The notes beneath the pieces are model-generated. The model saw only the letters and a list, made by a program, of their open reading frames with translations. It was not told the DNA's origin and did no database searches. The position numbers and the translations under genes were made by a program. From positions 1-64,000 of IMG/VR virus record IMGVR_UViG_3300022074_000019: a DNA stretch of 64,000 bases, one strand, 5' to 3'. Source of the stretch: a virus. This document shows positions 1-64,000 of the stretch, piece by piece. Positions within the stretch are counted from its first letter, which is position 1, and each line of letters starts with the position of its first letter.

Positions 1-1
1 A

Positions 2-187
2 GGTTCATTCCAAAATTTACCTAACTCCAATATGGAAACTAATTCAGGTGCAACTCCTACACCTGTATATGGAGATGCTACCTCTGATGGATTAGATTTT
101 GCTAATAACTTTAAGATGAATGTTGCTAATCGTTTGGTGCCTGTCGAAGACGATGGGACAATTCGTCCTTCATCTATAAGATTTTAA
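2..187 (+). CDS. 3' end of a hypothetical protein running in from the left edge
   Basis: Frame 2 is open from the window edge to TAA at 185-187 and is followed by a terminator-like hairpin. Confidence 0.55.
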   Translation, partial: GSFQNLPNSNMETNSGATPTPVYGDATSDGLDFANNFKMNVANRLVPVEDDGTIRPSSIRF

Positions 188-219
188 CCACGTTAATAGT
201 GTGGTATTTCAAATTAATT

Positions 220-246
220 GCCCCGCAAGCAATGTGGGGTATTTTT
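220..246 (+). terminator. Intrinsic terminator
   Basis: GCCCCGCA-AGCAA-TGTGGGGT hairpin followed by ATTTTT. Confidence 0.6.
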
Positions 247-252
247 GTGCTT

Positions 253-370
253 AAAACCACGCTACTTACCCCTATCCCATATAAAGAGTTTTAAAAAAGA
301 TAGAGAGGGGGAGTGTAATAAAAAAGAGATATATAGGAAACTACCGTGGCTAAGCGCGGTTTGCGTGGTT
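253..370. other. Iteron/AT-core element A (candidate origin or recombination site)
   Basis: AACCACGC (255-262) and GCGTGGTT (363-370) are inverted ends. Three YGYGG units lie at 345-370 and the core is purine-skewed. Homologous to 25239-25350 in inverted orientation. Confidence 0.5.
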
Positions 371-522
371 CTGCTTAGGGTATTCCAAGGCAACATCCGT
401 TGCAGCGCAAGCGAATACGAGCAAAAAAACACTTGTAAGAATCTACTGCACTAAATGTAGTTCTGTAAAAATGTAGCCATATTGACACGTATAATTTTCC
501 GGATCCTGCTCAAGAGGGCCTT

Positions 523-672
523 TTGCAAAAACGTGTGACCGTCCTCTTGCCTGTGGACGTCCATCGGCGGCTCAAGCTCAAGAGCATCGATGAAGACACT
601 ACAATGAATGCTTTAATACAGCACGCTGTATCTCTGCTACTACAGCAATCTTCACAAGAAAATCCGATGTAA
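523..672 (+). CDS. Ribbon-helix-helix (CopG/ParG-like) DNA-binding protein, 49 aa; not in the ORF track
   Basis: TTG start after AAGAGGG. MQKRVTVLLPVDVHRRLKLKSIDEDTTMNALIQHAVSLLL has the typical beta-strand/helix/helix RHH pattern. Confidence 0.7.
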   Translation: MQKRVTVLLPVDVHRRLKLKSIDEDTTMNALIQHAVSLLLQQSSQENPM

Positions 673-707
673 TCAGATTTTTCTGTTTAACTGAATATCT
701 TCTAAAG

Positions 708-723
708 GCCGGTTAACACCGGC
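708..723 (+). repeat. Hairpin repeat copy 1, GCCGGTTAACACCGGC
   Basis: 6-bp stem with TAAC loop, followed by TTTT. Confidence 0.9.
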
Positions 724-758
724 TTTTGATTTTGGTGTTCTATATACATGTCCAACAC

Positions 759-1721
759 ATGCCCGCGAATTTCACATCCGGCTGGCTCGGCAACGGTGAA
801 GCTGCATGGCACGGCCAAGGCGTCGTTACTGAAGGCACACTTCCTGCGCGAGAGGCGTTTGAAACCGCAGACGCACTCTTCGAAGTCGAGAAGCGAGAGC
901 TTCAGTTCCCGACATACTCAGTTGTCGGAGCTAATGAAGCAAACTGCTGGTCAAACACACCGGCCGGTGTCTTCGGAGTTGTCCGCACTGACACCCAAGC
1001 ACTCCTTGGTGTCGTCAGTAAGCAATACGAAATCGTCCAGAATGATTCACTCCTTCGGATGGCCGAGTTCATCCGCGAAGAGGCAGACATGGACAGCGTC
1101 GTCGTACTGGCTGACGGTGCCAAGGTCTGTTTTACCGCCACACTCCGTGGTGCGGAGACGGACATCGTCCCTGGCGACACAATCAAACGACGTCTCGTCG
1201 GTTATTTAGGACACGATGGTAAAACTGGCTGCGGTGCAATCTTTACGAATGTCCGTGTGGTCTGCTGTAACACCTTGGCTGCTGCACTCAATAGCAAGAA
1301 CAAAGTGTCCGTTCACCACAAAAGTGGAGCGAATGCAAGCTTCGACGCTCTCATCTCGTCCATTGACGTGGCACGACAGACGTTCGCTCAAGAAGCGGAT
1401 CTAATGCGTGAGTTTACTCGTGTCTCTATGGGGCACACCGTCTTCAATGAGTACCTTGATGAGGTATATCAGATTGAAGAGGGTCAAAAGTTTCGCAAAC
1501 GTGACAAGTTGAACCGTGCCTTTCGCCATGGTTTGGGTGCTGACTATGCACCTATGTCTCTCTGGAACGCAGTGAATGCTGTCACAGAGATCGAGACATC
1601 TACTCGTAATCAAACTGCAGCTGGCGCACGACGTCAGTTTGCTCGCGCTAACTTTGGAATAGGGCGGCAAATGAGCAGTCGTGCCATTGAGGTAGCTACT
1701 GCCTATTTATCTGCCGTTTGA
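759..1721 (+). CDS. DUF932-family phage/plasmid protein
   Basis: AWHGQG N-terminal motif, LGVVSKQYEIVQN, HDG, VRVVCCNTL and LWNAVNAVTE. Start refined to ATG 759. Confidence 0.8.
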   Translation: MPANFTSGWLGNGEAAWHGQGVVTEGTLPAREAFETADALFEVEKRELQFPTYSVVGANEANCWSNTPAGVFGVVRTDTQALLGVVSKQYEIVQNDSLLRMAEFIREEADMDSVVVLADGAKVCFTATLRGAETDIVPGDTIKRRLVGYLGHDGKTGCGAIFTNVRVVCCNTLAAALNSKNKVSVHHKSGANASFDALISSIDVARQTFAQEADLMREFTRVSMGHTVFNEYLDEVYQIEEGQKFRKRDKLNRAFRHGLGADYAPMSLWNAVNAVTEIETSTRNQTAAGARRQFARANFGIGRQMSSRAIEVATAYLSAV

Positions 1722-1789
1722 TTATTCAGTAAAGCCTCACATTCTGTGGGGCTTAATTGTTACTTTATAGTTTGTATGAATTATTATCT

Positions 1790-2128
1790 ATGCACAAAAT
1801 TATTGGTACTGCTCTTGCTGCTTTGTGCTGCCTTTCATTACCCAGTGAAAGCAAATCAACAATGCTTTCTTCCTGGTATGGCCCAGGTTTCCACGGCAGA
1901 CTCACAGCTAATGGTGAAAGGTACGATATGCACGGACTTACCGCTGCACATAAAACCCTACCTTTCGGCACAAAACTGGAAGTCTGCTTTAAACGATGCG
2001 CAACCGTTCGTATCAATGATCGGGGTCCTTTCATTGGGTCTCGCGAGCTTGATCTTAGTTACGGAGCCGCAAAAGTGATCGGACTTGTTAAGTCTGGCGT
2101 AGCAAATATTGAAGTAACTTATCTCTGA
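1790..2128 (+). CDS. RlpA-like double-psi beta-barrel lytic transglycosylase
   Basis: Signal peptide, then SWYGPGFHGRLTANGE, TAAHKTLPFGT and VRINDRGPF...LDLSYGAA. Confidence 0.9.
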   Translation: MHKIIGTALAALCCLSLPSESKSTMLSSWYGPGFHGRLTANGERYDMHGLTAAHKTLPFGTKLEVCFKRCATVRINDRGPFIGSRELDLSYGAAKVIGLVKSGVANIEVTYL

Positions 2129-2167
2129 CAATCTCTTATTTCTGGATTTTTAGAGATATATTGAAAT

Positions 2168-2198
2168 TAGTTGGGAGTAGTCCAACTACTCCTGACTA
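2168..2198 (+). promoter_or_regulatory. 13-bp 5' leader hairpin
   Basis: TAGTTGGGAGTAG/CTACTCCTGACTA stem with two G-U pairs, between a TATATT box and an AAGGAGG SD. Confidence 0.5.
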
Positions 2199-2216
2199 TT
2201 AATGAAAAGGAGGATT

Positions 2217-2366
2217 ATGTCTCATACGATTCGAAACGAGCGCACGAAAGGTTGGCTCGACAAGCTTGCACTAAAACGCAGGACAAAGAAGCTTATCCGA
2301 GATATCAAGAACGAAGATTTCTCGATCAATTTCGATGAAGATCATATCCCTTCAGCAGAAATTTGA
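2217..2366 (+). CDS. Small hypothetical protein, 49 aa (basic N-terminus, acidic C-terminus)
   Basis: Strong AAGGAGG SD; MSHTIRNERTKGWLDKLALKRRTKK... Confidence 0.65.
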   Translation: MSHTIRNERTKGWLDKLALKRRTKKLIRDIKNEDFSINFDEDHIPSAEI

Positions 2367-2408
2367 GTATAAATACGACGTTATTTGTGCTTATCATAAC
2401 TTAACATT

Positions 2409-2442
2409 GGGTATGTAGGAGTTAACCCTCTGAGTCATACCC
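2409..2442 (+). promoter_or_regulatory. psbA 5' UTR stem-loop
   Basis: GGGTATG...CATACCC outer stem with an inner stem, 21 nt upstream of the psbA ATG. Confidence 0.45.
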
Positions 2443-2463
2443 GCACAAGAAACGTCTTTTTAA

Positions 2464-3549
2464 ATGTCTATTAGCACCATCGCGGGTGCCCAGTCTCGCA
2501 AAAATAACTGGGATTACTTTTGTGAATGGGTCACTAGCACAAACAACCGTCTGTATGTCGGTTGGTTTGGCGTCTTGATGATCCCTACGTTGCTTGCAGC
2601 AACTATTTGTTTTATTACTGCTTTTGTAGCAGCACCTCCAGTCGATATCGATGGCATACGTGAGCCTGTCTCAGGGTCCTTACTCTGGGGTAACAACATT
2701 ATCTCAGGAGCAGTCGTGCCTAGCTCCAACGCAATCGGGCTACATTTGTACTCAATCTGGGAAGCCAGTAGTCTTGACGAATGGCTTTATAACGGCGGCC
2801 CTTACCAGCTCGTTGTGTTCCACTTCCTTATCGGTGTCTTTGCTTACTTGGGACGAGAATGGGAACTTAGTTATAGACTAGGAATGAGGCCCTGGATTTG
2901 CGTTGCATACAGCGCACCTGTGGCTGCTGCAACTGCTGTATTTCTGGTATATCCCTTTGGACAAGGTAGTTTTTCTGATGGGATGCCCCTCGGTATCTCT
3001 GGAACTTTCAACTATATGCTTGTCTTCCAAGCGGAGCACAATATTCTCATGCATCCATTTCATATGCTGGGCGTTGCCGGCGTATTCGGTGGGGCTTTGT
3101 TTAGTGCTATGCACGGAAGCTTGGTTACTTCTTCTCTCATTAGAGAAACGAGTGAGACGGTAAGTCAAAACTATGGCTACAAGTTCGGCCAAGAGGAAGA
3201 GACCTACAACATCGTAGCTGCCCACGGTTACTTCGGTCGCCTGATCTTCCAATACGCCTCCTTCAACAACAGCCGTAGCCTTCACTTCTTCCTGGCTGCC
3301 TGGCCTGTTGTCGGCATCTGGTTCACCGCCCTCGGCGTGTCAACCATGGCCTTCAACCTGAACGGCTTCAACTTTAACCAATCTATTGTTGAATCCCAAG
3401 GACATGTGATTAACACTTGGGCTGACGTGTTGAATCGTGCCAGCCTCGGCATGGAAGTGATGCACGAGCGCAACGCTCACAACTTCCCCCTCGACCTGGC
3501 TGCTGCTAATTCCACTCCTGTGGCCTTGATCGCACCAGCTATTGGTTGA
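2464..3549 (+). CDS. psbA: Photosystem II D1 protein
   Basis: [33 protein letters not shown] and [16 protein letters not shown]. Confidence 0.99.
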
Positions 3550-3654
3550 TTCCAATACATTACCGCTTTGGGTGTATTTAGTAGGAGTCTTTCTTCTACT
3601 ATTTACACTTTTTTGCTTTATTGTGATGGTGTTAGGAAATGTTTTAATTTAACA

Positions 3655-4305
3655 ATGAAAATCTTTTTAGATACTGCAGATATCACAACAATTAAAAATC
3701 TTGTTAGCACTGGTTTAATTGATGGCATCACCACGAATCCAACACTGATTCGTAAATCTGGAGAAAATCCTGAGGATGTTTATTCTGCAATTGCTGATTT
3801 AGGTGTTACTGATATTTCTATGGAAGTATATGGTGACGCTTTGCAAATGTACGATGATGCCATTAGGCTTTCAGATAAATACGGCAAAGTAGCAACAATC
3901 AAACTTCCTATGACACAGGACGGACTACAAGTCTGTCGTCAGTTGTCTAAGGAGTTGATTCGTACCAATGTCACTCTCATCTTTACCATTCCACAAGCAA
4001 TCCTCGCAGCTAAAGCTGGAGCAACCTATGTCTCACCATTCGTGGGACGGCTGGACGACCAGCAAGTAGCTGGGCTTGAAGTTGTACGTGGTATCTCAGG
4101 CTTGTATTCAATGAAAGGTGTACGAACTCAAATTCTTGCTGCATCTATCAGAACAGTGCAACGCGCCGTCCGCTCTTTCTATAACGGAGCAGATATCGTA
4201 ACTATGCCCCCTAATGTTTTTACCAAGATGTATGACCACATTCTTACTGACAAAGGACTAGAGATCTTTGATGCTGATATTGCAGCAATTGAATCTAAAA
4301 CTTGA
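3655..4305 (+). CDS. talC: Transaldolase (TalC/FSA family)
   Basis: MKIFLDTAD, GITTNPTLI, IKLP catalytic Lys, YVSPFVGRLDD and ILAASIR. Confidence 0.95.
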   Translation: MKIFLDTADITTIKNLVSTGLIDGITTNPTLIRKSGENPEDVYSAIADLGVTDISMEVYGDALQMYDDAIRLSDKYGKVATIKLPMTQDGLQVCRQLSKELIRTNVTLIFTIPQAILAAKAGATYVSPFVGRLDDQQVAGLEVVRGISGLYSMKGVRTQILAASIRTVQRAVRSFYNGADIVTMPPNVFTKMYDHILTDKGLEIFDADIAAIESKT

Positions 4306-4334
4306 TAGACTTATATTTATAAGAATTACCCAAG

Positions 4335-4526
4335 ATGACTATTACAACTGAAGATGGCGATAGGCAAAATATCTTCGCCAAAGAACCACAAATTAAACTT
4401 ATGGAGGTTTCCGTGACTCACAACGAAAAAGCTGAACAACTCAATGGCCGTGTCGCAATGCTCGGCATTATTGCCGCTCTTGGTGCATACGCCGTAACTG
4501 GTCAAATTATTCCTGGCCTTTGGTAA
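4335..4526 (+). CDS. hli: High-light inducible protein
   Basis: AEQLNGRVAMLG...TGQIIPG chlorophyll-binding motif. Confidence 0.95.
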   Translation: MTITTEDGDRQNIFAKEPQIKLMEVSVTHNEKAEQLNGRVAMLGIIAALGAYAVTGQIIPGLW

Positions 4527-4532
4527 ATAATC

Positions 4533-4554
4533 AGGCTCCTTCGGGAGCTTTTTT
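4533..4554 (+). terminator. Intrinsic terminator with UUCG loop
   Basis: GGCTCC-TTCG-GGAGCT followed by a T tract. Confidence 0.85.
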
Positions 4555-4652
4555 ATTATGAAAAGTTTTAATATTTCTGTGGTCGTAATGCTTACGGCCG
4601 TTCTTGTTGCTTCTTATCTTGTCATAAAACCTCTTCAACATCTCCCTTTCTG

Positions 4653-4901
4653 ATGACTGACTTTACACGAGAAGAGTTGCGTGATGTGATGCACGCTATC
4701 CGTCATTATCAGATCTATCACGTTTCTATCAATAATCCTCGTTATGAGGAATACAATTCAATTTTGGACAAACTGGAATCAGCTGTTGCTAAAACTGAAC
4801 CCGAGTTATCTGATTTTGCATTTGATCGCAAAGTATTTTTGAACTGGCTAGAAGCTCGGCAGCAAGAATGGGAGATTGACGAAAGAAATGAAACTCAATG
4901 A
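4653..4901 (+). CDS. Hypothetical protein
   Basis: ATG ORF co-oriented with the operon. Confidence 0.6.
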   Translation: MTDFTREELRDVMHAIRHYQIYHVSINNPRYEEYNSILDKLESAVAKTEPELSDFAFDRKVFLNWLEARQQEWEIDERNETQ

Positions 4902-4932
4902 TAAAATGTGAAGAGCCCTTCTTGTTATTCTA

Positions 4933-5157
4933 ATGTTGGAGGCCATAATTCCATTGGCAGTTGCCTCCGTCACCGGAGTGGCAGCTATGGCAGCGAAATT
5001 TAATCATTCACTTCATATACTTGATCGTCGTATTGATGAAGTAGAGCTACGCGTTGCTGAGCAATACGTAACGAAAGCTGACATGACTTTGATGTTCAAC
5101 AAAATGGAAGATTGGATGATTCGAATTGAAGATAAGATTGATCGAATTGCCCGCTAA
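4933..5157 (+). CDS. Small membrane-anchored coiled-coil protein (holin-like architecture)
   Basis: N-terminal TM segment, then LDRRIDEVELRVAEQYVTKAD...RIEDKID. Confidence 0.6.
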   Translation: MLEAIIPLAVASVTGVAAMAAKFNHSLHILDRRIDEVELRVAEQYVTKADMTLMFNKMEDWMIRIEDKIDRIAR

Positions 5158-5190
5158 TATTTATAAAATTTTCCTTAATCAACCACACTT

Positions 5191-5206
5191 GCCGGCTAAC
5201 ACCGGC
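5191..5206 (+). repeat. Hairpin repeat copy 2, GCCGGCTAACACCGGC
   Basis: Variant with a C/A inner mismatch, immediately followed by TAGATT. Confidence 0.85.
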
Positions 5207-5252
5207 TAGATTAATAGTGTCCGAAAGGGCGATGAATATATCTCCACGTTGA

Positions 5253-5420
5253 ATGGAAATCTCAAGACCACAATTAAATGAGATCACCGAAGTGATCGAA
5301 GATACTGTTGAATATTTCTGCGACCAACAAACTATTTCTGGTGAGCTTGGTTGGACCATTGTCGAAACTCTTGCTACTGCAAAGCTTGCCGAACTTCGTG
5401 GTGAACTGTCCCACGTATGA
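5253..5420 (+). CDS. Small hypothetical protein, 55 aa
   Basis: MEISRPQLNEITEVIEDTVEYFCDQQTISGELGWTIVETLATAKLAEL; below the ORF-track cutoff. Confidence 0.65.
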   Translation: MEISRPQLNEITEVIEDTVEYFCDQQTISGELGWTIVETLATAKLAELRGELSHV

Positions 5421-5588
5421 GAGTTACTATCAAAGAACTCCTTCCGCACATTGACAACTATTTGTGTGCGCTAGTGAATACCCGCTACGTTGATCAGCAG
5501 GAATTGTTTTCTGCTGTGGCTTCTATGTGCCAGAAGCGAGCTAACAGGCTAGCAGCACTAGATCCCGCTCGAAATAAATAAAGACCAT

Positions 5589-5604
5589 ACCGGCTAACGC
5601 CGGT
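5589..5604 (+). repeat. Hairpin repeat copy 3, ACCGGCTAACGCCGGT
   Basis: Two compensatory base-pair changes relative to copy 1. Confidence 0.85.
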
Positions 5605-5657
5605 CTTTAGTTTCATTGTCGTTTAACGACACATCGTTTATTTACATTTTTACAATC

Positions 5658-6281
5658 ATGACAATTACTCCTGCTAACAACGATGTCAACGCTCTCGTGG
5701 CCGATGTCTCTACTGGAGATGTAACTGTTGACTTCATGTTTGGAGTTGGACTGGTCAAGGACTCAGAAGCTGTGTTCTTTCAGTACGTCGGTGACAATGC
5801 TACGCCTCAAGCTCTTGTTCAAGCCAACGGCAAGCCTGTGACCCGCATTGGTAACGTTTATCTGTCTGGCATCAGCATTGTTGAGGACTTTGGTGAGTTC
5901 AACCAGACCAAGCTGAACATTTTCCTCAAAACTCAGCAAGGCGCTTCTGTGATGCTTACTTCTGGTCTTACGACCATTTGGTCACAGTGCCTGCTCACCA
6001 GCCTTCAGGGGCTCGTCAACGACAGCTCCGTGTCTTCTTTGATCTCCATCGATTCCTGGAAAGGCACTAGCAAGATGCGTCCTTGCTTTGCAGCCATTCG
6101 CAATGGACAAACCAAAGTCACTTGCAATGACACCTACAGCTTGTTTGTCGAGGCTCGTGCCAATCGTGACTCTCAAGCCAAAGAAACCATTGCTCGTAAT
6201 GTTGTTGCTAATGTTCAAGCGCTTCTCGATGGTGAAGTTGAAGAACTGACTGTTACTCAACCTGAAAGCACTTCTTTCTGA
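5658..6281 (+). CDS. Hypothetical protein
   Basis: Long ORF; ATG 5658 is the likely start. Confidence 0.75.
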   Translation: MTITPANNDVNALVADVSTGDVTVDFMFGVGLVKDSEAVFFQYVGDNATPQALVQANGKPVTRIGNVYLSGISIVEDFGEFNQTKLNIFLKTQQGASVMLTSGLTTIWSQCLLTSLQGLVNDSSVSSLISIDSWKGTSKMRPCFAAIRNGQTKVTCNDTYSLFVEARANRDSQAKETIARNVVANVQALLDGEVEELTVTQPESTSF

Positions 6282-6466
6282 TGCAACGACATACAGCTGA
6301 ATCACTTGCTCGGCTGAAGAATGTGCGGCGCAACATCAGCGCCGTATTACTTAATCTTCCAGTTATTCCTAGTGAAACCTCTGTGTCGACATTTCTCACA
6401 ATGCTCGATCACTTTGCTGAAAACCCTGATGACTACAGGGACTTACTTGAATCTAAAAACAAATGA
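6281..6466 (+). CDS. Hypothetical protein
   Basis: Start overlaps the upstream stop (TGATG). Confidence 0.6.
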   Translation: MQRHTAESLARLKNVRRNISAVLLNLPVIPSETSVSTFLTMLDHFAENPDDYRDLLESKNK

Positions 6467-6684
6467 GCGGAACTGCACTACTCAACGACTATGACATTCT
6501 CGATGTCGTATGCCTGTGCCACGCAGCACTGGCCCAAGACTCACCAGAAACTCCTACGTTCTATATCAACCAGATACTCAACCTCATGTTTGGTTATCTG
6601 TCTGTGGAACAACGCAAGGAAGTCGAAGAATACCTTGCTGAGAAAAAGTATCTGCCTGATGTGAAAATTGAATTAGCAAAATGA
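6463..6684 (+). CDS. Hypothetical protein
   Basis: ATGA-type coupling to both neighbours. Confidence 0.65.
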   Translation: MSGTALLNDYDILDVVCLCHAALAQDSPETPTFYINQILNLMFGYLSVEQRKEVEEYLAEKKYLPDVKIELAK

Positions 6685-6845
6685 AGACCTATGACATTGT
6701 CTATATAGACAAAATTGGAGATAAACAAGACTACAAAGTAACTGCTACTGACGTTCGGGAATCAATCAAGATTGCTCTTGAGCAGTGCCCTGACGCTCGT
6801 CGAATCATCTCTTCTAAACCATCTAATGTTCAAAACACAAACTGA
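6681..6845 (+). CDS. Small hypothetical protein, 54 aa
   Basis: ATGA overlap; MKTYDIVYIDKIGDKQDYKV... Confidence 0.55.
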   Translation: MKTYDIVYIDKIGDKQDYKVTATDVRESIKIALEQCPDARRIISSKPSNVQNTN

Positions 6846-6846
6846 A

Positions 6847-7137
6847 ATGGAAGCCATCGTGGTTTCACAGCCGTCAATGCGGACTGTGTTCAACCCGGTG
6901 ACTTTCACTGAAGATCCTCACTATGGTTATGACGCCGAAATTCAATATAAACGAAAGCCTCCAGCTACTCGTCTTATCATTTGTAGTGTGCTTGATACTG
7001 TCCGCAGCGGTGAGCCAGTAATGATTACATATCATTCTGGTATGCGTTGTTATCAACACAGTCGGCACGTAGTTACTTCAAATGAAGATAATTGTATTGG
7101 TGGCTTCTATTTCACTGACGGTACTCCTGCTAATTAA
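6847..7137 (+). CDS. Hypothetical protein
   Basis: Fills the operon gap; start uncertain. Confidence 0.55.
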   Translation: MEAIVVSQPSMRTVFNPVTFTEDPHYGYDAEIQYKRKPPATRLIICSVLDTVRSGEPVMITYHSGMRCYQHSRHVVTSNEDNCIGGFYFTDGTPAN

Positions 7138-7138
7138 T

Positions 7139-7489
7139 ATGATGAAAAACTATCATATCTATGTGTTTACACAAGATGCTTGCCCACCCTGCATTCGTCT
7201 TAAGAACTTTGTCAGTACTCTGCCTGAACCTGATCAAGCAGAGATTGATTATGTTCCAATGAAAACTGTTTCTGGGCAGCGCACTGCATTGGCTGAAGAG
7301 CTTGGTGTAGAACTTACACCCACGCTCGTTGTTATTCATGAAGATATCTTCTGTGAACTTGACGACGATAGTGAAGATGAGTTTTGTGATCGAGTAGCCG
7401 AACCAGTTGAGCGCTTCGTTGGAGCTAATAACATTATTGAAAATCTTGATTCAACGATTGATGCTTATACTTACGCACACTCTGAATAA
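7139..7489 (+). CDS. Thioredoxin/glutaredoxin-like protein
   Basis: VFTQDACPPC CxxC motif and GVELTPTL cis-Pro motif; lies upstream of RNR. Confidence 0.8.
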   Translation: MMKNYHIYVFTQDACPPCIRLKNFVSTLPEPDQAEIDYVPMKTVSGQRTALAEELGVELTPTLVVIHEDIFCELDDDSEDEFCDRVAEPVERFVGANNIIENLDSTIDAYTYAHSE

Positions 7490-7501
7490 GATAATTTTAA
7501 A

Positions 7502-7684
7502 ATGACTAGCCAAGATCTCCTGTCCCTTTCTAATAAATTAGAAGATTGCATTCCTCTGCTTAAACGGGCAGGAGCTAAAGCTGATGTAGAACTTCTTCGG
7601 GAATTGTTCCAGAAGTATTACCGGAAATATTCAACTGTTAAAACTAATGAGCAAGAAAGCAAACGTAATCGAAGCCAAGGGTAA
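7502..7684 (+). CDS. Hypothetical protein
   Basis: ATG ORF within the operon. Confidence 0.5.
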   Translation: MTSQDLLSLSNKLEDCIPLLKRAGAKADVELLRELFQKYYRKYSTVKTNEQESKRNRSQG

Positions 7685-7874
7685 GATTTACAAAGAAAGC
7701 GGCAACGGATATTTCAATGTAGAGCTTGATGAACCTGAAGGTCATCAGTGTCTCTGCCGTGCATCTGGCCGTTTAATCACGCGCAAGATCCAGCTTCTGG
7801 TTGGTGATCGTGTAACTGTAGAACTATCCCCTTTTGACCTCAGCCGAGGTCGTATCACACTGCGAGATAAATAA
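7647..7874 (+). CDS. infA: Translation initiation factor IF-1
   Basis: 75 aa; MSKKANVIEAKG...FNVEL...SGRL...IQLLVGDRVTVELSPFDLSRGRITLR matches IF-1. Confidence 0.92.
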   Translation: MSKKANVIEAKGKIYKESGNGYFNVELDEPEGHQCLCRASGRLITRKIQLLVGDRVTVELSPFDLSRGRITLRDK

Positions 7875-8317
7875 TGTCACTAGGTAATCAAGCACGGACC
7901 TTCCGTGAAGTTTTTAATCAACAAGTACTTTCTAATTTTTCTGCATATGGTCACATCAATTCGGACCTATGGAATATGCAGATTGATTTGATTCGTGAAG
8001 AATCTACAGAATTCATTGAGGCGGCTGATGAATGTTTTGCTGATCCTGAAAACCTTGATAGAAGAACCGATCTAGCTAAAGAATTGTCTGATCTTGTCTT
8101 TGTTTGTTATCAGTTTGCAGCTGCTTTTAGCATTGATCTAGATAGGGCTATGAACCTCGTGTTTAACTCCAATATGAGTAAACTAGATGAACACGGAATG
8201 CCAATTTACAGAGAAGATGGCAAGGTCTTGAAAGGACCTAACTATGAACCGCCGGATCTTTCTTCCTGCGTTCCAGAACCAATGCTCACTTTTGATTACG
8301 ATACACATGGAAAATAA
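7874..8317 (+). CDS. MazG-like / PRA-PH family NTP pyrophosphohydrolase
   Basis: LIREESTE, KELSDL and SNMSKLD...PIYREDGKVLKGPNY. Confidence 0.85.
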   Translation: MSLGNQARTFREVFNQQVLSNFSAYGHINSDLWNMQIDLIREESTEFIEAADECFADPENLDRRTDLAKELSDLVFVCYQFAAAFSIDLDRAMNLVFNSNMSKLDEHGMPIYREDGKVLKGPNYEPPDLSSCVPEPMLTFDYDTHGK

Positions 8318-9722
8318 TGTCATTGCTCGTACTGGTCGTGTTCAGTCTTGGATCGATGATCCGACTTCACGTCTTCCAGTCAGCTGCACTGTCTTTGTCG
8401 TCGAAGATAGTATGGAGGGACCTGACGGTATCGAAGCCTCCTGGCGCTTCGTCTCCCATGCCCTTCGCTTCGGTGCGGGTGTTGCCGTCCACCTCTACAA
8501 ACTCCGTCCCGCAGGACACGATAATGGCAAAGGGCTATGTGCCTCTGGTCCTGTCTCGTTCGGGAAAATCTATTCTTGTCTGAATGAACAGCTGCGTCGC
8601 GGTGGTGTTTACAAGAACGGAGCTGTGGTGCTCCATTTGGATATCAATCATGCAGACATCCTTGAGTTTGTTGAACTGCCTCGTCACGAGATTCCTTGGG
8701 CGAAGCGTTGCGTCAACCTAACGGATGAACTCTGGAATGCTGCCTCTGAAGATGTGCAAAACGCAATCCTCAAAGGCATTGCTCGTGGTGATATCTGGCT
8801 TGCCAAGATTCGCTATGACCAGCACGGTGAACGTATCCACGCGAACGTTTGCCTCGAGGTCTTCCTGCGAAGCCGTGGCACTTGTTTGCTTGAGCATATC
8901 AACCTAGGCGCATGTCGTCCTGAAGATCTTTTACCTGCTTTTACAGCAGGAATGACTGAACTTGTTGATTTACATAAAAAGACTGGAGTCGAAAAAACTG
9001 GTGAATATCTTATTCAACAAGTTGATCGTCAGGTTGGATTAGGCATGCTTGGTCTAGCTAATTTGCTTGCCCTGGAAGGAGTTACATACGCTGAGTTTGC
9101 AGAAGCAATTACTCAACATCTATATGAAGATTACGACACTATCGTGACTCCTGCTTCTCGTAAAATTGTTAAAGCACTTCAAGATGCAATTGATGCAGCT
9201 GCTGAGGTTGCACGCAAAGCCAACATGGACCGAGCGTTCGCAATCGCACCTACTGCCTCATGCTCTTATCGTTATACAGACCGAGCAGGCTACACAACTA
9301 CTCCCGAACTGGCTCCACCCATTGGGCGTAACGTTGATAGGGACAGCTCCACATTCGGTGTTCAATCCTATGATTACGGTAATGTTGAAACAGCTGAAGA
9401 AGTTGGCTTCGATGTTTACAAAAAATCAGTTGATGGCATTATGGAAATGTTGTCACGTACAGGATTGGCGCATGGCTATAGTTACAACACATGGAGCGAT
9501 GTAGTTACCTACACGCCTGAGTTTGTTGAAAGCTGGCTGCAATCGCCACAGACGAGTATGTATTACTCGCTCCAAGTCATGCAAAACACTCAAGCTAAAG
9601 ATGATGCTTTGGCCGCACTTGATGGCGACTTTGGCACCATGTTTGGTTTCGATAATATCGACAGCGATGAGTCTCTCGATATCTTTATCGATCCTGCAGC
9701 CTGTGTTGGTTGCGCAGAATAA
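8307..9722 (+). CDS. nrdA: Compact class I ribonucleotide reductase, alpha subunit (cyanophage type)
   Basis: PVSC, NVCLE active-site motif, GTCLL, AIAPTAS, YY and C-terminal CVGC; followed by a di-metal beta subunit. Confidence 0.9.
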   Translation: MENNVIARTGRVQSWIDDPTSRLPVSCTVFVVEDSMEGPDGIEASWRFVSHALRFGAGVAVHLYKLRPAGHDNGKGLCASGPVSFGKIYSCLNEQLRRGGVYKNGAVVLHLDINHADILEFVELPRHEIPWAKRCVNLTDELWNAASEDVQNAILKGIARGDIWLAKIRYDQHGERIHANVCLEVFLRSRGTCLLEHINLGACRPEDLLPAFTAGMTELVDLHKKTGVEKTGEYLIQQVDRQVGLGMLGLANLLALEGVTYAEFAEAITQHLYEDYDTIVTPASRKIVKALQDAIDAAAEVARKANMDRAFAIAPTASCSYRYTDRAGYTTTPELAPPIGRNVDRDSSTFGVQSYDYGNVETAEEVGFDVYKKSVDGIMEMLSRTGLAHGYSYNTWSDVVTYTPEFVESWLQSPQTSMYYSLQVMQNTQAKDDALAALDGDFGTMFGFDNIDSDESLDIFIDPAACVGCAE

Positions 9723-9740
9723 ACACTATCTCCTATACCA

Positions 9741-10472
9741 ATGAAAGCTGAAACTCCTTATCTCCACCTTCACGCACGCAAGCGTACCTGGACTCCTGTT
9801 CAAGTGTCTGCTGGTCATTTGCTTGAAGGCGGCGAAGATGTGATCAAACGGGCTCTTGCACTTCGGTGTCTAGAGATCCCTGTTGGTGACTTCATCTCTG
9901 AAGCAATGAAGGGAGACCTTCCCGAAGTTAAGGGCTGCAAAGAACTTCTGCTTTCTAATGTTGTTGACGAAGAAAACCATGATATTGCCCTCAATTTCGC
10001 TGCTGACGTGCACAAAGTCCCTGATCGTTTTGAAGCAGAAGCTCAGCGCATTTGTAAAGCGTGGCTGGAACTTGACCGTCATCCAGTACTTAAAGCCGTC
10101 GTATTGGAGAGATCCGTCTTCTTCGTTCTCCTACCGATCTTTCGATTCCTCGGAGACACGGGGCTGCGCACGACAAGCGCAGATGTCAGCCGAGACGAAC
10201 AAACCCATGTCGCAGCTAACACGCTCGTCTGCGAATCCCTTGGGCTTCAATCAGACAAAGAGCTCAATAAACTTAGGCGAGCTACGGTTGCTTGGGTTCT
10301 TCAATCCTTGGAAGCCGAACATGCTAACAAGCATCTCTCGAAGAACTTCTGGATGGCTAGTTCGGACTCGCTCTACACCCGTGGTAAAGCAGAAGGACTG
10401 AGTGACACCCGTGCTTCCCGTATGCCTGCTTTCTTCGAAACTAATAACGTTAATTTGCCTCAGTATGCTTAA
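9741..10472 (+). CDS. nrdB: Ribonucleotide reductase beta subunit (ferritin-like)
   Basis: DEENH and DEQTH ExxH pairs; adjacent to the alpha subunit. Confidence 0.85.
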   Translation: MKAETPYLHLHARKRTWTPVQVSAGHLLEGGEDVIKRALALRCLEIPVGDFISEAMKGDLPEVKGCKELLLSNVVDEENHDIALNFAADVHKVPDRFEAEAQRICKAWLELDRHPVLKAVVLERSVFFVLLPIFRFLGDTGLRTTSADVSRDEQTHVAANTLVCESLGLQSDKELNKLRRATVAWVLQSLEAEHANKHLSKNFWMASSDSLYTRGKAEGLSDTRASRMPAFFETNNVNLPQYA

Positions 10473-10573
10473 AGCTACGATTGTTGCACTGTTAGTGTTG
10501 GCATGTGTTATCGAATTGATGCATATTGACTATCACGAGCAGTGCATAAAAACTGAACATTTACATTGCAAAT

Positions 10574-10858
10574 ATGCCTAACATTGAATTCTCTGCTGCA
10601 GATAAAATTAAAATTCAAGTTGTGGAGCAAGAGATTGCTCCCGACACTTTTGATGATTCGCAACTACCAACTGATATTCATATTGTGACCTATACCTACG
10701 AAGGTAAAGAGCTTTTTGATGTTGTTCGTGCTTATACTATGGTTGACATCTTTGATGCTTATTTCGATAAGCTTGGAGACAAAGGTCGAGTAACACGTAT
10801 TCGTAATGGTTACGGAAAAATCAAGCCTAAACTTTTTGGAAAAATTAAACAAGCATGA
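10574..10858 (+). CDS. Hypothetical protein
   Basis: ATG ORF, 94 aa. Confidence 0.65.
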   Translation: MPNIEFSAADKIKIQVVEQEIAPDTFDDSQLPTDIHIVTYTYEGKELFDVVRAYTMVDIFDAYFDKLGDKGRVTRIRNGYGKIKPKLFGKIKQA

Positions 10859-10951
10859 GAAAATCAGAATATAAAGATCAGCTATTGTCGCAGATTTCCA
10901 AACAGCTGGATAAGCTGACAGTAAAGCAAATAAGAACACTTATCGCTAAAC

Positions 10952-11584
10952 ATGCACTCAGCTAAACTTGTCTGGATTACTCCAGAAGCAGAAGCTCTTG
11001 TTGGAAAAATTGCCAGAGTTTCTAATCCAAACAACGAAGACAATCCTAACGTTGAACGACTTATTCGATATCTCATTAAGCACAAGCACTGGTCTCCCTT
11101 TGAGATGGCAAGCATGTGCGTCGAAATCCACACTACTAGAGCTATTTCGTCGCAAATCCTGCGTCACCGTAGTTTCACATTTCAAGAGTTCTCACAGCGA
11201 TACGCCATTCCTACGGATAGCTTTGCAACAGTATTGCCTGAGCTACGACGTCAAGATACAATCAACAGACAAAACTCATTAGACGATCTACCTGAAGAAA
11301 CAAAAGAATATTACAAGCAACGGATTGATGACTATTTCCGTGAAGGCGTTGAGTTGTACGAATCAATGCTGCATTCGAATGTTGCCAAAGAATGTGCTAG
11401 ATCTGTCCTGCCACTAAATACAGTTACCCGTTTGTATATGTCAGGAACAATTCGTAGCTGGTTGCACTACGTCGACCTTAGAGGATCAAACGGTACTCAG
11501 AAAGAACACATGCAAATTGCTCGATCTGTTGGTGAAATTCTCGACACTCAAGTACCAACTATTGCTCGCGCAATGTGGGAATAG
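10952..11584 (+). CDS. thyX: Flavin-dependent thymidylate synthase
   Basis: HWSPFE, QILRHRSFTFQEFSQRY and KECARSVLP. Confidence 0.97.
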   Translation: MHSAKLVWITPEAEALVGKIARVSNPNNEDNPNVERLIRYLIKHKHWSPFEMASMCVEIHTTRAISSQILRHRSFTFQEFSQRYAIPTDSFATVLPELRRQDTINRQNSLDDLPEETKEYYKQRIDDYFREGVELYESMLHSNVAKECARSVLPLNTVTRLYMSGTIRSWLHYVDLRGSNGTQKEHMQIARSVGEILDTQVPTIARAMWE

Positions 11585-11622
11585 TCCTTATATTGGAGAC
11601 TGACTAAAGATGATCAGTCATA

Positions 11623-12282
11623 ATGAATTTTATTGCTGCAACTGTTGAACTCACCTTACACCTCGCAGATCAAATCAACGCTTATGGGCTTGACTATCGC
11701 GGCGCTACTGCTGTTGTGCCCGGTGGCAGTGGTAATGCAGAGGTGCGTCTTCGGGTGCTCTGTTACGACCGGCCCGGAGCAAAACTCACCGCCTTTGAAT
11801 CCTGGAAGCCAGGCACAAGGGCGTTGATCACAGGGAATTTGGTGTTTAGTGACGACACTACTAAACCTCTTGATCTGATTATTACTACTCTCGAAACTAA
11901 TGTTCCTCAAGACATGTACTGCAATCAGGTTGTTTTAGGCAATGCGTTCTTCGGATCTGATGAAATCAAAGAACGAAAGAATGGTCAAATTGCCGTAAAG
12001 ATTGGCAGTACGCTTGATAACTCTGATGTCACTACTTGGCTATATCTTGAAACCCATGAAACTCGCAAAAAGAAACTCTCTGAAAGAATCCGCAAAGGAC
12101 GCGCTCTTTGTGTTCAAGGTTACATCCGTGAATACCGCAAAGATGATTCTGACAGCCCTTACCGCGCCATCGTTGCTAGCGATTTCAGCACTAGAAAAGA
12201 AAAAGCACGCTCTAATAAGAACCCACAAACGAACGGTTCAGCAGCGGGCTACGCAGAAGTTGATCCAACGCCGGATTATTGA
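11623..12282 (+). CDS. Tandem OB-fold single-stranded DNA-binding-like protein
   Basis: Two SSB-like units (KPGTRALITGNL; RKGRALCVQGYIREY) and an acidic/aromatic C-terminus. Confidence 0.6.
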   Translation: MNFIAATVELTLHLADQINAYGLDYRGATAVVPGGSGNAEVRLRVLCYDRPGAKLTAFESWKPGTRALITGNLVFSDDTTKPLDLIITTLETNVPQDMYCNQVVLGNAFFGSDEIKERKNGQIAVKIGSTLDNSDVTTWLYLETHETRKKKLSERIRKGRALCVQGYIREYRKDDSDSPYRAIVASDFSTRKEKARSNKNPQTNGSAAGYAEVDPTPDY

Positions 12283-12346
12283 GCGCCAGTCTCATATTGA
12301 TCTAAACAAACCTGGGTGGACAGCACCTATTTATTCAGCCACTGAT

Positions 12347-12362
12347 GCCGGTTAACACCGGC
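12347..12362 (+). repeat. Hairpin repeat copy 4 (terminator-like)
   Basis: GCCGGTTAACACCGGC followed by TTTTTT. Confidence 0.9.
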
Positions 12363-12436
12363 TTTTTTGTTTGTGTGTTTAGGTCACATTAATAGAAATA
12401 TATTCTTATATTGTGAGAGTCAATGAATAATAGATA

Positions 12437-13180
12437 ATGACTCTCCAAGTCTTGCCTCCTGAGTTAACGGAGGCACCAAAAGATAAGATTGAAACTAAAG
12501 AGCCTCAACCCTATTGGAAACCTAGTTCACTAAAGGATGGAGAAAGCGAAGAATTCAGATTACTCGGATGTTACGAAACTGGACACGCCATTGTTGGATG
12601 GCAATATGCATCCGAAGTTCGCGATACGAAAACTGGTGAGCTTCGTTTTAATGGTTATGTGGTTACTAGGAGTCATCCTGGACAGCCAGAAGACCTTGCC
12701 CGAGAAACCGACTGGGCCAAACCCGATCGACCCAAGATTGACGGAACCTACGTCAAGCCCCGCAGATTTCTTGCGTGGGTTGCCACTTCCGCAGCAAGAG
12801 GTCGCATGGAAGTCCTATTCATTGAGCAGAAATCTATCCGTGATCAGCTGACTGAAATCCTCCAAGAGATTGAAGACTACACCTGGACTAAAGATGGACT
12901 TGCTAATTTCTCGATTAAAATATCACGCAAGGGAAGCGGCCTTGAAACGACGTATTCGATCCTACCTAAGGTACGTAAAGTGCCGGCAAAAATTGCTGCC
13001 GAATGGGAATCGAACAGAGATAGTATATGGCTCCCCAACTTCTTTGAAGGAAAGGATCCTTTTGATGGACGTCAAACTGATGAGAAAGGTTTGCCGGCTG
13101 GTGGCGTAGATAAACGCGGAGCTACTGTCATTCCAACTACTACTGAAAAACCTGTCGAAGAAGACAACACTGAATTTTAA
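12437..13180 (+). CDS. Putative gp32-like ssDNA-binding protein
   Basis: LKDGESEEFRLL, IKISRKGSGLETTYSILP and an acidic tail ending in F. Confidence 0.5.
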   Translation: MTLQVLPPELTEAPKDKIETKEPQPYWKPSSLKDGESEEFRLLGCYETGHAIVGWQYASEVRDTKTGELRFNGYVVTRSHPGQPEDLARETDWAKPDRPKIDGTYVKPRRFLAWVATSAARGRMEVLFIEQKSIRDQLTEILQEIEDYTWTKDGLANFSIKISRKGSGLETTYSILPKVRKVPAKIAAEWESNRDSIWLPNFFEGKDPFDGRQTDEKGLPAGGVDKRGATVIPTTTEKPVEEDNTEF

Positions 13181-13182
13181 TT

Positions 13183-13533
13183 ATGTCTAACGCACTCGAA
13201 AATCTGCCACCTGAAATGCAAGCACGTCTTGCACAAATTATGGCTGGACAAGCACCTGCTGAATCACCTCACCAAGCTGCTATCCAACAACCTGCACCTG
13301 AACCATCTCCACCGGTAAAGGTTCCGTCCCTGATGGATCATGTAATTGCACTCCGTCAGGAAGTAGCTGCTCTTCGTAGCCAGGTTGATGCCCAATCCAA
13401 TGTTGTTGATGCAGTCGGCCAAGCCGTAGGAACTCTCTATCAGATGTTTCAACCATCAGCCACAGCTTCAGATCAGGGCTCAACGTTTGGTCAGAACTTT
13501 CAACAACAACAAGTAGATGCTTCTGACTTTTGA
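13183..13533 (+). CDS. Gln/Pro-rich coiled-coil hypothetical protein
   Basis: Closely coupled to the upstream gene. Confidence 0.7.
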   Translation: MSNALENLPPEMQARLAQIMAGQAPAESPHQAAIQQPAPEPSPPVKVPSLMDHVIALRQEVAALRSQVDAQSNVVDAVGQAVGTLYQMFQPSATASDQGSTFGQNFQQQQVDASDF

Positions 13534-13560
13534 TTACCCTAATTTTACTGTGATCATCTA

Positions 13561-13594
13561 GAGCGTCTCTGAATTTTTCAGTGGCGCTTTTTTA
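13561..13594 (+). terminator. Intrinsic terminator
   Basis: GAGCGTC...GGCGCTT interrupted stem followed by a T tract. Confidence 0.6.
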
Positions 13595-13609
13595 AAACAA
13601 ATATATATC

Positions 13610-14362
13610 ATGACTGACAAACCTTTTAGGATTCAGACTGCTGCTGGACACCGCAAGTATCTTTGCTCAGGCCTTTACCTGCCTTCTGTTACAACGGTCC
13701 TGTCCGGCACTGAATCGGAAAAATCTAAAGCAGGCCTTCGTGCCTGGAACGAAAAAAATCCTGGTGCTATGGAAGCTGCTGCCATTAGAGGCACTGCCAT
13801 TCACCAATGTTGTGAAAACCATATTCGTGGTCTTCCTATTGACTGCCCAGATGACTACATGCCTTTTTGGAATGGTATGAGTCAATACCTTGATTGGTTT
13901 GATGAGATCTATTGGTCTGAGCGTCCACTTCGCCCTGACTGGAACGATCTGCGTAGTGACGACCGTGAAGTTGCCTATGTCTGGTCTACTGAGCACAAAT
14001 ACGCTGGGTGTCCCGATTTGATTGGCACCATTGGCGGTTTGAACGTTATTGCTGACTTCAAGACTTCTAACGGTCCTTACTGCTCATCCTCGCCTGAGCG
14101 GGGTGATCGTGCTGGCTATGGTGGCTGGCGCAAATTCCAAAAATGCGCACAGCAGTTAGGAGCTTATCGTTACGCGCTTAACGAACGTGTTGGCTTTAAA
14201 TGTGATGTTGCCTTGATTATTGTCACCACAGAAGAGGCTACTCAAGGTATATTTATTGACGGAGATCAACTCGATCTCTACGAATCTCGCTTTTTGAAGC
14301 GGGCGAAAATGTTCCACGATATGCACCCAGATACAGATGATCAAGTTGCGGATATCAGTTAA
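13610..14362 (+). CDS. PD-(D/E)XK exonuclease (RecB/Cas4-like superfamily)
   Basis: LPSVTTVL, RGTAIH, YAGCPDL, IADFKTS and QQLGAY. Confidence 0.85.
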   Translation: MTDKPFRIQTAAGHRKYLCSGLYLPSVTTVLSGTESEKSKAGLRAWNEKNPGAMEAAAIRGTAIHQCCENHIRGLPIDCPDDYMPFWNGMSQYLDWFDEIYWSERPLRPDWNDLRSDDREVAYVWSTEHKYAGCPDLIGTIGGLNVIADFKTSNGPYCSSSPERGDRAGYGGWRKFQKCAQQLGAYRYALNERVGFKCDVALIIVTTEEATQGIFIDGDQLDLYESRFLKRAKMFHDMHPDTDDQVADIS

Positions 14363-16556
14363 TAAGAGTTGTAAAAACAAAGAGAGTCAGCCTGCATATG
14401 ACTGGCTAAACATCAATGAGAGTCTGGAGTGGCTTCAAGGGTGGGTTTCAGCTGGTTACGGCTGGTGTGCTACTCATTTTGTTGACAGGCATCGTCGTCA
14501 AGACAATGCTGTTGGTAGCAATGTTGTAGTCATTGACTTCGATGGCGACACCACGCTGGGCCGTTTCTGGCAGATGCAGACTGCACGTGACTGGTGTGTG
14601 GCTACTTACACATCATCTAGTCACACAGAGCAGTGCCATCGCTTCCGTGCCATCTTTCCTCTTGCTATCGACTTGCAGACAGCAGCTCAGCACAAAGGTG
14701 CTTATTGGCTTGTCGTCAATCGACTGCTTGCTGACTTAGGTCTCGAATCTCTCGAAGACAATTGCGGACAAAAGCGTGAGCGTCTCTGGTATGGCAACAC
14801 CAATGCCGAGTGGCAGCTCAATCCAGGTGCGGAAGTTCCTGACTTTTTGCTTAATGATATTGACTATGAAGAAGCGGTTGATTTTGTCTCTGCTGAGGTC
14901 ACTGATCAAGATGTAGATCGCTGTCAGTGGCTTCTGCGTAACTTCCTGACGCCTTCTGAAGATGGCGAGTATGAATCACGTTACGTGCCAGTTATGGCCG
15001 CCTGCGCAGCCGTAGGACAGCCTCTCTTTGATGACTGGGTTGATTGGGTATTGCGTGGTCATCATGGTGAAAAACGTGAGAACATTTTGCCATTCAAATG
15101 GCGTGGTCTCGGTAACCAATCTGGACCTGCTAAGTTATACTCGCTTGCTAAAAAACAAGACAGTAACTGGACATCACAGTTACCACCTGAACTTAAGTTC
15201 GGTGCCGTTGGATCTGCTGTCGGCTATACAGAGTTTGATCAGCTTCCCAACTTTGATGACGTAATCCATACTATCGAGGTAAAAGTGGAACCCGAATTTG
15301 AACCAATCCCTGATGCATCTCAGGCTGTTAAAAAGACTAGAGGTCGTCCTAAGAAATCAAGCAGTGATGCAGCTAAAGAACGTGAGAGTGATGTCAAGCA
15401 AGTTCTTGAGATTCTTTCTCTGCTTCGAAAAAATGAGTTGACTGGTGCTATCGAATACACAGATGGCACTGGCAAAACTGTTGAGCTTCAGGGCAATGAC
15501 CTTGATCTCATGACTACCAAGCTCGCTTGTGAGCATGGGGTCTTTATCCCTGAGATGCGTATCAAGTCTGCTATCCAGTATGCCGCTCTCAAGCACAAGT
15601 ATTGTCCAATTCGACGTTATCTTGATACTTGTTCAGCGCAAGCTATCCCACACAAAGATTGGGATCGTATTGGCGAAATTTTTCTTGGCAACAAGAACAA
15701 GCTGGCAACTCTTGCCATGCAACGCATGATGATTGGCGCCGTTGCGCGTGCTTACAACCCTGGATGCTCTATGTCTTGGCTGCCCATTCTCGTAGGCGCA
15801 CAAGGTGTAGGTAAATCTCAATTTAGTAGAAGCCTTGTTCCTGAGAAGCTTTTCGCTGAGGTGTCTACTCCCCTCGACACTCTCATGAAAGAGCAGTATC
15901 GACTTCACGTTGCTTGGCTACTTGAGCTTCCTGAGATTGATCACTTCTTTCAGTCTCGCAACATCGAGAACTTTAAGAACTTGATTACTACTCGTTGCGA
16001 TGAGGTTCGTCGTCCCTATGCATCACTCCCTGAGCGTTTGCTCCGCAGGTTTGTGATGATCGGCACGACCAATCGTAATCAGTTTTTGGTTGACAGTACT
16101 GGTAACCGTCGTTTTGTTCCTCTTGAAATTGGAGCTAACTTTCTCATTCCTTGGGAGCAGCTGCAAGAAGAGCGAGACATGCTGTGGGCTTCTGCTATTC
16201 AGGCTTACCGCAATGGCGAATCCTATGAGTTCAATAGTGGTGAAATTGCTCAGATCTCTGAGTACATTCAAGAGTTTGGTGATCCTGATCCTTGGATGGA
16301 AAAGATCAGTAATTACGTGGCATTGAAGCCTGAAGTTACTGCTGCTGACGTTCTAACACAAGCACTGGATCTTGATCCACGTGCGCAAGGTAGACGTGAA
16401 GCACGTCGTGTTGCTGATGTTCTCCAAACTCTTGGATGGCGTCGACTTAATACCTCACGAAAAGATGCAGTTACTGGTAAAACTAAGTCAGTCCGACTTT
16501 GGGTTCGTCCCAAGGATGATCCTCTTACTGAAGATCACATCCTCAAAGACTTCTGA
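14337..16556 (+). CDS. AEP primase with PriCT-like domain, fused to a VirE/VapE-like helicase
   Basis: VIDFDG, YTSSSH and HRFRAIFPL (AEP); GAQGVGKS Walker A, IGTTN and TGNRRF (VirE). Confidence 0.88.
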   Translation: MIKLRISVNKSCKNKESQPAYDWLNINESLEWLQGWVSAGYGWCATHFVDRHRRQDNAVGSNVVVIDFDGDTTLGRFWQMQTARDWCVATYTSSSHTEQCHRFRAIFPLAIDLQTAAQHKGAYWLVVNRLLADLGLESLEDNCGQKRERLWYGNTNAEWQLNPGAEVPDFLLNDIDYEEAVDFVSAEVTDQDVDRCQWLLRNFLTPSEDGEYESRYVPVMAACAAVGQPLFDDWVDWVLRGHHGEKRENILPFKWRGLGNQSGPAKLYSLAKKQDSNWTSQLPPELKFGAVGSAVGYTEFDQLPNFDDVIHTIEVKVEPEFEPIPDASQAVKKTRGRPKKSSSDAAKERESDVKQVLEILSLLRKNELTGAIEYTDGTGKTVELQGNDLDLMTTKLACEHGVFIPEMRIKSAIQYAALKHKYCPIRRYLDTCSAQAIPHKDWDRIGEIFLGNKNKLATLAMQRMMIGAVARAYNPGCSMSWLPILVGAQGVGKSQFSRSLVPEKLFAEVSTPLDTLMKEQYRLHVAWLLELPEIDHFFQSRNIENFKNLITTRCDEVRRPYASLPERLLRRFVMIGTTNRNQFLVDSTGNRRFVPLEIGANFLIPWEQLQEERDMLWASAIQAYRNGESYEFNSGEIAQISEYIQEFGDPDPWMEKISNYVALKPEVTAADVLTQALDLDPRAQGRREARRVADVLQTLGWRRLNTSRKDAVTGKTKSVRLWVRPKDDPLTEDHILKDF

Positions 16557-16579
16557 TAATTCTACTTTTTAACTTTAAA

Positions 16580-16816
16580 ATGAAAACATCTGATATCCAT
16601 ATCGGACTGCGTGTCCGTGTGCTGTCTAATGACAACACCGCTCTTGTAGTTAGTAAGCCTGAGTATTACACCTCACGTTCTAAGCTTGTTCGTATAAAGT
16701 ATGAGAACAGCACACGCTATGAATACACTACTAATCATTTGATTGAAGCTTTGCCTGTTGATGAACAATATCCAGAGCTTGGTGGTTCTTATGTAAAACC
16801 TGAAGGTGATTTCTAA
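16580..16816 (+). CDS. Small beta-barrel (SH3/KOW-like) hypothetical protein
   Basis: IHIGLRVRV...ALVV...VRIKY pattern. Confidence 0.6.
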   Translation: MKTSDIHIGLRVRVLSNDNTALVVSKPEYYTSRSKLVRIKYENSTRYEYTTNHLIEALPVDEQYPELGGSYVKPEGDF

Positions 16817-16817
16817 T

Positions 16818-17627
16818 ATGCCTGAATCGCAGCCCAGCAAAAAACGTGGCGGTCATGCCTACGGTCGTCGTAATCAGCAGATGTCAAATACTGCCGAAGA
16901 AGGAGAACTTTGCATCTACAGCGGCCACTCTCTTGGTCGGTTTTCTTCTCATTCGATGCGTTACGACAGCCATCAAGCTTGTACTCGTTGCGTTGCCTCA
17001 GCACGGGAAGGAATGCTTTCCTTTGATGTAGACCGTTTACTCAAGAAATATCGATCAAAAGCTCTTAAGTTTTGGAGTCAAGTTGATATTGGTTCCCCTG
17101 ATGAATGCTGGAACTGGAATGGAGTTATTAATCCCAGAACTAAGCAAGCTCAGTTTGCTTGGCGTCGGCCAGGAATCTCATCATCTACCCAGCATCATCC
17201 TCAACGTGTTGCTATGTGGTTGACTTGGGGTGATCTTGGGTTTACAGGCGTTAAGACCACTTGCGGCAATAAATATTGCTGTAATCCTTTCCATCTCATT
17301 CCTCAAAACATTGGTGTTTTTGTCGATAATGATACTTATTTAGAGTCATTCGAGCTTGCTTGTCAGATCCATACACTTAAGCAGCAAATTGCTGAGTATG
17401 TCATCGAAGAAGCAATCAAGGAAGAAGCTAAAAAAGCAGAAAAACTAGATGCTGAATTACGTAATGGAATGCTGCTTAATCCCGACACACAATTTGGTGA
17501 TCGGTTTGAAGCTTTAGTCACTGATTTCTTGTCTGGAGCTCACATCTCTCAGCTTAATCCAGAAGATTCCAGCATGTTTAAGTTACCTACTGATAATGAT
17601 GCTGAAAACCCCACAGATAACATTTAA
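16818..17627 (+). CDS. HNH/Zn-finger endonuclease homologue, apparently lacking the catalytic His
   Basis: FWSQVD...DECWNWNG, HHPQRVAM and VKTTCGNKYCCNPFHL. Confidence 0.6.
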   Translation: MPESQPSKKRGGHAYGRRNQQMSNTAEEGELCIYSGHSLGRFSSHSMRYDSHQACTRCVASAREGMLSFDVDRLLKKYRSKALKFWSQVDIGSPDECWNWNGVINPRTKQAQFAWRRPGISSSTQHHPQRVAMWLTWGDLGFTGVKTTCGNKYCCNPFHLIPQNIGVFVDNDTYLESFELACQIHTLKQQIAEYVIEEAIKEEAKKAEKLDAELRNGMLLNPDTQFGDRFEALVTDFLSGAHISQLNPEDSSMFKLPTDNDAENPTDNI

Positions 17628-17659
17628 TTTATTTACACTTTTACAAGAGTCATTTAGTT

Positions 17660-18088
17660 ATGTCAAGACGAACAGACTTACTTCAGCATCTTATTCAGTC
17701 CGACAAGTTCGGCGAAGAGAAGACTCAAGAGCAAAAGTTTCTTGCTGCTACTGCTGAATTGATCCTCACTGATCTAATCAATATTGCATCTAATGGTGTA
17801 CTAGCGAAAGGTGCAGGCAGTTTAATTATCAATCTTCAAAACGATTCAACCACTTATATGAGTGGTTATGACATTGAACAGGATATTTACACTGCTGAGA
17901 AGGCAGAAGACGAAGATACCATCAAGTTTCTTCGATCTCTGCTTGAAGAAATTAACGAAAATGACTGGTTTAACAATGTATTAATTACTTTGATCAGTGA
18001 TGCTGGAACAAGAACATTTAGTGTCGAAGCAGGAGGGAGCCAAGAAAGCCTCCGAACGATCGCAGAAGAATTTACAGGACAAGCTTAA
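17660..18088 (+). CDS. Acidic hypothetical protein
   Basis: ATG ORF. Confidence 0.7.
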   Translation: MSRRTDLLQHLIQSDKFGEEKTQEQKFLAATAELILTDLINIASNGVLAKGAGSLIINLQNDSTTYMSGYDIEQDIYTAEKAEDEDTIKFLRSLLEEINENDWFNNVLITLISDAGTRTFSVEAGGSQESLRTIAEEFTGQA

Positions 18089-18668
18089 AGTAGCTGGACT
18101 TAAACTTCCGCTGTATCCAACACCTCAAATCATTGAGCGTGCACGGACTGTTATGGGTGGTATTGACTACGATCCTACTTCTGATCCTGTTCAGCAAGTT
18201 CTTGTTGATGCAACGTCAGTTCCTTCAGTCAATACTAACCCTCTGCAAGAGCACTGGCATGGCAATGTGTTTGTTTCTCCCAAAGGGGCAGTGCGTACCA
18301 CTCGAATTTGGTTGAACAAAACGATTGATGAGTATCGAAATCATTACATCAATAGTTTTGTATTTTTCACGAGTGCCTCAGAAATCATGAGAGCTGCTCC
18401 TGCAATCTTGGATTATCCATTTTGCATTCCTTTCAAACGTATTAAGCAGCTGCGGGCGACACCTAGTGGATTTGAACCCGTATGCCCGTCTACTTGGAAT
18501 ATTCTTGTGTATGGCCCGCCAGTTGATGCAGCCATTACCTCTATCGATAAAGTTTCACTATTCCACAACACTTTCCGTGATATTGGCCGTGTCTGCTTTA
18601 ACGAGTTTGCTGGTGACAGCTGGACACGTGATCTTGAGTATTACACTGAAAAGCGTGGTGAAGTTTAA
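17997..18668 (+). CDS. Phage N6-adenine methyltransferase homologue with degenerate motif IV
   Basis: TPQIIERARTVMGGIDYDPTS...WHGNVFVSPKG (NPPY expected); start uncertain. Confidence 0.7.
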   Translation: MMLEQEHLVSKQEGAKKASERSQKNLQDKLKVAGLKLPLYPTPQIIERARTVMGGIDYDPTSDPVQQVLVDATSVPSVNTNPLQEHWHGNVFVSPKGAVRTTRIWLNKTIDEYRNHYINSFVFFTSASEIMRAAPAILDYPFCIPFKRIKQLRATPSGFEPVCPSTWNILVYGPPVDAAITSIDKVSLFHNTFRDIGRVCFNEFAGDSWTRDLEYYTEKRGEV

Positions 18669-19087
18669 TGCATAAGCAAATATCTCCTTCTGCTTTTATT
18701 ACGCTTCCATCTGGTGACGAAGTCTTCCCTTCACGTCTTATCCATCGTGATGGAACAATTATGTGGAAGCATGCATTGCAAGCTGGTGATAAGCATTATG
18801 TGCCTACATCTCTCGCTCATGAAGCACACATAATCAAGACTGCAGCACGTCTTGAAGAATTGAATGCATGGGTATCCCAAAATCTTGAGCCATGGGATTG
18901 TTTCTTGCCAAAATTTTGGTATGACCCTCGTAGTATTCATAAACCAACAGCATCTGGATATGCTTGCGAGTTTCAGCACACTTCTCTCAGTACCAGCGCT
19001 GTGCTTGAAATGCTTGCACCCCATGTGCAAGATCATGAAACTCTTGTCTTGCTAAATAACAGTAACTTGTATTTCTCTAGGTGTTGA
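18668..19087 (+). CDS. Degenerate peptidase M15A-like protein
   Basis: HIIKTAARLEEL...WYDP...GYACEF aligns by eye to M15A but lacks SxH, D and HxH. Confidence 0.45.
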   Translation: MHKQISPSAFITLPSGDEVFPSRLIHRDGTIMWKHALQAGDKHYVPTSLAHEAHIIKTAARLEELNAWVSQNLEPWDCFLPKFWYDPRSIHKPTASGYACEFQHTSLSTSAVLEMLAPHVQDHETLVLLNNSNLYFSRC

Positions 19088-19091
19088 TAAG

Positions 19092-19107
19092 GCCGGTTAA
19101 CACCGGC
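19092..19107 (+). repeat. Hairpin repeat copy 5
   Basis: GCCGGTTAACACCGGC with no T tract. Confidence 0.9.
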
Positions 19108-19147
19108 TGCAGTTTGGGTAAATTAAGTCTATACTTTTAACAGAACA

Positions 19148-19459
19148 ATGTATGATATGGACTACGAAAAATTTAAAAAGGATCTAGAAGAATTTGAATC
19201 CTGGGATGACAGCAAAATCATTAGTATGTATAACAAATCTGACGCTGTAAATAGTCCTTCGCATTACACACGTGGATCTACAGAAGCGATCGACATTATT
19301 GAGGAAGCCATTCAAGACGCACCGTCACCTGTAGAAGGAATGCTTCAAGGACAAGTACTTAAGTATCTCTTGCGGCTTTGGCTCAAAGAAAACTCTGTTC
19401 AAGACGCCAAGAAAGCTAAGTGGTATCTCGACCGATTGATTTCTAAGCTAGAAGACTAA
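19148..19459 (+). CDS. DUF3310 (SaV / T7 gp1.7-like) protein
   Basis: DAVNSPSHY, EAIDII, KYLLR and DAKKAKWYL. Confidence 0.88.
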   Translation: MYDMDYEKFKKDLEEFESWDDSKIISMYNKSDAVNSPSHYTRGSTEAIDIIEEAIQDAPSPVEGMLQGQVLKYLLRLWLKENSVQDAKKAKWYLDRLISKLED

Positions 19460-20043
19460 TGCCTGCACCTAAGCACGATCCAACTTTCATTCATGATAAA
19501 GAGCGTTACTTTATCAATTTAGCCAAGCAGGTTGAAACCGGATCTAATCATCCCATCGCTCCTGGTGGATGTGTAATTGTGCGCGATCGAGAGATCGTTG
19601 GTGATGGCCGCAGTATTCTCGCAGATTGCAAGGTTGAAATAGACTGTGTAACCTATGCAATAGCCACTGCTTGCAAGCGTGGCACACCTATCACAGGTGC
19701 CGTTATATATTCCACTCGTTATCCTTTTTCTGCCTCTGTCTTTCAGTTATACCTGATGGGCATTCGCAAAATTATTGTGTTGGCTCACGAGTGGGAGCCT
19801 TACTACAAAGACGAATATCGACGCAGTGCTCGACTAGCACGCGAACTATCTATATCTATTGAACCATTTTTTGAAAACGAAGATGAACGTTTCTCAACCA
19901 ACAACCAAGCCCCCCGTTTCGACGACAAAGAAGAGCAATTCCAGAACAAAGACCTCTACACGTACAGCCCGGCGGAACGCGATGATTTCGACGCTGAACA
20001 ATATCAACAACAAATCGATGACTCAAACCACTCTACTCTTTGA
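19459..20043 (+). CDS. dCMP deaminase-fold protein lacking the Zn and catalytic residues
   Basis: YFINLA...GCVIVRD...GAVIYST...GIRKII. HAE reads DCV and PCxxC reads PFSAS. Confidence 0.75.
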   Translation: MPAPKHDPTFIHDKERYFINLAKQVETGSNHPIAPGGCVIVRDREIVGDGRSILADCKVEIDCVTYAIATACKRGTPITGAVIYSTRYPFSASVFQLYLMGIRKIIVLAHEWEPYYKDEYRRSARLARELSISIEPFFENEDERFSTNNQAPRFDDKEEQFQNKDLYTYSPAERDDFDAEQYQQQIDDSNHSTL

Positions 20044-20548
20044 CCTTGAATCCACTGGTCTGCTTCGTCGTGGCTCCAGTATCCACTGCATCGTTGCCCG
20101 AGATCTCAACAACTCCTCAGATGCGCTCGTATGGGATGTACCTCGTAACAACCTCGATCAAGGTGTTGAACAGCTACGTCGAGCCGATGTGCTTGTTGGG
20201 CATAACATCGCTGGCTACGACATCCCCCTGATTCAAGAGGGATACGACTTTGATTTCCAAGGCGAAGTTATCGACACCCTTGTACTTTCTCGTTTGTTCT
20301 ATCCACATATCCAAGAGCGTGACTTCGAACGTCGTCCTATTGGCATGCCTCAGAAACTTTACGGCCGTCATAGTTTGGAGGCCTGGGGTTATCGCCTCAA
20401 ATGCTTCAAAGGCGACTTTGGTAAGCATGATGGTGCTTGGGATACTTACACACCCGAAATGCTTGACTATTGCATTCAAGATACTGAGGTAACTGTCAAG
20501 CTCTACGAACTTATGCTTCGACGTATGCAAGATTATGCAACCACGTAA
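20018..20548 (+). CDS. Stand-alone 3'-5' exonuclease domain of a T7-type PolA
   Basis: FDLES (ExoI), GHNIAGYDIP (ExoII), HSLEAWGYRL and YCIQDT (ExoIII). Confidence 0.9.
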   Translation: MTQTTLLFDLESTGLLRRGSSIHCIVARDLNNSSDALVWDVPRNNLDQGVEQLRRADVLVGHNIAGYDIPLIQEGYDFDFQGEVIDTLVLSRLFYPHIQERDFERRPIGMPQKLYGRHSLEAWGYRLKCFKGDFGKHDGAWDTYTPEMLDYCIQDTEVTVKLYELMLRRMQDYATT

Positions 20549-20616
20549 ATCCCCATTAAAAGTTAAACCTGATTATCCTAAGGATAATAAATCGACTAAC
20601 AATAAAGAAAAAACTA

Positions 20617-20871
20617 ATGAGCAAGACCGAGACTACTTTGAAAGCTACAGATCCTTTGACCGTTGACGAGGTCAAGGCTGCTAGTGACATCTTCTTTCCA
20701 CTTTTTACTGAGGTTGATGGCCGCATGCCTGACGGAGCTTCTGTTGAAGATACTTTGAAGGTTATGGAAGCTGTAGCCAAACTCGCTCATAAACAGCGTG
20801 CTAAAGCTAAAGAAGAAAAGATTAAAGAAAAATTTGGTTTCAACAAAATTGCTGAGGATGCTGATGATTGA
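20617..20871 (+). CDS. Hypothetical protein lying between the two PolA halves
   Basis: 84-aa ATG ORF whose stop overlaps the polymerase start. Confidence 0.7.
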   Translation: MSKTETTLKATDPLTVDEVKAASDIFFPLFTEVDGRMPDGASVEDTLKVMEAVAKLAHKQRAKAKEEKIKEKFGFNKIAEDADD

Positions 20872-22165
20872 TTGCGTCAAACTTGAAATGGATATGGCAC
20901 TGCTGATGACACAGCAGGAGGCCTCTGGATTCCGCTTTGACATGGACGCCGCAGAGCGTGTGCGTGATGAGCTCACAAATGAAATGCAGACACTGCTAGG
21001 CATCATCAAATCTCGCTACCCTTTTGTTCCTGGCAAAGTATTTACACCAAAGCGTGCAAACAAAACTAAAGGTTATGTGGCTGGTGCACCCTTTACCAAG
21101 CTAGAGGAGTTCAACCCAACCAGCCGTCAGAACATTGCCTGGGCTTTGCAAACGTTCCGCAAGGCTCGCTTCACCAAGCTCACCGATAGTGGTAAGCCGA
21201 AGGTCGATGAAGCTGTGCTGAGCGAGGTACGTGATAAAGCACTGCAAGATGGCAACACCCTGCTGCACGAAGAGTGTGAGATGTTTATCCGTCTACTTAC
21301 TCTGCAGAAGTGGCTGGGACAGCTTTCTGAGGGTGCGAACTCTTGGTTCAATACGATTGAGCAGGACGGCTGCATCCATCACAGCTGCACACTTGCTACA
21401 CAAACGGGGCGTAACGCCCACCGTGGTCCCAACCTCGGCAATGTCGTAAGTGCACCTTGGGCACGTCAACTGTTTATCCCTCACCCCGGTCACGTCATGG
21501 TAGGCGCTGACCTTGAAGGCTTAGAGCTTCGAGCGCTTGGGCACTACCTCAGCAGGTTCGATGACAATGCCTTCGCTGACGTTGTTATCAACGGCGATAT
21601 TCACCAGCAGAACGCTGACCGTGTGGGTTGCACTCGTAAAGAAGTAAAAACCATTACCTACGCTTTCATCTATGGCGCAGGTGATGCAAAGCTCGGACAC
21701 AGCTTGTGTCCTGAGCTGCCTGATATTGAGAAAAAACAACTTGGCACTGAGCTTCGTCGCAAGTTCCTTGCCGCTATTCCTGGATTGGAGCCATTAATTG
21801 ATGCAGTCAAACAAAAAGTTCGCAATAGCGGTCGTCTTAGGGGGCTTGATGGGCGTCCTGTATTCTGTCGGGCTGAACATGCCTCACTCAACTACCTATT
21901 GCAATCCGCTGGAGCAGTCATCTCCAAGCGTTGGGTGGTTTTCGGACAACAACTGCTAGACGAAGCAGGGCTTGTCTACGATCGCGATTACACCCGTTGT
22001 GCATATGTGCACGATGAAGTTCAACTGTCTGTTATACCCCAACAAGTTGATACTGTTAAACAGCTTCTAGAAAATGCTGCTCCACTTGCTGGACAGTATT
22101 ACAACTTTCGAGTTCCTATTGCAGCTTCTGCAGACAGTGGCGCGTCATGGCAGGATACACATTGA
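20864..22165 (+). CDS. polA: DNA polymerase family A, polymerase domain (T7-like, Tyr at the E. coli 762 position)
   Basis: TQTGR, ADLEGLELR (motif A), RKEVKTITYAFIYG (motif B) and VHDE (motif C). GAGG SD precedes ATG 20864. Confidence 0.95.
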   Translation: MIDCVKLEMDMALLMTQQEASGFRFDMDAAERVRDELTNEMQTLLGIIKSRYPFVPGKVFTPKRANKTKGYVAGAPFTKLEEFNPTSRQNIAWALQTFRKARFTKLTDSGKPKVDEAVLSEVRDKALQDGNTLLHEECEMFIRLLTLQKWLGQLSEGANSWFNTIEQDGCIHHSCTLATQTGRNAHRGPNLGNVVSAPWARQLFIPHPGHVMVGADLEGLELRALGHYLSRFDDNAFADVVINGDIHQQNADRVGCTRKEVKTITYAFIYGAGDAKLGHSLCPELPDIEKKQLGTELRRKFLAAIPGLEPLIDAVKQKVRNSGRLRGLDGRPVFCRAEHASLNYLLQSAGAVISKRWVVFGQQLLDEAGLVYDRDYTRCAYVHDEVQLSVIPQQVDTVKQLLENAAPLAGQYYNFRVPIAASADSGASWQDTH

Positions 22166-22197
22166 GATATCAAGTTCATATTGATACAATGTAAATT

Positions 22198-22392
22198 ATG
22201 GAGAATCCTGAAAGTCATCTGTTTAACTTTCAAGTCGATGGACCGGCATTAAAACTGCTGGTCAGGGGAATGCGTTACTACTTAGAAAAGTGGCCAGGTG
22301 GTGATGCTAACGATCAGATTGCAATTCAAAACATGTTATTTGAATTAAATAAAGCACATCTTGAGTTGCAGTTTATTGAAGACAATAGCTAA
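22198..22392 (+). CDS. Small hypothetical protein (paralogue of 22753-22947)
   Basis: YLEKWPGGD...LELQF. Confidence 0.65.
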   Translation: MENPESHLFNFQVDGPALKLLVRGMRYYLEKWPGGDANDQIAIQNMLFELNKAHLELQFIEDNS

Positions 22393-22571
22393 ACAGTAAT
22401 TGAATGTTCGCCGTGGACTTCGGTTATTTCGTAACATTGAGTTATGGAACATTTTTGGCAGCGATTTCAAAAATCACTGAGGTTGCAGAAGTGGCCTGTG
22501 CTTTCTAATGCTGAGCATTTGCTCAGAGAGCAGAAGCGAAAGCTTGACAAATTATATGGTCGTAATGACAA

Positions 22572-22775
22572 ATGAATATTCTTGCCGCTCTGATAATTGC
22601 TACGCATGGTGCTGGACCCTACGACTGGCATATGTCATGCGAAAGATGGCAAGAGCGTGCACATGAAATTCTTGCTGATGAAAAACTACCTGAAAAAGAA
22701 CGCTGGTTTCTTGTTCGATATTTACGTAATAAAGTAATAGGTATATGCCCTTTTGACTGGACTGATAATGTCTAA
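22572..22775 (+). CDS. Small secreted-type hypothetical protein
   Basis: Hydrophobic N-terminus; PYDWHMSCERWQ. Confidence 0.6.
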   Translation: MNILAALIIATHGAGPYDWHMSCERWQERAHEILADEKLPEKERWFLVRYLRNKVIGICPFDWTDNV

Positions 22776-22947
22776 AAATACAATCCCTATTGAATTTGAT
22801 AAAGCATCCATCAAGATGCTGCTTAATACTCTAGATAAATATCAAGAGTCTCATCCCCTTGGTTCACCTGTAGAAAAAGATCGTTTTTCTGATATCTATA
22901 AAAAGTTAAAGATTGCTCTTTTTGAGCTCACTTTTATGGACGGCTAA
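22753..22947 (+). CDS. Small hypothetical protein
   Basis: Similar to 22198-22392 (...LFELTF). Confidence 0.6.
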   Translation: MTGLIMSKNTIPIEFDKASIKMLLNTLDKYQESHPLGSPVEKDRFSDIYKKLKIALFELTFMDG

Positions 22948-22974
22948 GAGTATTAATAGCTACAATTAAATTAC

Positions 22975-23024
22975 ATCGTTCATCCCTAAAGGGACGCAAG
23001 TAAGGCAGAGCCTGAAGGAACGGG
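22975..23024 (+). ncRNA. Glutamine riboswitch (glnA-motif class)
   Basis: ATCGTTC-ATCCCTAAAGGGA-CGCAAGTA-AGGCAGAGCCT-GAAGGAACG: P1 CGTTC/GAACG, P2, and an E-loop P3. TACAAT -10 at 22961. Confidence 0.8.
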
Positions 23025-23053
23025 AAATTTCTTAAACACTATGGAGGTTTCCA

Positions 23054-23245
23054 ATGTCTAACGTAATGATTCGTGGTCTCATGAAAGTCCACAAAGATAA
23101 CCGTCGTGCTAGCAATGAGCAGGCACGCGAACTCAACCATCTTCGCAGTCGCTCCTACCGTGGAGTTCCTACTAAGAACACCAACTGGATTACCGCTGAT
23201 GTTCACGGTAATTTTGTTTATCGTGGTGTTGCTTACACCAAATGA
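23054..23245 (+). CDS. DUF4278-like YRG-motif microprotein
   Basis: Two YRGV motifs, a GGAGG SD and a position just downstream of the riboswitch. Confidence 0.8.
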   Translation: MSNVMIRGLMKVHKDNRRASNEQARELNHLRSRSYRGVPTKNTNWITADVHGNFVYRGVAYTK

Positions 23246-23249
23246 AATA

Positions 23250-23271
23250 GCCGGCTAACGCCGGCTTTTTT
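23250..23271 (+). terminator. Hairpin repeat copy 6, terminating the + arm
   Basis: GCCGGCTAACGCCGGC followed by TTTTTT at the convergence point. Confidence 0.85.
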
Positions 23272-23279
23272 CTACTTTT

Positions 23280-23591
23280 TTATGAATAAAGATCTTCGTA
23301 GATATCGTCACTCATTTTAGGTCTAAAGGATTCACTCATTTGTTTATCCTGTCCAATTTCTCTATAGCGTTCTTGCTGAATACCAATACCTGGACTCTGC
23401 CCACCAGTGCCAGGTGTACGAATCTCTGTACGCTTTGGACCATTGGCTGCATAAGCTTGCCTACCATTCCAAGCACGAGCTTTCTTAAGAGCTTGACGTT
23501 GTTTACTTACAGCACCTGTACGTGTCAATGAATCTTTATCTTGATCAGAGACACGCCGTAAGTCAGTTTTTTCAGTGCGGAACCCTGCCAC
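23280..23591 (-). CDS. Hypothetical protein
   Basis: Last gene of the - arm. Confidence 0.6.
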   Translation of the reverse strand: MAGFRTEKTDLRRVSDQDKDSLTRTGAVSKQRQALKKARAWNGRQAYAANGPKRTEIRTPGTGGQSPGIGIQQERYREIGQDKQMSESFRPKMSDDIYEDLYS

Positions 23592-23787
23592 TACGTCTTA
23601 CCATTGCTTTCTCTTCCATTGTAAGAGGTTCTTTTGCATTGGGCTCAGCATAAAAACACACAATCCAATCTGAATCGCGTGACAATAATTCATCCTGCAT
23701 GGCCTCTTCTAGCATGCTTAGAGCTGCTAGTTGATGAGGCTCCTGGTAGTACTTAAAAATGTCTCTCAAAGATATCTTTGCTTTCAC
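23572..23787 (-). CDS. Stand-alone homologue of the endolysin N-terminal domain
   Basis: IFKYYQEPHQLAAL...SDW resembles FFKYYNEEEHQIRAI...SDW of 28750. Confidence 0.65.
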   Translation of the reverse strand: MKAKISLRDIFKYYQEPHQLAALSMLEEAMQDELLSRDSDWIVCFYAEPNAKEPLTMEEKAMVRRSGRVPH

Positions 23788-24044
23788 TGGAGACCAATCG
23801 TTGTTTGAAGCTCTTTAACTGCAACAGCTACAGGTTGAAGCACACTGACCATCTTCTTAGGGACTTCACGGTCAATCACCTGCACCACACCTTCAAGACG
23901 CTCAAAGCGGTCTTTATCTTCCACAACAATTAGCTCAACACGCTGTTCAAGATTATTCAATTTCTCGTCAAGCTTTTTAGCACGCAGGTGAGCAAAGGGG
24001 ATACTCAATGCAATAGCAAAGAGAGAACTAACTACGTATTCCAT
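23784..24044 (-). CDS. Membrane-anchored coiled-coil protein
   Basis: N-terminal TM segment. Confidence 0.65.
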   Translation of the reverse strand: MEYVVSSLFAIALSIPFAHLRAKKLDEKLNNLEQRVELIVVEDKDRFERLEGVVQVIDREVPKKMVSVLQPVAVAVKELQTTIGLQ

Positions 24045-24079
24045 CTATCTATTTTGAACTAATTGAAGTCTAATACAAA

Positions 24080-24409
24080 TCACATCATCATGAGACCATC
24101 GTTGTCGATGTCATCGTCTTCCCAACCTGGGTCCATAATATCGGTGGGCATATTGTCATCTTCTGACTGCATCTTCAGCAGTTCAATGAATGTTTCTTCT
24201 GAAAGAATTTCAGGTAATCCTTCTTGCTTCTCTTCAATTTTGAAAACAACTCCGTTCTGAAGAAGCACATTCTGGACGCCGTTCTTCTGCTGCATGCGGG
24301 ACTTGAGAAGTTTAACTGCAGTTCGCTCTAGTTCGTGCCGGCTCATACGAGATACTTCATATCGCGCACGCTGTAGTGCAAACCGTTGTTCTATCGTCAA
24401 ATCCTTCAT
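24080..24409 (-). CDS. nblA: NblA-like phycobilisome degradation adaptor with an acidic extension
   Basis: LTIEQRF...VSRMSRHEL...LLKSRMQQKN matches the NblA pattern LSLEQxF...MSxEQ. Confidence 0.6.
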   Translation of the reverse strand: MKDLTIEQRFALQRARYEVSRMSRHELERTAVKLLKSRMQQKNGVQNVLLQNGVVFKIEEKQEGLPEILSEETFIELLKMQSEDDNMPTDIMDPGWEDDDIDNDGLMMM

Positions 24410-24755
24410 TCTCTAAATCCTCTGCAACAATACGTTCGTTGGCGATCCACTCTTCGATCAATTCTTTGGCAATAGTGTTGTAAAACTCTTGCCGTTGATA
24501 CCACACTAGCCAATTTTCACTACCTTTGTCGTGATTACAACTTCGGCAGCATGGAAGTAAGTTAGATCGAAGGCTACTACCCCCTGCGGATTTGGGTTTT
24601 ATGTGATCAAGAGTGGTGGCTCTATTCTCACGGCAGTAAGCACAAAGACCGCCAAAAGCATATTTAAGTTCTTGACGGAATTGACGCTTGGCGGAGCCTT
24701 TATTGAGGCACTGGAGAGAGAACATAAGTTCCTTCCAGTCTTCTGCGTAACCCAT
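24357..24755 (-). CDS. HNH endonuclease
   Basis: CAYC, TLDHIKPKSAGG and NLLPCCRSCNHDKG. Confidence 0.9.
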   Translation of the reverse strand: MGYAEDWKELMFSLQCLNKGSAKRQFRQELKYAFGGLCAYCRENRATTLDHIKPKSAGGSSLRSNLLPCCRSCNHDKGSENWLVWYQRQEFYNTIAKELIEEWIANERIVAEDLENEGFDDRTTVCTTACAI

Positions 24756-24784
24756 AGAGTTGTTATTAGCAACTTGGTTACAGT

Positions 24785-25060
24785 CTAATTGTCACTAGAG
24801 TCTTTAGAAGTATTCGTTCTATCTGATACATATGAAACACCCATTTCTCCACCTAGTGGTGTTTCACCTTGCTGTTTTTCCCAAAATTCCCACTCAGCTT
24901 CGTAAGCTTCTTCAGTCGCAGCAAGATACTCCTCCACAGCACTGTCCATTTTGTGTGGAAGAGTTGAGTAAAATTTTTCTCTATCTATTGCTCTTTTTAT
25001 GTCGTCAGCAATGCTTCGGCTGTTGTAATGCCATAGCCATTTGCCATCAGGGGGTATCAA
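24785..25060 (-). CDS. Hypothetical protein
   Basis: Coupled to the upstream small membrane ORF. Confidence 0.55.
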   Translation of the reverse strand: MIPPDGKWLWHYNSRSIADDIKRAIDREKFYSTLPHKMDSAVEEYLAATEEAYEAEWEFWEKQQGETPLGGEMGVSYVSDRTNTSKDSSDN

Positions 25061-25206
25061 CCCTTTTTTACAGAAGAGGGCTTAATAGCATTCAGCGCTT
25101 GAATCAACAGTTGAATAACACTGTTTGAGCGCAGAGGTGTAAGAGCAATAATTTCACTGGCAGCAGCGACAACGATCCAGAAGATCGGGCTTGCAAGTAC
25201 TTCCAT
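25057..25206 (-). CDS. Small membrane protein, possible holin (49 aa)
   Basis: MEVLASPIFWIVVAAASEIIALTPLRSNSVIQLLIQAL. Confidence 0.6.
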   Translation of the reverse strand: MEVLASPIFWIVVAAASEIIALTPLRSNSVIQLLIQALNAIKPSSVKKG

Positions 25207-25238
25207 AACTATGTATCAATAACTGTCCTTATTCTAAC

Positions 25239-25350
25239 TACCACGCTAACCACACTAAACCACGTAAGTTTCTATATACCTATTCTTTTATTCCTTCTAC
25301 TTAGGTTTTAATTAAGCAGTTTATAGGGACTAGTGTGGTAACTGCGGTTT
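25239..25350. other. Iteron/AT-core element B (inverted homologue of 253-370)
   Basis: Tandem TACCACGCTA, ACCACACTA and AACCACGTAA units, a pyrimidine-skewed core and an inverted TAGTGTGGTA; abuts the recombinase stop. Confidence 0.55.
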
Positions 25351-26128
25351 ACTGTAGTTTTTGCAGCTGCTCGTATTTATCTTCTAGCAGGATGTGGCCG
25401 TATTGAGCTGTCATTCCTGCAGGAACATGACCAATAATCGAGGCAGCAATGCTGTATTCAATTCCCGCTTTACGCATTCGTGTTGCGATGTTGTGCCTAA
25501 TGCCGTGAGCTGAGTGACCACAGCGCCGTTTCATGTAGCGACTGAAGTAATCACCCGCCTTAGGGTTAGTGTTAAAAGGGAAATTTTCGATAAATCTACG
25601 GTACTTATGATGGATAGGCACTTCTCGCCGGCTGGGCTCATTCTTGATTCCACGTACTTCATTATCGATAATGCTGAAGTGTGGGCATGGGTGATTTAAA
25701 ATAATATCTTCTGGTTTCAAGCAGGCCAGCTCATTCACTCTGAAGCCGTGATACCACAGTCCCATAAAGAGTGGATGTTCTGTTAGTCCAACCTCTTCGT
25801 AATAACTAAGAGGAAGAAACGGATATTTTTTCTTTCCTCGCTTTAATCCTTTCAATGATCCTCGCCACGGATTATCGTCAACAATTTCCATTTGCTCGTA
25901 GCCAATTTGCCAAATGGTTCCGCAGTACCCCAGTTGCGTTCTCACATAGCTCTGCTTGTATCCCAAATTGTTCAGCTGTGCTCGTCGAAGGTTGACAAAT
26001 TTTTTGTCCACTTCTTCAACCGGTTTGTCTTCAAAACCTCTGATTGCGTACTGCCATCCCCTGAGCGTGGCAGGAGCAACAGGCTGATAGCCCGCAACCG
26101 CTTCCATCAGTTCTTGTGTTGTGAGCAT
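25349..26128 (-). CDS. Tyrosine recombinase (short, no arm-binding domain)
   Basis: GFRVNEL (R), IKN (K), HGIRH (HxxR), IGH and QY: the full catalytic set. Confidence 0.9.
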   Translation of the reverse strand: MLTTQELMEAVAGYQPVAPATLRGWQYAIRGFEDKPVEEVDKKFVNLRRAQLNNLGYKQSYVRTQLGYCGTIWQIGYEQMEIVDDNPWRGSLKGLKRGKKKYPFLPLSYYEEVGLTEHPLFMGLWYHGFRVNELACLKPEDIILNHPCPHFSIIDNEVRGIKNEPSRREVPIHHKYRRFIENFPFNTNPKAGDYFSRYMKRRCGHSAHGIRHNIATRMRKAGIEYSIAASIIGHVPAGMTAQYGHILLEDKYEQLQKLQ

Positions 26129-26371
26129 AGTCAGATATAAGTAACGCCAATACTGTTCTACCTTGACTCGTCCGCTTTCGTGGGTTTACCTTGAGGGGTC
26201 ACCCCTGCGGGTGTTGTGTAATGGTAAGAACGTAGTACTGACGAGGGTTCTGAGTCTACAATACACTTCGAAAAACGTCAATTTATTGGCTTCTGGTTAA
26301 TTTGTAGTTGTGACGAAAGCAACACTTTTTATTAATGCAAACGTTGCTTTTTTGACGTTAATATAATAGTG

Positions 26372-26492
26372 ATCCCCGAAGAAGAACTACGTCAGGGGTG
26401 CCATCGGGAACCAAAGTTGTGGGGTTTTTTGTAGTTTCCACCCATGTAATTGAATCCCCTGCCGACTGATCATTGGTGGGGGATCCCTTTTA
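26372..26492 (+). ncRNA. Candidate structured small RNA
   Basis: TATAAT at 26362, a GC-rich non-coding segment, and a terminal hairpin with T tract on the + strand. Confidence 0.35.
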
Positions 26493-26714
26493 TTATTTGC
26501 TAATAATATTCTTGTAAAAGTTTGCCTTCTTTTTCATTTTAGGTGTAGCATCAGGATCATTCAGCACTTTATTTGCAAAGGCCTTTCGTCCAGCTGGGGT
26601 GTCTGGGTGACCTGCTTTCGTAGCAGCTGCAGTAAACGTCCCCTTTGTTCCACCTTTTTTGCGGTGCGACATTTTTTCAAATGCTGCCTTGAGTCGATCG
26701 CCAGCTTTACGCAT
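26493..26714 (-). CDS. Lys-rich basic microprotein
   Basis: MRKAGDRLK...KGTFTAAA...KKKANFYKN. Confidence 0.7.
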   Translation of the reverse strand: MRKAGDRLKAAFEKMSHRKKGGTKGTFTAAATKAGHPDTPAGRKAFANKVLNDPDATPKMKKKANFYKNIISK

Positions 26715-26895
26715 TTTTCTTTTTCTTCTCAAAATGCTTACGCAGTTGCGGAGGCATCTTTGAAGTGTCCGTATCTTTTACATCAATCTTGCCATCTTTA
26801 TTGGTGTCCTTCTTTGTAGAATCAGCTTCTTCTTTCTTTTTATCAAAGAATGCCTGAGCCTTTTCTTTTGCTTTAGAGCGATTATTGTTAGACAT
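26707..26895 (-). CDS. Basic microprotein with an EF-hand-like DxNxDG loop
   Basis: DTNKDGKIDVKD. Confidence 0.65.
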   Translation of the reverse strand: MSNNNRSKAKEKAQAFFDKKKEEADSTKKDTNKDGKIDVKDTDTSKMPPQLRKHFEKKKKNA

Positions 26896-26930
26896 TGATA
26901 ATCTGCAGTGCTGTTCTAATTGTAATAAAA

Positions 26931-27185
26931 TTAACGACGATACTTCGCAGTCTTTTTAGCAACATCATCTGGCTGTTTGCTGAACTGTTTGCCTTTGCGA
27001 GCTGCTGCACGTTTTTTAGCAGTGCTCCTGGCGTATTCCTTATCAGACAATGCTTCTCGTGCTTTTTTAGGCAGATAACGCTCACCTGTAGCATTTTTGC
27101 CTTGAGTACTATTTTTGCCAGATTTAGTGCCCCAGTCTTCCTTGGTCCAACTATCTAATGATTTTTGTGATTCACGCTTAGCCAT
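26931..27185 (-). CDS. Basic protein (C-terminal half of a DUF5872-like protein)
   Basis: SLDSWTKEDW...RYLPKKA...ARKGKQF. Confidence 0.7.
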   Translation of the reverse strand: MAKRESQKSLDSWTKEDWGTKSGKNSTQGKNATGERYLPKKAREALSDKEYARSTAKKRAAARKGKQFSKQPDDVAKKTAKYRR

Positions 27186-27397
27186 TAGTCTTTATAGCCT
27201 CCACCTTTTGCTTTGTATTCTTTGGCCATCATTTGGGCTTTACGAGCAGACCATTGCCCAGGTTTGCCGCCTTTGCTGCCAGCTTTGATGCGATTAAAAA
27301 TCTGCTTGCGTAAACCAGGCTTGGTGTAGTTACCTGCCTCATTGACTCGGGATTTAGCTTTTGCTTTTGCTTTCGATCTGGATTCAGCAGACATCAC
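27185..27397 (-). CDS. Basic protein (N-terminal half of a DUF5872-like protein)
   Basis: YTKPGLR...GGKPGQWSARKAQ...YKAKGGGY. Confidence 0.75.
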   Translation of the reverse strand: MMSAESRSKAKAKAKSRVNEAGNYTKPGLRKQIFNRIKAGSKGGKPGQWSARKAQMMAKEYKAKGGGYKD

Positions 27398-27981
27398 ATG
27401 TTCTCCTTAAGTTTAGTTAGACGCAAGGCTTGCTTTTTGTGTTTGTCAGATGCGCCATGAAGCTGCTCGATAATTTCTGACATTTCACTATTAACATCAG
27501 ATTCGTCAGCTGATTTATGCATTTCTTCTTCTGGTGACATTTTATCTTCAATTGGACCACCATGAATCCAAGCGTCACAGGTGCGATCACCTGCACATTT
27601 AAATTTGAACAGTTGGCAATAACCTAAATTTGCATGCTCAATAACATGCCGAGGATCAACATAAGGTTCTTCTTCTGTTCCAATACCTCCGCCAATGCAG
27701 CACATCACCTTCCAAGTTTGATCAAAGGCTCCACAGTTGCCACACCGAGCAGACATTGCTTCACAGATGTCTGTCTTAAACAGATCTGCTTTCTGTTGCC
27801 AAAACTCTTCGTTTGGATAGTCAGGATTCAAAGGACCGTAATTAAAATTCTCAATGGTCCAATTCCTATTTTTTGTATTTTCATGCACATCCGTGGTTGC
27901 CAACGGGCATGATTCTTTGTGATAAGTTACATGTTTACCAAGCATTGCTTGGGCTTGTCTTTCAGAATAATCCATTACCAC
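27394..27981 (-). CDS. Cys-rich metal-binding protein
   Basis: CGNCGAF...GYC...KCAGDRTCDAW. Confidence 0.7.
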   Translation of the reverse strand: MVMDYSERQAQAMLGKHVTYHKESCPLATTDVHENTKNRNWTIENFNYGPLNPDYPNEEFWQQKADLFKTDICEAMSARCGNCGAFDQTWKVMCCIGGGIGTEEEPYVDPRHVIEHANLGYCQLFKFKCAGDRTCDAWIHGGPIEDKMSPEEEMHKSADESDVNSEMSEIIEQLHGASDKHKKQALRLTKLKENM

Positions 27982-28250
27982 TTCACCTTATGTGACCAAT
28001 AACGTGCAGACAATTTACTGGGCTTTGAATCTTGTGCATTGTGTCGAGCGTAGTAAGACTTTTTGCGTGCCTTATCTTTGGCCGACTTAGGATTTTTACC
28101 AGCACCTTTTACGCCCTGTTGACCAAAACGAATCAACTTTTCAGTGCTGCCTACTTTTGCAAGTACTGCATGGGATTTTTTCGGATGATTAGGTGTACGT
28201 TTTGGCTTATTATAGCCAGAAAAAACTTCACCCGCTTTACGAATAGCCAT
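27975..28250 (-). CDS. Basic conserved-type phage microprotein
   Basis: YNKPKRTP, IRFGQ, SYYARH and ARYWSHKVKW. Confidence 0.75.
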   Translation of the reverse strand: MAIRKAGEVFSGYNKPKRTPNHPKKSHAVLAKVGSTEKLIRFGQQGVKGAGKNPKSAKDKARKKSYYARHNAQDSKPSKLSARYWSHKVKW

Positions 28251-28271
28251 GCTATTGCTTACGCTACTACC

Positions 28272-28415
28272 CTATTTTAGCGGCTCTAAAGGATCATCTT
28301 TGCCAGCACAGATAGCAACTGCTCGCTTGTAAAACATATTATCTCGTTTCTCTTCTGGAAGGGTTTCAAAATACTCTTTTACTTTTTCCCAATTGGTAAG
28401 TTCGTCTGGAGACAT
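28272..28415 (-). CDS. Small hypothetical protein, 47 aa
   Basis: MSPDELTNWEKVK...MFYKRAVAI. Confidence 0.6.
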   Translation of the reverse strand: MSPDELTNWEKVKEYFETLPEEKRDNMFYKRAVAICAGKDDPLEPLK

Positions 28416-28684
28416 TATTCAGTAGAGGCAAGGAACTCCATCTCGGCATGCATTTGATCACTAAGAGAAGACACCTGCGCACAGGCACCAAGAATTAATC
28501 CACGTTGATTTGGTGTCAGTTTAGCGTCAATAGCATCTTCTGATAGGACAGCAGCAATGTCTCCAAGAGACATAATAATTGCAGGCAAACCCCACTTTTC
28601 CACCAATCCATGCATAACTGAAAGAAGTGGATTATCACCACTTTCAATTGCATCCCAAAATTCTTGGCGTTCCTCGTTCGTCAT
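28415..28684 (-). CDS. Hypothetical protein
   Basis: ATG ORF coupled to the downstream gene. Confidence 0.65.
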   Translation of the reverse strand: MTNEERQEFWDAIESGDNPLLSVMHGLVEKWGLPAIIMSLGDIAAVLSEDAIDAKLTPNQRGLILGACAQVSSLSDQMHAEMEFLASTE

Positions 28685-28749
28685 TAATTACATCCAAGGG
28701 TTGCTTACATTCTACAAGTTAGAATTGTGGTATACGATTTAGAATCAAT

Positions 28750-29517
28750 ATGGCCAAACTAACCTTAGAAACATTTAAAAACTTTTTCAAGTATTACAAC
28801 GAAGAAGAGCATCAAATTCGTGCCATTGAAGAATTATATTCTGGATTAGAAGGCAATGTTTGCACTGTCTATCTTGATGATCAAAGTGATTGGGTTCTGA
28901 AGTACCGAAATAAAGTTAAACAACCCACTGAGTCTATTCCAGAAAAACAGTGGCCAATTACTAAAAATCAAATGGCAAGTATTATGGGATGTAAATCCAG
29001 CAGCTTGTCAGATGAATTAATGAATGACTTTGCTCGTTGTGTTGATCTCTACGACATGGATCTTAAGAGCATTGCATATTTTCTTGGCCAGTGTGCTCAT
29101 GAAAGTGCAGGACTTAAGTGTGACGTAGAAATTCATGATGGATCAAACTACGAATGGCGTAGAGATTTAGGCAATATTTATCCCGGTGATGGTGTCAAGT
29201 TTGCTGGAACTGGCTGGATTCAAGTAACCGGACGTTATAACCATCAGGCTTTCTCTGATTATCTACAAAAGAAAGGTGAGTACGATTCTAAAATTATGGA
29301 AGTTGGCAAAACCCACACCAGTAAAAAATACCCGTGGTCAATTAGCGGGCATTGGTGGTATAACAACAAGTTGAACGAATATTGTCAAAGCAATCCACCC
29401 GTCGACCGTGTGGGTCAGCGGGTGAATGGTCGTTATTTACCTAACGGCTATGAAGCACGTAGACACTACAGCAAAGCATCTTTCGATGTGCTTGGACTAC
29501 AGTATCCAGGGAACTGA
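28750..29517 (+). CDS. GH19 (chitinase-like) endolysin
   Basis: FLGQCAHESAG, DLGN, GDG and GWIQVTGRYN. Confidence 0.85.
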   Translation: MAKLTLETFKNFFKYYNEEEHQIRAIEELYSGLEGNVCTVYLDDQSDWVLKYRNKVKQPTESIPEKQWPITKNQMASIMGCKSSSLSDELMNDFARCVDLYDMDLKSIAYFLGQCAHESAGLKCDVEIHDGSNYEWRRDLGNIYPGDGVKFAGTGWIQVTGRYNHQAFSDYLQKKGEYDSKIMEVGKTHTSKKYPWSISGHWWYNNKLNEYCQSNPPVDRVGQRVNGRYLPNGYEARRHYSKASFDVLGLQYPGN

Positions 29518-29688
29518 TCACTCAGACGTTTCTTCTTTTTCGACTTCTTCTTCAGGACTAAACTCAAGAGTTTCAATCAGTCGCTGAAGATAGGAAGCGG
29601 AGAACTGCTGAAGTTTTCCGTCACCAGTTGATCGAGCGGCGGCGTAAGAGTTGATCGCTTCTACCAATTCAGATTGTTTGCAGGACAT
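29518..29688 (-). CDS. Small hypothetical protein, 56 aa
   Basis: MSCKQSELVEAINSYAAAR... Confidence 0.6.
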   Translation of the reverse strand: MSCKQSELVEAINSYAAARSTGDGKLQQFSASYLQRLIETLEFSPEEEVEKEETSE

Positions 29689-29718
29689 TTCTATAGATTA
29701 ATCAAGTTTTAATCTAAC

Positions 29719-29742
29719 AAAAAGCCCCAGTTAAGGGGCTTT
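29719..29742 (-). terminator. Intrinsic terminator after the tail fibre gene
   Basis: AAAGCCCC/GGGGCTTT stem with a T tract on the - strand. Confidence 0.7.
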
Positions 29743-29765
29743 GGCTGCAGGGTTTATCACAATAA

Positions 29766-31913
29766 TCAAGCAATGCCAGCATCCACTAAGCGGCGCTCAA
29801 GAGCTTCAACCTTAGCGATTGTTTCTTGCAGAGCAGCAGTAAGCAGTGGCACTAATTTGCCTGGATCGATACCTTGTGGAGAAATAATTGACTTTGTTTC
29901 TGTAACTGCTTCAGTCAAAACGTTACCATCTTCGTCCAAAACTGCTGGCGTTACTTCGACTTCTTGCTCTTCCATCGCATCTTTTTCGCCAAACACTGCT
30001 TCTGGAACGACGTCAGACAGTTCGTGAGCAATGAAGCCATCAATAGTTTGACCGGGTTCTGCAATAAAGTTAAATCGACAAGGTGTCAATAACTTAAAGC
30101 GATCAATACCATCCGATAGACTTGTCACATTTTCCTTCAAACGATAATCTGAAGTAGTGACAAAAGTAGCGTTTGACGTTGTGACATCAATTCTGCCAAC
30201 TTGCGTTCCACTACGGAAAAATCTTATAAGATTTCCATTCGAGTTTCTATTACAAAAGAGGGAAGCCTGAGTGCTTCTTGATATAAATAATGACGTTCCG
30301 GTGCTGTTTTTTTCAAAATTTGCACCAATTGTTGTGTTATTAAAGCCGGGGACAGAAGACGAATTTTGATGGATAAGTATGTGGCCGCTCGAGCTTATGC
30401 GCATCTGTTCCGCAGGCGTATTGCTTGCGGATGTATAAAACTCCAGATCGGCATAGTTTCCTGCTGTATCTTGACGTGATTTAATTGCTGCTGTTCGCGC
30501 AAAATCATTGCCACCGCCGTTGTTTGGGGTGAGGTAAAGAGCAACGTTTGTATTAACACCTGAGCCTGTGTTTTGGATGCACATTGTGCCTCCTTGACCG
30601 CCTGAGTTAATGCCTCGCGCCGTTACTTGAGCGATTGGGCTACCCGTCCCAATACCAACGTTGCCATTAGAAGCGATGCGCACTCTTTCGCCACCATTGA
30701 CAACTGCACGAAAATCATTACTTAATGTTTGTAAGTAAGTAGTACTTGTAGTTCCCGAATCTGCAAAATGTAATTTACATGAACCACCCGTTGTAGTAAG
30801 AGATAATACATCCCCCCCACTCGCAACAATATCTAATTGGCTACTCGGGTTACTCGTGCCAATACCAACCTTGCCGGTGGCACCGATGCGCATTCTTTCT
30901 TGGCCGCCGTCGTTGTTAGTGGCGTCACCATGGGTTCTCGTAAAGAACGCTAGATCTGCACCACTAGAGCCACCTTTGCGTATGGCACTAATTTTTGCAT
31001 TCTTATTACCAGGCCCGCCACTACCGCTTACTCTAAACTCGATGCTTCCATATAGATCACCGTTGTTGGGGGCTGAACTAAAGATACTTATTCTTTGATC
31101 AGTATCAGATGCACTACCTACTGTAAGTTTTGTTGCAGGGGCAGCCGTGCCAATACCAACGTTGCCGCTGGTGCCGACAATCCTGAATCTTTCAGTCCCG
31201 CGAGTATTCAGAATAAAACTGCTCTGCGAACTGGTGGCGGCATCATCTACATTTAAAGCAACGTTACCAGCACTACTGTTTGCATTAATATCAAAATGAA
31301 CGTTTGTAGTTGTGTCCGTAAAACGCATTTGCGGATTTGAACTACTTAAATGTAATGTTTTAAGAGGATCAGCCGTGCCAATACCGACGTTGCCACTGGA
31401 ATCGATGCGCACCCGTTCGGTTACGGATGAATTTGCAGAGGAAGTGCCGAAAGCAATCTCGCCATCATCTTCATTTGCCGAATCGAGACCGTTGCGGAAA
31501 TCGATTCTAGAGACGGTGTTACCGTTCCACTGTCCAAGAATCTGACCACCAATCACATCAGAACTTCTGGCGTTGTCTACCGAAAATTTTGCGGAGCTGT
31601 TAGCCGTAGCCCTAGCAAGAATAGTAGGACTAGTATCTACGACTTCAATCTTTTCTGAAGGACTGTTCGTCCCAATACCAACGTTCCCACCTGTCACGTT
31701 GACGCCAGCAGAGAACTCACACGTTCCAGTAACTGGGTCATTACTTGAATCAAGTTTTAGAAAACGAGCGTCAAGTGTAGTTAGTCCGGTAGCTTGAAAA
31801 GATCCAGACCAGAATCCATTAGGTGGTGTGCCTACATAAGTGTAAATAACACCGTTATCTGCTTCAAACGTTTGTCCGTTAGATGTTGCAGTAGGAAAAT
31901 TAATCTGGGCCAT
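29766..31913 (-). CDS. Tail fibre with a C-terminal peptidase S74 intramolecular chaperone
   Basis: GNVGIGT repeats; SDYRLKEN, GFIAHE and LVPLLTAALQE. Confidence 0.9.
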   Translation of the reverse strand: MAQINFPTATSNGQTFEADNGVIYTYVGTPPNGFWSGSFQATGLTTLDARFLKLDSSNDPVTGTCEFSAGVNVTGGNVGIGTNSPSEKIEVVDTSPTILARATANSSAKFSVDNARSSDVIGGQILGQWNGNTVSRIDFRNGLDSANEDDGEIAFGTSSANSSVTERVRIDSSGNVGIGTADPLKTLHLSSSNPQMRFTDTTTNVHFDINANSSAGNVALNVDDAATSSQSSFILNTRGTERFRIVGTSGNVGIGTAAPATKLTVGSASDTDQRISIFSSAPNNGDLYGSIEFRVSGSGGPGNKNAKISAIRKGGSSGADLAFFTRTHGDATNNDGGQERMRIGATGKVGIGTSNPSSQLDIVASGGDVLSLTTTGGSCKLHFADSGTTSTTYLQTLSNDFRAVVNGGERVRIASNGNVGIGTGSPIAQVTARGINSGGQGGTMCIQNTGSGVNTNVALYLTPNNGGGNDFARTAAIKSRQDTAGNYADLEFYTSASNTPAEQMRISSSGHILIHQNSSSVPGFNNTTIGANFEKNSTGTSLFISRSTQASLFCNRNSNGNLIRFFRSGTQVGRIDVTTSNATFVTTSDYRLKENVTSLSDGIDRFKLLTPCRFNFIAEPGQTIDGFIAHELSDVVPEAVFGEKDAMEEQEVEVTPAVLDEDGNVLTEAVTETKSIISPQGIDPGKLVPLLTAALQETIAKVEALERRLVDAGIA

Positions 31914-31948
31914 TTCTGTTTCCTTTAGATACTTCTATTGTATTGAAA

Positions 31949-32209
31949 TCACTCAGCAGGGACTTCTTCAACTTCAGCAATGCTTGCTTCATAAGCAGCA
32001 ACAACTGCAGGAGTCCAAAGAGCATCAGCAATTACTTTAACTTCATCAGGGGCTTCACTCAAGTCAGAGCCAGGAACAAAGACTGAGCGGTGATACTGAC
32101 GACCAACTTCTTCGCCATCACGTTCGACAACGGTAGCAACACGCAGTTGGATTGTTTGATCAGGAAGAATTTCTTCTTTAAGTTCTAGGCGTTCGGTATA
32201 AGTAGCCAT
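31949..32209 (-). CDS. Tail fibre-associated small protein
   Basis: Lies between two fibre genes. Confidence 0.65.
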   Translation of the reverse strand: MATYTERLELKEEILPDQTIQLRVATVVERDGEEVGRQYHRSVFVPGSDLSEAPDEVKVIADALWTPAVVAAYEASIAEVEEVPAE

Positions 32210-32275
32210 ATTAGGAACCCACGACTGTGGGAGACAGGTTTAATAGCCGTAGTTTTGTGCCGTTGCGGGCAATAA

Positions 32276-34105
32276 TCAAGCCCCAGTGAAGTATTGTATT
32301 GAGAAAAATAGAGAAATACCACTACTACTGCAGCTAGATCCATTGACGTTTGCGGTAGTAGTAGTGCTGAGATTAAATTGCAGATCAGCTTTATTATTGA
32401 ATTGCAGCATAACAAGCCCATTTGGTGCTCTATTGCTTGCACTATTGCCAAATCCAGTGTAAATGCCGACTGTTCCAGAACCCCTCTCATTTCCTGAATT
32501 AACATTGTTGAAAGGAAGTCCATTTACCCTTAATGCATTGCCAGATGAATTGGTTGAACTGCATAAGATACGTCCAGTGACAGAGACTAGACCGCCGACC
32601 TTGGTGTATTTACCGGTGCTTGTAGTATAAACTGCAGAGAAATTACCATCAGCACTTTCAAGTTGAGGGGTAAATAATCCTTCTTCGTAATCGTCTAATG
32701 CGTTTGCTGCTGCGGTGTCAGCGCCGAACTTAAGACCATCAATGTCAACACGAATTCTTTGGACCCTTGAGGTGAAAAAGCCTAAAAAATCGCCATTGTG
32801 ATGATATCTAATTCGTCCCATATCAGCGTGATCGTCATCACCAAAATCAATCCCGGCAATTTGTGCAGTACCGGTCCTCATTCTAATGAGCTGACTTGAT
32901 CCACCAAAAGCTCCTAACGTAAGTATTCCCTCTGGATCACTATTCCCAATACCAACGTGGCCATCAGAAGCGATGCGCATTTTTTCACTATTGTCAACAG
33001 CAAATATAATTGTGCTGTCTGCTTTTGCATTACCTTTGTCGGCATTAAATTTTAAACTTGCTGCATTCCCGTCAATTTCAGAATGACCGTCAACAGTGTC
33101 AGTAAGCCTAATGTTTGGCGCTGTAGATGCTAAATCCAACAGTTGAGAAGGACTTGTTGTACCTATACCAACTCTTGAATCAGTAATTGCAACGACTGTA
33201 CTGGCTCTGCTGTTATGACTAATCTTTAACTGATCTAAAGATCTATCTGCCCAAATTTGCCAGTTGCGTTGACCTTGGTTTTCAATAAACAAGCCAGCGC
33301 TGTTAGTTCCAGTATTGGTTGCAGATACTTTGATTTGTGGATTACTAGCACCTCGAACGTCTAACAACATGCTGGGACTACTCGTCCCAATACCAACGTT
33401 GCCGCTGGAAGTGATGCGCATGGCTTCGGAGTTATTGGTAGCGATTGCTAGGTAATCTCCATTATGGTTGTATTGAAGATAGCCAGCGTATTCACCCAAT
33501 CCAGTGGTGCCATCAGCAAACATAAGGGTACCGCGATGACTGGTGCCTGAAGCAATAGTGATACCACGGTCACCTGTTCCAGCTTCTCCAACAACTAAAT
33601 TATTTGAGGTAGAGTCGTAATCATTAGGAGTACTCGTCCCTATACCAACGTTGCCTCCAGTAATATTCAAGCCACCAGTAATGGGATCATTTCCTGAATT
33701 CAACATCAGGTAACGATCGTCAAGTGTGCCTGATTGAGAATTACTATTAGTTGTATCTGGTAGAACAGTAGGATCCCAACTATCAGGGCTGGCATCTACC
33801 CACTGAGAACTATCAGCATCCGTGTAATAAATATACAGACGACCGTCATCTGAGTTATACCACAAATTTCCGGACTGCGGATTAGAGGGTGGTGTCGTAG
33901 TGGCAGGAAGTTCTACTTGTCCATCATCCGCGATATTTCCTACACCACTAATTCTAATAACGTTGTTATTACTGTCTTTTAAAAAGATTGCAGGATCATC
34001 TGTGTTGTAGTTAATTGCAAGTTCGCCGTATTCCAACTGACTAGCAGTAGGCGTTTTTGCAGAACCACTGGCCAGCACATTTGAGCGCTTAAGTTGAAGT
34101 CTCAT
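32276..34105 (-). CDS. Tail fibre protein
   Basis: LQLKRS...GELAINY N-terminus, GNVGIGT repeats and an LDDYEEG C-terminal domain. Confidence 0.85.
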   Translation of the reverse strand: MRLQLKRSNVLASGSAKTPTASQLEYGELAINYNTDDPAIFLKDSNNNVIRISGVGNIADDGQVELPATTTPPSNPQSGNLWYNSDDGRLYIYYTDADSSQWVDASPDSWDPTVLPDTTNSNSQSGTLDDRYLMLNSGNDPITGGLNITGGNVGIGTSTPNDYDSTSNNLVVGEAGTGDRGITIASGTSHRGTLMFADGTTGLGEYAGYLQYNHNGDYLAIATNNSEAMRITSSGNVGIGTSSPSMLLDVRGASNPQIKVSATNTGTNSAGLFIENQGQRNWQIWADRSLDQLKISHNSRASTVVAITDSRVGIGTTSPSQLLDLASTAPNIRLTDTVDGHSEIDGNAASLKFNADKGNAKADSTIIFAVDNSEKMRIASDGHVGIGNSDPEGILTLGAFGGSSQLIRMRTGTAQIAGIDFGDDDHADMGRIRYHHNGDFLGFFTSRVQRIRVDIDGLKFGADTAAANALDDYEEGLFTPQLESADGNFSAVYTTSTGKYTKVGGLVSVTGRILCSSTNSSGNALRVNGLPFNNVNSGNERGSGTVGIYTGFGNSASNRAPNGLVMLQFNNKADLQFNLSTTTTANVNGSSCSSSGISLFFSIQYFTGA

Positions 34106-34151
34106 GGTAACAACCTATAACTACTGGATAAAAATCCTGATACTATTCTAA

Positions 34152-35213
34152 TCAATACGATCCACCATCTAACACATAGTTGGCATCATCTAAGGCTGCT
34201 CTAAGTGATGATGGAGCAACTGCCGCTGCTGACTCTGTTCCTGCAATTGCTTCTGAGTTAGTTGCCAAACGAACAAGACCTTTTGTAGTTGTAGTTCCAT
34301 CGACAATTTGTATTCCGCCTAAGCGTGTTTCAAGGGCTGCCGGAGTGACAACAGTATTTGTAGAGGTTCCCGCTGTCATTTCAGCAGAAGTTGCAATACG
34401 AATTGTCCCGTCAGCCGTCTGAGATGCGTAGTTGATATCAAAATCAAAAACTGTTCCAGTTTGTTGAACTGTTAATGGAAGATTTACAGTTACGTCAACA
34501 TCACCAACGACTTGAGCAACTTGAGCAGGTGTAACTGCGGTTGTATTGTTTGTCCCTGTAGATAGTTCAGATGCAGTAGCAATACGGATTACTCCGTTAG
34601 AAGAATCTGTTGCATATGGAATTGCATCAATCGCATCTTTTACTTGTTTAGGATTAACTGCAACATTCTCTACTGTGCCAGCAGTTACTTCTGAATCAGT
34701 TGCAATTTGAATAACACCGTTTGCACCGCTGGTAGCGTAAGCAACTGTAACTTGAAAATTGTTGTCACTTGTCTCTGTTACTTGAATTGGAGCAACACCA
34801 GATACAACAACACCATTCAAGGCAAAGACCATTTGATCTGGAGTTACTGCTGCAGCAACTGAAGATCCAGCAAGTGCTTCTGCATTAGTTGCAAAACGAA
34901 CAATGCCTTTATCTGTAGTATTGCCAGAGTTTATTTTAATAACTTGATTGTCTAAATAAACTGGTAGTTGTGCAGTTAATGTGACATTACTTACTGAGGT
35001 ATTTACAAATCCAACAGTGGCTGCATCCGTATTGGCACTAGGAGTTCCGTTAATAGTGACATTACCTGAAAAGCTACCTGTGGTAAAAGTAACGTTTTGC
35101 GTAAAATCAGCACCTGCAAATCGTGAGTCTGAATCAATAAACAGACGATCTGTTGACTGCAAGACTTCTTGATAGCCTACAGGATTGAGAACAGTAATTC
35201 TTCTGTCAGCCAT
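34152..35213 (-). CDS. Fibre-like structural protein with GxxxxAT...AVTP repeats
   Basis: Five repeats, e.g. GIVRFATNAEA...AVTP. Confidence 0.7.
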   Translation of the reverse strand: MADRRITVLNPVGYQEVLQSTDRLFIDSDSRFAGADFTQNVTFTTGSFSGNVTINGTPSANTDAATVGFVNTSVSNVTLTAQLPVYLDNQVIKINSGNTTDKGIVRFATNAEALAGSSVAAAVTPDQMVFALNGVVVSGVAPIQVTETSDNNFQVTVAYATSGANGVIQIATDSEVTAGTVENVAVNPKQVKDAIDAIPYATDSSNGVIRIATASELSTGTNNTTAVTPAQVAQVVGDVDVTVNLPLTVQQTGTVFDFDINYASQTADGTIRIATSAEMTAGTSTNTVVTPAALETRLGGIQIVDGTTTTKGLVRLATNSEAIAGTESAAAVAPSSLRAALDDANYVLDGGSY

Positions 35214-35214
35214 A

Positions 35215-35739
35215 TCAAATTACCAAGGGTGCAGAAATTTCAATGTTCATTTCATTAGTGTCTAGGGCTACACCAGCTTGAATGAGAACAGATCCTGCTG
35301 TAGTTGTATCAGGAGTTGTAGTGTAGTTGCCTGGTGTTGTAGAACTTAAGTAATACAACGTACCTGGCGTAAGATTGGCTGGAGAACCATCAACTACTGC
35401 TGAAGCAGAAAGAGATGTAATAGGCAACGAACTTGTGTAAGTGACAGTCGTCCCGCCTGTGGCTGTCGTTGTTGCTGCACCAGCTATTCGTGCTGTCGAG
35501 AGAGACGATGCATCAGCAAGAGCAGCTTGTCCAGTAGAAGTCAAATACAGCAGAGATCCAACCTGTGCAATGTTTCCAGAAGCCATTGTTGCGGTGAACA
35601 AGAACTCGGATGTGTTTTGGTTTGGATTAACAACATTGTCATCTCCAGTTAGCCGCCAAGTTCCGGGGCCTTGACCGGTTGGCTGTAGATAAATCCAAGC
35701 ACGACCGAATTCGGTTTTGGTGTCACCTACGGATGGCAT
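35215..35739 (-). CDS. Structural (decoration/cement-like) protein
   Basis: Thr/Ala-rich; LTPGTLYYLS. Confidence 0.6.
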   Translation of the reverse strand: MPSVGDTKTEFGRAWIYLQPTGQGPGTWRLTGDDNVVNPNQNTSEFLFTATMASGNIAQVGSLLYLTSTGQAALADASSLSTARIAGAATTTATGGTTVTYTSSLPITSLSASAVVDGSPANLTPGTLYYLSSTTPGNYTTTPDTTTAGSVLIQAGVALDTNEMNIEISAPLVI

Positions 35740-35762
35740 CTGTTACTACACAACATCTTTTA

Positions 35763-35996
35763 TTATTTTAACTTGTCTTCTCCTTCCAATAGTTTGTTGA
35801 AATCTTGCAAATCTTTTGCAATTTGTTCTTTCAGAATTCGATTAAGAATATTTTGATATGTCATCACTAATTTAGCTGACACAATCAATTGCTTACGTAG
35901 CTCGTCAATATCTGAGCACTCGTTAATTTCATCAGCAATAACCCTAAGCCTCAATTGACCTTCTAAAGGAATGTCAAAATCATCTTTGCTAAACAT
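35763..35996 (-). CDS. Second NblA-like helix-loop-helix protein
   Basis: IPLEGQLRLR...DELRKQL...YQNIL; 77 aa. Confidence 0.45.
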   Translation of the reverse strand: MFSKDDFDIPLEGQLRLRVIADEINECSDIDELRKQLIVSAKLVMTYQNILNRILKEQIAKDLQDFNKLLEGEDKLK

Positions 35997-36037
35997 TTGA
36001 TTATTGCTATTTATTTAAATACTAACCAGTTGATTTT

Positions 36038-37837
36038 TTAAATGTTGGCTAATGCCACAAGTGCATCAGTTTTGAATCCTGAATAAGTTGTATTGCTATT
36101 AAGTGCAGTTCGAACTCCTTCAAGTGCTGTAGTTAAAGTATTTAGTTTAGTTTGAACGTTTACGGTATTTACTAAGGTTTCGTTACCGTTGCTGTCAACA
36201 ACAAAATTAGTAATAAAAAGACTATCAGCATAAACACCTGAACTACGGACGCTTAATTGCTTTCCATTAGTTGCATGCTTCCAGCAGAAATCTTCCGTAT
36301 CACCAAACTCCCATGCCATTTCATTGGCAAAAGCTGTATTTCCAAAAGTCACATTGTTAGTTGAATCACTAGCAAGTTTAAGTGCTTGTCTACTGGAAGT
36401 TACGGAAGAACTGAAATCAACGCCAGCAACTGCTACGTCATTGGTAGTAATTGAAAGTGAAGCAAAGCTACTTCCACTGAGAGTGGCATAAGTTGCTGCA
36501 GCAAATGTTTTAAAGTCGTCCACATATTGACGCGTGGCGGCATCTGTTCCAAGCGATGGTGTAGCCACGTTATTAATTACTTGTCCTCCCATATTTAATG
36601 CACCCGAGAGAGTTCCTCCCGTTAGAAGCAGGTAATTATTCAAATCTGAATTTGTAGGCAATCCAGATACTGTTGTACTTAAGGAACTAATCGATGAAGT
36701 ATTTGTATCAATGTTGGATTGAAGTGTTGTGTCTGCTGCATTACTTGCAGTCTGTACAGCAGTTAGTGCAGTTTGAGTAGCTTTTGTTGAAAGATCTGAT
36801 TGCAGCGTTGTGATGCTACTTTGCAAAGCTGAAGAATCAAAAGCAATTGAGTTAGACCCAAAGGTTACGGTTGTTCCTCCTGCACCTGTAATTGCCACAT
36901 CGCTTGCATTGCCTGCACTATCAAGCAAACGAAGACCTGAAGGTGTAGTTAACGAATAAGTAACTGGAGAAACATTTTCAAGAGTTGTAACTCTTGTATC
37001 AAGTCCACTGATCTGCGTCGATGTAGTAGACGAAAGCGTTGTTACAGTTGACTGCAGTGTTGTAAATTCAGTTTCTTGGCTAAAGTCAGGCGTTGACGTT
37101 TGCCATGCACTGCCACTGCTCACATACAGTTGCAGAGTGCTGCTGTTGTACCAAAGTTCACCATCAGCTGTGATACTAGGAGCAGTTCCACTTACTGTAA
37201 TTGTTGCTCCAGATGAACCCTGAGAATTATCAATTTTAGTGTTCAGGAATTCAAGAGTATCAATCGACCACGCATTAAATTCCTTTTGAGTATCAACTCC
37301 TGTAGTTGATGGAAATACAGAAGGAACTGCGCCAAGATCAGTTACAGTTGTCGATGCAAGTGCTAGTTGATCTGTATTGATCGAGGTAGATGTAACTAGA
37401 GTCCACTGATTTCCTGTATACAGGTAAAGGCTTTGAGTACTCGGCTGATACCATAAAGCACCTTCAATAGCACTGTTAGGCTGAGTATCAGAAAGAACTG
37501 TCAGTTGATCTGCACCATTTGTTTGATGAAAGTCACCGCCAATCCAAACCATCATTCGGCCTTGACGTTTGTCAAACCAAAGATCACCATCCTCAGGATA
37601 ATTAAGCCACTGACCACCAATTACAGCACCTTCTGAATCAGTCTCAGGCAGCCAGCCAGGAGGATAGTCTCCTACACCAATATTGCCCCACTCCTTTTTA
37701 ATATCTAAAATTGCATCACGAATTCCTGCATAACTTGGCGCATACTCATTCGGTAGAGCATTATTGCGAAGACGCAGTTCATTGAATGCTGCAACGATGC
37801 CAGCGTATGAATCGTTCTGATAAGTAGACACGCGCAA
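36038..37837 (-). CDS. Fibre/spike-like structural protein
   Basis: GDLWF, GALWY and GELWY repeats, Ser/Thr coiled coils and DAATRQYVD. Confidence 0.75.
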   Translation of the reverse strand: MRVSTYQNDSYAGIVAAFNELRLRNNALPNEYAPSYAGIRDAILDIKKEWGNIGVGDYPPGWLPETDSEGAVIGGQWLNYPEDGDLWFDKRQGRMMVWIGGDFHQTNGADQLTVLSDTQPNSAIEGALWYQPSTQSLYLYTGNQWTLVTSTSINTDQLALASTTVTDLGAVPSVFPSTTGVDTQKEFNAWSIDTLEFLNTKIDNSQGSSGATITVSGTAPSITADGELWYNSSTLQLYVSSGSAWQTSTPDFSQETEFTTLQSTVTTLSSTTSTQISGLDTRVTTLENVSPVTYSLTTPSGLRLLDSAGNASDVAITGAGGTTVTFGSNSIAFDSSALQSSITTLQSDLSTKATQTALTAVQTASNAADTTLQSNIDTNTSSISSLSTTVSGLPTNSDLNNYLLLTGGTLSGALNMGGQVINNVATPSLGTDAATRQYVDDFKTFAAATYATLSGSSFASLSITTNDVAVAGVDFSSSVTSSRQALKLASDSTNNVTFGNTAFANEMAWEFGDTEDFCWKHATNGKQLSVRSSGVYADSLFITNFVVDSNGNETLVNTVNVQTKLNTLTTALEGVRTALNSNTTYSGFKTDALVALANI

Positions 37838-37886
37838 CTATTAACACTACTATTTCTATTGTAGTGAAGCAGTATCGCATTCTTGC

Positions 37887-39665
37887 TTAAAACTGACTGG
37901 TCAAAAACACATATCCAAGCTCAACGTCATCTAAGTTAAGTGCTTCTGCAAGAGCTGCGACTACTTCAATCGTTGTTATTTCAGATCGCTTCATTTGTTC
38001 AAGAAACTCATCGCCCACCTCTTGAATTTCTTTTGCAAGCTTCTTTTCAAACTTTAAGCGTGATTCAATACTAGGAAACGTATTAGGTTCTTGAACTCTT
38101 ATCTTGTTGATAAACATTGCAGCAATTGAATGCTTGCATACTTTAAATCCTTTTTTGTATTGCTCAGTTGCCCAGCTTTCAATAATACCTGTTGCTTGGG
38201 CAACACCCTCAATATCAAATGAATTAGGACTTTTTGCACTAGGTGCTGGATACCTAGATTGCCTATTGATTCTTCCTGTATCGCTATCAAAGGTTTCTGG
38301 CTGACGTAGTTTGCCTCTGATATGAGCAGGGCAGCTACATGAGTAGAGATCTGCATATGAGAGAGTTCTTCCTGTCAAAAATATTTGATCGAGAAATGGG
38401 TCAATACTTAAATTAATTTTTTGCCAAGCACTTTCGCCTGGAATTAGTGGTTGATGAAAATAGTTGCCATCTTCATCGATGTCTACATCTTGATACGTAA
38501 AACTATTAGCGGGAAATACAATAAATCTATTTTGTTCATATGGAGTATAGAGTGTCAGCGTACTTTTAAATATTGTCGATGTAATCTCTAATTCATTTGT
38601 GGCTGGACGTGCCATGACTGATTGAATTGTCCAAGGCATAATTGCATAAGATGAAGTTCCTACTTCACTTGCAACCACATCTCCAGTTAGATATTTATTG
38701 CCAAAATACTTTTGGTAGTCAGACTTTCTAAAAAAGAATGATCCTTGCAAAGTACTTGTTGTATTTGTTGTGTTGAAAATTACTTCTAGGCTGGCTATAT
38801 CACCAAGCGTTGGTGGCAAGTTAGTTGTATTCTTTAGAATTTGAAGCTCTTCGCCAGTGCGAGAATCATTTTCAATAACTTCAAAGTATGTCTCAAAATC
38901 TTTGAATTCAGTCAGTGAGGTGACAGCAGTGACGTTGTAAAACTCAGGGGTATAAACAATTTGACCAACTAATGCTTGAATATCATTGTTGTTTTCTTGT
39001 ATGAAGCTTGTTGCCATGATGTCACTCAATGGCATGGTTGCTACGATCTGCAGTCCATCTTTCGAGCTTTTGCCTTTATATACAGCAGGTCGTCGATTTG
39101 AAGTTAGTACTTGCTCAATATTGGCAGAGGCATTTCCATCAGTTACTCGTTCGCCAAGTGATCGCAATAAACTTGCATCACTATTAGCATTGCCTTGAAC
39201 TTGAACAACAACTTCTCTATTCAAATATCCTTCAGGAAAATTAATTTGATCTGCTTCTATACTTGTAATTACACCTACAGAATGCTGAGCTGAAGCCGAT
39301 CGTTTAATTGTATAGTGAGTTCTACTGTCAGAATTTTTAGTTGCAAACCTATATCCAGTAAACGTTACTGGTGTTTCAGCAGGAGTACCTTGATACAGAA
39401 CAGCATTAGCCGCGTCGTAGGGTAAATACGCTGCTTGATAGTAGTACTCCGTGCCCTTGCGCCATCTGGCCCAAGTACTATCCATATCGAATTGCTCGAT
39501 TGCGCTTCTAGTTACTGTCGAGCCATAGCGACGATCGCTTGGATAATTGCCTGCAGCCCCTGGCCCTTTCGCTTTATCTGTTCGATTGTTGACCTCAGTT
39601 ACAGCAAATGACTTCGATCTACCAAATGATTTACTACCGAAGCCATTTTGCTTTCTAGGCATCAA
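37887..39665 (-). CDS. Large protein with a SWIM-type Zn finger
   Basis: YSCSCP...CKH. Confidence 0.7.
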   Translation of the reverse strand: MMPRKQNGFGSKSFGRSKSFAVTEVNNRTDKAKGPGAAGNYPSDRRYGSTVTRSAIEQFDMDSTWARWRKGTEYYYQAAYLPYDAANAVLYQGTPAETPVTFTGYRFATKNSDSRTHYTIKRSASAQHSVGVITSIEADQINFPEGYLNREVVVQVQGNANSDASLLRSLGERVTDGNASANIEQVLTSNRRPAVYKGKSSKDGLQIVATMPLSDIMATSFIQENNNDIQALVGQIVYTPEFYNVTAVTSLTEFKDFETYFEVIENDSRTGEELQILKNTTNLPPTLGDIASLEVIFNTTNTTSTLQGSFFFRKSDYQKYFGNKYLTGDVVASEVGTSSYAIMPWTIQSVMARPATNELEITSTIFKSTLTLYTPYEQNRFIVFPANSFTYQDVDIDEDGNYFHQPLIPGESAWQKINLSIDPFLDQIFLTGRTLSYADLYSCSCPAHIRGKLRQPETFDSDTGRINRQSRYPAPSAKSPNSFDIEGVAQATGIIESWATEQYKKGFKVCKHSIAAMFINKIRVQEPNTFPSIESRLKFEKKLAKEIQEVGDEFLEQMKRSEITTIEVVAALAEALNLDDVELGYVFLTSQF

Positions 39666-40144
39666 TAGAATCCGCCTTGAGCTGCAATAACAGGAGTGCC
39701 AGCACTGTTAGCAGGCCCAGCAAGCTGCAACGAGCACCAAAGAACAGAGCCTTTTGGAATATAAAGTGCACGCACTTGTGGATCACCGCCAGTACCTGGC
39801 AACGGAGCTAAAACTTTCGGCAGTGAAGTACACGAACGGATTTGTCCCGCAGTAGTGGGGCTATCAATTTGCTGAATGTATGTCGCGTCACTTGGCCTGA
39901 GATAATCTACTGCTGTGCTGAGATAAAACACAGCTTTGTATGAAACTGTACTACGTGCAATTACGTACAGATCTTCTACAATTGCGCCATCATTAGATGT
40001 GCAATCAACAAGGACAGACGACTCATTAGTTCCCAAAATATCGAGACTTGTTGCAGATCCTGAAGTTAAACTGTTTGATTCAACAACTGAATGAAACGGA
40101 CGATCAACCAGCAGGGGTTGTTTATTAGTAGCTGTAGTAGCCAT
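39662..40144 (-). CDS. Putative virion structural protein
   Basis: Beta-rich and coupled within the operon. Confidence 0.65.
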   Translation of the reverse strand: MATTATNKQPLLVDRPFHSVVESNSLTSGSATSLDILGTNESSVLVDCTSNDGAIVEDLYVIARSTVSYKAVFYLSTAVDYLRPSDATYIQQIDSPTTAGQIRSCTSLPKVLAPLPGTGGDPQVRALYIPKGSVLWCSLQLAGPANSAGTPVIAAQGGFY

Positions 40145-40815
40145 TATTTGTTACCTTTACGAATTGTAGTTTTAGTAGATCCAGGAATCATTGAGCCATC
40201 GTCTGGAGACATGACTTGAGCTGCTGCTTGTGCATCAGGTACGCCCTGAAGCGTAAGTCCGCCCTCAGAGTTTCCTGACATTGTAGAAGGAACAGCACCA
40301 GGATTAAAGACTCCACCCTCCTGTGCCATATCCATGTCAAAACCCATCATTCCAAGGGGACCGACTTGATAAGGAAGTTGATCACCTGAACCATAAAGCT
40401 TTTCACCACGTTCAGCTGCTTGCTGAGCCAAGTGCATTGGCTCCATCATGTCTTGCGATTCACGTAGAGGTTGTTGAATCGAACCGTAGGCAGCATTAAG
40501 ACCACGGCCTTCTACAATGTTTTGATTTCGATCGGAGTTAGGTGCATAACCAGGAGTGCCTACTTTGCTAAACACATCAGGTGTGAACACTTCATCACCG
40601 TAAGGAGACTGAGCACCACCATCAAGGCTTGAAGGGGTCGGAGCGCCTCCTCCCATTGACTTACCCACCATCGGGTTATTCATCATGTTGCCGGCTCCCT
40701 GAGGGGCCATAGGCATAGGCTGAGGTGCACCAGCAAAGGTGGCGTTTGACTGACTTGTCATAGTCGGGTCAACATCACCTGCTGCTTTGCGACGGTTAAT
40801 CTTTTCTTGAGACAT
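40144..40815 (-). CDS. Met/Gly/Pro-rich low-complexity protein (possible internal virion protein)
   Basis: Composition and operon context. Confidence 0.65.
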   Translation of the reverse strand: MSQEKINRRKAAGDVDPTMTSQSNATFAGAPQPMPMAPQGAGNMMNNPMVGKSMGGGAPTPSSLDGGAQSPYGDEVFTPDVFSKVGTPGYAPNSDRNQNIVEGRGLNAAYGSIQQPLRESQDMMEPMHLAQQAAERGEKLYGSGDQLPYQVGPLGMMGFDMDMAQEGGVFNPGAVPSTMSGNSEGGLTLQGVPDAQAAAQVMSPDDGSMIPGSTKTTIRKGNK

Positions 40816-40816
40816 A

Positions 40817-41251
40817 TCAAGCTCCGTAGATTTGTTGACGGTTGTTCAATCCGGGATACTGCATGCCTTGAGCAAGCATTGCCAAACGCTCAGCAGCTAG
40901 ACCACCTGAAATTTCAGGATCAACTTGTGGTTGTATTGTTGCGGATGTTTCACCATCAGCAAAACCTGTTGTGTTCAGTGGATCGCCAATAATTTGATTG
41001 CCTGCAGCATCAAACCGTGGTTTAAAAATACCAGTAGCTCCATCAATCTGGTCTCCCGCCATCAAGTTGCTGTTGCCGTACTTGGGATGACGAGATGCTT
41101 TTGAAGCTTCGCCAGATCCATTTTCGTAAACAGACTGGATACCAAAGATAAAATCGTTTTGCCCGGCTTGAGCGATAGCAGCGGCTTTCTTGGATTGATA
41201 ATCCGTATCTTTTCCGCGACCCATTGTTATTTTTTGAGTTCCGTGATGCAT
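40817..41251 (-). CDS. Hypothetical protein
   Basis: Operon context; start uncertain. Confidence 0.6.
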   Translation of the reverse strand: MHHGTQKITMGRGKDTDYQSKKAAAIAQAGQNDFIFGIQSVYENGSGEASKASRHPKYGNSNLMAGDQIDGATGIFKPRFDAAGNQIIGDPLNTTGFADGETSATIQPQVDPEISGGLAAERLAMLAQGMQYPGLNNRQQIYGA

Positions 41252-41286
41252 GGGTTCACAAAGTATTTCCTAGATATATTCTAATA

Positions 41287-41766
41287 CTATCGATAGTTTT
41301 GGTTTAACCAAATGCGTGAACCCACTGCTGTGTCTGCAGGACCAGGAATAGCCATGACAAATTCAGATCCTGAGCGTTCAAATGCATAGCGACGGACGTC
41401 AGGACGCCGATAGTTAGGAACATATAGAGTTTCAGCAAGACGGTCAACTTCACGTAGGTAGATCTCACGTGCATATGAATCGCCTTTCAAAGGATCAGTC
41501 GTGCGAATTGTTCGCTGAACATCACCAGCAATCTGTTCGATCCGGCTTGCGTTTACTTGACCATTAGCAGTGTCATAGTATTCACTGGCTTCATAAGCAA
41601 CGTCACAGCGGCGAATGTGATCAACAATTTGATTGTAAAAATACTCATCTGGGATGAGCGCCATTGCTTCTTCTAGACGAGCACGATCACCAGCAGGAAG
41701 TTGTGAGCCAGAATTAAATCCTAGATGGAATCTAGTTTTTGACTTCAGTAGTTCGTTTAGTTCCAT
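41287..41766 (-). CDS. Putative head-tail adaptor
   Basis: Helical protein downstream of the capsid genes; KTRFHLG N-terminus. Confidence 0.5.
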   Translation of the reverse strand: MELNELLKSKTRFHLGFNSGSQLPAGDRARLEEAMALIPDEYFYNQIVDHIRRCDVAYEASEYYDTANGQVNASRIEQIAGDVQRTIRTTDPLKGDSYAREIYLREVDRLAETLYVPNYRRPDVRRYAFERSGSEFVMAIPGPADTAVGSRIWLNQNYR

Positions 41767-42176
41767 TAGCCAAGAATCCCATCACGTGTATATGCTGCTT
41801 TTAGAATCTGCTGCAATTCATACTGTTGATCGGGTGTCATCTCTTTTCCTGCAGCCTCTTGTGCTTGCAGTTCAGCCAAAAGTGCTCCTGTTCGTCCAGA
41901 TTCCTGCATTGCAGATTGTTGAGCTGCTGCTCCTAAGCCACCACCGAGGATTGCTCCTACAAGACCACCAGCCATACGAATGCCAGGTTTCAAAATACGG
42001 TTTGTCCCTCGCATATTGCCAATAGCTTTTCCAAGTGGCTGTGCCAATGAACCGCCAAGTACACCTAGACCACCGCCCAGCGCGGCGGCTGCAGCAGTCG
42101 AATCACTTAGGCGAGGACCCTGTTCTGCCTCATTGGCAGCTTGCGCCAACAAAATTTGTTCTAGACGAGGATCCAT
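41766..42176 (-). CDS. Gly-zipper hypothetical protein
   Basis: Two Gly-rich hydrophobic segments; RMAG motif. Confidence 0.65.
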   Translation of the reverse strand: MDPRLEQILLAQAANEAEQGPRLSDSTAAAAALGGGLGVLGGSLAQPLGKAIGNMRGTNRILKPGIRMAGGLVGAILGGGLGAAAQQSAMQESGRTGALLAELQAQEAAGKEMTPDQQYELQQILKAAYTRDGILG

Positions 42177-42202
42177 TTGTCTTCTGCCTTTGTATTCTTA
42201 TT

Positions 42203-42637
42203 TTAACTAATGAAGATAAGGTCTTCTTCAATTAGTTGTTCCCAATTAACACGGGGGATGTTTTCTAGTTGCTTGAGATTTGAAAAACGTTCTCCGCTTA
42301 AGGACATTCGCAATTCAACAATACGCTTAGCAGTTGCATAGCCAACACCAGGCAGTCGTTTTGCAATCTGTTCAGCAGGAGCAGTGTTCAAATTTAGACG
42401 AGTATCTTCAATGGGTACTACAGGATTAGGAAGAGGCTCTTCTGGCGGAGGAGCAATTTGAGGTGCTTCTACTTTGGCCAGTCGGCCTTTCTCACGGCTA
42501 TAAGGAACAAGCTGCTCTAGAGTTACATATGTAATGGCTCCACCAGCATCACGCACCATTGCATATTCCTTATCGTGCTTGGCAATAAATTCAACCAATT
42601 TGCCAGTCTTACTATCTTGAAATAGATTACTATCCAT
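42203..42637 (-). CDS. Helix-hairpin-helix (ComEA-like) DNA-binding protein
   Basis: LNLNTA...LPGVGYATAKRIV...FSNLKQL. Confidence 0.8.
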   Translation of the reverse strand: MDSNLFQDSKTGKLVEFIAKHDKEYAMVRDAGGAITYVTLEQLVPYSREKGRLAKVEAPQIAPPPEEPLPNPVVPIEDTRLNLNTAPAEQIAKRLPGVGYATAKRIVELRMSLSGERFSNLKQLENIPRVNWEQLIEEDLIFIS

Positions 42638-42673
42638 TATTATTTAGGGTAAGCATACATTTATTATAGACAT

Positions 42674-42700
42674 AAAAAAGCGCCCCACAAGGAGCGCCTT
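42674..42700 (-). terminator. Terminator after the capsid operon
   Basis: GGCGCTCC/GGGGCGCT stem followed by T6 on the - strand. Confidence 0.7.
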
Positions 42701-42719
42701 TGATGTTATTGATGATGGA

Positions 42720-43289
42720 TCAATATCCAGAGCCGGATTCGCTCTTATAGGGGATACTGTAGTCATCAACGTCGGGGCCAGGAGCGTCAACGTAGTAGCA
42801 GACTTCAACCATAACGGCTGCACAGTCAGCAGGATCAACGATCGTCAGAGCACCAGAGTAAGCAGCAGAGATGGTGATCTCGCTGGACTCGATGGACACA
42901 GCACCGTTGCTGAAGGTGGTAGAAGCACCAGCGGCGGGGAATGCACCAGCCACAGCAGCCAAAGAAGCTTCAGTGTTTGTGGTGGTAGTCAAACCATCAA
43001 CAGCCACAGTGTCAGTGCCACTTGCTTTCAGGTTGGTAGTGCTGATAGCAGTGCGATAGACGGTAGCACCAGCGGGAACCTTAAAAGGCTTATCCAGACG
43101 GGGCTTGTCGTCAGCACGGAGGTCAGGAGAAAGGATCTCCAGAGCCAGGGTGCCACCGCCAGTTTGGTTTGCGGTGACGATAGCGATGCCACGGAGTTGG
43201 TAGTACTCAACACCGGGGACGGCCAGCACACCCTGTTCGCGATAAGCGTTCAGGTGAGCTACATAGTTACCGGGAAAAATTACAGACAT
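42720..43289 (-). CDS. Putative minor capsid/decoration protein
   Basis: Directly after the MCP, with a GGAGG SD and high-expression codon bias. Confidence 0.65.
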   Translation of the reverse strand: MSVIFPGNYVAHLNAYREQGVLAVPGVEYYQLRGIAIVTANQTGGGTLALEILSPDLRADDKPRLDKPFKVPAGATVYRTAISTTNLKASGTDTVAVDGLTTTTNTEASLAAVAGAFPAAGASTTFSNGAVSIESSEITISAAYSGALTIVDPADCAAVMVEVCYYVDAPGPDVDDYSIPYKSESGSGY

Positions 43290-43304
43290 TGTTAGTTCCT
43301 CCTA

Positions 43305-44432
43305 TCAATATACGAAAGAGTAACCAACCGTGATGAAGTCCTTATTCAGTACTTCAAAACCGGCAAACAGGGACCAGATCATGATGATAAAACGAGAGAA
43401 GTCGTCGTTGTTGTTCAACAGGATCTGAGCGTTGTTACCACCGATACCCACGCCAACAGCCTGAGGACCGAAGAAGATCAGTTGAGATGCGGCGTAATCA
43501 GCGGCACCTGAACCGGCATCGGTAATCGTCAGGTTGAAGGTCGTTTCAGGAAGGTTGGTGGACTCGAACCAACGGACACCTTCAAAAAGGAAGCCAGTGG
43601 GCATCACGGGCTGACCAGCCACAAAGCCGGCTTGGCCATAGCCAGGACCCATGCCTTGGAAGAAGGAAGCGTTGGGAGCAGCGTTGGGCTGCATGGGGTT
43701 GATCATGCCGTTACCGGGGTAACGAGCAATCTCGCGGAAGTCAGAGTTCTGACGAAGATGCATCATCGCGGTCGGATCCACGATGCAGCGGTAGTAACCA
43801 TCAGCGAAGGTCGGGACGTTGCGCTTACGCATGTCCTTGACGACTTCCAGAAGGTCAGTGGTCACGTCAAACTTGGCAGATTCACCAGCTGCGTAGTTGA
43901 CGCCCTTGGCTTTGCCACCAGGCAGGTAATAACCACCTTGGTCTTTGCCAGCAATACCGTTGGCTTCGGCCTTCAGCAGTTCGTTTGCAAAGACGCGGTC
44001 ACGCCAGCGGCGATAGTCGTCCAGCAGGGTCAGAGAACCGATGGACTGGTGGAAGACGTTGAGGTTACCGGTGTCAAGCAGCAGGCGCTGAGCGGTGATC
44101 AGGGTTTCGCGAGCAACCTTGAAAGTAGAAGGCTGGGCGCTGTCACGAGTATCGGCGGGACCGGTGTATTCGCGCAGGGTCACCAAGACCTTGTCTTTAA
44201 CAATATTGCGTGCAGAGGCGGTTCCGAGGGTTTGATCTGCGGTCCGCTCACGGGACTCCTTAGTGCCAGGCTTGCCCCAGAAGCGATAGCGATCAAGCTG
44301 CACAGTTTGACCGGGTTGCTTACTGAAGTCATGTACGACCACGGGCTCCACAGCCATCTCAATGATGTATGCGGGGTGGGGACGATACAGTTCGGCACCA
44401 AGAAGTTTTGGAAAATCATTATCAATCCACAT
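43305..44432 (-). CDS. Major capsid protein (HK97 fold, N4 gp56-like)
   Basis: 375 aa; GQTV, TLREY, FEGVRWFES and DDFSR motifs; strongest C-ending codon bias. Confidence 0.8.
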   Translation of the reverse strand: MWIDNDFPKLLGAELYRPHPAYIIEMAVEPVVVHDFSKQPGQTVQLDRYRFWGKPGTKESRERTADQTLGTASARNIVKDKVLVTLREYTGPADTRDSAQPSTFKVARETLITAQRLLLDTGNLNVFHQSIGSLTLLDDYRRWRDRVFANELLKAEANGIAGKDQGGYYLPGGKAKGVNYAAGESAKFDVTTDLLEVVKDMRKRNVPTFADGYYRCIVDPTAMMHLRQNSDFREIARYPGNGMINPMQPNAAPNASFFQGMGPGYGQAGFVAGQPVMPTGFLFEGVRWFESTNLPETTFNLTITDAGSGAADYAASQLIFFGPQAVGVGIGGNNAQILLNNNDDFSRFIIMIWSLFAGFEVLNKDFITVGYSFVY

Positions 44433-44546
44433 CGGATCGTAACTCCAAAACTAAAAGGTTTATAAGCGACATTCGACTTTGCCGCATAACTAGATGTTAC
44501 TTAAATTAGATATAATTTTTATATGAATACCCAAGAATATTAGGTA

Positions 44547-44939
44547 ATGGAATTTATCGATAGCAAGGAATGGGTGCCTGTGCATACTCTTCCCGGTTTC
44601 GAATGCTGCATCGAATATTATGTAAATGCTTCTGGTGATATCAAAAGCACTAAAGGGACAATTGAACGTATTCTTAAACAGAAAATTGCAAAGACTGGAT
44701 ATCCTGTTGTTAATTTGACTCAGCGTGTGGGTCGTAAGAAGATACTTACTATTCCAGTTCATACACTTGTAGCTTTTGCTTTTCTAGGATTACCACCAAC
44801 TCCCTACGGTAAGCGTAAAGGTTGTAGTGTTGTTCGTCATATTGATGGCAACAAGAAAAATAATAAAGTAGAAAACCTAATGTGGATCAAACGTCAGCAA
44901 CAAAAAATAACTAAAATAGAGAAAGTAGAAATTGAGTAA
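44547..44939 (+). CDS. NUMOD4/HNH homing endonuclease
   Basis: EWVPV...YYVNASG, VHTLVAFAF and VRHIDGNKKNNKVENLMW. Confidence 0.85.
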   Translation: MEFIDSKEWVPVHTLPGFECCIEYYVNASGDIKSTKGTIERILKQKIAKTGYPVVNLTQRVGRKKILTIPVHTLVAFAFLGLPPTPYGKRKGCSVVRHIDGNKKNNKVENLMWIKRQQQKITKIEKVEIE

Positions 44940-44947
44940 AACATCTA

Positions 44948-45463
44948 ATGGCTGATCGAGTTATCTACAAAGGTGGACAATCTGTTCCTGTCAATACTGG
45001 TGGTAATATTCAATTGGTCCTTCCCAAGCGTGGTAGTTATCATAGATTTCCTCGTTGGTGGAATAAGAAGCCCGGAGCTTATATTGAGTGTGCAATCTTT
45101 CGAGTCAAGCTAGATAATGGGTCTTACGTTCGTCTGATTATTCCTTCGGCAGACCGCATTAATCTTGAGATCCGTCACGACGGATTTGGTAACTTTACTT
45201 TTCCTGCAGCACGAATTGATCGGGTAGCTATTTTTAAAGATGAGTCTCCCGATCTGTTGGTTGAATATCAATTTTCTAAAATTTCTGGTGGCAAAGTTCT
45301 AAAGCGTAGTGTGTCTCCACTGCCTCCTTATCCTGCACCACCTGAGCCGCTTACTCCTTTGGAAAAGTTTCCACGTCGCCCTTCTGCTCTCAAACGTCGT
45401 AAAAAGACAACGATTAAAGTTGAGGTTAAAGATCAAGCTGAAGAATCGACGTCAGACAGTTAA
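44948..45463 (+). CDS. Hypothetical protein
   Basis: ATG ORF preceded by TAAAATAG. Confidence 0.6.
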   Translation: MADRVIYKGGQSVPVNTGGNIQLVLPKRGSYHRFPRWWNKKPGAYIECAIFRVKLDNGSYVRLIIPSADRINLEIRHDGFGNFTFPAARIDRVAIFKDESPDLLVEYQFSKISGGKVLKRSVSPLPPYPAPPEPLTPLEKFPRRPSALKRRKKTTIKVEVKDQAEESTSDS

Positions 45464-46129
45464 CTTGCGCTGAGCTGTAGTTAGCTCGTAATATTCAATA
45501 TATTTATCGCCTATCTCAAGACGTACATTGTAAGGAATCCTCTTTGTATTTCGAGCATGAAATCCTAAATAGAAGTAGTCTTTTGCCCCGATGAACATCT
45601 CATCATACGCAAATTCTTCGCGATTTTTAGTGTATAGTCTGACGTCAAAATATGCATCAAGGAACCGATTCCCGGTTTTGAAATTTGTCAGTTTTACACT
45701 GACATAAGGCTTTTTGAACTGGGACAAATCATTCGAAGTTCTCGCAGGTTCGTATGCATTAACAATAGATGTGTCTTCTGCAAAATTAAAGACCGCAGTA
45801 TCGTAATCATTTGTCGTTCCGCTTTCTGGAAAAGTCCAGACATGGAAGTAATCATTTTCGGGTGTTTGGATGTTTGAAAAAGCACTTGCTGAAGAGACAA
45901 CTTCCAAATCAATTTTTAGAAACACATTCTCTGTGCCAAACAGTCCTACAGCATCTTTGAAGTCAATAAGACGAGGGATTGCTGTAACTCGCTCAGTTTT
46001 GGCATTTTGAATGGTTGCTGAATCTTTGGCAAAGTTCAGCGATTTACTAGATGCGTAGTTAGCTGGCAAGCTACTGCCGCTCCCACCCATAAGCAGAATT
46101 GAGCTATTAGTTTCTTCTGTGACGTTCAT
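45452..46129 (-). CDS. Hypothetical protein
   Basis: ATG ORF preceded by TACAATAG. Confidence 0.65.
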   Translation of the reverse strand: MNVTEETNSSILLMGGSGSSLPANYASSKSLNFAKDSATIQNAKTERVTAIPRLIDFKDAVGLFGTENVFLKIDLEVVSSASAFSNIQTPENDYFHVWTFPESGTTNDYDTAVFNFAEDTSIVNAYEPARTSNDLSQFKKPYVSVKLTNFKTGNRFLDAYFDVRLYTKNREEFAYDEMFIGAKDYFYLGFHARNTKRIPYNVRLEIGDKYIEYYELTTAQRKLTV

Positions 46130-46160
46130 TACTCATCTGCATGCCTATCACTATTGTAAA

Positions 46161-47102
46161 TTACAAATAACCATTTACCTCTTCTTGGTTATCACGCAAT
46201 GCACGAAGAGCTTTTTGCTCTAGTGTCCGTACACGATCTCGTGACATATTTAGGATTTGACCAATAGCTGTCATTGACATTGGCTCAAGAATATCCTCAC
46301 CAATTCCATACCGCATTGAAATTACTGCAGCTTGCATTTCAGGCAATTCTTCAATCAAATGGCGGATATCTTCTTTGATGAACTGACGCTCAAGCAGTGT
46401 GTCAGGTAGTTGTGTTTCGTCTTCCAATAGATCTACAAGAGCGGTATCCCTGTTTTCTCCAATCTTGATTTCCAAAGACGTTGGTTGACGCGCTTTACAC
46501 ATCAGATCTTTAATTTCGTCAACAGTCATTCCCATGTAATCTGACAACTGAAATACATTCGGCATCTCCCCATTAAGTTGGCTTAGTTCCCGCTGGGCTT
46601 TCTTAAGTTTGTTGAGGTTCTCAGTAACGTGGATCGGTAGTCGGATAGCACGTGATTTTTCCGCAATCGCCCGAGTAATCCCTTGCCGTATCCACCAATA
46701 AGCGTAAGTAGAGAACTTATAACCACGACCAGGATCAAACTTCTCAACACCACGGACGAGACCAATCGTCCCCTCTTGGATGATGTCCAAGAGTTCCATG
46801 TTCCTCTTTGTGTATTTCTTTGCGACACTAACGACGAGCCGGAGATTGGCCGTAACCATTTTGTCTTTTGCTTTTTCTCCATCACGAATATCACGACGAA
46901 GTTCTTTTAATGATACTCCTAAAGATGTAGCAAGTTCTTCATTATTAGGATTAGAAAGTAATTCCTTGCATGCTTTGATTTCCATCAGTCGTTGTACTTG
47001 ACGACCAAGCAGGATTTCTTCGTCATGCTCCAAAAGAGGAATCCGTCCGATATCACGAAGATAAGAACGGACGGAGTCTCCACTTAATTTAATTGCACTC
47101 AT
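46161..47102 (-). CDS. RpoD-like (group 2) sigma-70 factor
   Basis: DSVRSYLRDIGRIPLL, ANLRLVVSVAKKY, DIIQEG, KFSTYAYWWIRQ and a region 4 HTH. Confidence 0.97.
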   Translation of the reverse strand: MSAIKLSGDSVRSYLRDIGRIPLLEHDEEILLGRQVQRLMEIKACKELLSNPNNEELATSLGVSLKELRRDIRDGEKAKDKMVTANLRLVVSVAKKYTKRNMELLDIIQEGTIGLVRGVEKFDPGRGYKFSTYAYWWIRQGITRAIAEKSRAIRLPIHVTENLNKLKKAQRELSQLNGEMPNVFQLSDYMGMTVDEIKDLMCKARQPTSLEIKIGENRDTALVDLLEDETQLPDTLLERQFIKEDIRHLIEELPEMQAAVISMRYGIGEDILEPMSMTAIGQILNMSRDRVRTLEQKALRALRDNQEEVNGYL

Positions 47103-47157
47103 ATAACCCCTATGACTATCTATTAATAATAGGGTATATTCTATTAATTTGTCAACA

Positions 47158-47487
47158 CTAAGCGCGAGATATTACGCCTACTATTTCTTCCTCTGGCTCA
47201 CTATGTAGCATTGCAAATCTTGTACTTTCTTTCGGAGCTTCCGTTGCACCTTCGAGGGCTTCAACTGCCATTGCCTGAGCGGCATGTTCGTTAAAACCTT
47301 TCTCTCGGTAGATGTCATAGAAACGCTCATATTTTTCAATAGAGCTATCAAGATCTTCACCATGATGCAGCATTTCAGCCGTCAAATGATTGGCGGCTTG
47401 ATCAGGCACACCATCGGTCTTAAGGTGCTTCCAAATAGTTTGGAATACCTCAGGATCTTGTTTAGGAGTTTCACCTGCTAATCGCAC
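47158..47487 (-). CDS. Hypothetical protein with an internal duplication
   Basis: Two G[VF]xxxAAxx[LM]xxExL units; MRLAG start. Confidence 0.65.
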   Translation of the reverse strand: MRLAGETPKQDPEVFQTIWKHLKTDGVPDQAANHLTAEMLHHGEDLDSSIEKYERFYDIYREKGFNEHAAQAMAVEALEGATEAPKESTRFAMLHSEPEEEIVGVISRA

Positions 47488-47529
47488 GTAATTTACCTAT
47501 CTATGACTTCAACTATTCTATCGAAACTA

Positions 47530-48018
47530 TTAACCGTATTGATTAGCTTCAGCAATCAAAGATCCAAGATCAGGTGATTGACCCATGCGCTTAGAAATTG
47601 CAATATTCATTTCAAACTGTTCAGGCCCAATGCGATCAATTTCAGCATTCAAGTTTTCCATACCTTTGGTTAACTGATAAGCATCCATTACATTTGCTTT
47701 AGCCATATCCCGATATTGAGCAGTAGCACTTTCAACACTCGAGGTTTCAGCCATCATTTTGGTTTGCATTCCTTGAGAAGCAGCAACTTGTTGAGGAATC
47801 GCAGAAATTGTGTTTTGTTGGATATTTTGAAGCTTTAGATCACCTTGGCGTTGCAGCTGTGCATTAGCACCAGGCTTGCTTGCCATCCCACCATCCATCA
47901 TGTTGGTCATGCCTTGGTTGGGAGGAGTCATGGCTCCGAGACCCTGCTGCATAGAGGAGAATTGCATTGCCTCCCGTGCATAAGGAGCCTCACCCATTTG
48001 TTGAATACGTTGAGCCAT
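47530..48018 (-). CDS. Gln/Met-rich hypothetical protein
   Basis: ATG ORF with its own TACAATAG box. Confidence 0.65.
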   Translation of the reverse strand: MAQRIQQMGEAPYAREAMQFSSMQQGLGAMTPPNQGMTNMMDGGMASKPGANAQLQRQGDLKLQNIQQNTISAIPQQVAASQGMQTKMMAETSSVESATAQYRDMAKANVMDAYQLTKGMENLNAEIDRIGPEQFEMNIAISKRMGQSPDLGSLIAEANQYG

Positions 48019-48046
48019 TGTTCAAATACTTTCTATACTTCTATTG

Positions 48047-48072
48047 TAAAAGGGCCACCGAAGTGACCCTTT
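48047..48072 (-). terminator. Terminator with UUCG loop
   Basis: GGGTCAC-TTCG-GTGGCCC-TTTT on the - strand. Confidence 0.8.
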
Positions 48073-48083
48073 CGTTATTTAGA

Positions 48084-49103
48084 TCAATAGTCCTGAACCA
48101 GCATCTTGGACTGGAAGGCTTGAGGGCCAGCCTGAGCAAGATACTGCCAAGCATTCTCAGGATTGTTGTCCATCATGGAGCTGAAGTCACCCCAGAAGGA
48201 GCCAGCGCCGGACTCCTGACGACCAGGGGTAGGCATATCCATTTGAGGACGTTCGAAGGACTGAGGCACGCCACGCTGTTCTTGAGCAATGATTTCTTGC
48301 TCAAACTGAGCACGAGCTTCATACTGTTCGCGTACAGCGGTCTCTTCAGCGGTTTCAGTCGGGTAGGGACCTTCTGCACCAAAGAAGCCGTTGACGTAGT
48401 CAGCAAGGACGTCGGGATCAGTCAGCATGATGTTCATGGCGGCACGCTCTTCAGAAGCAGCGTCCAGCATGGTGTTCATGGTGGTGTTGCGGCCAACTTG
48501 CTCGATCAAAGCGTCTTCCACTGCACAGGCGTAGTTATTGAGCAGGGCAGGGGCTTCAGCACCAAAGTGCTCAAGAACTTCGAGAGAGACGTCAGAAATC
48601 TGACTCAGGTAAGAATCAGCTGCGGGAGCGGGGGCGGCTTGATATTGAGCGGCCTGTTCAGCTTGAAGCTGGGACAGATACGCCGCCTCCTGGGCCGAAT
48701 AAGTTGGGGTTGAAGCTTGGGGAGCGTAAGTCGGCATCGCCTGGCTTGCCCATTCCGGAGCCTGGGGCTGTGAACCCAGCGGAGCCTGGATACTGGCCTG
48801 TGGTGTTGGTGTTTGATACGCCGAGTACGGTGCCGGGGCTTGGGACGCTTGCGGCGAATTCAGGCTTGCGCTGAGTGCCTGGAATGCTTCCTGCCATGGA
48901 TTGTTGGCCGCCGCCGGAGCCGAAGCCTGCGGGGCCGCTGCCGGTTGGTAAGTTGCCGGTGCCTGGGGCATTACCGGCGCTTGAGCCTGGAAGCTCGACG
49001 GGCTGTTCGTCGCGAATTGGGAGGCCGAGTCGGGCACGCTTGCGGTCGGCATCGCTGAGCTTACGGGCGCGGACGGTGCTGTCGTCTGACTGATACTTTC
49101 CAC
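48084..49103 (-). CDS. Putative capsid scaffolding protein
   Basis: AGGAG SD with GTG start, Ala/Pro/Gln N-terminus, acidic helical C-terminus and biased codons; directly after the portal. Confidence 0.6.
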   Translation of the reverse strand: MESISQTTAPSAPVSSAMPTASVPDSASQFATNSPSSFQAQAPVMPQAPATYQPAAAPQASAPAAANNPWQEAFQALSASLNSPQASQAPAPYSAYQTPTPQASIQAPLGSQPQAPEWASQAMPTYAPQASTPTYSAQEAAYLSQLQAEQAAQYQAAPAPAADSYLSQISDVSLEVLEHFGAEAPALLNNYACAVEDALIEQVGRNTTMNTMLDAASEERAAMNIMLTDPDVLADYVNGFFGAEGPYPTETAEETAVREQYEARAQFEQEIIAQEQRGVPQSFERPQMDMPTPGRQESGAGSFWGDFSSMMDNNPENAWQYLAQAGPQAFQSKMLVQDY

Positions 49104-50853
49104 TGTAACTTAACTCCTTACGTAAAAATTCAAGGGATCGATAGAGGAATCCTGTGATGTCAAGATTCGGATCAGCCGCCAATGGCTGATTAGGCATTTG
49201 CGGGTGGGGCAGCTGATACAACTGACCTAACATCCCAATGAATGTATTAAAACTTTGTTGGGATTGCTGGACCATCCTGAAGGGATAGCCGGTCAACATT
49301 GCTGAGCGTTCTTCGTCAGTTTTGCTGGGGAAGAGATACTTAAGGGCTTCAATAGAATCAACACCTAGTTCTTGGAGGTTTCTGACGACGATACTATTAT
49401 TAAGAATGCCCTGAGAATCCTCTTCGAAAATCTCACCGGTCCAGCGCCAATTAACTTTGCTGCTGCCGTCAGGGATTAAACCAGTAACCCCTTCAGGTAT
49501 TTGACCTGATTCAATACTAGCAGAAAAGAGTTGTGCTCTATCATCTAGGTATTGTTTTTGATCAATTTGATATTGTAGTTCAGCATCAGTATAAAGTTCT
49601 TCAGTCTCAAACTCTTCGCGTAGAGGAATGCTTGGCTTTTCAAGCTCCATAGTTTTTGAAAATGATTCTTCAAAGATATGCTCTTCATGCTGAATCATCA
49701 TTGCAAATAATTTACACAAACCAAAGTCAAACAATGCTTTGCATTTCTTTTCTGCAGTTGCGGCACACCTACCATAAAGAGATTTCATCTCATAAGCAGA
49801 AGCTGCGGTATTAATGTCAATATCATCTACACCACCTAGTGCAAGACGAATTTCAGATCGATACTGTTTTACATAGAGATTTTGGTCACCACTTACAGCA
49901 TCAGGTGTCATGTAAGACACACGATCAGTTGGCTCAAGGTTGGCAATAACTCTAGGTACTTTGATTTGACCATCAATGCTTGATCCAAAACCGGGTGCAC
50001 TTACACGTGTGCTAGGCCGATCCATTGCAAAAAAGCCAGCTTGAGAACTAATAGTTGGCTTCATATTGCCTTCTTCACCAGACTCAAGAATGTCGTGACG
50101 AGGCCGACTAGAAACTAAAGTTGGATTTCCAAAGAACTTCATGTTCTTTCGAACATTACGCACTAGTTCATCGTGAAATAAAATTTGATTTGACAGCTGA
50201 TCAAATTCTCCACTACCAGTATTCTCTCCTGTGCAGTCGATGTTATTAAACACTTCTACAGCAGGAATAAATCCGAGACTGTTAGTTAATTCTTCAGTTT
50301 GACCTGCTTGTCCCATAGGAAAAGTAGGCATTCCTCCTTGATCTTCAAAGTCAATTTTTTCGTTAGAAATTGTTTGAATAATTTTGTCTTTGTAGACCTT
50401 TAGGCGAATATACTTTTTCTTTCCGCCACGAGGATTAGGCATGGACATTGCGTCCATCAGATTTGCTTCTTTGACACCAAAACTGTATACAAGCTCTACA
50501 TGTTCAATATCACCAAATTGATCACGATAGCAACGATAACTATCTTTAGGAAAATAGAGCAGTTGATAGGTCTCTCCTTGAGGTCGAAAGTAAAATAAAC
50601 CTTGACCATCACACAAGAAATAATCGACAATACTGTCAAGTTTCATCTCAAGCATATTGTGCTCATAAACTTTTTTTATAAAAGATTTACGACTACCATA
50701 CGAATCTTGTTCGCTATAAAATTCAACACCTCTACGAAGAATAAACATACGCATCTGAGCAAGATGCGAGGATACAATCATTGTGTCAATGGGAAGATCT
50801 CCTCGCTTTTCTTTAGCAGCCGTGAGTATTTCCTTGAATTGATGATTAGCCAT
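48658..50853 (-). CDS. Portal protein (putative) with a Gly/Pro-rich C-terminal extension
   Basis: Size and position between terminase and capsid; LGFIPAVEV; DSIEALKYLFP. Confidence 0.65.
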   Translation of the reverse strand: MANHQFKEILTAAKEKRGDLPIDTMIVSSHLAQMRMFILRRGVEFYSEQDSYGSRKSFIKKVYEHNMLEMKLDSIVDYFLCDGQGLFYFRPQGETYQLLYFPKDSYRCYRDQFGDIEHVELVYSFGVKEANLMDAMSMPNPRGGKKKYIRLKVYKDKIIQTISNEKIDFEDQGGMPTFPMGQAGQTEELTNSLGFIPAVEVFNNIDCTGENTGSGEFDQLSNQILFHDELVRNVRKNMKFFGNPTLVSSRPRHDILESGEEGNMKPTISSQAGFFAMDRPSTRVSAPGFGSSIDGQIKVPRVIANLEPTDRVSYMTPDAVSGDQNLYVKQYRSEIRLALGGVDDIDINTAASAYEMKSLYGRCAATAEKKCKALFDFGLCKLFAMMIQHEEHIFEESFSKTMELEKPSIPLREEFETEELYTDAELQYQIDQKQYLDDRAQLFSASIESGQIPEGVTGLIPDGSSKVNWRWTGEIFEEDSQGILNNSIVVRNLQELGVDSIEALKYLFPSKTDEERSAMLTGYPFRMVQQSQQSFNTFIGMLGQLYQLPHPQMPNQPLAADPNLDITGFLYRSLEFLRKELSYSGKYQSDDSTVRARKLSDADRKRARLGLPIRDEQPVELPGSSAGNAPGTGNLPTGSGPAGFGSGGGQQSMAGSIPGTQRKPEFAASVPSPGTVLGVSNTNTTGQYPGSAGFTAPGSGMGKPGDADLRSPSFNPNLFGPGGGVSVPASS

Positions 50854-50888
50854 CCCTTATCCTCTATTTACTTTTAGTGTAACGGCAA

Positions 50889-51527
50889 TCAGTTAAACCG
50901 TAGTCCAGCAAATGCACCTTCTTCAGCTAAACGTCGCCGTGGCATTGATAAGGAATTACCAAACATCATTGACCCTCTAGTTTGGCTGTAATCATTTCCA
51001 ATACTGGTGTAATCTCCAAAGGTGCTATCTGTAATATTAGTAGTCATATCTCCACGCTTACCAATGTTGGCATCAATGTTACCAGCATTAAACGATCCTG
51101 TTTCTCCGCCAATTACAAAGACGGGAGCTTCTTCTTTAATAGGAGGCATTACTGGTATTTCGAATACAGGTGAAGTAGGCTCCGGACGTAATTCAAATGG
51201 TGACTCCATTACTGGTGCTGAAGATTCAGCAGGCTCAGTACCGATGTCATTAGCAGGATTCTTAGGCTCAGTCGGTGCAGGCTCTGCAATTTGCTTACCG
51301 GTTAAACGAGAGTAATCATCTTCAGCAAATTTTCCTCCCTGGAAAGCCATAATAATATCTTTATCGCTATATCCAGAAAGATCATATTTATTTCTATCTA
51401 CCATGCCTAATCTTGCCGCGGCACGCTCTGGATCAGCAGCGATGCGCTCGCGCGCGTTCTCATTACGTTGAGCAAGACTAAGTTCTTTTTTGAACTCATC
51501 GCTTCCTGCCATTCTAGTTTTAGACAT
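50889..51527 (-). CDS. Hypothetical virion protein, paralogue of 51569
   Basis: Shared IGKxGDM...GNDYS domain. Confidence 0.7.
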   Translation of the reverse strand: MSKTRMAGSDEFKKELSLAQRNENARERIAADPERAAARLGMVDRNKYDLSGYSDKDIIMAFQGGKFAEDDYSRLTGKQIAEPAPTEPKNPANDIGTEPAESSAPVMESPFELRPEPTSPVFEIPVMPPIKEEAPVFVIGGETGSFNAGNIDANIGKRGDMTTNITDSTFGDYTSIGNDYSQTRGSMMFGNSLSMPRRRLAEEGAFAGLRFN

Positions 51528-51568
51528 TATTTGTATCAAATAGGCATAAACCTATTCTACATAATTGA

Positions 51569-52879
51569 CTATTTCAGATATTTCATTGCATTTTCGTAGA
51601 TGTCTTCACCTGGATCCAAATCAACTGGTCGTGGAGCAATTGGCATTTCGAAAGTAGGTGCCTGATAACCAGCTATCGATCCCATATACTGACTTCGGAT
51701 TTGATCCACTTTGTCTTGTAAGTAGTTCTGATTGGCTCCAGCAAACTTAAATGCAGCAACTCGATCTGTATTTGGACGGGAATTAGCTTTTCTGGCTTGT
51801 TCAATAGCACCAGCTGCACGCCCATAACCACTTAACTGAGATTTAGAGCGTTGAAGAAAATTGTCGTTTAGTGCGTTGTAGGCAGTGGCAGACTGCATAT
51901 TTGCTAAGGCACTATCAGCATTAGTACTACCAGAAACTCCACCATTATTGCCAAAGCGCATATTGCCAACAGTGACAGAGTAATCATTGCCGACACTGGC
52001 ACCTGCACCGAATTGGCTATTAGTGATTGTGGTATCCATATCGCCTTGCTTGCCAATGGTGGCAGTGATGTCTTCGGCATTAAAGGAATTGTCAGTGTTG
52101 ACGTTACCAATGCCTCCCATGTTGCGTTCACCATCAACGTTGCCGCTGTTATCGAACTGTTGATTGCCATCACCAATGATTCCCTCATTGTTATTAAGAG
52201 AGTCATTGATTTGGTTGTTTCCAGTGCCTATAACAGTATTGGCGGGTTTTGGTTTGGGCATGACTTGAGGCTTGAGGGGTGTAGAATTATTTTTCTCTTC
52301 AAGCAACTTTTTATATCGAGCCATGTCGGACTTACCAAACATACGACCACCATCCAAAGCTTTAAATGCTAGTTCTTTATCAAGACCTTTAGTTTGCTTC
52401 TCAAACAAAGCCTTTAGATCTGCAGTAGAGCTATCTTTAATTCCGTGCCGTTTCTGTGCATCAGCAAAATATGCTTCGTTGGCTTCCTTGAATGATTGAG
52501 CCCTTTCTTTAGCTTGAACGAGTTTATCATCCTTCTTGGCTAGCTTGCCTTGAAGTTTTTCAATTTTTTGATCCTTTCGGTCGATCTTTGCGTCCTTTCT
52601 TTCTATCGTATTACTGGCTTTATTGAGTTGGTTTTCGATTCTCTTTGGCTTATTTTGAATGGCTTGAGCTTTATTTTTAGCTTTTTGCTGTTTGATAAGT
52701 TTATTGTATCGCTGCATATCTCTACCCTGGGTGTCAAAGCTGCCACCACCATCTAGTGCCTGAAAAGCTAAACCTGCATCCAGACCTTTAGTTGCTTCCT
52801 TGTAATCAGAAAACATTCTGTCTGCTCGACTTTTATCTCCACCAGCTTTATTTAAAAAATATTCTCTATTTGCAGCCAT
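51569..52879 (-). CDS. Hypothetical virion protein
   Basis: Duplicated GLD...ALDGG...RY module, a basic coiled coil and an Asn/Gly-rich region. Confidence 0.75.
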   Translation of the reverse strand: MAANREYFLNKAGGDKSRADRMFSDYKEATKGLDAGLAFQALDGGGSFDTQGRDMQRYNKLIKQQKAKNKAQAIQNKPKRIENQLNKASNTIERKDAKIDRKDQKIEKLQGKLAKKDDKLVQAKERAQSFKEANEAYFADAQKRHGIKDSSTADLKALFEKQTKGLDKELAFKALDGGRMFGKSDMARYKKLLEEKNNSTPLKPQVMPKPKPANTVIGTGNNQINDSLNNNEGIIGDGNQQFDNSGNVDGERNMGGIGNVNTDNSFNAEDITATIGKQGDMDTTITNSQFGAGASVGNDYSVTVGNMRFGNNGGVSGSTNADSALANMQSATAYNALNDNFLQRSKSQLSGYGRAAGAIEQARKANSRPNTDRVAAFKFAGANQNYLQDKVDQIRSQYMGSIAGYQAPTFEMPIAPRPVDLDPGEDIYENAMKYLK

Positions 52880-52890
52880 GGTTTTACTAT

Positions 52891-54429
52891 TTATAAGTCA
52901 AAGCTATTACTATTGTAGTCAAGCTGAAGACTACCTCGTCTCAACAATCCACCCATAGTTAAAACCATTGAGTCAACAGCGTCATCGTGCTGTGAGTGAC
53001 CAAAGTTTACTAGTTCTTCTTCAAGGATGTTCCATTTACGCCACTTGTTCCAGACAACTTTTCTATGCTCATACAAGCCAAGGACGCCTCGCAGTCGTGC
53101 AAGTTTGTCACCTTTAAATCCTTTGACCGGTGAGCAGCTCAAGTTATACAAAGCACGCTGATCAAACATGACACGTTTGAAGTCTCCTTCAAATGAAGAC
53201 TGATAAGCAACGGCTTCAGGCCAAATCATGCATGAAGACATTGTTGGAAAATAATGTCCCTCATCATTCTCAAGAACAATGTTCCAGTCAGCCAGCATTT
53301 CACAAAGTGTATCCATTTTTTCTAAGTTGCCCATGCTCTTCACACGGCGTTGATCAATCAAATAGATCTTGCCATCTTTAATCCCTCCAAGCGTAAATAC
53401 AGTCCAGTCATTCTTTTCGTTGACACCTGCACTCAAGTCAATGCCAACTCCAATGCAATCATATTCTTCTGGAACCTTGCCATATACGAGTAGATCTGGT
53501 GAAATACCTACATCACTAGATTGCACTGCAGTGTTTAGATACTGATAAGCAAAAGCGACACGATCTTCTTTCTTTCTTTCGTTCAAGTATTTCATTGACC
53601 AGAATTCTGGCCAGTAGGATCGTTGTCTACCATCTGCATCAGTAATCACAGCCTTTTGTATTATTTGCTTCCAATTATTCTTTGGAACAAATAATGAGGC
53701 GTGTATATCGTCAAAGTGGAAACGAGTTCCCAAACATATCGCCCGAGCTCCTTGGAACATCGTAGGAGCGATAACGTTAGACCACGTTTGTTCCATCTCT
53801 CTCCTAATATCTGGATTGTTGATCGAAGCAGCAGACTTGATAGGGTCATCAATAAGTACAAGTTGGGATCGCTTTGAGGTAATTGCACCTTTGAGACCAC
53901 CACACGCAATAGTGAATGCTTCTTCCCCAGCGGTATCGATACCTGCAAACTCATAATCAATGCTCCAATATTCATCTGATCGTCTTACTTTTGAAAGCCT
54001 TACCATTGGAAATATTTCACGATACTTTGCACTTGCCAAAATGCCTTTGATAGTCGCAGACTTTGCGCGACTAATATCAACCATGTATGCGATATAAAGT
54101 ATTCGCAGCATTTTCTTGGCAGCTGCATGTCTCCCGATCATCCAAGCAGCGAACAAACCAAGGACAGTGCTTTTCGCAGATCCGCGTGGTGCGAGGATCG
54201 ATGTATTTGGGCCTCCGATTCCTAATAGGCATTCACTATCAACTCCTGTGCATAGCTCATTGTTCCATTCCAACATATGCTTTGCTGGAGGTTTTCCCAT
54301 AAGAGTGCAGAAGCTCACAAAGTTATCTCGTGCCTGCAGTACATCTTCACTCGGAGGTTTAGAGGTAACTTTGGTAGCGTTCATCAACGCCATGCGTTTA
54401 TACGCAAGCGCTGCACTTGGAATAGCCAT
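52891..54429 (-). CDS. Terminase large subunit
   Basis: APRGSAKST Walker A, VLIDD Walker B, GTR, GIDLS and HDDAVDS nuclease motifs. Confidence 0.93.
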   Translation of the reverse strand: MAIPSAALAYKRMALMNATKVTSKPPSEDVLQARDNFVSFCTLMGKPPAKHMLEWNNELCTGVDSECLLGIGGPNTSILAPRGSAKSTVLGLFAAWMIGRHAAAKKMLRILYIAYMVDISRAKSATIKGILASAKYREIFPMVRLSKVRRSDEYWSIDYEFAGIDTAGEEAFTIACGGLKGAITSKRSQLVLIDDPIKSAASINNPDIRREMEQTWSNVIAPTMFQGARAICLGTRFHFDDIHASLFVPKNNWKQIIQKAVITDADGRQRSYWPEFWSMKYLNERKKEDRVAFAYQYLNTAVQSSDVGISPDLLVYGKVPEEYDCIGVGIDLSAGVNEKNDWTVFTLGGIKDGKIYLIDQRRVKSMGNLEKMDTLCEMLADWNIVLENDEGHYFPTMSSCMIWPEAVAYQSSFEGDFKRVMFDQRALYNLSCSPVKGFKGDKLARLRGVLGLYEHRKVVWNKWRKWNILEEELVNFGHSQHDDAVDSMVLTMGGLLRRGSLQLDYNSNSFDL

Positions 54430-54454
54430 ATATTCTGTATCTAGTAATTACAGT

Positions 54455-54742
54455 TTAGCGATACCAACCACGTCTGCGCTCTACTGCATACTGAGCCATT
54501 CGATCCAAATATGACGCACGTGCTGCTGCAATTGCATTCTGACGTCTTGTAATTTCATATGCGATGCGCATGGCTTCTTGCAGCTTGCGTCTTTCCACTT
54601 CTCTAGCATTGTATCCAGTTAATTGCTCTGTTCCCAAATGAGGCATTCCAGGCAATGCTGCTGCCAATGTTCCGCGAAGCCGAACGGCATTCGTACTATG
54701 TTCCCTAATCTCAGGTAGTTCAGGTAACTCTGGAATCATCAT
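54455..54742 (-). CDS. Hypothetical protein
   Basis: Coupled ORF. Confidence 0.6.
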   Translation of the reverse strand: MMIPELPELPEIREHSTNAVRLRGTLAAALPGMPHLGTEQLTGYNAREVERRKLQEAMRIAYEITRRQNAIAAARASYLDRMAQYAVERRRGWYR

Positions 54743-55275
54743 TACCCGTTTACCTCGCTATACACTTTTGCCCAAACCGCATTCATTGCATTTTCAATGG
54801 GTTCAGAAAATTGAGGATCATCTTTGAAGATGGCTGTTAGTTCACGCATAACACGGTCAGCACCAGCCAAAATCAATCCACGTTTGTCAGTTGTTTTGTT
54901 AAATCGTTCAGAAGTCTCAATATGACTGCGTAGTTCTTTCTCTAGGCTTGCAAGTCGCGCTGCTCCGTCTGATCCTTTTATCTCACCAGAAGTGATAGCC
55001 ATACGCAACTCTTGAATATCACTATGCAACGCACTGATTTCACTGTTCAAGATGCCACGTCGATCAAGCTTTTTAAATTTCATTTTGATCCATCGGGCCA
55101 GATCATTAAATGAACCTTCGTATCCACAGATACCTGCATATACCCAAATCTCAATTACTGAAGGAGTGACATCAGCAAATTCTCTGAAGTCCTCACTCTC
55201 AGCGGCAGGAAGTGAATCCAACCACTGATCAACAACTGTGAGATATATCTTACCGGTTGACGTAGAAGTAGTCAT
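54742..55275 (-). CDS. Possible terminase small subunit
   Basis: Helical 177-aa protein upstream of TerL; assignment is by position only. Confidence 0.4.
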   Translation of the reverse strand: MTTSTSTGKIYLTVVDQWLDSLPAAESEDFREFADVTPSVIEIWVYAGICGYEGSFNDLARWIKMKFKKLDRRGILNSEISALHSDIQELRMAITSGEIKGSDGAARLASLEKELRSHIETSERFNKTTDKRGLILAGADRVMRELTAIFKDDPQFSEPIENAMNAVWAKVYSEVNG

Positions 55276-57125
55276 CAGAACATGCCTGCCAATCCGCGTG
55301 CATATTTACTCTGTCGTGCTGCCTTCTTGTCATCTTCAATTGTTGCCTGCTGCATAGTTTTACGCTCTTGACTTCCAGTTGTTTCAATCTTGCGAACATC
55401 TTGATCGCCCTGTCCAGCAATTTGTTCGAGAGCTTGTTTGCCTCTCTGTTCACCCATGCGGAAATCTTGATCACCTTGTCCAGTGATTTGTTCAAGAGCT
55501 TGCTTACCTTTAATACCTTGGAGAGCACGATCAGCAAAAGCTTGGGCATCAATCTTTCGAACGTCCTGATCACCTTGGCCTGCAATCTGCTCAAGAGCTT
55601 GCTTGCCTTTTTGATCTTGAAGACGAATGTCTTGATCCCCTTGAGCCTTAATGCTAAGGCGTTGTTGATTACCTTGAGCACCAATCTGCTTTAAAGCTTC
55701 AATGCCTTGTGCACCAATTTGATCCAACTTGCCTTGGTTATCAAGTTCTTTAAGTGCCTTATCAACATCACCCTGTTCAAGGATTTGATCAATTGCACCA
55801 GAGTTTTTTAGTGCTTGTAGCTCTTGATCATTTAAGCCCGATTGCTTAAGTTGATCCAAAGCTTGCTTACCCCTTATATTCTGAAGCTTCGCATCGACAT
55901 TACCCTGTCTGTCGATCTTTTGAAGATCGATCTTACCCTGAGTGCTTAACTGTTGAATTTTTTGTCTACCATCTTCTGACTTCAACCACTTGTCAATGCC
56001 ACCTTGAGCATTGATTTTTTTAATGTCAATGTCACCTTGCTTGACAAGCTGCTGAAGAGCTTGCTTGCCCTTCATTCCCTGAAGAGCTTTATCAATATTG
56101 CCTTGTGCGCCAATCTGCCGAAGAGCCTGCTTACCCTTCATTCCTTGCAGAGCTTTATCGATGGCACCTTGGGCACCAATCTGCTTCATAGCTTGCCGAC
56201 CTTTAGTGGATTGCAGCCACTTGTCAATTCCGCCTTGACGGTCAATCTGCTTAAGTGCACCTCTATCTCTAAGTGCTTGCAGCTGCCGGTCGTTTACACC
56301 AGACTGCTTCAGTTGCTCAAGGGCTTGATCCCCTTTTAAACCTTGAAGTGCTCTGTCTTGCCGTCCGGAAGTTCTGATCTGGCTAATAGCCTGCTTACCT
56401 TTTGTAGATTGCATCCACTTGTCAATGCCGCCTTGCTCTTGAATTTGCTGCAAGGCTCCAGAAGTCTTCAATTGTTGCAGCTGTTGATCGTTAAAGCCAG
56501 ACTGCTTTAACTGGTTCATTGCTTGGGCACCTTTGATGTCTTGCAGATTAACATCTTGCCGACCTTGAGTGCGAATGTTCAGACGATTCTGTTGACCTTC
56601 AAGTCTAGTTTGGTTTTGCTGAATGTCTCCACGTAGTGCAAGTTGATTGTTTAATCGATTTGCTTCGTCCTTTGCAAATTGCTCTTGAAAGTCATACTCG
56701 GCACCCATCTTGGTCATGCCATAGTTGAATTCCTTTTCCATGATGCCACTCTTGTTGCCAAACTCAAGTCCGGCAGCAACAGCCATCTGATTGGTGGCTA
56801 TACCGGCATTAGTCAGTGCAATTTCTTGTGCTTGCTGAGTATTCATTGCACCTTGGATTGCATTCGACATGAACGTGTTCTTGATAGCAGCGCCTGCCGG
56901 ATCATCAGTTGAGTCAGGCTGCCATTTAAAGAACTTATCCATCATGCTCGCAAAATTAAACATGCCTGTATTTCTACTGCCCTGATTAGACGTGCCCCGC
57001 TGGCTATCTTGCTGAGCCTTAAGCTCCTTATAACGCTTCGCATCAGCAGCATCCCAATTGGGACTACCACCCATGGCTTTTTTGACTAGAGCTGGATCTA
57101 ACCCCGGGGGTGGTTTTCTCGCCAT
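55275..57125 (-). CDS. Gln-rich protein with about 39 tandem 11-aa repeats (candidate DNA-ejection conduit)
   Basis: Gap-free hendecads such as QGDQDVRKIDA and KGKQALEQIAG. Confidence 0.8.
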   Translation of the reverse strand: MARKPPPGLDPALVKKAMGGSPNWDAADAKRYKELKAQQDSQRGTSNQGSRNTGMFNFASMMDKFFKWQPDSTDDPAGAAIKNTFMSNAIQGAMNTQQAQEIALTNAGIATNQMAVAAGLEFGNKSGIMEKEFNYGMTKMGAEYDFQEQFAKDEANRLNNQLALRGDIQQNQTRLEGQQNRLNIRTQGRQDVNLQDIKGAQAMNQLKQSGFNDQQLQQLKTSGALQQIQEQGGIDKWMQSTKGKQAISQIRTSGRQDRALQGLKGDQALEQLKQSGVNDRQLQALRDRGALKQIDRQGGIDKWLQSTKGRQAMKQIGAQGAIDKALQGMKGKQALRQIGAQGNIDKALQGMKGKQALQQLVKQGDIDIKKINAQGGIDKWLKSEDGRQKIQQLSTQGKIDLQKIDRQGNVDAKLQNIRGKQALDQLKQSGLNDQELQALKNSGAIDQILEQGDVDKALKELDNQGKLDQIGAQGIEALKQIGAQGNQQRLSIKAQGDQDIRLQDQKGKQALEQIAGQGDQDVRKIDAQAFADRALQGIKGKQALEQITGQGDQDFRMGEQRGKQALEQIAGQGDQDVRKIETTGSQERKTMQQATIEDDKKAARQSKYARGLAGMF

Positions 57126-57191
57126 TTCAATCTACTTAAGCATTGTCTATATTCTACAAAGTTAGAATAGGACTATTGCATAGACGAAGGT

Positions 57192-58124
57192 ATGTCATTT
57201 ATTCAAGCTGGTAATGAAGCTGTTCGTGCTGCATTAAAAGCAAGAATTGCTGCTGAACGGAATAAACCTAAATACGACCGATTTGGTAAACAAGCTATTC
57301 AAGATCAGACTGCGCAAGATCTCCTTTCAATGGAGATTCGTGGACGTGCTCAACAGGCTGCTATGGCTGTAAAGTCTAATCAAAAAACACGAGAAATAAA
57401 TAGAGAGGCGGAAGAGTTTGCTAAAGAGCAAGTTCGCAGTGCAAAGATGGCAGGTAAGTTGGCTGGTGGAGCTGCTTTGATTGGAAGCTCTTATTTCATG
57501 AGTAAGCGCAAGGATGAAGCGGATGGAAGAATCAGTATGCTTCAGGACTTTATTGATAAAAATAATGAATTAGGCCGTAGAGATCAAGAGGAATATAATC
57601 AACGATCAACTGAATCTCCCACTGAAACAGTAAGTGAGAATGATGCTTCTACTACTTCCTTATCAGGAAGTTATCCGACACCTAGTTCTAAAGAGACTTT
57701 GTCTGAATCATTTCCAAAGCCTATTTCCTCTGGTCAGGCAATGTCTGCAGGTCTAGGTTCATACAAAGGTGGACCTAAGGCCACACAGGCTCAAATGACT
57801 AAGTTTGCAGAGCAGGCAGGCTTTAGTCCTGAGAATGCAAAGATTATGGCAGCAATTGCAATGGGTGAATCTGGCGGACGTCTAAAAATCGATACAGTCC
57901 AATCTGGACTTGATCCCAATATGAAAAATGAGTTTTCTGTTGGTGCTACTCAAATCAACGTTCAGGCACATGGAGACAAGCTTGCAAAACTTGGGTATAC
58001 AGCCGATGATCTACGAGATCCTGTCAAGAATTTCCAAGTTGCCAAAATGGTTTACGACGAGATGGGCTCGTTCTCGCCGTGGAGCGTTTATAAATCTGGA
58101 GACTACAAACAGTATCTTGATTAA
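57192..58124 (+). CDS. Virion-associated lytic transglycosylase (lysozyme-like C-terminal domain)
   Basis: AIAMGESGG, SVGATQIN and PWSVY. Confidence 0.8.
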   Translation: MSFIQAGNEAVRAALKARIAAERNKPKYDRFGKQAIQDQTAQDLLSMEIRGRAQQAAMAVKSNQKTREINREAEEFAKEQVRSAKMAGKLAGGAALIGSSYFMSKRKDEADGRISMLQDFIDKNNELGRRDQEEYNQRSTESPTETVSENDASTTSLSGSYPTPSSKETLSESFPKPISSGQAMSAGLGSYKGGPKATQAQMTKFAEQAGFSPENAKIMAAIAMGESGGRLKIDTVQSGLDPNMKNEFSVGATQINVQAHGDKLAKLGYTADDLRDPVKNFQVAKMVYDEMGSFSPWSVYKSGDYKQYLD

Positions 58125-58831
58125 ATCGTGAAACCTTGGCCTAGATTTCGTAGTCCAGCCATTAAGGTCATAAACATACGATCTTTGCGCTCTTGTGCTT
58201 TTAGTTTGTCAGCTTGCTGAAGCTGCATAATTTGTAGCTGATAATTTCTGTTTTGAGCCGCTCTGTTATCAGCACGATCTTGATACTGCAATCTCATACG
58301 TTCGTCATAACGCTTTTGTTCTTGGATTCTGGCATTTTCTTTTTCTTTTTTCGCTTCTGCAACCTGTCTTTGACTGTCAGCAGCTCGAAGAGCATTAATA
58401 GTAGAGACAGTCGCTCCAGGTCCTAGCTTAGTGAGATCTAATCCAGGATTAGTGATTTGAGCTTCAGCCAAAGCTTGCCCCGTTAGTTGCATTTCAAGCA
58501 ATCGATTTTTAGCAGCTACAGCAGTTTCACCTTCCTGAACTTGTAAAGCTTCTTCGGTAGTATTTATACCAGGAATAATGTCTCCTAGCTGCCGAGCTTT
58601 TAATCTTTCTTGAGACAGTAATTCGTTGAGGTCATTACGCTTAATTTCTGCAGCTCTTTGACGTAAGGCTTCTTCTGAGAATTGATCACCTTTTCCTAAC
58701 AAAAAGGCAGCACCTTGACGAAACCGATCACCAATATCAAAGCCGTCTTTAAATTTCTTTCTATCTTTTGTTAGCTCTTCACCGCTAGCAACTTCATCTT
58801 GATCAAGAATATTAAAAATGTCGATACTCAT
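58121..58831 (-). CDS. Coiled-coil hypothetical protein (possible internal virion protein)
   Basis: Operon context. Confidence 0.65.
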   Translation of the reverse strand: MSIDIFNILDQDEVASGEELTKDRKKFKDGFDIGDRFRQGAAFLLGKGDQFSEEALRQRAAEIKRNDLNELLSQERLKARQLGDIIPGINTTEEALQVQEGETAVAAKNRLLEMQLTGQALAEAQITNPGLDLTKLGPGATVSTINALRAADSQRQVAEAKKEKENARIQEQKRYDERMRLQYQDRADNRAAQNRNYQLQIMQLQQADKLKAQERKDRMFMTLMAGLRNLGQGFTI

Positions 58832-59355
58832 CAGAACATTCCTCCACGAAGTGCTGCCAAAGCTTCTTCCATTCTACGTTGTTCTGGTGTCTTTCTATCT
58901 CCAAGAATGAACTGTGTGGCATCACTTGCCATCTTGCCCAGGCCAACACCTGCAGCAGTTCCAAGAGGGCCACCAACAGAACCAAGTGCACCACCAATCA
59001 TCATGGCAGTTGCATCCATTGCTTTGTTTGCACCACTCTCTTGACCAAACACAAGGTCACCAACTGCCATTGCACCGCCTAAGGCACCCAAGCCAGGTGC
59101 CAGAACTCTTGCTGCAGCACCTACTTTTGCCATGCCGGGAAGTGAGCCCAAAGCTGCACCTGCAGAACCAGCCATTTTGCGTCCACCTTTGCCGACTGCA
59201 CGGCCAGCTACCGCTTTTGCTTGGCGAGTGGGTTGCTCAAGTCCTCCATATAGCTGAGCTACTAAATCTCCATACACTTCAGCTCCTTCCTGAGCAAGGA
59301 CACGGCCTCCTTGCATTTCACGTAGCAGTAGCTCTTTTTCTAGCTGGGTCATCAC
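58831..59355 (-). CDS. Gly-zipper hypothetical protein
   Basis: Gly/Ala-rich hydrophobic helices. Confidence 0.65.
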   Translation of the reverse strand: MMTQLEKELLLREMQGGRVLAQEGAEVYGDLVAQLYGGLEQPTRQAKAVAGRAVGKGGRKMAGSAGAALGSLPGMAKVGAAARVLAPGLGALGGAMAVGDLVFGQESGANKAMDATAMMIGGALGSVGGPLGTAAGVGLGKMASDATQFILGDRKTPEQRRMEEALAALRGGMF

Positions 59356-60017
59356 TTAACTCCTTGTAGAGCTTCTTTTGCTTCAAGACGAGTAACCTTG
59401 GTTTCTAGCTGTTGAACTGCACGAACCAAAAGGCCAATTAGATCACCAGTATCAATACATAGTTTATCAATTGTGGGATCATGATAAGTTGCATCAGGCA
59501 GTACCTGTTGGTATTCCTGTGCAATAAAGCCGTGATGAACACGATTATAGTCAGTGCTGTACTCTTCTTTGTAATTGAAGGTTACTGGGCGCAAGTTACG
59601 CAGCATACTCAATGCGTCTTCAATTCGTTCAATGTTTTCTTTTGTATCTTCGTCAGAGAGTACAGCTGAAGCAATCAATGTGCCTCCAGCTTGAATTATA
59701 GAACCCATTTTACTTTTATTTGCTGCGTCTGATACTCCATCTTTATAGGATTCTGCGTCTTCCTTAGCTTGTATGACTTGTTGTGCAGCTTTTAGTCCTG
59801 AGTCTCGAACACCGTGAATAACTTTCATTTGGCCACGATTTAGTGCGCCAATACGTGCTTGTCCTGCTTCTGCAAGACCACTAAAGTCAGGCTTATTGTC
59901 TTCTAAGAAACTGTAGCTGTCAGCAACTGTTGCTTGCCCTGCAGCACCAGTACCGCCAGTCATACTGCGGTGTTCGCTTAAATTGAAATCACTAAACCTT
60001 AGATCACCAAAAGCCAT
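59352..60017 (-). CDS. Protein with a C-terminal peptidase S74 chaperone domain
   Basis: LSDEDTKENI, LRPVTFNYK, GFIAQE and LVRAVQQL. Confidence 0.8.
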   Translation of the reverse strand: MAFGDLRFSDFNLSEHRSMTGGTGAAGQATVADSYSFLEDNKPDFSGLAEAGQARIGALNRGQMKVIHGVRDSGLKAAQQVIQAKEDAESYKDGVSDAANKSKMGSIIQAGGTLIASAVLSDEDTKENIERIEDALSMLRNLRPVTFNYKEEYSTDYNRVHHGFIAQEYQQVLPDATYHDPTIDKLCIDTGDLIGLLVRAVQQLETKVTRLEAKEALQGVK

Positions 60018-60046
60018 TGCACTATTGCTTATCTCTTACTAGTTTA

Positions 60047-60478
60047 TCAAGGCTTAAAAATCGAATATCCAATATCTTGTGTGTAAAATTCACCAGGACT
60101 CATTCCTCCAAAAATAGTATCTTTATTGAACGCATCACTATATGTTCCTATTTTTGGCCCTTCTAATTTAATAGGTTTTTTGCCAAAAACTCCGCCTTTA
60201 ATTGCAGAGCCACTAATATTTCCAACCGCTCCTGCAAATGCTCCAGTCAGTCGAGCATCTGCTTGTTCTGCCACTCCAAATGCCTCAGCATCTCTTGCAT
60301 ATCTTGCAGCTTCATTTCGAGCAATTGTATTAAGAGCATTAGCTTGAGCTTCACCCATGGTTCCCATGGTTGCTAGATCTTGATCTACAGCATCTTTAAT
60401 GCCACGTCCGCCAATTTCGTCATAACCTGCATTCTTTGCCATAAATGATGCAAGACCAGGGGGATTAGCAAAGCGCAT
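60047..60478 (-). CDS. Hypothetical protein (N-terminal paralogue of 57192 and 59352)
   Basis: YDEIGGRGIKDAVDQDL... Confidence 0.65.
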   Translation of the reverse strand: MRFANPPGLASFMAKNAGYDEIGGRGIKDAVDQDLATMGTMGEAQANALNTIARNEAARYARDAEAFGVAEQADARLTGAFAGAVGNISGSAIKGGVFGKKPIKLEGPKIGTYSDAFNKDTIFGGMSPGEFYTQDIGYSIFKP

Positions 60479-60506
60479 GGTTCTTAATCTTCGTTTCTAC
60501 AGTTTA

Positions 60507-61664
60507 TCAAAACTGTGGATTATTCAATTGATTTTCTACGGTGTTACGCCGACGTCGCTCCTCCTCAAGTAAGTTTCCTGCAATTTGACCAGCTGCAAGT
60601 CCAGTCACACCGCCAACAAAACCACCACGGATTGGCTTTTTACTTCTAACACCTGCAACACCGCCTGCTAATGCACCAAGATATGGAACGATGCCTGTAG
60701 TTACTGGAAGACTACGTCCAAGGAATTGCAGTTCAGGTCCGTGCACCCCCTCACTAGTAGTTTTCACAACACCACCAGGAAGTCCAAACTTGCCATCATC
60801 AAATGGATTCAAGTCGATCCCTTTGTCATATTTAAACGCTTGATAAGCTCTGTACTCTTCAGGTGATACATCTGGACGAACCTCTTTGAACTCACTATAT
60901 GGAAGCATCTTTCCAGTAGAGCCCATTAGATATTTCAGTCCTACTTCGCCAAGGACGTTTGCTGTTTTTGTTGGATCCTCTTCACTAGGAAGCGCAGCCT
61001 TATAACCTTCTGCTCCACCAAATGGTGTTAGCAAACCAAGTCCAGTGTTGATCGCAATTCCTGTAGGAATACCAAGTGCAGCTAAATACCCAGGTTCAAA
61101 GTTTCGTTTTTGTACATTGCCTTCACTATCAATACTTACACCTTTACGTGGGTTCCCAGCATCGTCTAAATACTTACCACCTTTAGGGGTAGTCTTGATC
61201 TTACCTACGGTCCTCTTTCCATAAAGAGAGGGATTAGCCAGGCCCATTGCGGACTCTGCAATTACATTGCCTGTAGCCTGTGCAGCATTCAGAAGCCAAT
61301 AGAAGTTACGAGTATTGTCCTGTGTCACGTCTGCAGCCACAGTTCCTAACATCTGTCCAGACCTAGGACCAATGCCTTGTCTAGCACCTATACCCAAATC
61401 CTCTCGAATCATCCGAGCGTCCCTCTCTTTTTTTGAGAGAGTTTTTAGCCCCATATTCATAAGGGCATCATCAATAGCTTCTTTTGTTCGAATGCCGGTT
61501 GGATATGCACCAGCCATTTCTGACATTCGTGGAGCATTCTCAGATTGACCAGCTGCTTTGCGTCCTTCACGATATGCCTTAGACCACTCTTCCCTACCTT
61601 CACCGTAAGCTTCTCTTGTCGCATCCAAGAATCCTCCAAGATTTAGTGGCAATCGTCTAGCCAT
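60507..61664 (-). CDS. Hypothetical protein with hydrophobic Gly-rich segments
   Basis: 385-aa ORF. Confidence 0.7.
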   Translation of the reverse strand: MARRLPLNLGGFLDATREAYGEGREEWSKAYREGRKAAGQSENAPRMSEMAGAYPTGIRTKEAIDDALMNMGLKTLSKKERDARMIREDLGIGARQGIGPRSGQMLGTVAADVTQDNTRNFYWLLNAAQATGNVIAESAMGLANPSLYGKRTVGKIKTTPKGGKYLDDAGNPRKGVSIDSEGNVQKRNFEPGYLAALGIPTGIAINTGLGLLTPFGGAEGYKAALPSEEDPTKTANVLGEVGLKYLMGSTGKMLPYSEFKEVRPDVSPEEYRAYQAFKYDKGIDLNPFDDGKFGLPGGVVKTTSEGVHGPELQFLGRSLPVTTGIVPYLGALAGGVAGVRSKKPIRGGFVGGVTGLAAGQIAGNLLEEERRRRNTVENQLNNPQF

Positions 61665-62182
61665 TACGCAACTCCATAACCAGTAGTGGGATCTGCATAC
61701 TGTTCACGTGTGCCTGGAAGCAATCCATACTGAGCAAGGATCTGTCGCTCAAGGTCTGCAGCAAATGCAGCTTGTTGTTCTGCACCCATGCGTTCAAAGG
61801 GTGTTAGGCCTTGCCCACCCATGACTAGGTCCTTCCCTCGCATGATTTGATCTCCTACTGCCATGCCGGCAACATCACCCCCAAAAGATCCAGCGAAGTC
61901 TGCAATATTTTGAACTGTCATATTGTTTCTCATTCCTGGCAATGCTCCAACAGCTCGGCCTGTAGCTAAACCACCAAGGCCGCCACCGATAGCACTAGCA
62001 CCGCCTGCAATTAGTTTATCTCCAAGATCTCCAGGAGTTTGTGTAGCAGCAAGGACACCGAAGATAGCATCAGGTGCAAGACGTCCTGCAATTTGTTCTT
62101 TAGTCATTCCACCAAACAAAAGATCTTTTGAGGTTCCCCCAAGTTTTTTAAGCAGCTCTCCTGCCATTCGTGCTTTCGACAT
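61664..62182 (-). CDS. Gly-zipper hypothetical protein
   Basis: MSKARMAG start. Confidence 0.65.
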   Translation of the reverse strand: MSKARMAGELLKKLGGTSKDLLFGGMTKEQIAGRLAPDAIFGVLAATQTPGDLGDKLIAGGASAIGGGLGGLATGRAVGALPGMRNNMTVQNIADFAGSFGGDVAGMAVGDQIMRGKDLVMGGQGLTPFERMGAEQQAAFAADLERQILAQYGLLPGTREQYADPTTGYGVA

Positions 62183-62469
62183 TAGCCTGCCCCCATTTGA
62201 ATTTTGGCTTGATTGAATTGCATCCCTTGATTAGATTGTGCAAATTGTTGGTTCCATGTGTTTACCCTATTTGCAAGTACTGGATCTTGCATCAACTCCA
62301 TTGCAAATGCTCCTCCAGGACCAGCCATTCGAATACCAGATGTTTTATCTAGATCTTGTGCAGGCTTAGAAAATGCAGCTCCGCCCTCAGTAGCAAAGTT
62401 ACTTGGAGTTTCCTCAAGCTGCCTCTTGATAAGGTTCCCCTGCTTTACTTGTTCAGGATCAAAGCTCAT
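62182..62469 (-). CDS. Hypothetical protein
   Basis: Coupled ORF; IRMAG motif. Confidence 0.65.
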   Translation of the reverse strand: MSFDPEQVKQGNLIKRQLEETPSNFATEGGAAFSKPAQDLDKTSGIRMAGPGGAFAMELMQDPVLANRVNTWNQQFAQSNQGMQFNQAKIQMGAG

Positions 62470-63998
62470 CAGAATCTCCGGGGCATACGGCCAACATTGC
62501 TGGGATTAGCCATGGTGTATTGGCTAACAGTTCGCTCTTGTTCTTGACGCTTCTTGGCATCACGATTAGCACGCTCTTGAGTGAGTTGTGCTTTTACTAC
62601 TTTACCGCGTAGATCTTGTTCATCGACGGGCATGATGCGACCGCCAGACTTTTTGGCACGTTCGACTTGATTCAGACGTTCCTTCTCTCGCAGTGCTTTT
62701 TCAATCTCAACAGGATCGGTTTGACGTGTTCTGTTGTAGCGAGTCTTGTAACCTGGGCCAGCATCTTGTTCAACACCTCGCTTACCGGTTTTTTTGTCAA
62801 TTACTTCAACAGCACCGATGAATGGCTGACGAGCACCGGGGCTGGTAAGACGTCGGAATGATGAGCCAATGTCTTTACCTTCCATCTGCTGACCAGGCTG
62901 AATTCTTGCAACAGGCGCTTGCCCATCACGGGGGTTAATAGCCTCTGGAGAATTGAAGAAAACTTTTGCACCACCTTCTGTGGTCAGAATGGTCTTGTCG
63001 GGGAACTCGCGGAACTGAGTGGGTTGCAACGAACCCATAGGTCCTGTCCGAGTGAAGTATTGCTGCTTGCCTTGCTGGTTGATGCCAGCATTTTTAGCAA
63101 CTTCCATCTGGTACAAAGCGTTAGCTAGCTGTGCTTCTTCTGCAGGTGTGTAACGCATGCGGTTCAGTACACCGCGAACGTCTGGTTGGGCCTGACGCAC
63201 ACTCCTCAGTTTCCCAGTAGCAGGATCCATTTCTTTCGTGGAGAACTTGCCACCCCGAGCAACCATCATGTCGGTCACACGCTGCAGTTCGTCAACGCTA
63301 CGGATGTTGGTAGAAATGTTGTTGAAACCTTCTTGTCCCTTCAGGCGGTTAGCAAACAAAGTAGTGGTTCCGGTCACGTCCACCTGGGGGTAGTCACCAA
63401 AACTACGTCCACCTTCTCGGTAGCCCGGTTGCTTTTGCACCATGAACGCACGTGATGTCATGGGTGCATTTAGAGCTGAACCTGCGTCAGTGTTTGGTGT
63501 CACATACTCAGGCCCTTGAACTGCCAAGGTATTGCCTGTTTGCGGATCCAGAGCTACTCCATCATTCCGGAATAGTGCTGATGGGTAGGTAATGTTTGCA
63601 CCTGTGCGGCGAATCGCGTCTAGAGCTTCGTCTGCAGCCACCGCAGGGAGCTGTGCTCCTGGGAAAACTGAAGATGGGCGGTACATAGTCTCGCCAATGT
63701 CTTCAGCTTCAATGGAAGCCATGATGTTGTTGTATGCGGCCCGTCGTCCAGACATGCCAGCTAAGTCGCGCTCATTTAACCGACGCGCAGCGTCGGCCTG
63801 AATCGCTTTTTCTGCAGCAGGATTGAGCTGATCCTCTAGCCGGGTCTGAGCATCTTCGAAACCAGCGGGGTTGCCACTTCCACCAAACACTTGTGCGATG
63901 GCACCCTGAAGACCTTTCTGCTCTTGGGCAGATGCATTCAATTCGTTTAGGGCATCTTGCATCACAGACTTTGGTGCAATGGTGGGACGCTCAGCCCC
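62469..63998 (-). CDS. 3' part of a large hypothetical (internal virion-like) protein; open to the window edge
   Basis: No in-frame stop between 63965 and 64000. Confidence 0.7.
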   Translation of the reverse strand, partial: GAERPTIAPKSVMQDALNELNASAQEQKGLQGAIAQVFGGSGNPAGFEDAQTRLEDQLNPAAEKAIQADAARRLNERDLAGMSGRRAAYNNIMASIEAEDIGETMYRPSSVFPGAQLPAVAADEALDAIRRTGANITYPSALFRNDGVALDPQTGNTLAVQGPEYVTPNTDAGSALNAPMTSRAFMVQKQPGYREGGRSFGDYPQVDVTGTTTLFANRLKGQEGFNNISTNIRSVDELQRVTDMMVARGGKFSTKEMDPATGKLRSVRQAQPDVRGVLNRMRYTPAEEAQLANALYQMEVAKNAGINQQGKQQYFTRTGPMGSLQPTQFREFPDKTILTTEGGAKVFFNSPEAINPRDGQAPVARIQPGQQMEGKDIGSSFRRLTSPGARQPFIGAVEVIDKKTGKRGVEQDAGPGYKTRYNRTRQTDPVEIEKALREKERLNQVERAKKSGGRIMPVDEQDLRGKVVKAQLTQERANRDAKKRQEQERTVSQYTMANPSNVGRMPRRF

Positions 63999-64000
63999 TT

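Follow-up and report, generated by a model that had tools for sequence, protein, structure and literature searches.

Why would a phage keep, between its primase and its DNA polymerase, four genes that resemble enzymes and lack the residues with which such enzymes work? The question was raised by a reading of a viral DNA stretch of 64,000 nucleotides (the window), in which four intact ORFs were described as a cassette of dead enzyme homologues: an HNH/Zn-finger nuclease with VKTTCGN in place of VxHxCDN (A), a Dam-like methyltransferase with SPKG in place of NPPY (B), an M15A-peptidase-like protein lacking SxH, D and HxH (C, the weakest of the four calls) and a dCMP deaminase fold with DCV in place of HAE and PFSAS in place of PCxxC (D). 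All four were found as open frames on the plus strand, and two further conserved genes, x142 and a DUF3310 gene, share the stretch that the original prediction had presented as four ORFs. The locus reads as follows:

14337..16556, plus strand: primase-helicase (VapE-like; PF05272, 3.6e-51), upstream flank, C-terminus ...DF
16580..16816, plus strand: p78, small conserved ORF, fold without assignment, acidic C-terminus with terminal Phe, found in 80 loci
16818..17627, plus strand: A, His-Me finger zinc scaffold (HNH_3/zf-His_Me_endon type) without the catalytic His
17660..18088, plus strand: x142, conserved ORF, fold without assignment, its final ~30 codons overlapping the start of B
17997..18668, plus strand: B, Dam-like (PF05869-related) methyltransferase fold, motif I kept, motif IV replaced by (S/A)PKG
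18668..19087, plus strand: C, M15A/LAS (hedgehog/DD-peptidase) fold, predicted, without the zinc triad
19092..19107, plus strand: GC-rich 6-bp hairpin GCCGGT-TAAC-ACCGGC directly 3' of the C stop codon, read from the sequence
19148..19459, plus strand: DUF3310 protein (PF11753, 1.9e-15), outside the set of four
19459..20043, plus strand: D, dCMP-deaminase-derived CDA fold without the His, Glu, Cys, Cys set
20018..22165, plus strand: split family-A DNA polymerase (exonuclease gene, 84-aa ORF, polymerase gene), downstream flank

The start of the split polymerase at 20018 agrees with the sequence. The source phage belongs to the sister lineage of S-EIV1, an uncultured marine one reported by Flores-Uribe et al. 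2019, and A to D are core genes of its replication and nucleotide module. The lineage is one of cyanophages, abundant and of global distribution. The genes are closely packed: one base separates the p78 stop from the A start, the stop codon of B and the start codon of C overlap in the window (TAATG), with C starting at most a few bases from the end of B in all loci checked, and the codons of DUF3310 and D overlap here as well. B and x142 overlap by ~90 nt, a segment with low variability at all three codon positions.

A is the clearest derivative of a known enzyme group. No Pfam model was found for it at E <= 1, and it matches PHROG HNH/endonuclease families (E 8e-9 to 7e-6) as well as endonucleases of the HNH_3/zf-His_Me_endon group, PF13392/PF05551, from phages StAB, Yvonnetastic and HCTV-5 (hhalign 98.5%). 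It derives from free-standing phage HNH_3 homing endonucleases. Aligned with the active proteins, V-R-H-T-C-D-N becomes V-K-T-T-C-G-N; the general-base position holds Thr, Ser or Pro in 76/76 orthologues and Arg in S-EIV1, and His in none of the 76 sequences. Where active proteins have the metal-site segment LGTxxDN, A has PQx(I/V)GVFVDxx, and the position of the metal-binding Asn/His, with which the core helix begins, varies (N/K/H/R/G/Y). A retains the CWxW motif and the Cys/Cys/His zinc ligands, with C101, C153, C158 and H163 invariant; its N-terminal region is rich in Cys and His and specific to the lineage, and its C-terminal tail is acidic. Within a longer frame opening with GTG, Met5 never varies, which makes the ATG at 16818 the probable start. 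Active HNH_3-type proteins, e.g., gp46 of Corynebacterium phage StAB, which lies between polymerase and helicase, have the CWxW...CxNxxCxNPxHL architecture and the replication-module location in common with A. However, they carry VRHTCDN and LGTxxDN and are sporadic mobile genes, whereas A, with VKTTCGN and no conserved Asn for the metal, is fixed as a core gene. The Smad MH1 domain offers a precedent, as a His-Me finger that no longer catalyses but still binds DNA (PMC5714182). Both it and A are I-PpoI/HNH-type zinc-stabilised fingers without the catalytic His, but Smad MH1 is eukaryotic and has no sequence kinship to A, for which DNA binding is only predicted.

For B, which has no direct Pfam hit, homology to phage proteins passing PF05869 extends over the whole domain (hhalign 99.4%, E 3e-21), and its structural model (pLDDT 67) matches the N6-adenine methylases CAPAM, M.TaqI, EcoDam and T4 Dam with Z of 8-9. 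Motif I (IDxDPTSDP) is nearly invariant. The motif IV position reads (S/A)PKG in 69/73 orthologues, the remaining four having AAKG or ASKG; a (D/N/S)PP(Y/F/W) motif occurs in none of the 73, both the aromatic residue and the second Pro being absent. B differs from PF05869 methylases in motif IV and in its N-terminal helix, which is dual-coded with x142. METTL14 and DNMT3L are inactive methylase partners, and METTL14, like B, keeps the fold without a working motif IV. In contrast to these two, B has no active paralogue in its genome to pair with: a tblastn search of the 78-kb phage genome found neither a paralogue or active counterpart of any of A to D, nor a Dcd.

The assignment of C to M15A is a predicted one, made at fold level from predicted structure only. 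Its AlphaFold2 model (pLDDT 92) matches the Streptomyces zinc D-Ala-D-Ala peptidase 1lbu with Z 10.3 and rmsd 2.7 over 107 residues (VIA), followed by hedgehog N-domains and M15 endolysins, with six of the eight next hits of LAS fold. BFVD matches are named Peptidase M15A, with TM up to 0.67 to phage M15A proteins. No M15 family (PF08291 or related) was recovered with any of 37 members at E <= 10, and the PDB profile search found nothing. The 37-sequence alignment holds no conserved H...D...H set; SxHxxGxAxD and the C-terminal HxH/His are absent, with only Gly97 and Ala/Ser99 fitting, as mapped by motifs and aligned ranges and not by residue-level superposition. The C-terminal strand reads LYFxRC. 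The remote homologues P0060 and P0062 have not retained the near-invariant His35, His54, His104 and His119. The family is restricted to this lineage, with 64 clusters out of 1.8 billion representatives. The fold predicted for C is that of Peptidase M15A, taken as 1lbu, phage Peptidase_M15A proteins and the hedgehog N-domain, and the hedgehog N-domain is a precedent for an M15A-type fold used as a ligand. Unlike Peptidase M15A, C lacks the zinc motif and sequence-profile similarity and sits in a replication module, not in a lysis or tail module.

D is derived from dCMP deaminases. It scores 24.6 bits against PF00383 (cut-off 25), a label that is precomputed for most of its relatives, and PDB profile searches returned RibD (E 1.8e-5) and dCMP deaminase (E 7.8e-5); it is closest to RibD and to the dCMP deaminases of phages and bacteria. 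Compared with the dCMP deaminases of phages MaeS and SP-10, HAE is replaced by D-C-V and PCxxC by P-F-x-x-S. Among 56 orthologues, the first motif is D-C-(V/I/L) in 51 and a D-P, D-A or H-C variant in five; His stands at the first ligand position in one and the catalytic Glu in none. The second motif reads P-(F/Y)-x-x-(S/A/G/P), with no Cys at the ligand positions in any of the 56. In Tad3 the catalytic Glu alone is missing, and the zinc ligands remain. D shares the CDA core with Tad3/ADAT3 and with the dCMP deaminases of MaeS, SP-10 and T4 (Cd). It differs from Tad3 in the loss of all zinc ligands, and from dCMP deaminases in a deleted insert and an added acidic C-terminal extension of ~70 aa, the last 25 residues of which carry a net charge of about -6.5. 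Inactive deaminase domains such as Tad3 serve as non-catalytic partners (PMC3239186).

The fold readings of A, B and D were thus borne out by profile searches and alignment with active relatives, and that of C at the level of predicted structure, no sequence profile having recovered it. Judged from the motifs, the ancestral reactions, i.e., DNA cleavage (A), adenine-N6 methylation (B), zinc peptidase activity (C) and cytosine deamination (D), appear to be lost. Other chemistry could still take place without the canonical residues.

In at least 80 related viral contigs, A to D are uninterrupted and syntenic, and each is full length in 56-76 distinct orthologues. No stop-disrupted copies of A to D were found in 80 viral and 13 other loci. 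The dN/dS ratios are 0.10 (A), 0.10 (B), 0.22 (C) and 0.14 (D), with 0.19 for p78; synonymous sites are near saturation (pS about 0.75), and pN is 0.15-0.33. Because orthologues are full length, dN/dS is 0.10-0.22 and the substituted motifs are nearly fixed across relatives, selected exaptation rather than decay, as had been suggested from the sequence, is supported for A to D.

In S-EIV1, A and B have homologues that likewise lack the motifs; these occupy distinct loci, with ~10 kb between them when counted across the origin of the circular record, and C and D are absent. Further, DUF3310 lies on the opposite strand in most relatives. Therefore, A to D look like independent domestications and not like one mobile cassette; what brings them together appears to be their shared membership in the replication and nucleotide module. 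The status of the originally proposed cassette as a single unit is weakened.

We therefore propose, with moderate confidence, that A to D are independently domesticated, catalytically dead proteins kept by purifying selection as non-catalytic subunits. By analogy with the precedents above, they probably work as binding or regulatory proteins now. A would act as a DNA-binding factor on its retained zinc scaffold. B, with the cofactor-binding half of the methylase kept (motif I and the residues invariant throughout its family), may bind SAM/SAH or DNA without methylating adenine. It probably partners C, as suggested by the start codon of C overlapping the stop codon of B; S-EIV1 has B and not C, so this partnership cannot be ancestral. 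D could be what remains of a dCMP deaminase, serving in nucleotide binding or as a scaffold and interacting through its acidic tail.

Additional clues come from the C-termini. A ends in acidic residues followed by F or Y in 52/76 orthologues, commonly ...NPTEEF, while the window's own A ends ...TDNI, not in Phe or Tyr. The primase-helicase ends xDF in 75/79 relatives and EF in two more; p78 ends ...DF, with a terminal F or Y in 65/76 orthologues; an SSB-like protein ends ...PDY, p247 ...EF and p116 ...D(Y/F). PMC12339929, citing Ghosh et al. 2009 and Marintcheva et al. 2009, describes the C-terminal Phe of T7 gp2.5 as needed for its work with the polymerase. By this analogy, the acidic Phe/Tyr tails point to T7-style replisome docking: the tail would tether A to a T7-like replisome, as seems to hold also for the SSB-like protein, the primase-helicase and three neighbours. 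Such tails suggest a T7-like docking logic for the little-studied split-polymerase replisome. A replisome co-factor role, as had been suggested for the four proteins, is thereby favoured for A only, and indirectly.

A wider reading, which we offer as a rather doubtful extension, is that a replisome accessory set was partly built from disabled enzymes, in which A and its neighbours dock on the split PolA while the coupled B-C pair and D serve as sensors or shields. These would sense or shield SAM/SAH, dC nucleotides or DNA, and could thus couple phage DNA synthesis to the metabolic state of the host or conceal DNA and nucleotides of the phage from enzymes of the host. If true, this would be a pseudoenzyme hub without a described phage counterpart.

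An unlikely explanation, though one with points in its favour, is that at least one of A to D is a neo-functionalised enzyme that is still catalytic via non-canonical residues, e.g., with B passing a group from SAM on to an acceptor other than adenine, DNA cleavage by A through a Tyr nucleophile or zinc-free nucleotide chemistry by D. B keeps motif I and all residues invariant across B and its PF05869-positive relatives (G54, I56, D59, S62, V70, A72, W87, C143, R148, Y172, F189, G197). It has an invariant Lys96-Gly97 where motif IV would stand and, at 83% mean column identity, is conserved as tightly as an enzyme. Motif IV is not invariant even among its PF05869-positive relatives; the nearest ones show unusual forms (NHPF, NAPG, FPPN, NPPC), and relatives in Vibrio, Alteromonas and cyanobacterial phages are widely kept despite this variation. 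The cofactor site of B appears intact, and its clade may carry out some other, real reaction. PacI-type His-Me nucleases work with an omega-loop Tyr (PMC5714182), and the omega-loop Tyr157 of A is near-invariant, but two of the 76 orthologues have Leu there and A also lacks the conserved metal-binding Asn. D has invariant polar residues (His31, Arg42, Glu60, Asp62, His110, Glu119), yet it is missing all three zinc ligands, the proton-shuttle Glu and the dCMP-deaminase insert, and C has no metal-site-like residue set surviving in its remote homologues.

We consider it quite improbable that, as was also suggested from the sequence, the dead folds are counter-defence decoys that mimic or poison host enzymes. 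D would co-assemble with a nucleotide-depleting host deaminase or sequester its substrate, A would block a host nuclease site, and B would soak up SAM or occupy methylase or restriction target sites. The phage encodes no active partner for B or D, so an enzyme partner would be a host protein; the tail of D is strongly acidic, and an abundant, global lineage implies diverse hosts. However, anti-defence genes are usually variable, expressed early and patchy in distribution, whereas A to D are core, syntenic and slowly evolving genes inside a replication operon.

Very unlikely, too, is one obligate hetero-complex, in which A to D would form a single pseudoenzyme machine with x142, p78 and DUF3310, a pseudoenzyme complex of the four having been among the roles originally suggested. 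The tight same-strand packing with its stop/start overlaps (B/C and DUF3310/D, p78 and A being one base apart) and the co-conservation of all genes in every relative speak for such a machine. The separate A and B loci of S-EIV1 and its lack of C and D argue against it, as do the inverted DUF3310 gene, the hairpin 3' of C and the widely differing rates (62% mean column identity for C against 83% for B). Finally, neutral decay of pseudogenes on their way to loss, for which nothing speaks but the missing motifs, is refuted by frames intact in all relatives, low dN/dS at saturated synonymous sites and conserved replacement motifs and is practically impossible; short metatranscriptome contigs from two studies covering parts of A, x142/B and D add a weak hint of expression, DNA carry-over being possible.

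Pseudoenzymes are well studied in eukaryotes and hardly catalogued in phages, where here they account for four core genes, small and well-conserved proteins amenable to direct ligand and partner tests. The B and D families each comprise hundreds of 90%-identity protein clusters from marine metagenomes. A public pipeline names D a deoxycytidylate deaminase, and DNA methylase is the name given to relatives of B; conclusions about metabolism or epigenetics based on these names would be wrong for this lineage.

Fold matches and motif alignments fully confirmed the original prediction that the locus between primase and DNA polymerase encodes four enzyme homologues lacking their catalytic residues (ORFs A to D), including ORF C, which had been its weakest call.

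Genes of the locus, with coordinates in the window
14337-16556, + strand: VapE-type primase-helicase (upstream flank)
16580-16816, + strand: p78, a conserved ORF
16818-17627, + strand: A, nuclease fold
17660-18088, + strand: x142, a conserved ORF
17997-18668, + strand: B, Dam-like methylase fold
18668-19087, + strand: C, M15A peptidase fold
19148-19459, + strand: DUF3310 protein
19459-20043, + strand: D, dCMP deaminase fold
from about 20018, + strand: polymerase genes (downstream flank)

Residues 76-166 of A matched PHROG endonuclease and HNH families (E 8e-9 to 7e-6), and profile-profile comparison with HNH_3/zf-His_Me_endon endonucleases gave 98.5% probability. The comparison set comprised the endonucleases of Corynebacterium phage StAB, Gordonia phage Yvonnetastic and halovirus HCTV-5. 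Active endonucleases in this alignment read V-R-H-T-C-D-N...C-V-N-P-x-H-L...L-G-T-x-x-D-N, and the aligned A reads V-K-T-T-C-G-N-K-Y-C-C-N-P-F-H-L-I-P-Q-x-x-G-V-F-V-D. The zinc ligands and an upstream CWxW motif of A are invariant. Thr, Ser or Pro replaces the general-base His in 76/76 orthologues, and the position of the metal-binding Asn is variable among them. The A homologue of the freshwater Synechococcus phage S-EIV1 (AHV82135, downstream of the primase) also lacks the His (V-S-R-T-C-N-N). The N-terminal 85 residues are Cys/His-rich and specific to A; the C-terminal part is helical and strongly acidic. The sole PDB profile match, plant NRC2a, covered only this C-terminal helical region as a coiled-coil and was judged spurious. 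Likewise, a resemblance of the N-terminal region to the sequence upstream of StAB gp46 was rejected as Arg-rich noise, the Cys and His not being common to both. A canonical HNH gene lies elsewhere in the window (24357-24755, - strand), and a weak HNH-like match to the StAB endonuclease was observed beyond it, at about 76153-76293 of the whole genome (tblastn, E 0.04).

Pfam scans of B and of all 37 aligned members returned nothing relevant, and a PDB profile search with B gave no match. Searching with tblastn led from B to annotated methylases of Alteromonas phage PT11-V22, Pseudoalteromonas phage KB12-38, Dolichospermum phage Dfl-JY23 and Vibrio phages. These relatives exceed the PF05869 threshold, and the B family aligned with the PF05869-positive relatives at 99.4% in hhalign (E 3e-21, 154 columns). 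The AF2 model of B, of moderate quality (pLDDT 67), matched N6-adenine methylases almost exclusively (CAPAM, M.TaqI, ErmE, EcoDam, T4 Dam and type I M subunits; Z 8-9). B retains every residue that is invariant across itself and the PF05869-positive relatives, including the motif I loop IDxDPTSDP. At the site of (D/N/S)PP(Y/F/W), 69 of the 73 orthologues carry (S/A)PKG and the remaining 4 AAKG or ASKG. The nearest relatives are also unusual here, with NHPF in Vibrio and Alteromonas phages, NAPG in the Dolichospermum phage, FPPN in S-EIV1 and NPPC in a spring virome. Therefore, judging from the aligned motifs, the B clade as a whole has evidently left canonical motif IV, B furthest.

No sequence method assigned C to a family (Pfam, also over all 37 aligned members, PHROG and PDB profile search), and a profile search run exhaustively over 1.8 billion representatives recovered only 64 clusters, almost all from this lineage. 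The AF2 model of C was confident (pLDDT 92, pTM 0.85). Foldseek placed hedgehog N-terminal domains on top, and the best match of an independent VIA search was 1lbu (Z 10.3, rmsd 2.7, 107 residues), the Streptomyces zinc D-Ala-D-Ala carboxypeptidase that is the type enzyme of M15A, followed by hedgehog domains, VldE, Ply500, LysB4, DacB, VanXY, MepA and VanY. Matches in BFVD were phage proteins called Peptidase M15A. Mapping by motifs and aligned ranges showed that C lacks the zinc motifs SxHxxGxAxD and HxH, with Gly97 and Ala/Ser99 as sole remnants. The near-invariant His residues of the C family are not retained in two remote homologues (P0060 and P0062); for their genomic context, a viral scan returned nothing and one metagenome scan only contigs of the same lineage.

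D scored 24.6 bits against Pfam PF00383 (cut-off 25), and a PDB profile search returned RibD and dCMP deaminases (E 2e-5 to 8e-5). Microcystis phage MaeS and Bacillus phage SP-10 provided dCMP deaminases for alignment: their T-I-H-A-E-M-N-A-L corresponds to E-I-D-C-V-T-Y-A-I in D, and their T-H-x-P-C-P-x-C to T-R-Y-P-F-S-A-S. The catalytic Glu is missing from all 56 D orthologues, as is each of the two Cys. D has also lost the dCMP-deaminase insert by deletion and gained a mostly acidic C-terminal extension of about 70 residues. A public pipeline labels D and its relatives (P0200, P0202, P0208 and others) as deoxycytidylate deaminase; since every zinc ligand and the catalytic Glu are missing from the D family, marine viromes are likely to be systematically misannotated in this respect.

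The original prediction had further proposed exaptation rather than decay, and this was supported. Scanning IMG/VR with the primase as query yielded 190 related stretches, 80 of which were kept. The gene order is the same in these loci, with A, B and C intact in all 80 and D in 74 (some contigs without D visibly stop within or ahead of its gene), and in 13 more contigs from other collections; no disrupted copy of A-D was seen in either set. Among less diverged pairs, dN/dS (pairwise Nei-Gojobori) was 0.10 for A, 0.10 for B, 0.22 for C and 0.14 for D; over all pairs the median pS was about 0.75 and pN 0.15-0.33. Neutral decay is excluded by these low ratios, the lack of disrupted copies and the near fixation of the replacement motifs across relatives. 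PF05869 and PF00383 searches of the phage's own genome gave no match; since D itself went undetected, their sensitivity was too low. With active relatives as tblastn queries, the 78-kb genome yielded no paralogue or active counterpart of A-D and no Dcd; a model of inactive partner plus active paralogue is therefore not applicable within the phage. For A, B and D, the broader searches for homologues covered the best 120 near relatives listed.

Six proteins of the replication module (window 11623-17627) end in acidic residues plus Phe/Tyr, a feature conserved in relatives.

C-terminal endings, with their positions in the window
12282: SSB-like protein, ...PDY
13180: p247, ...EF
13533: p116, ...D(Y/F)
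16556: primase-helicase, ...DF in 75/79, EF in two more
16816: p78, F or Y last in 65/76
17627: A, F or Y last in 52/76, often ...NPTEEF (the window's own A differs, ending ...TDNI)

B, C and D have no aromatic ending, and the tail of D is very acidic. The six tails resemble the polymerase-docking tails of T7 gp2.5 and gp4. The T7 helicase-primase gp4 requires its acidic tail and terminal Phe to work with the polymerase. The same requirement is described for the T7 SSB gp2.5 in papers cited in PMC12339929. The analogy suggests that A is tethered to the replisome.

We moderately favor a reading in which four enzyme folds were domesticated independently, each as a non-catalytic protein with a binding or regulatory role in the replication/nucleotide module; A would bind DNA while tethered to the replisome, and B and C would form a coupled pair. 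Inactive folds have precedents in Smad MH1 (His-Me finger) and Tad3 (deaminase), as well as in METTL14 and the hedgehog N-domain. Such precedents are known for each fold singly; our literature search found no account of a comparable pseudoenzyme set in a phage. Non-canonical catalysis by one or more of A-D seems unlikely, and a role as counter-defence decoys is rather improbable.

That A-D form one four-protein machine is improbable. The single cassette of the original prediction is weakened: the B-C junction, with stop and start codons overlapping or abutting, is kept everywhere and is the only coupling that is. Against a single cassette, A and B are apart in S-EIV1, DUF3310 is inverted in most relatives and a hairpin follows C. 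In S-EIV1, A lies near the primase; about 10 kb, including the origin of the circular record, separates it from B, which has DUF3310 nearby. C and D were not detectable in this phage. At 75277-76490 of the S-EIV1 record (L086 30277-31490), the motif-less B homologue directly adjoins an annotated dCTP deaminase (Dcd, dUTPase-type). Dcd is absent from the marine lineage, where the dead dCMP deaminase D lies two genes after B. A link of B to dC-to-dU metabolism is possible.

Between C and D, DUF3310 is on the + strand in the window and a few relatives, and most marine relatives carry it reversed (examples: L093 3683-4003; L100 6571-6795), a local inversion polymorphism within an otherwise collinear operon. 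The GC-rich hairpin (GCCGGT-TAAC-ACCGGC, window 19092-19107) starts five bases 3' of the C stop codon, has no T-run and may divide the operon through processing or attenuation. Upstream, window 17997-18088 is shared in different frames by the end of x142 and the beginning of B, ~30 codons of each. Entropy in this overlap is 0.28/0.37/0.56 at the three codon positions in 73 relatives, compared to about 1.4 at third positions of B outside it. All three positions are thus constrained, which indicates true dual coding or an RNA constraint on top. Fold and family searches with x142 returned no match. Short metatranscriptome contigs from three RNA runs (two studies) span parts of p78/A, x142/B and DUF3310/D; contigs of this kind are unable to demonstrate transcription, DNA carry-over is possible, and their not covering C proves nothing.

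The virus record is 78 kb long and rated 98% complete; the window covers its first 64 kb and encodes psbA, transaldolase, ribonucleotide reductase, ThyX, an ORF resembling an integrase, and a family-A DNA polymerase divided over two genes. The virion structural protein (731 aa, PHROG 20475) is 47% identical to the S-EIV1 counterpart, with no other match among phage records. Flores-Uribe et al. described a lineage of uncultured marine cyanophages with NblA, integrase, split DNA polymerase, class II RNR, talC and psbA, whose nearest relative is S-EIV1 (10.1101/325100); genes A-D are not mentioned there. Gene content and the S-EIV1-like virion protein fit membership of the window phage in this lineage. 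A genome-collection scan with PolA retrieved solely phage contigs mis-binned into MAGs, and not the relic prophage of Synechococcus WH8016 described in 10.1101/325100. Contigs L092-L096 of this phage lineage were binned in MAGs labelled Methanobacteriota, Blastopirellula, Rhodobacteraceae and Rhodospirillales; such placements, which might misdirect the assignment of hosts, probably reflect errors in binning.
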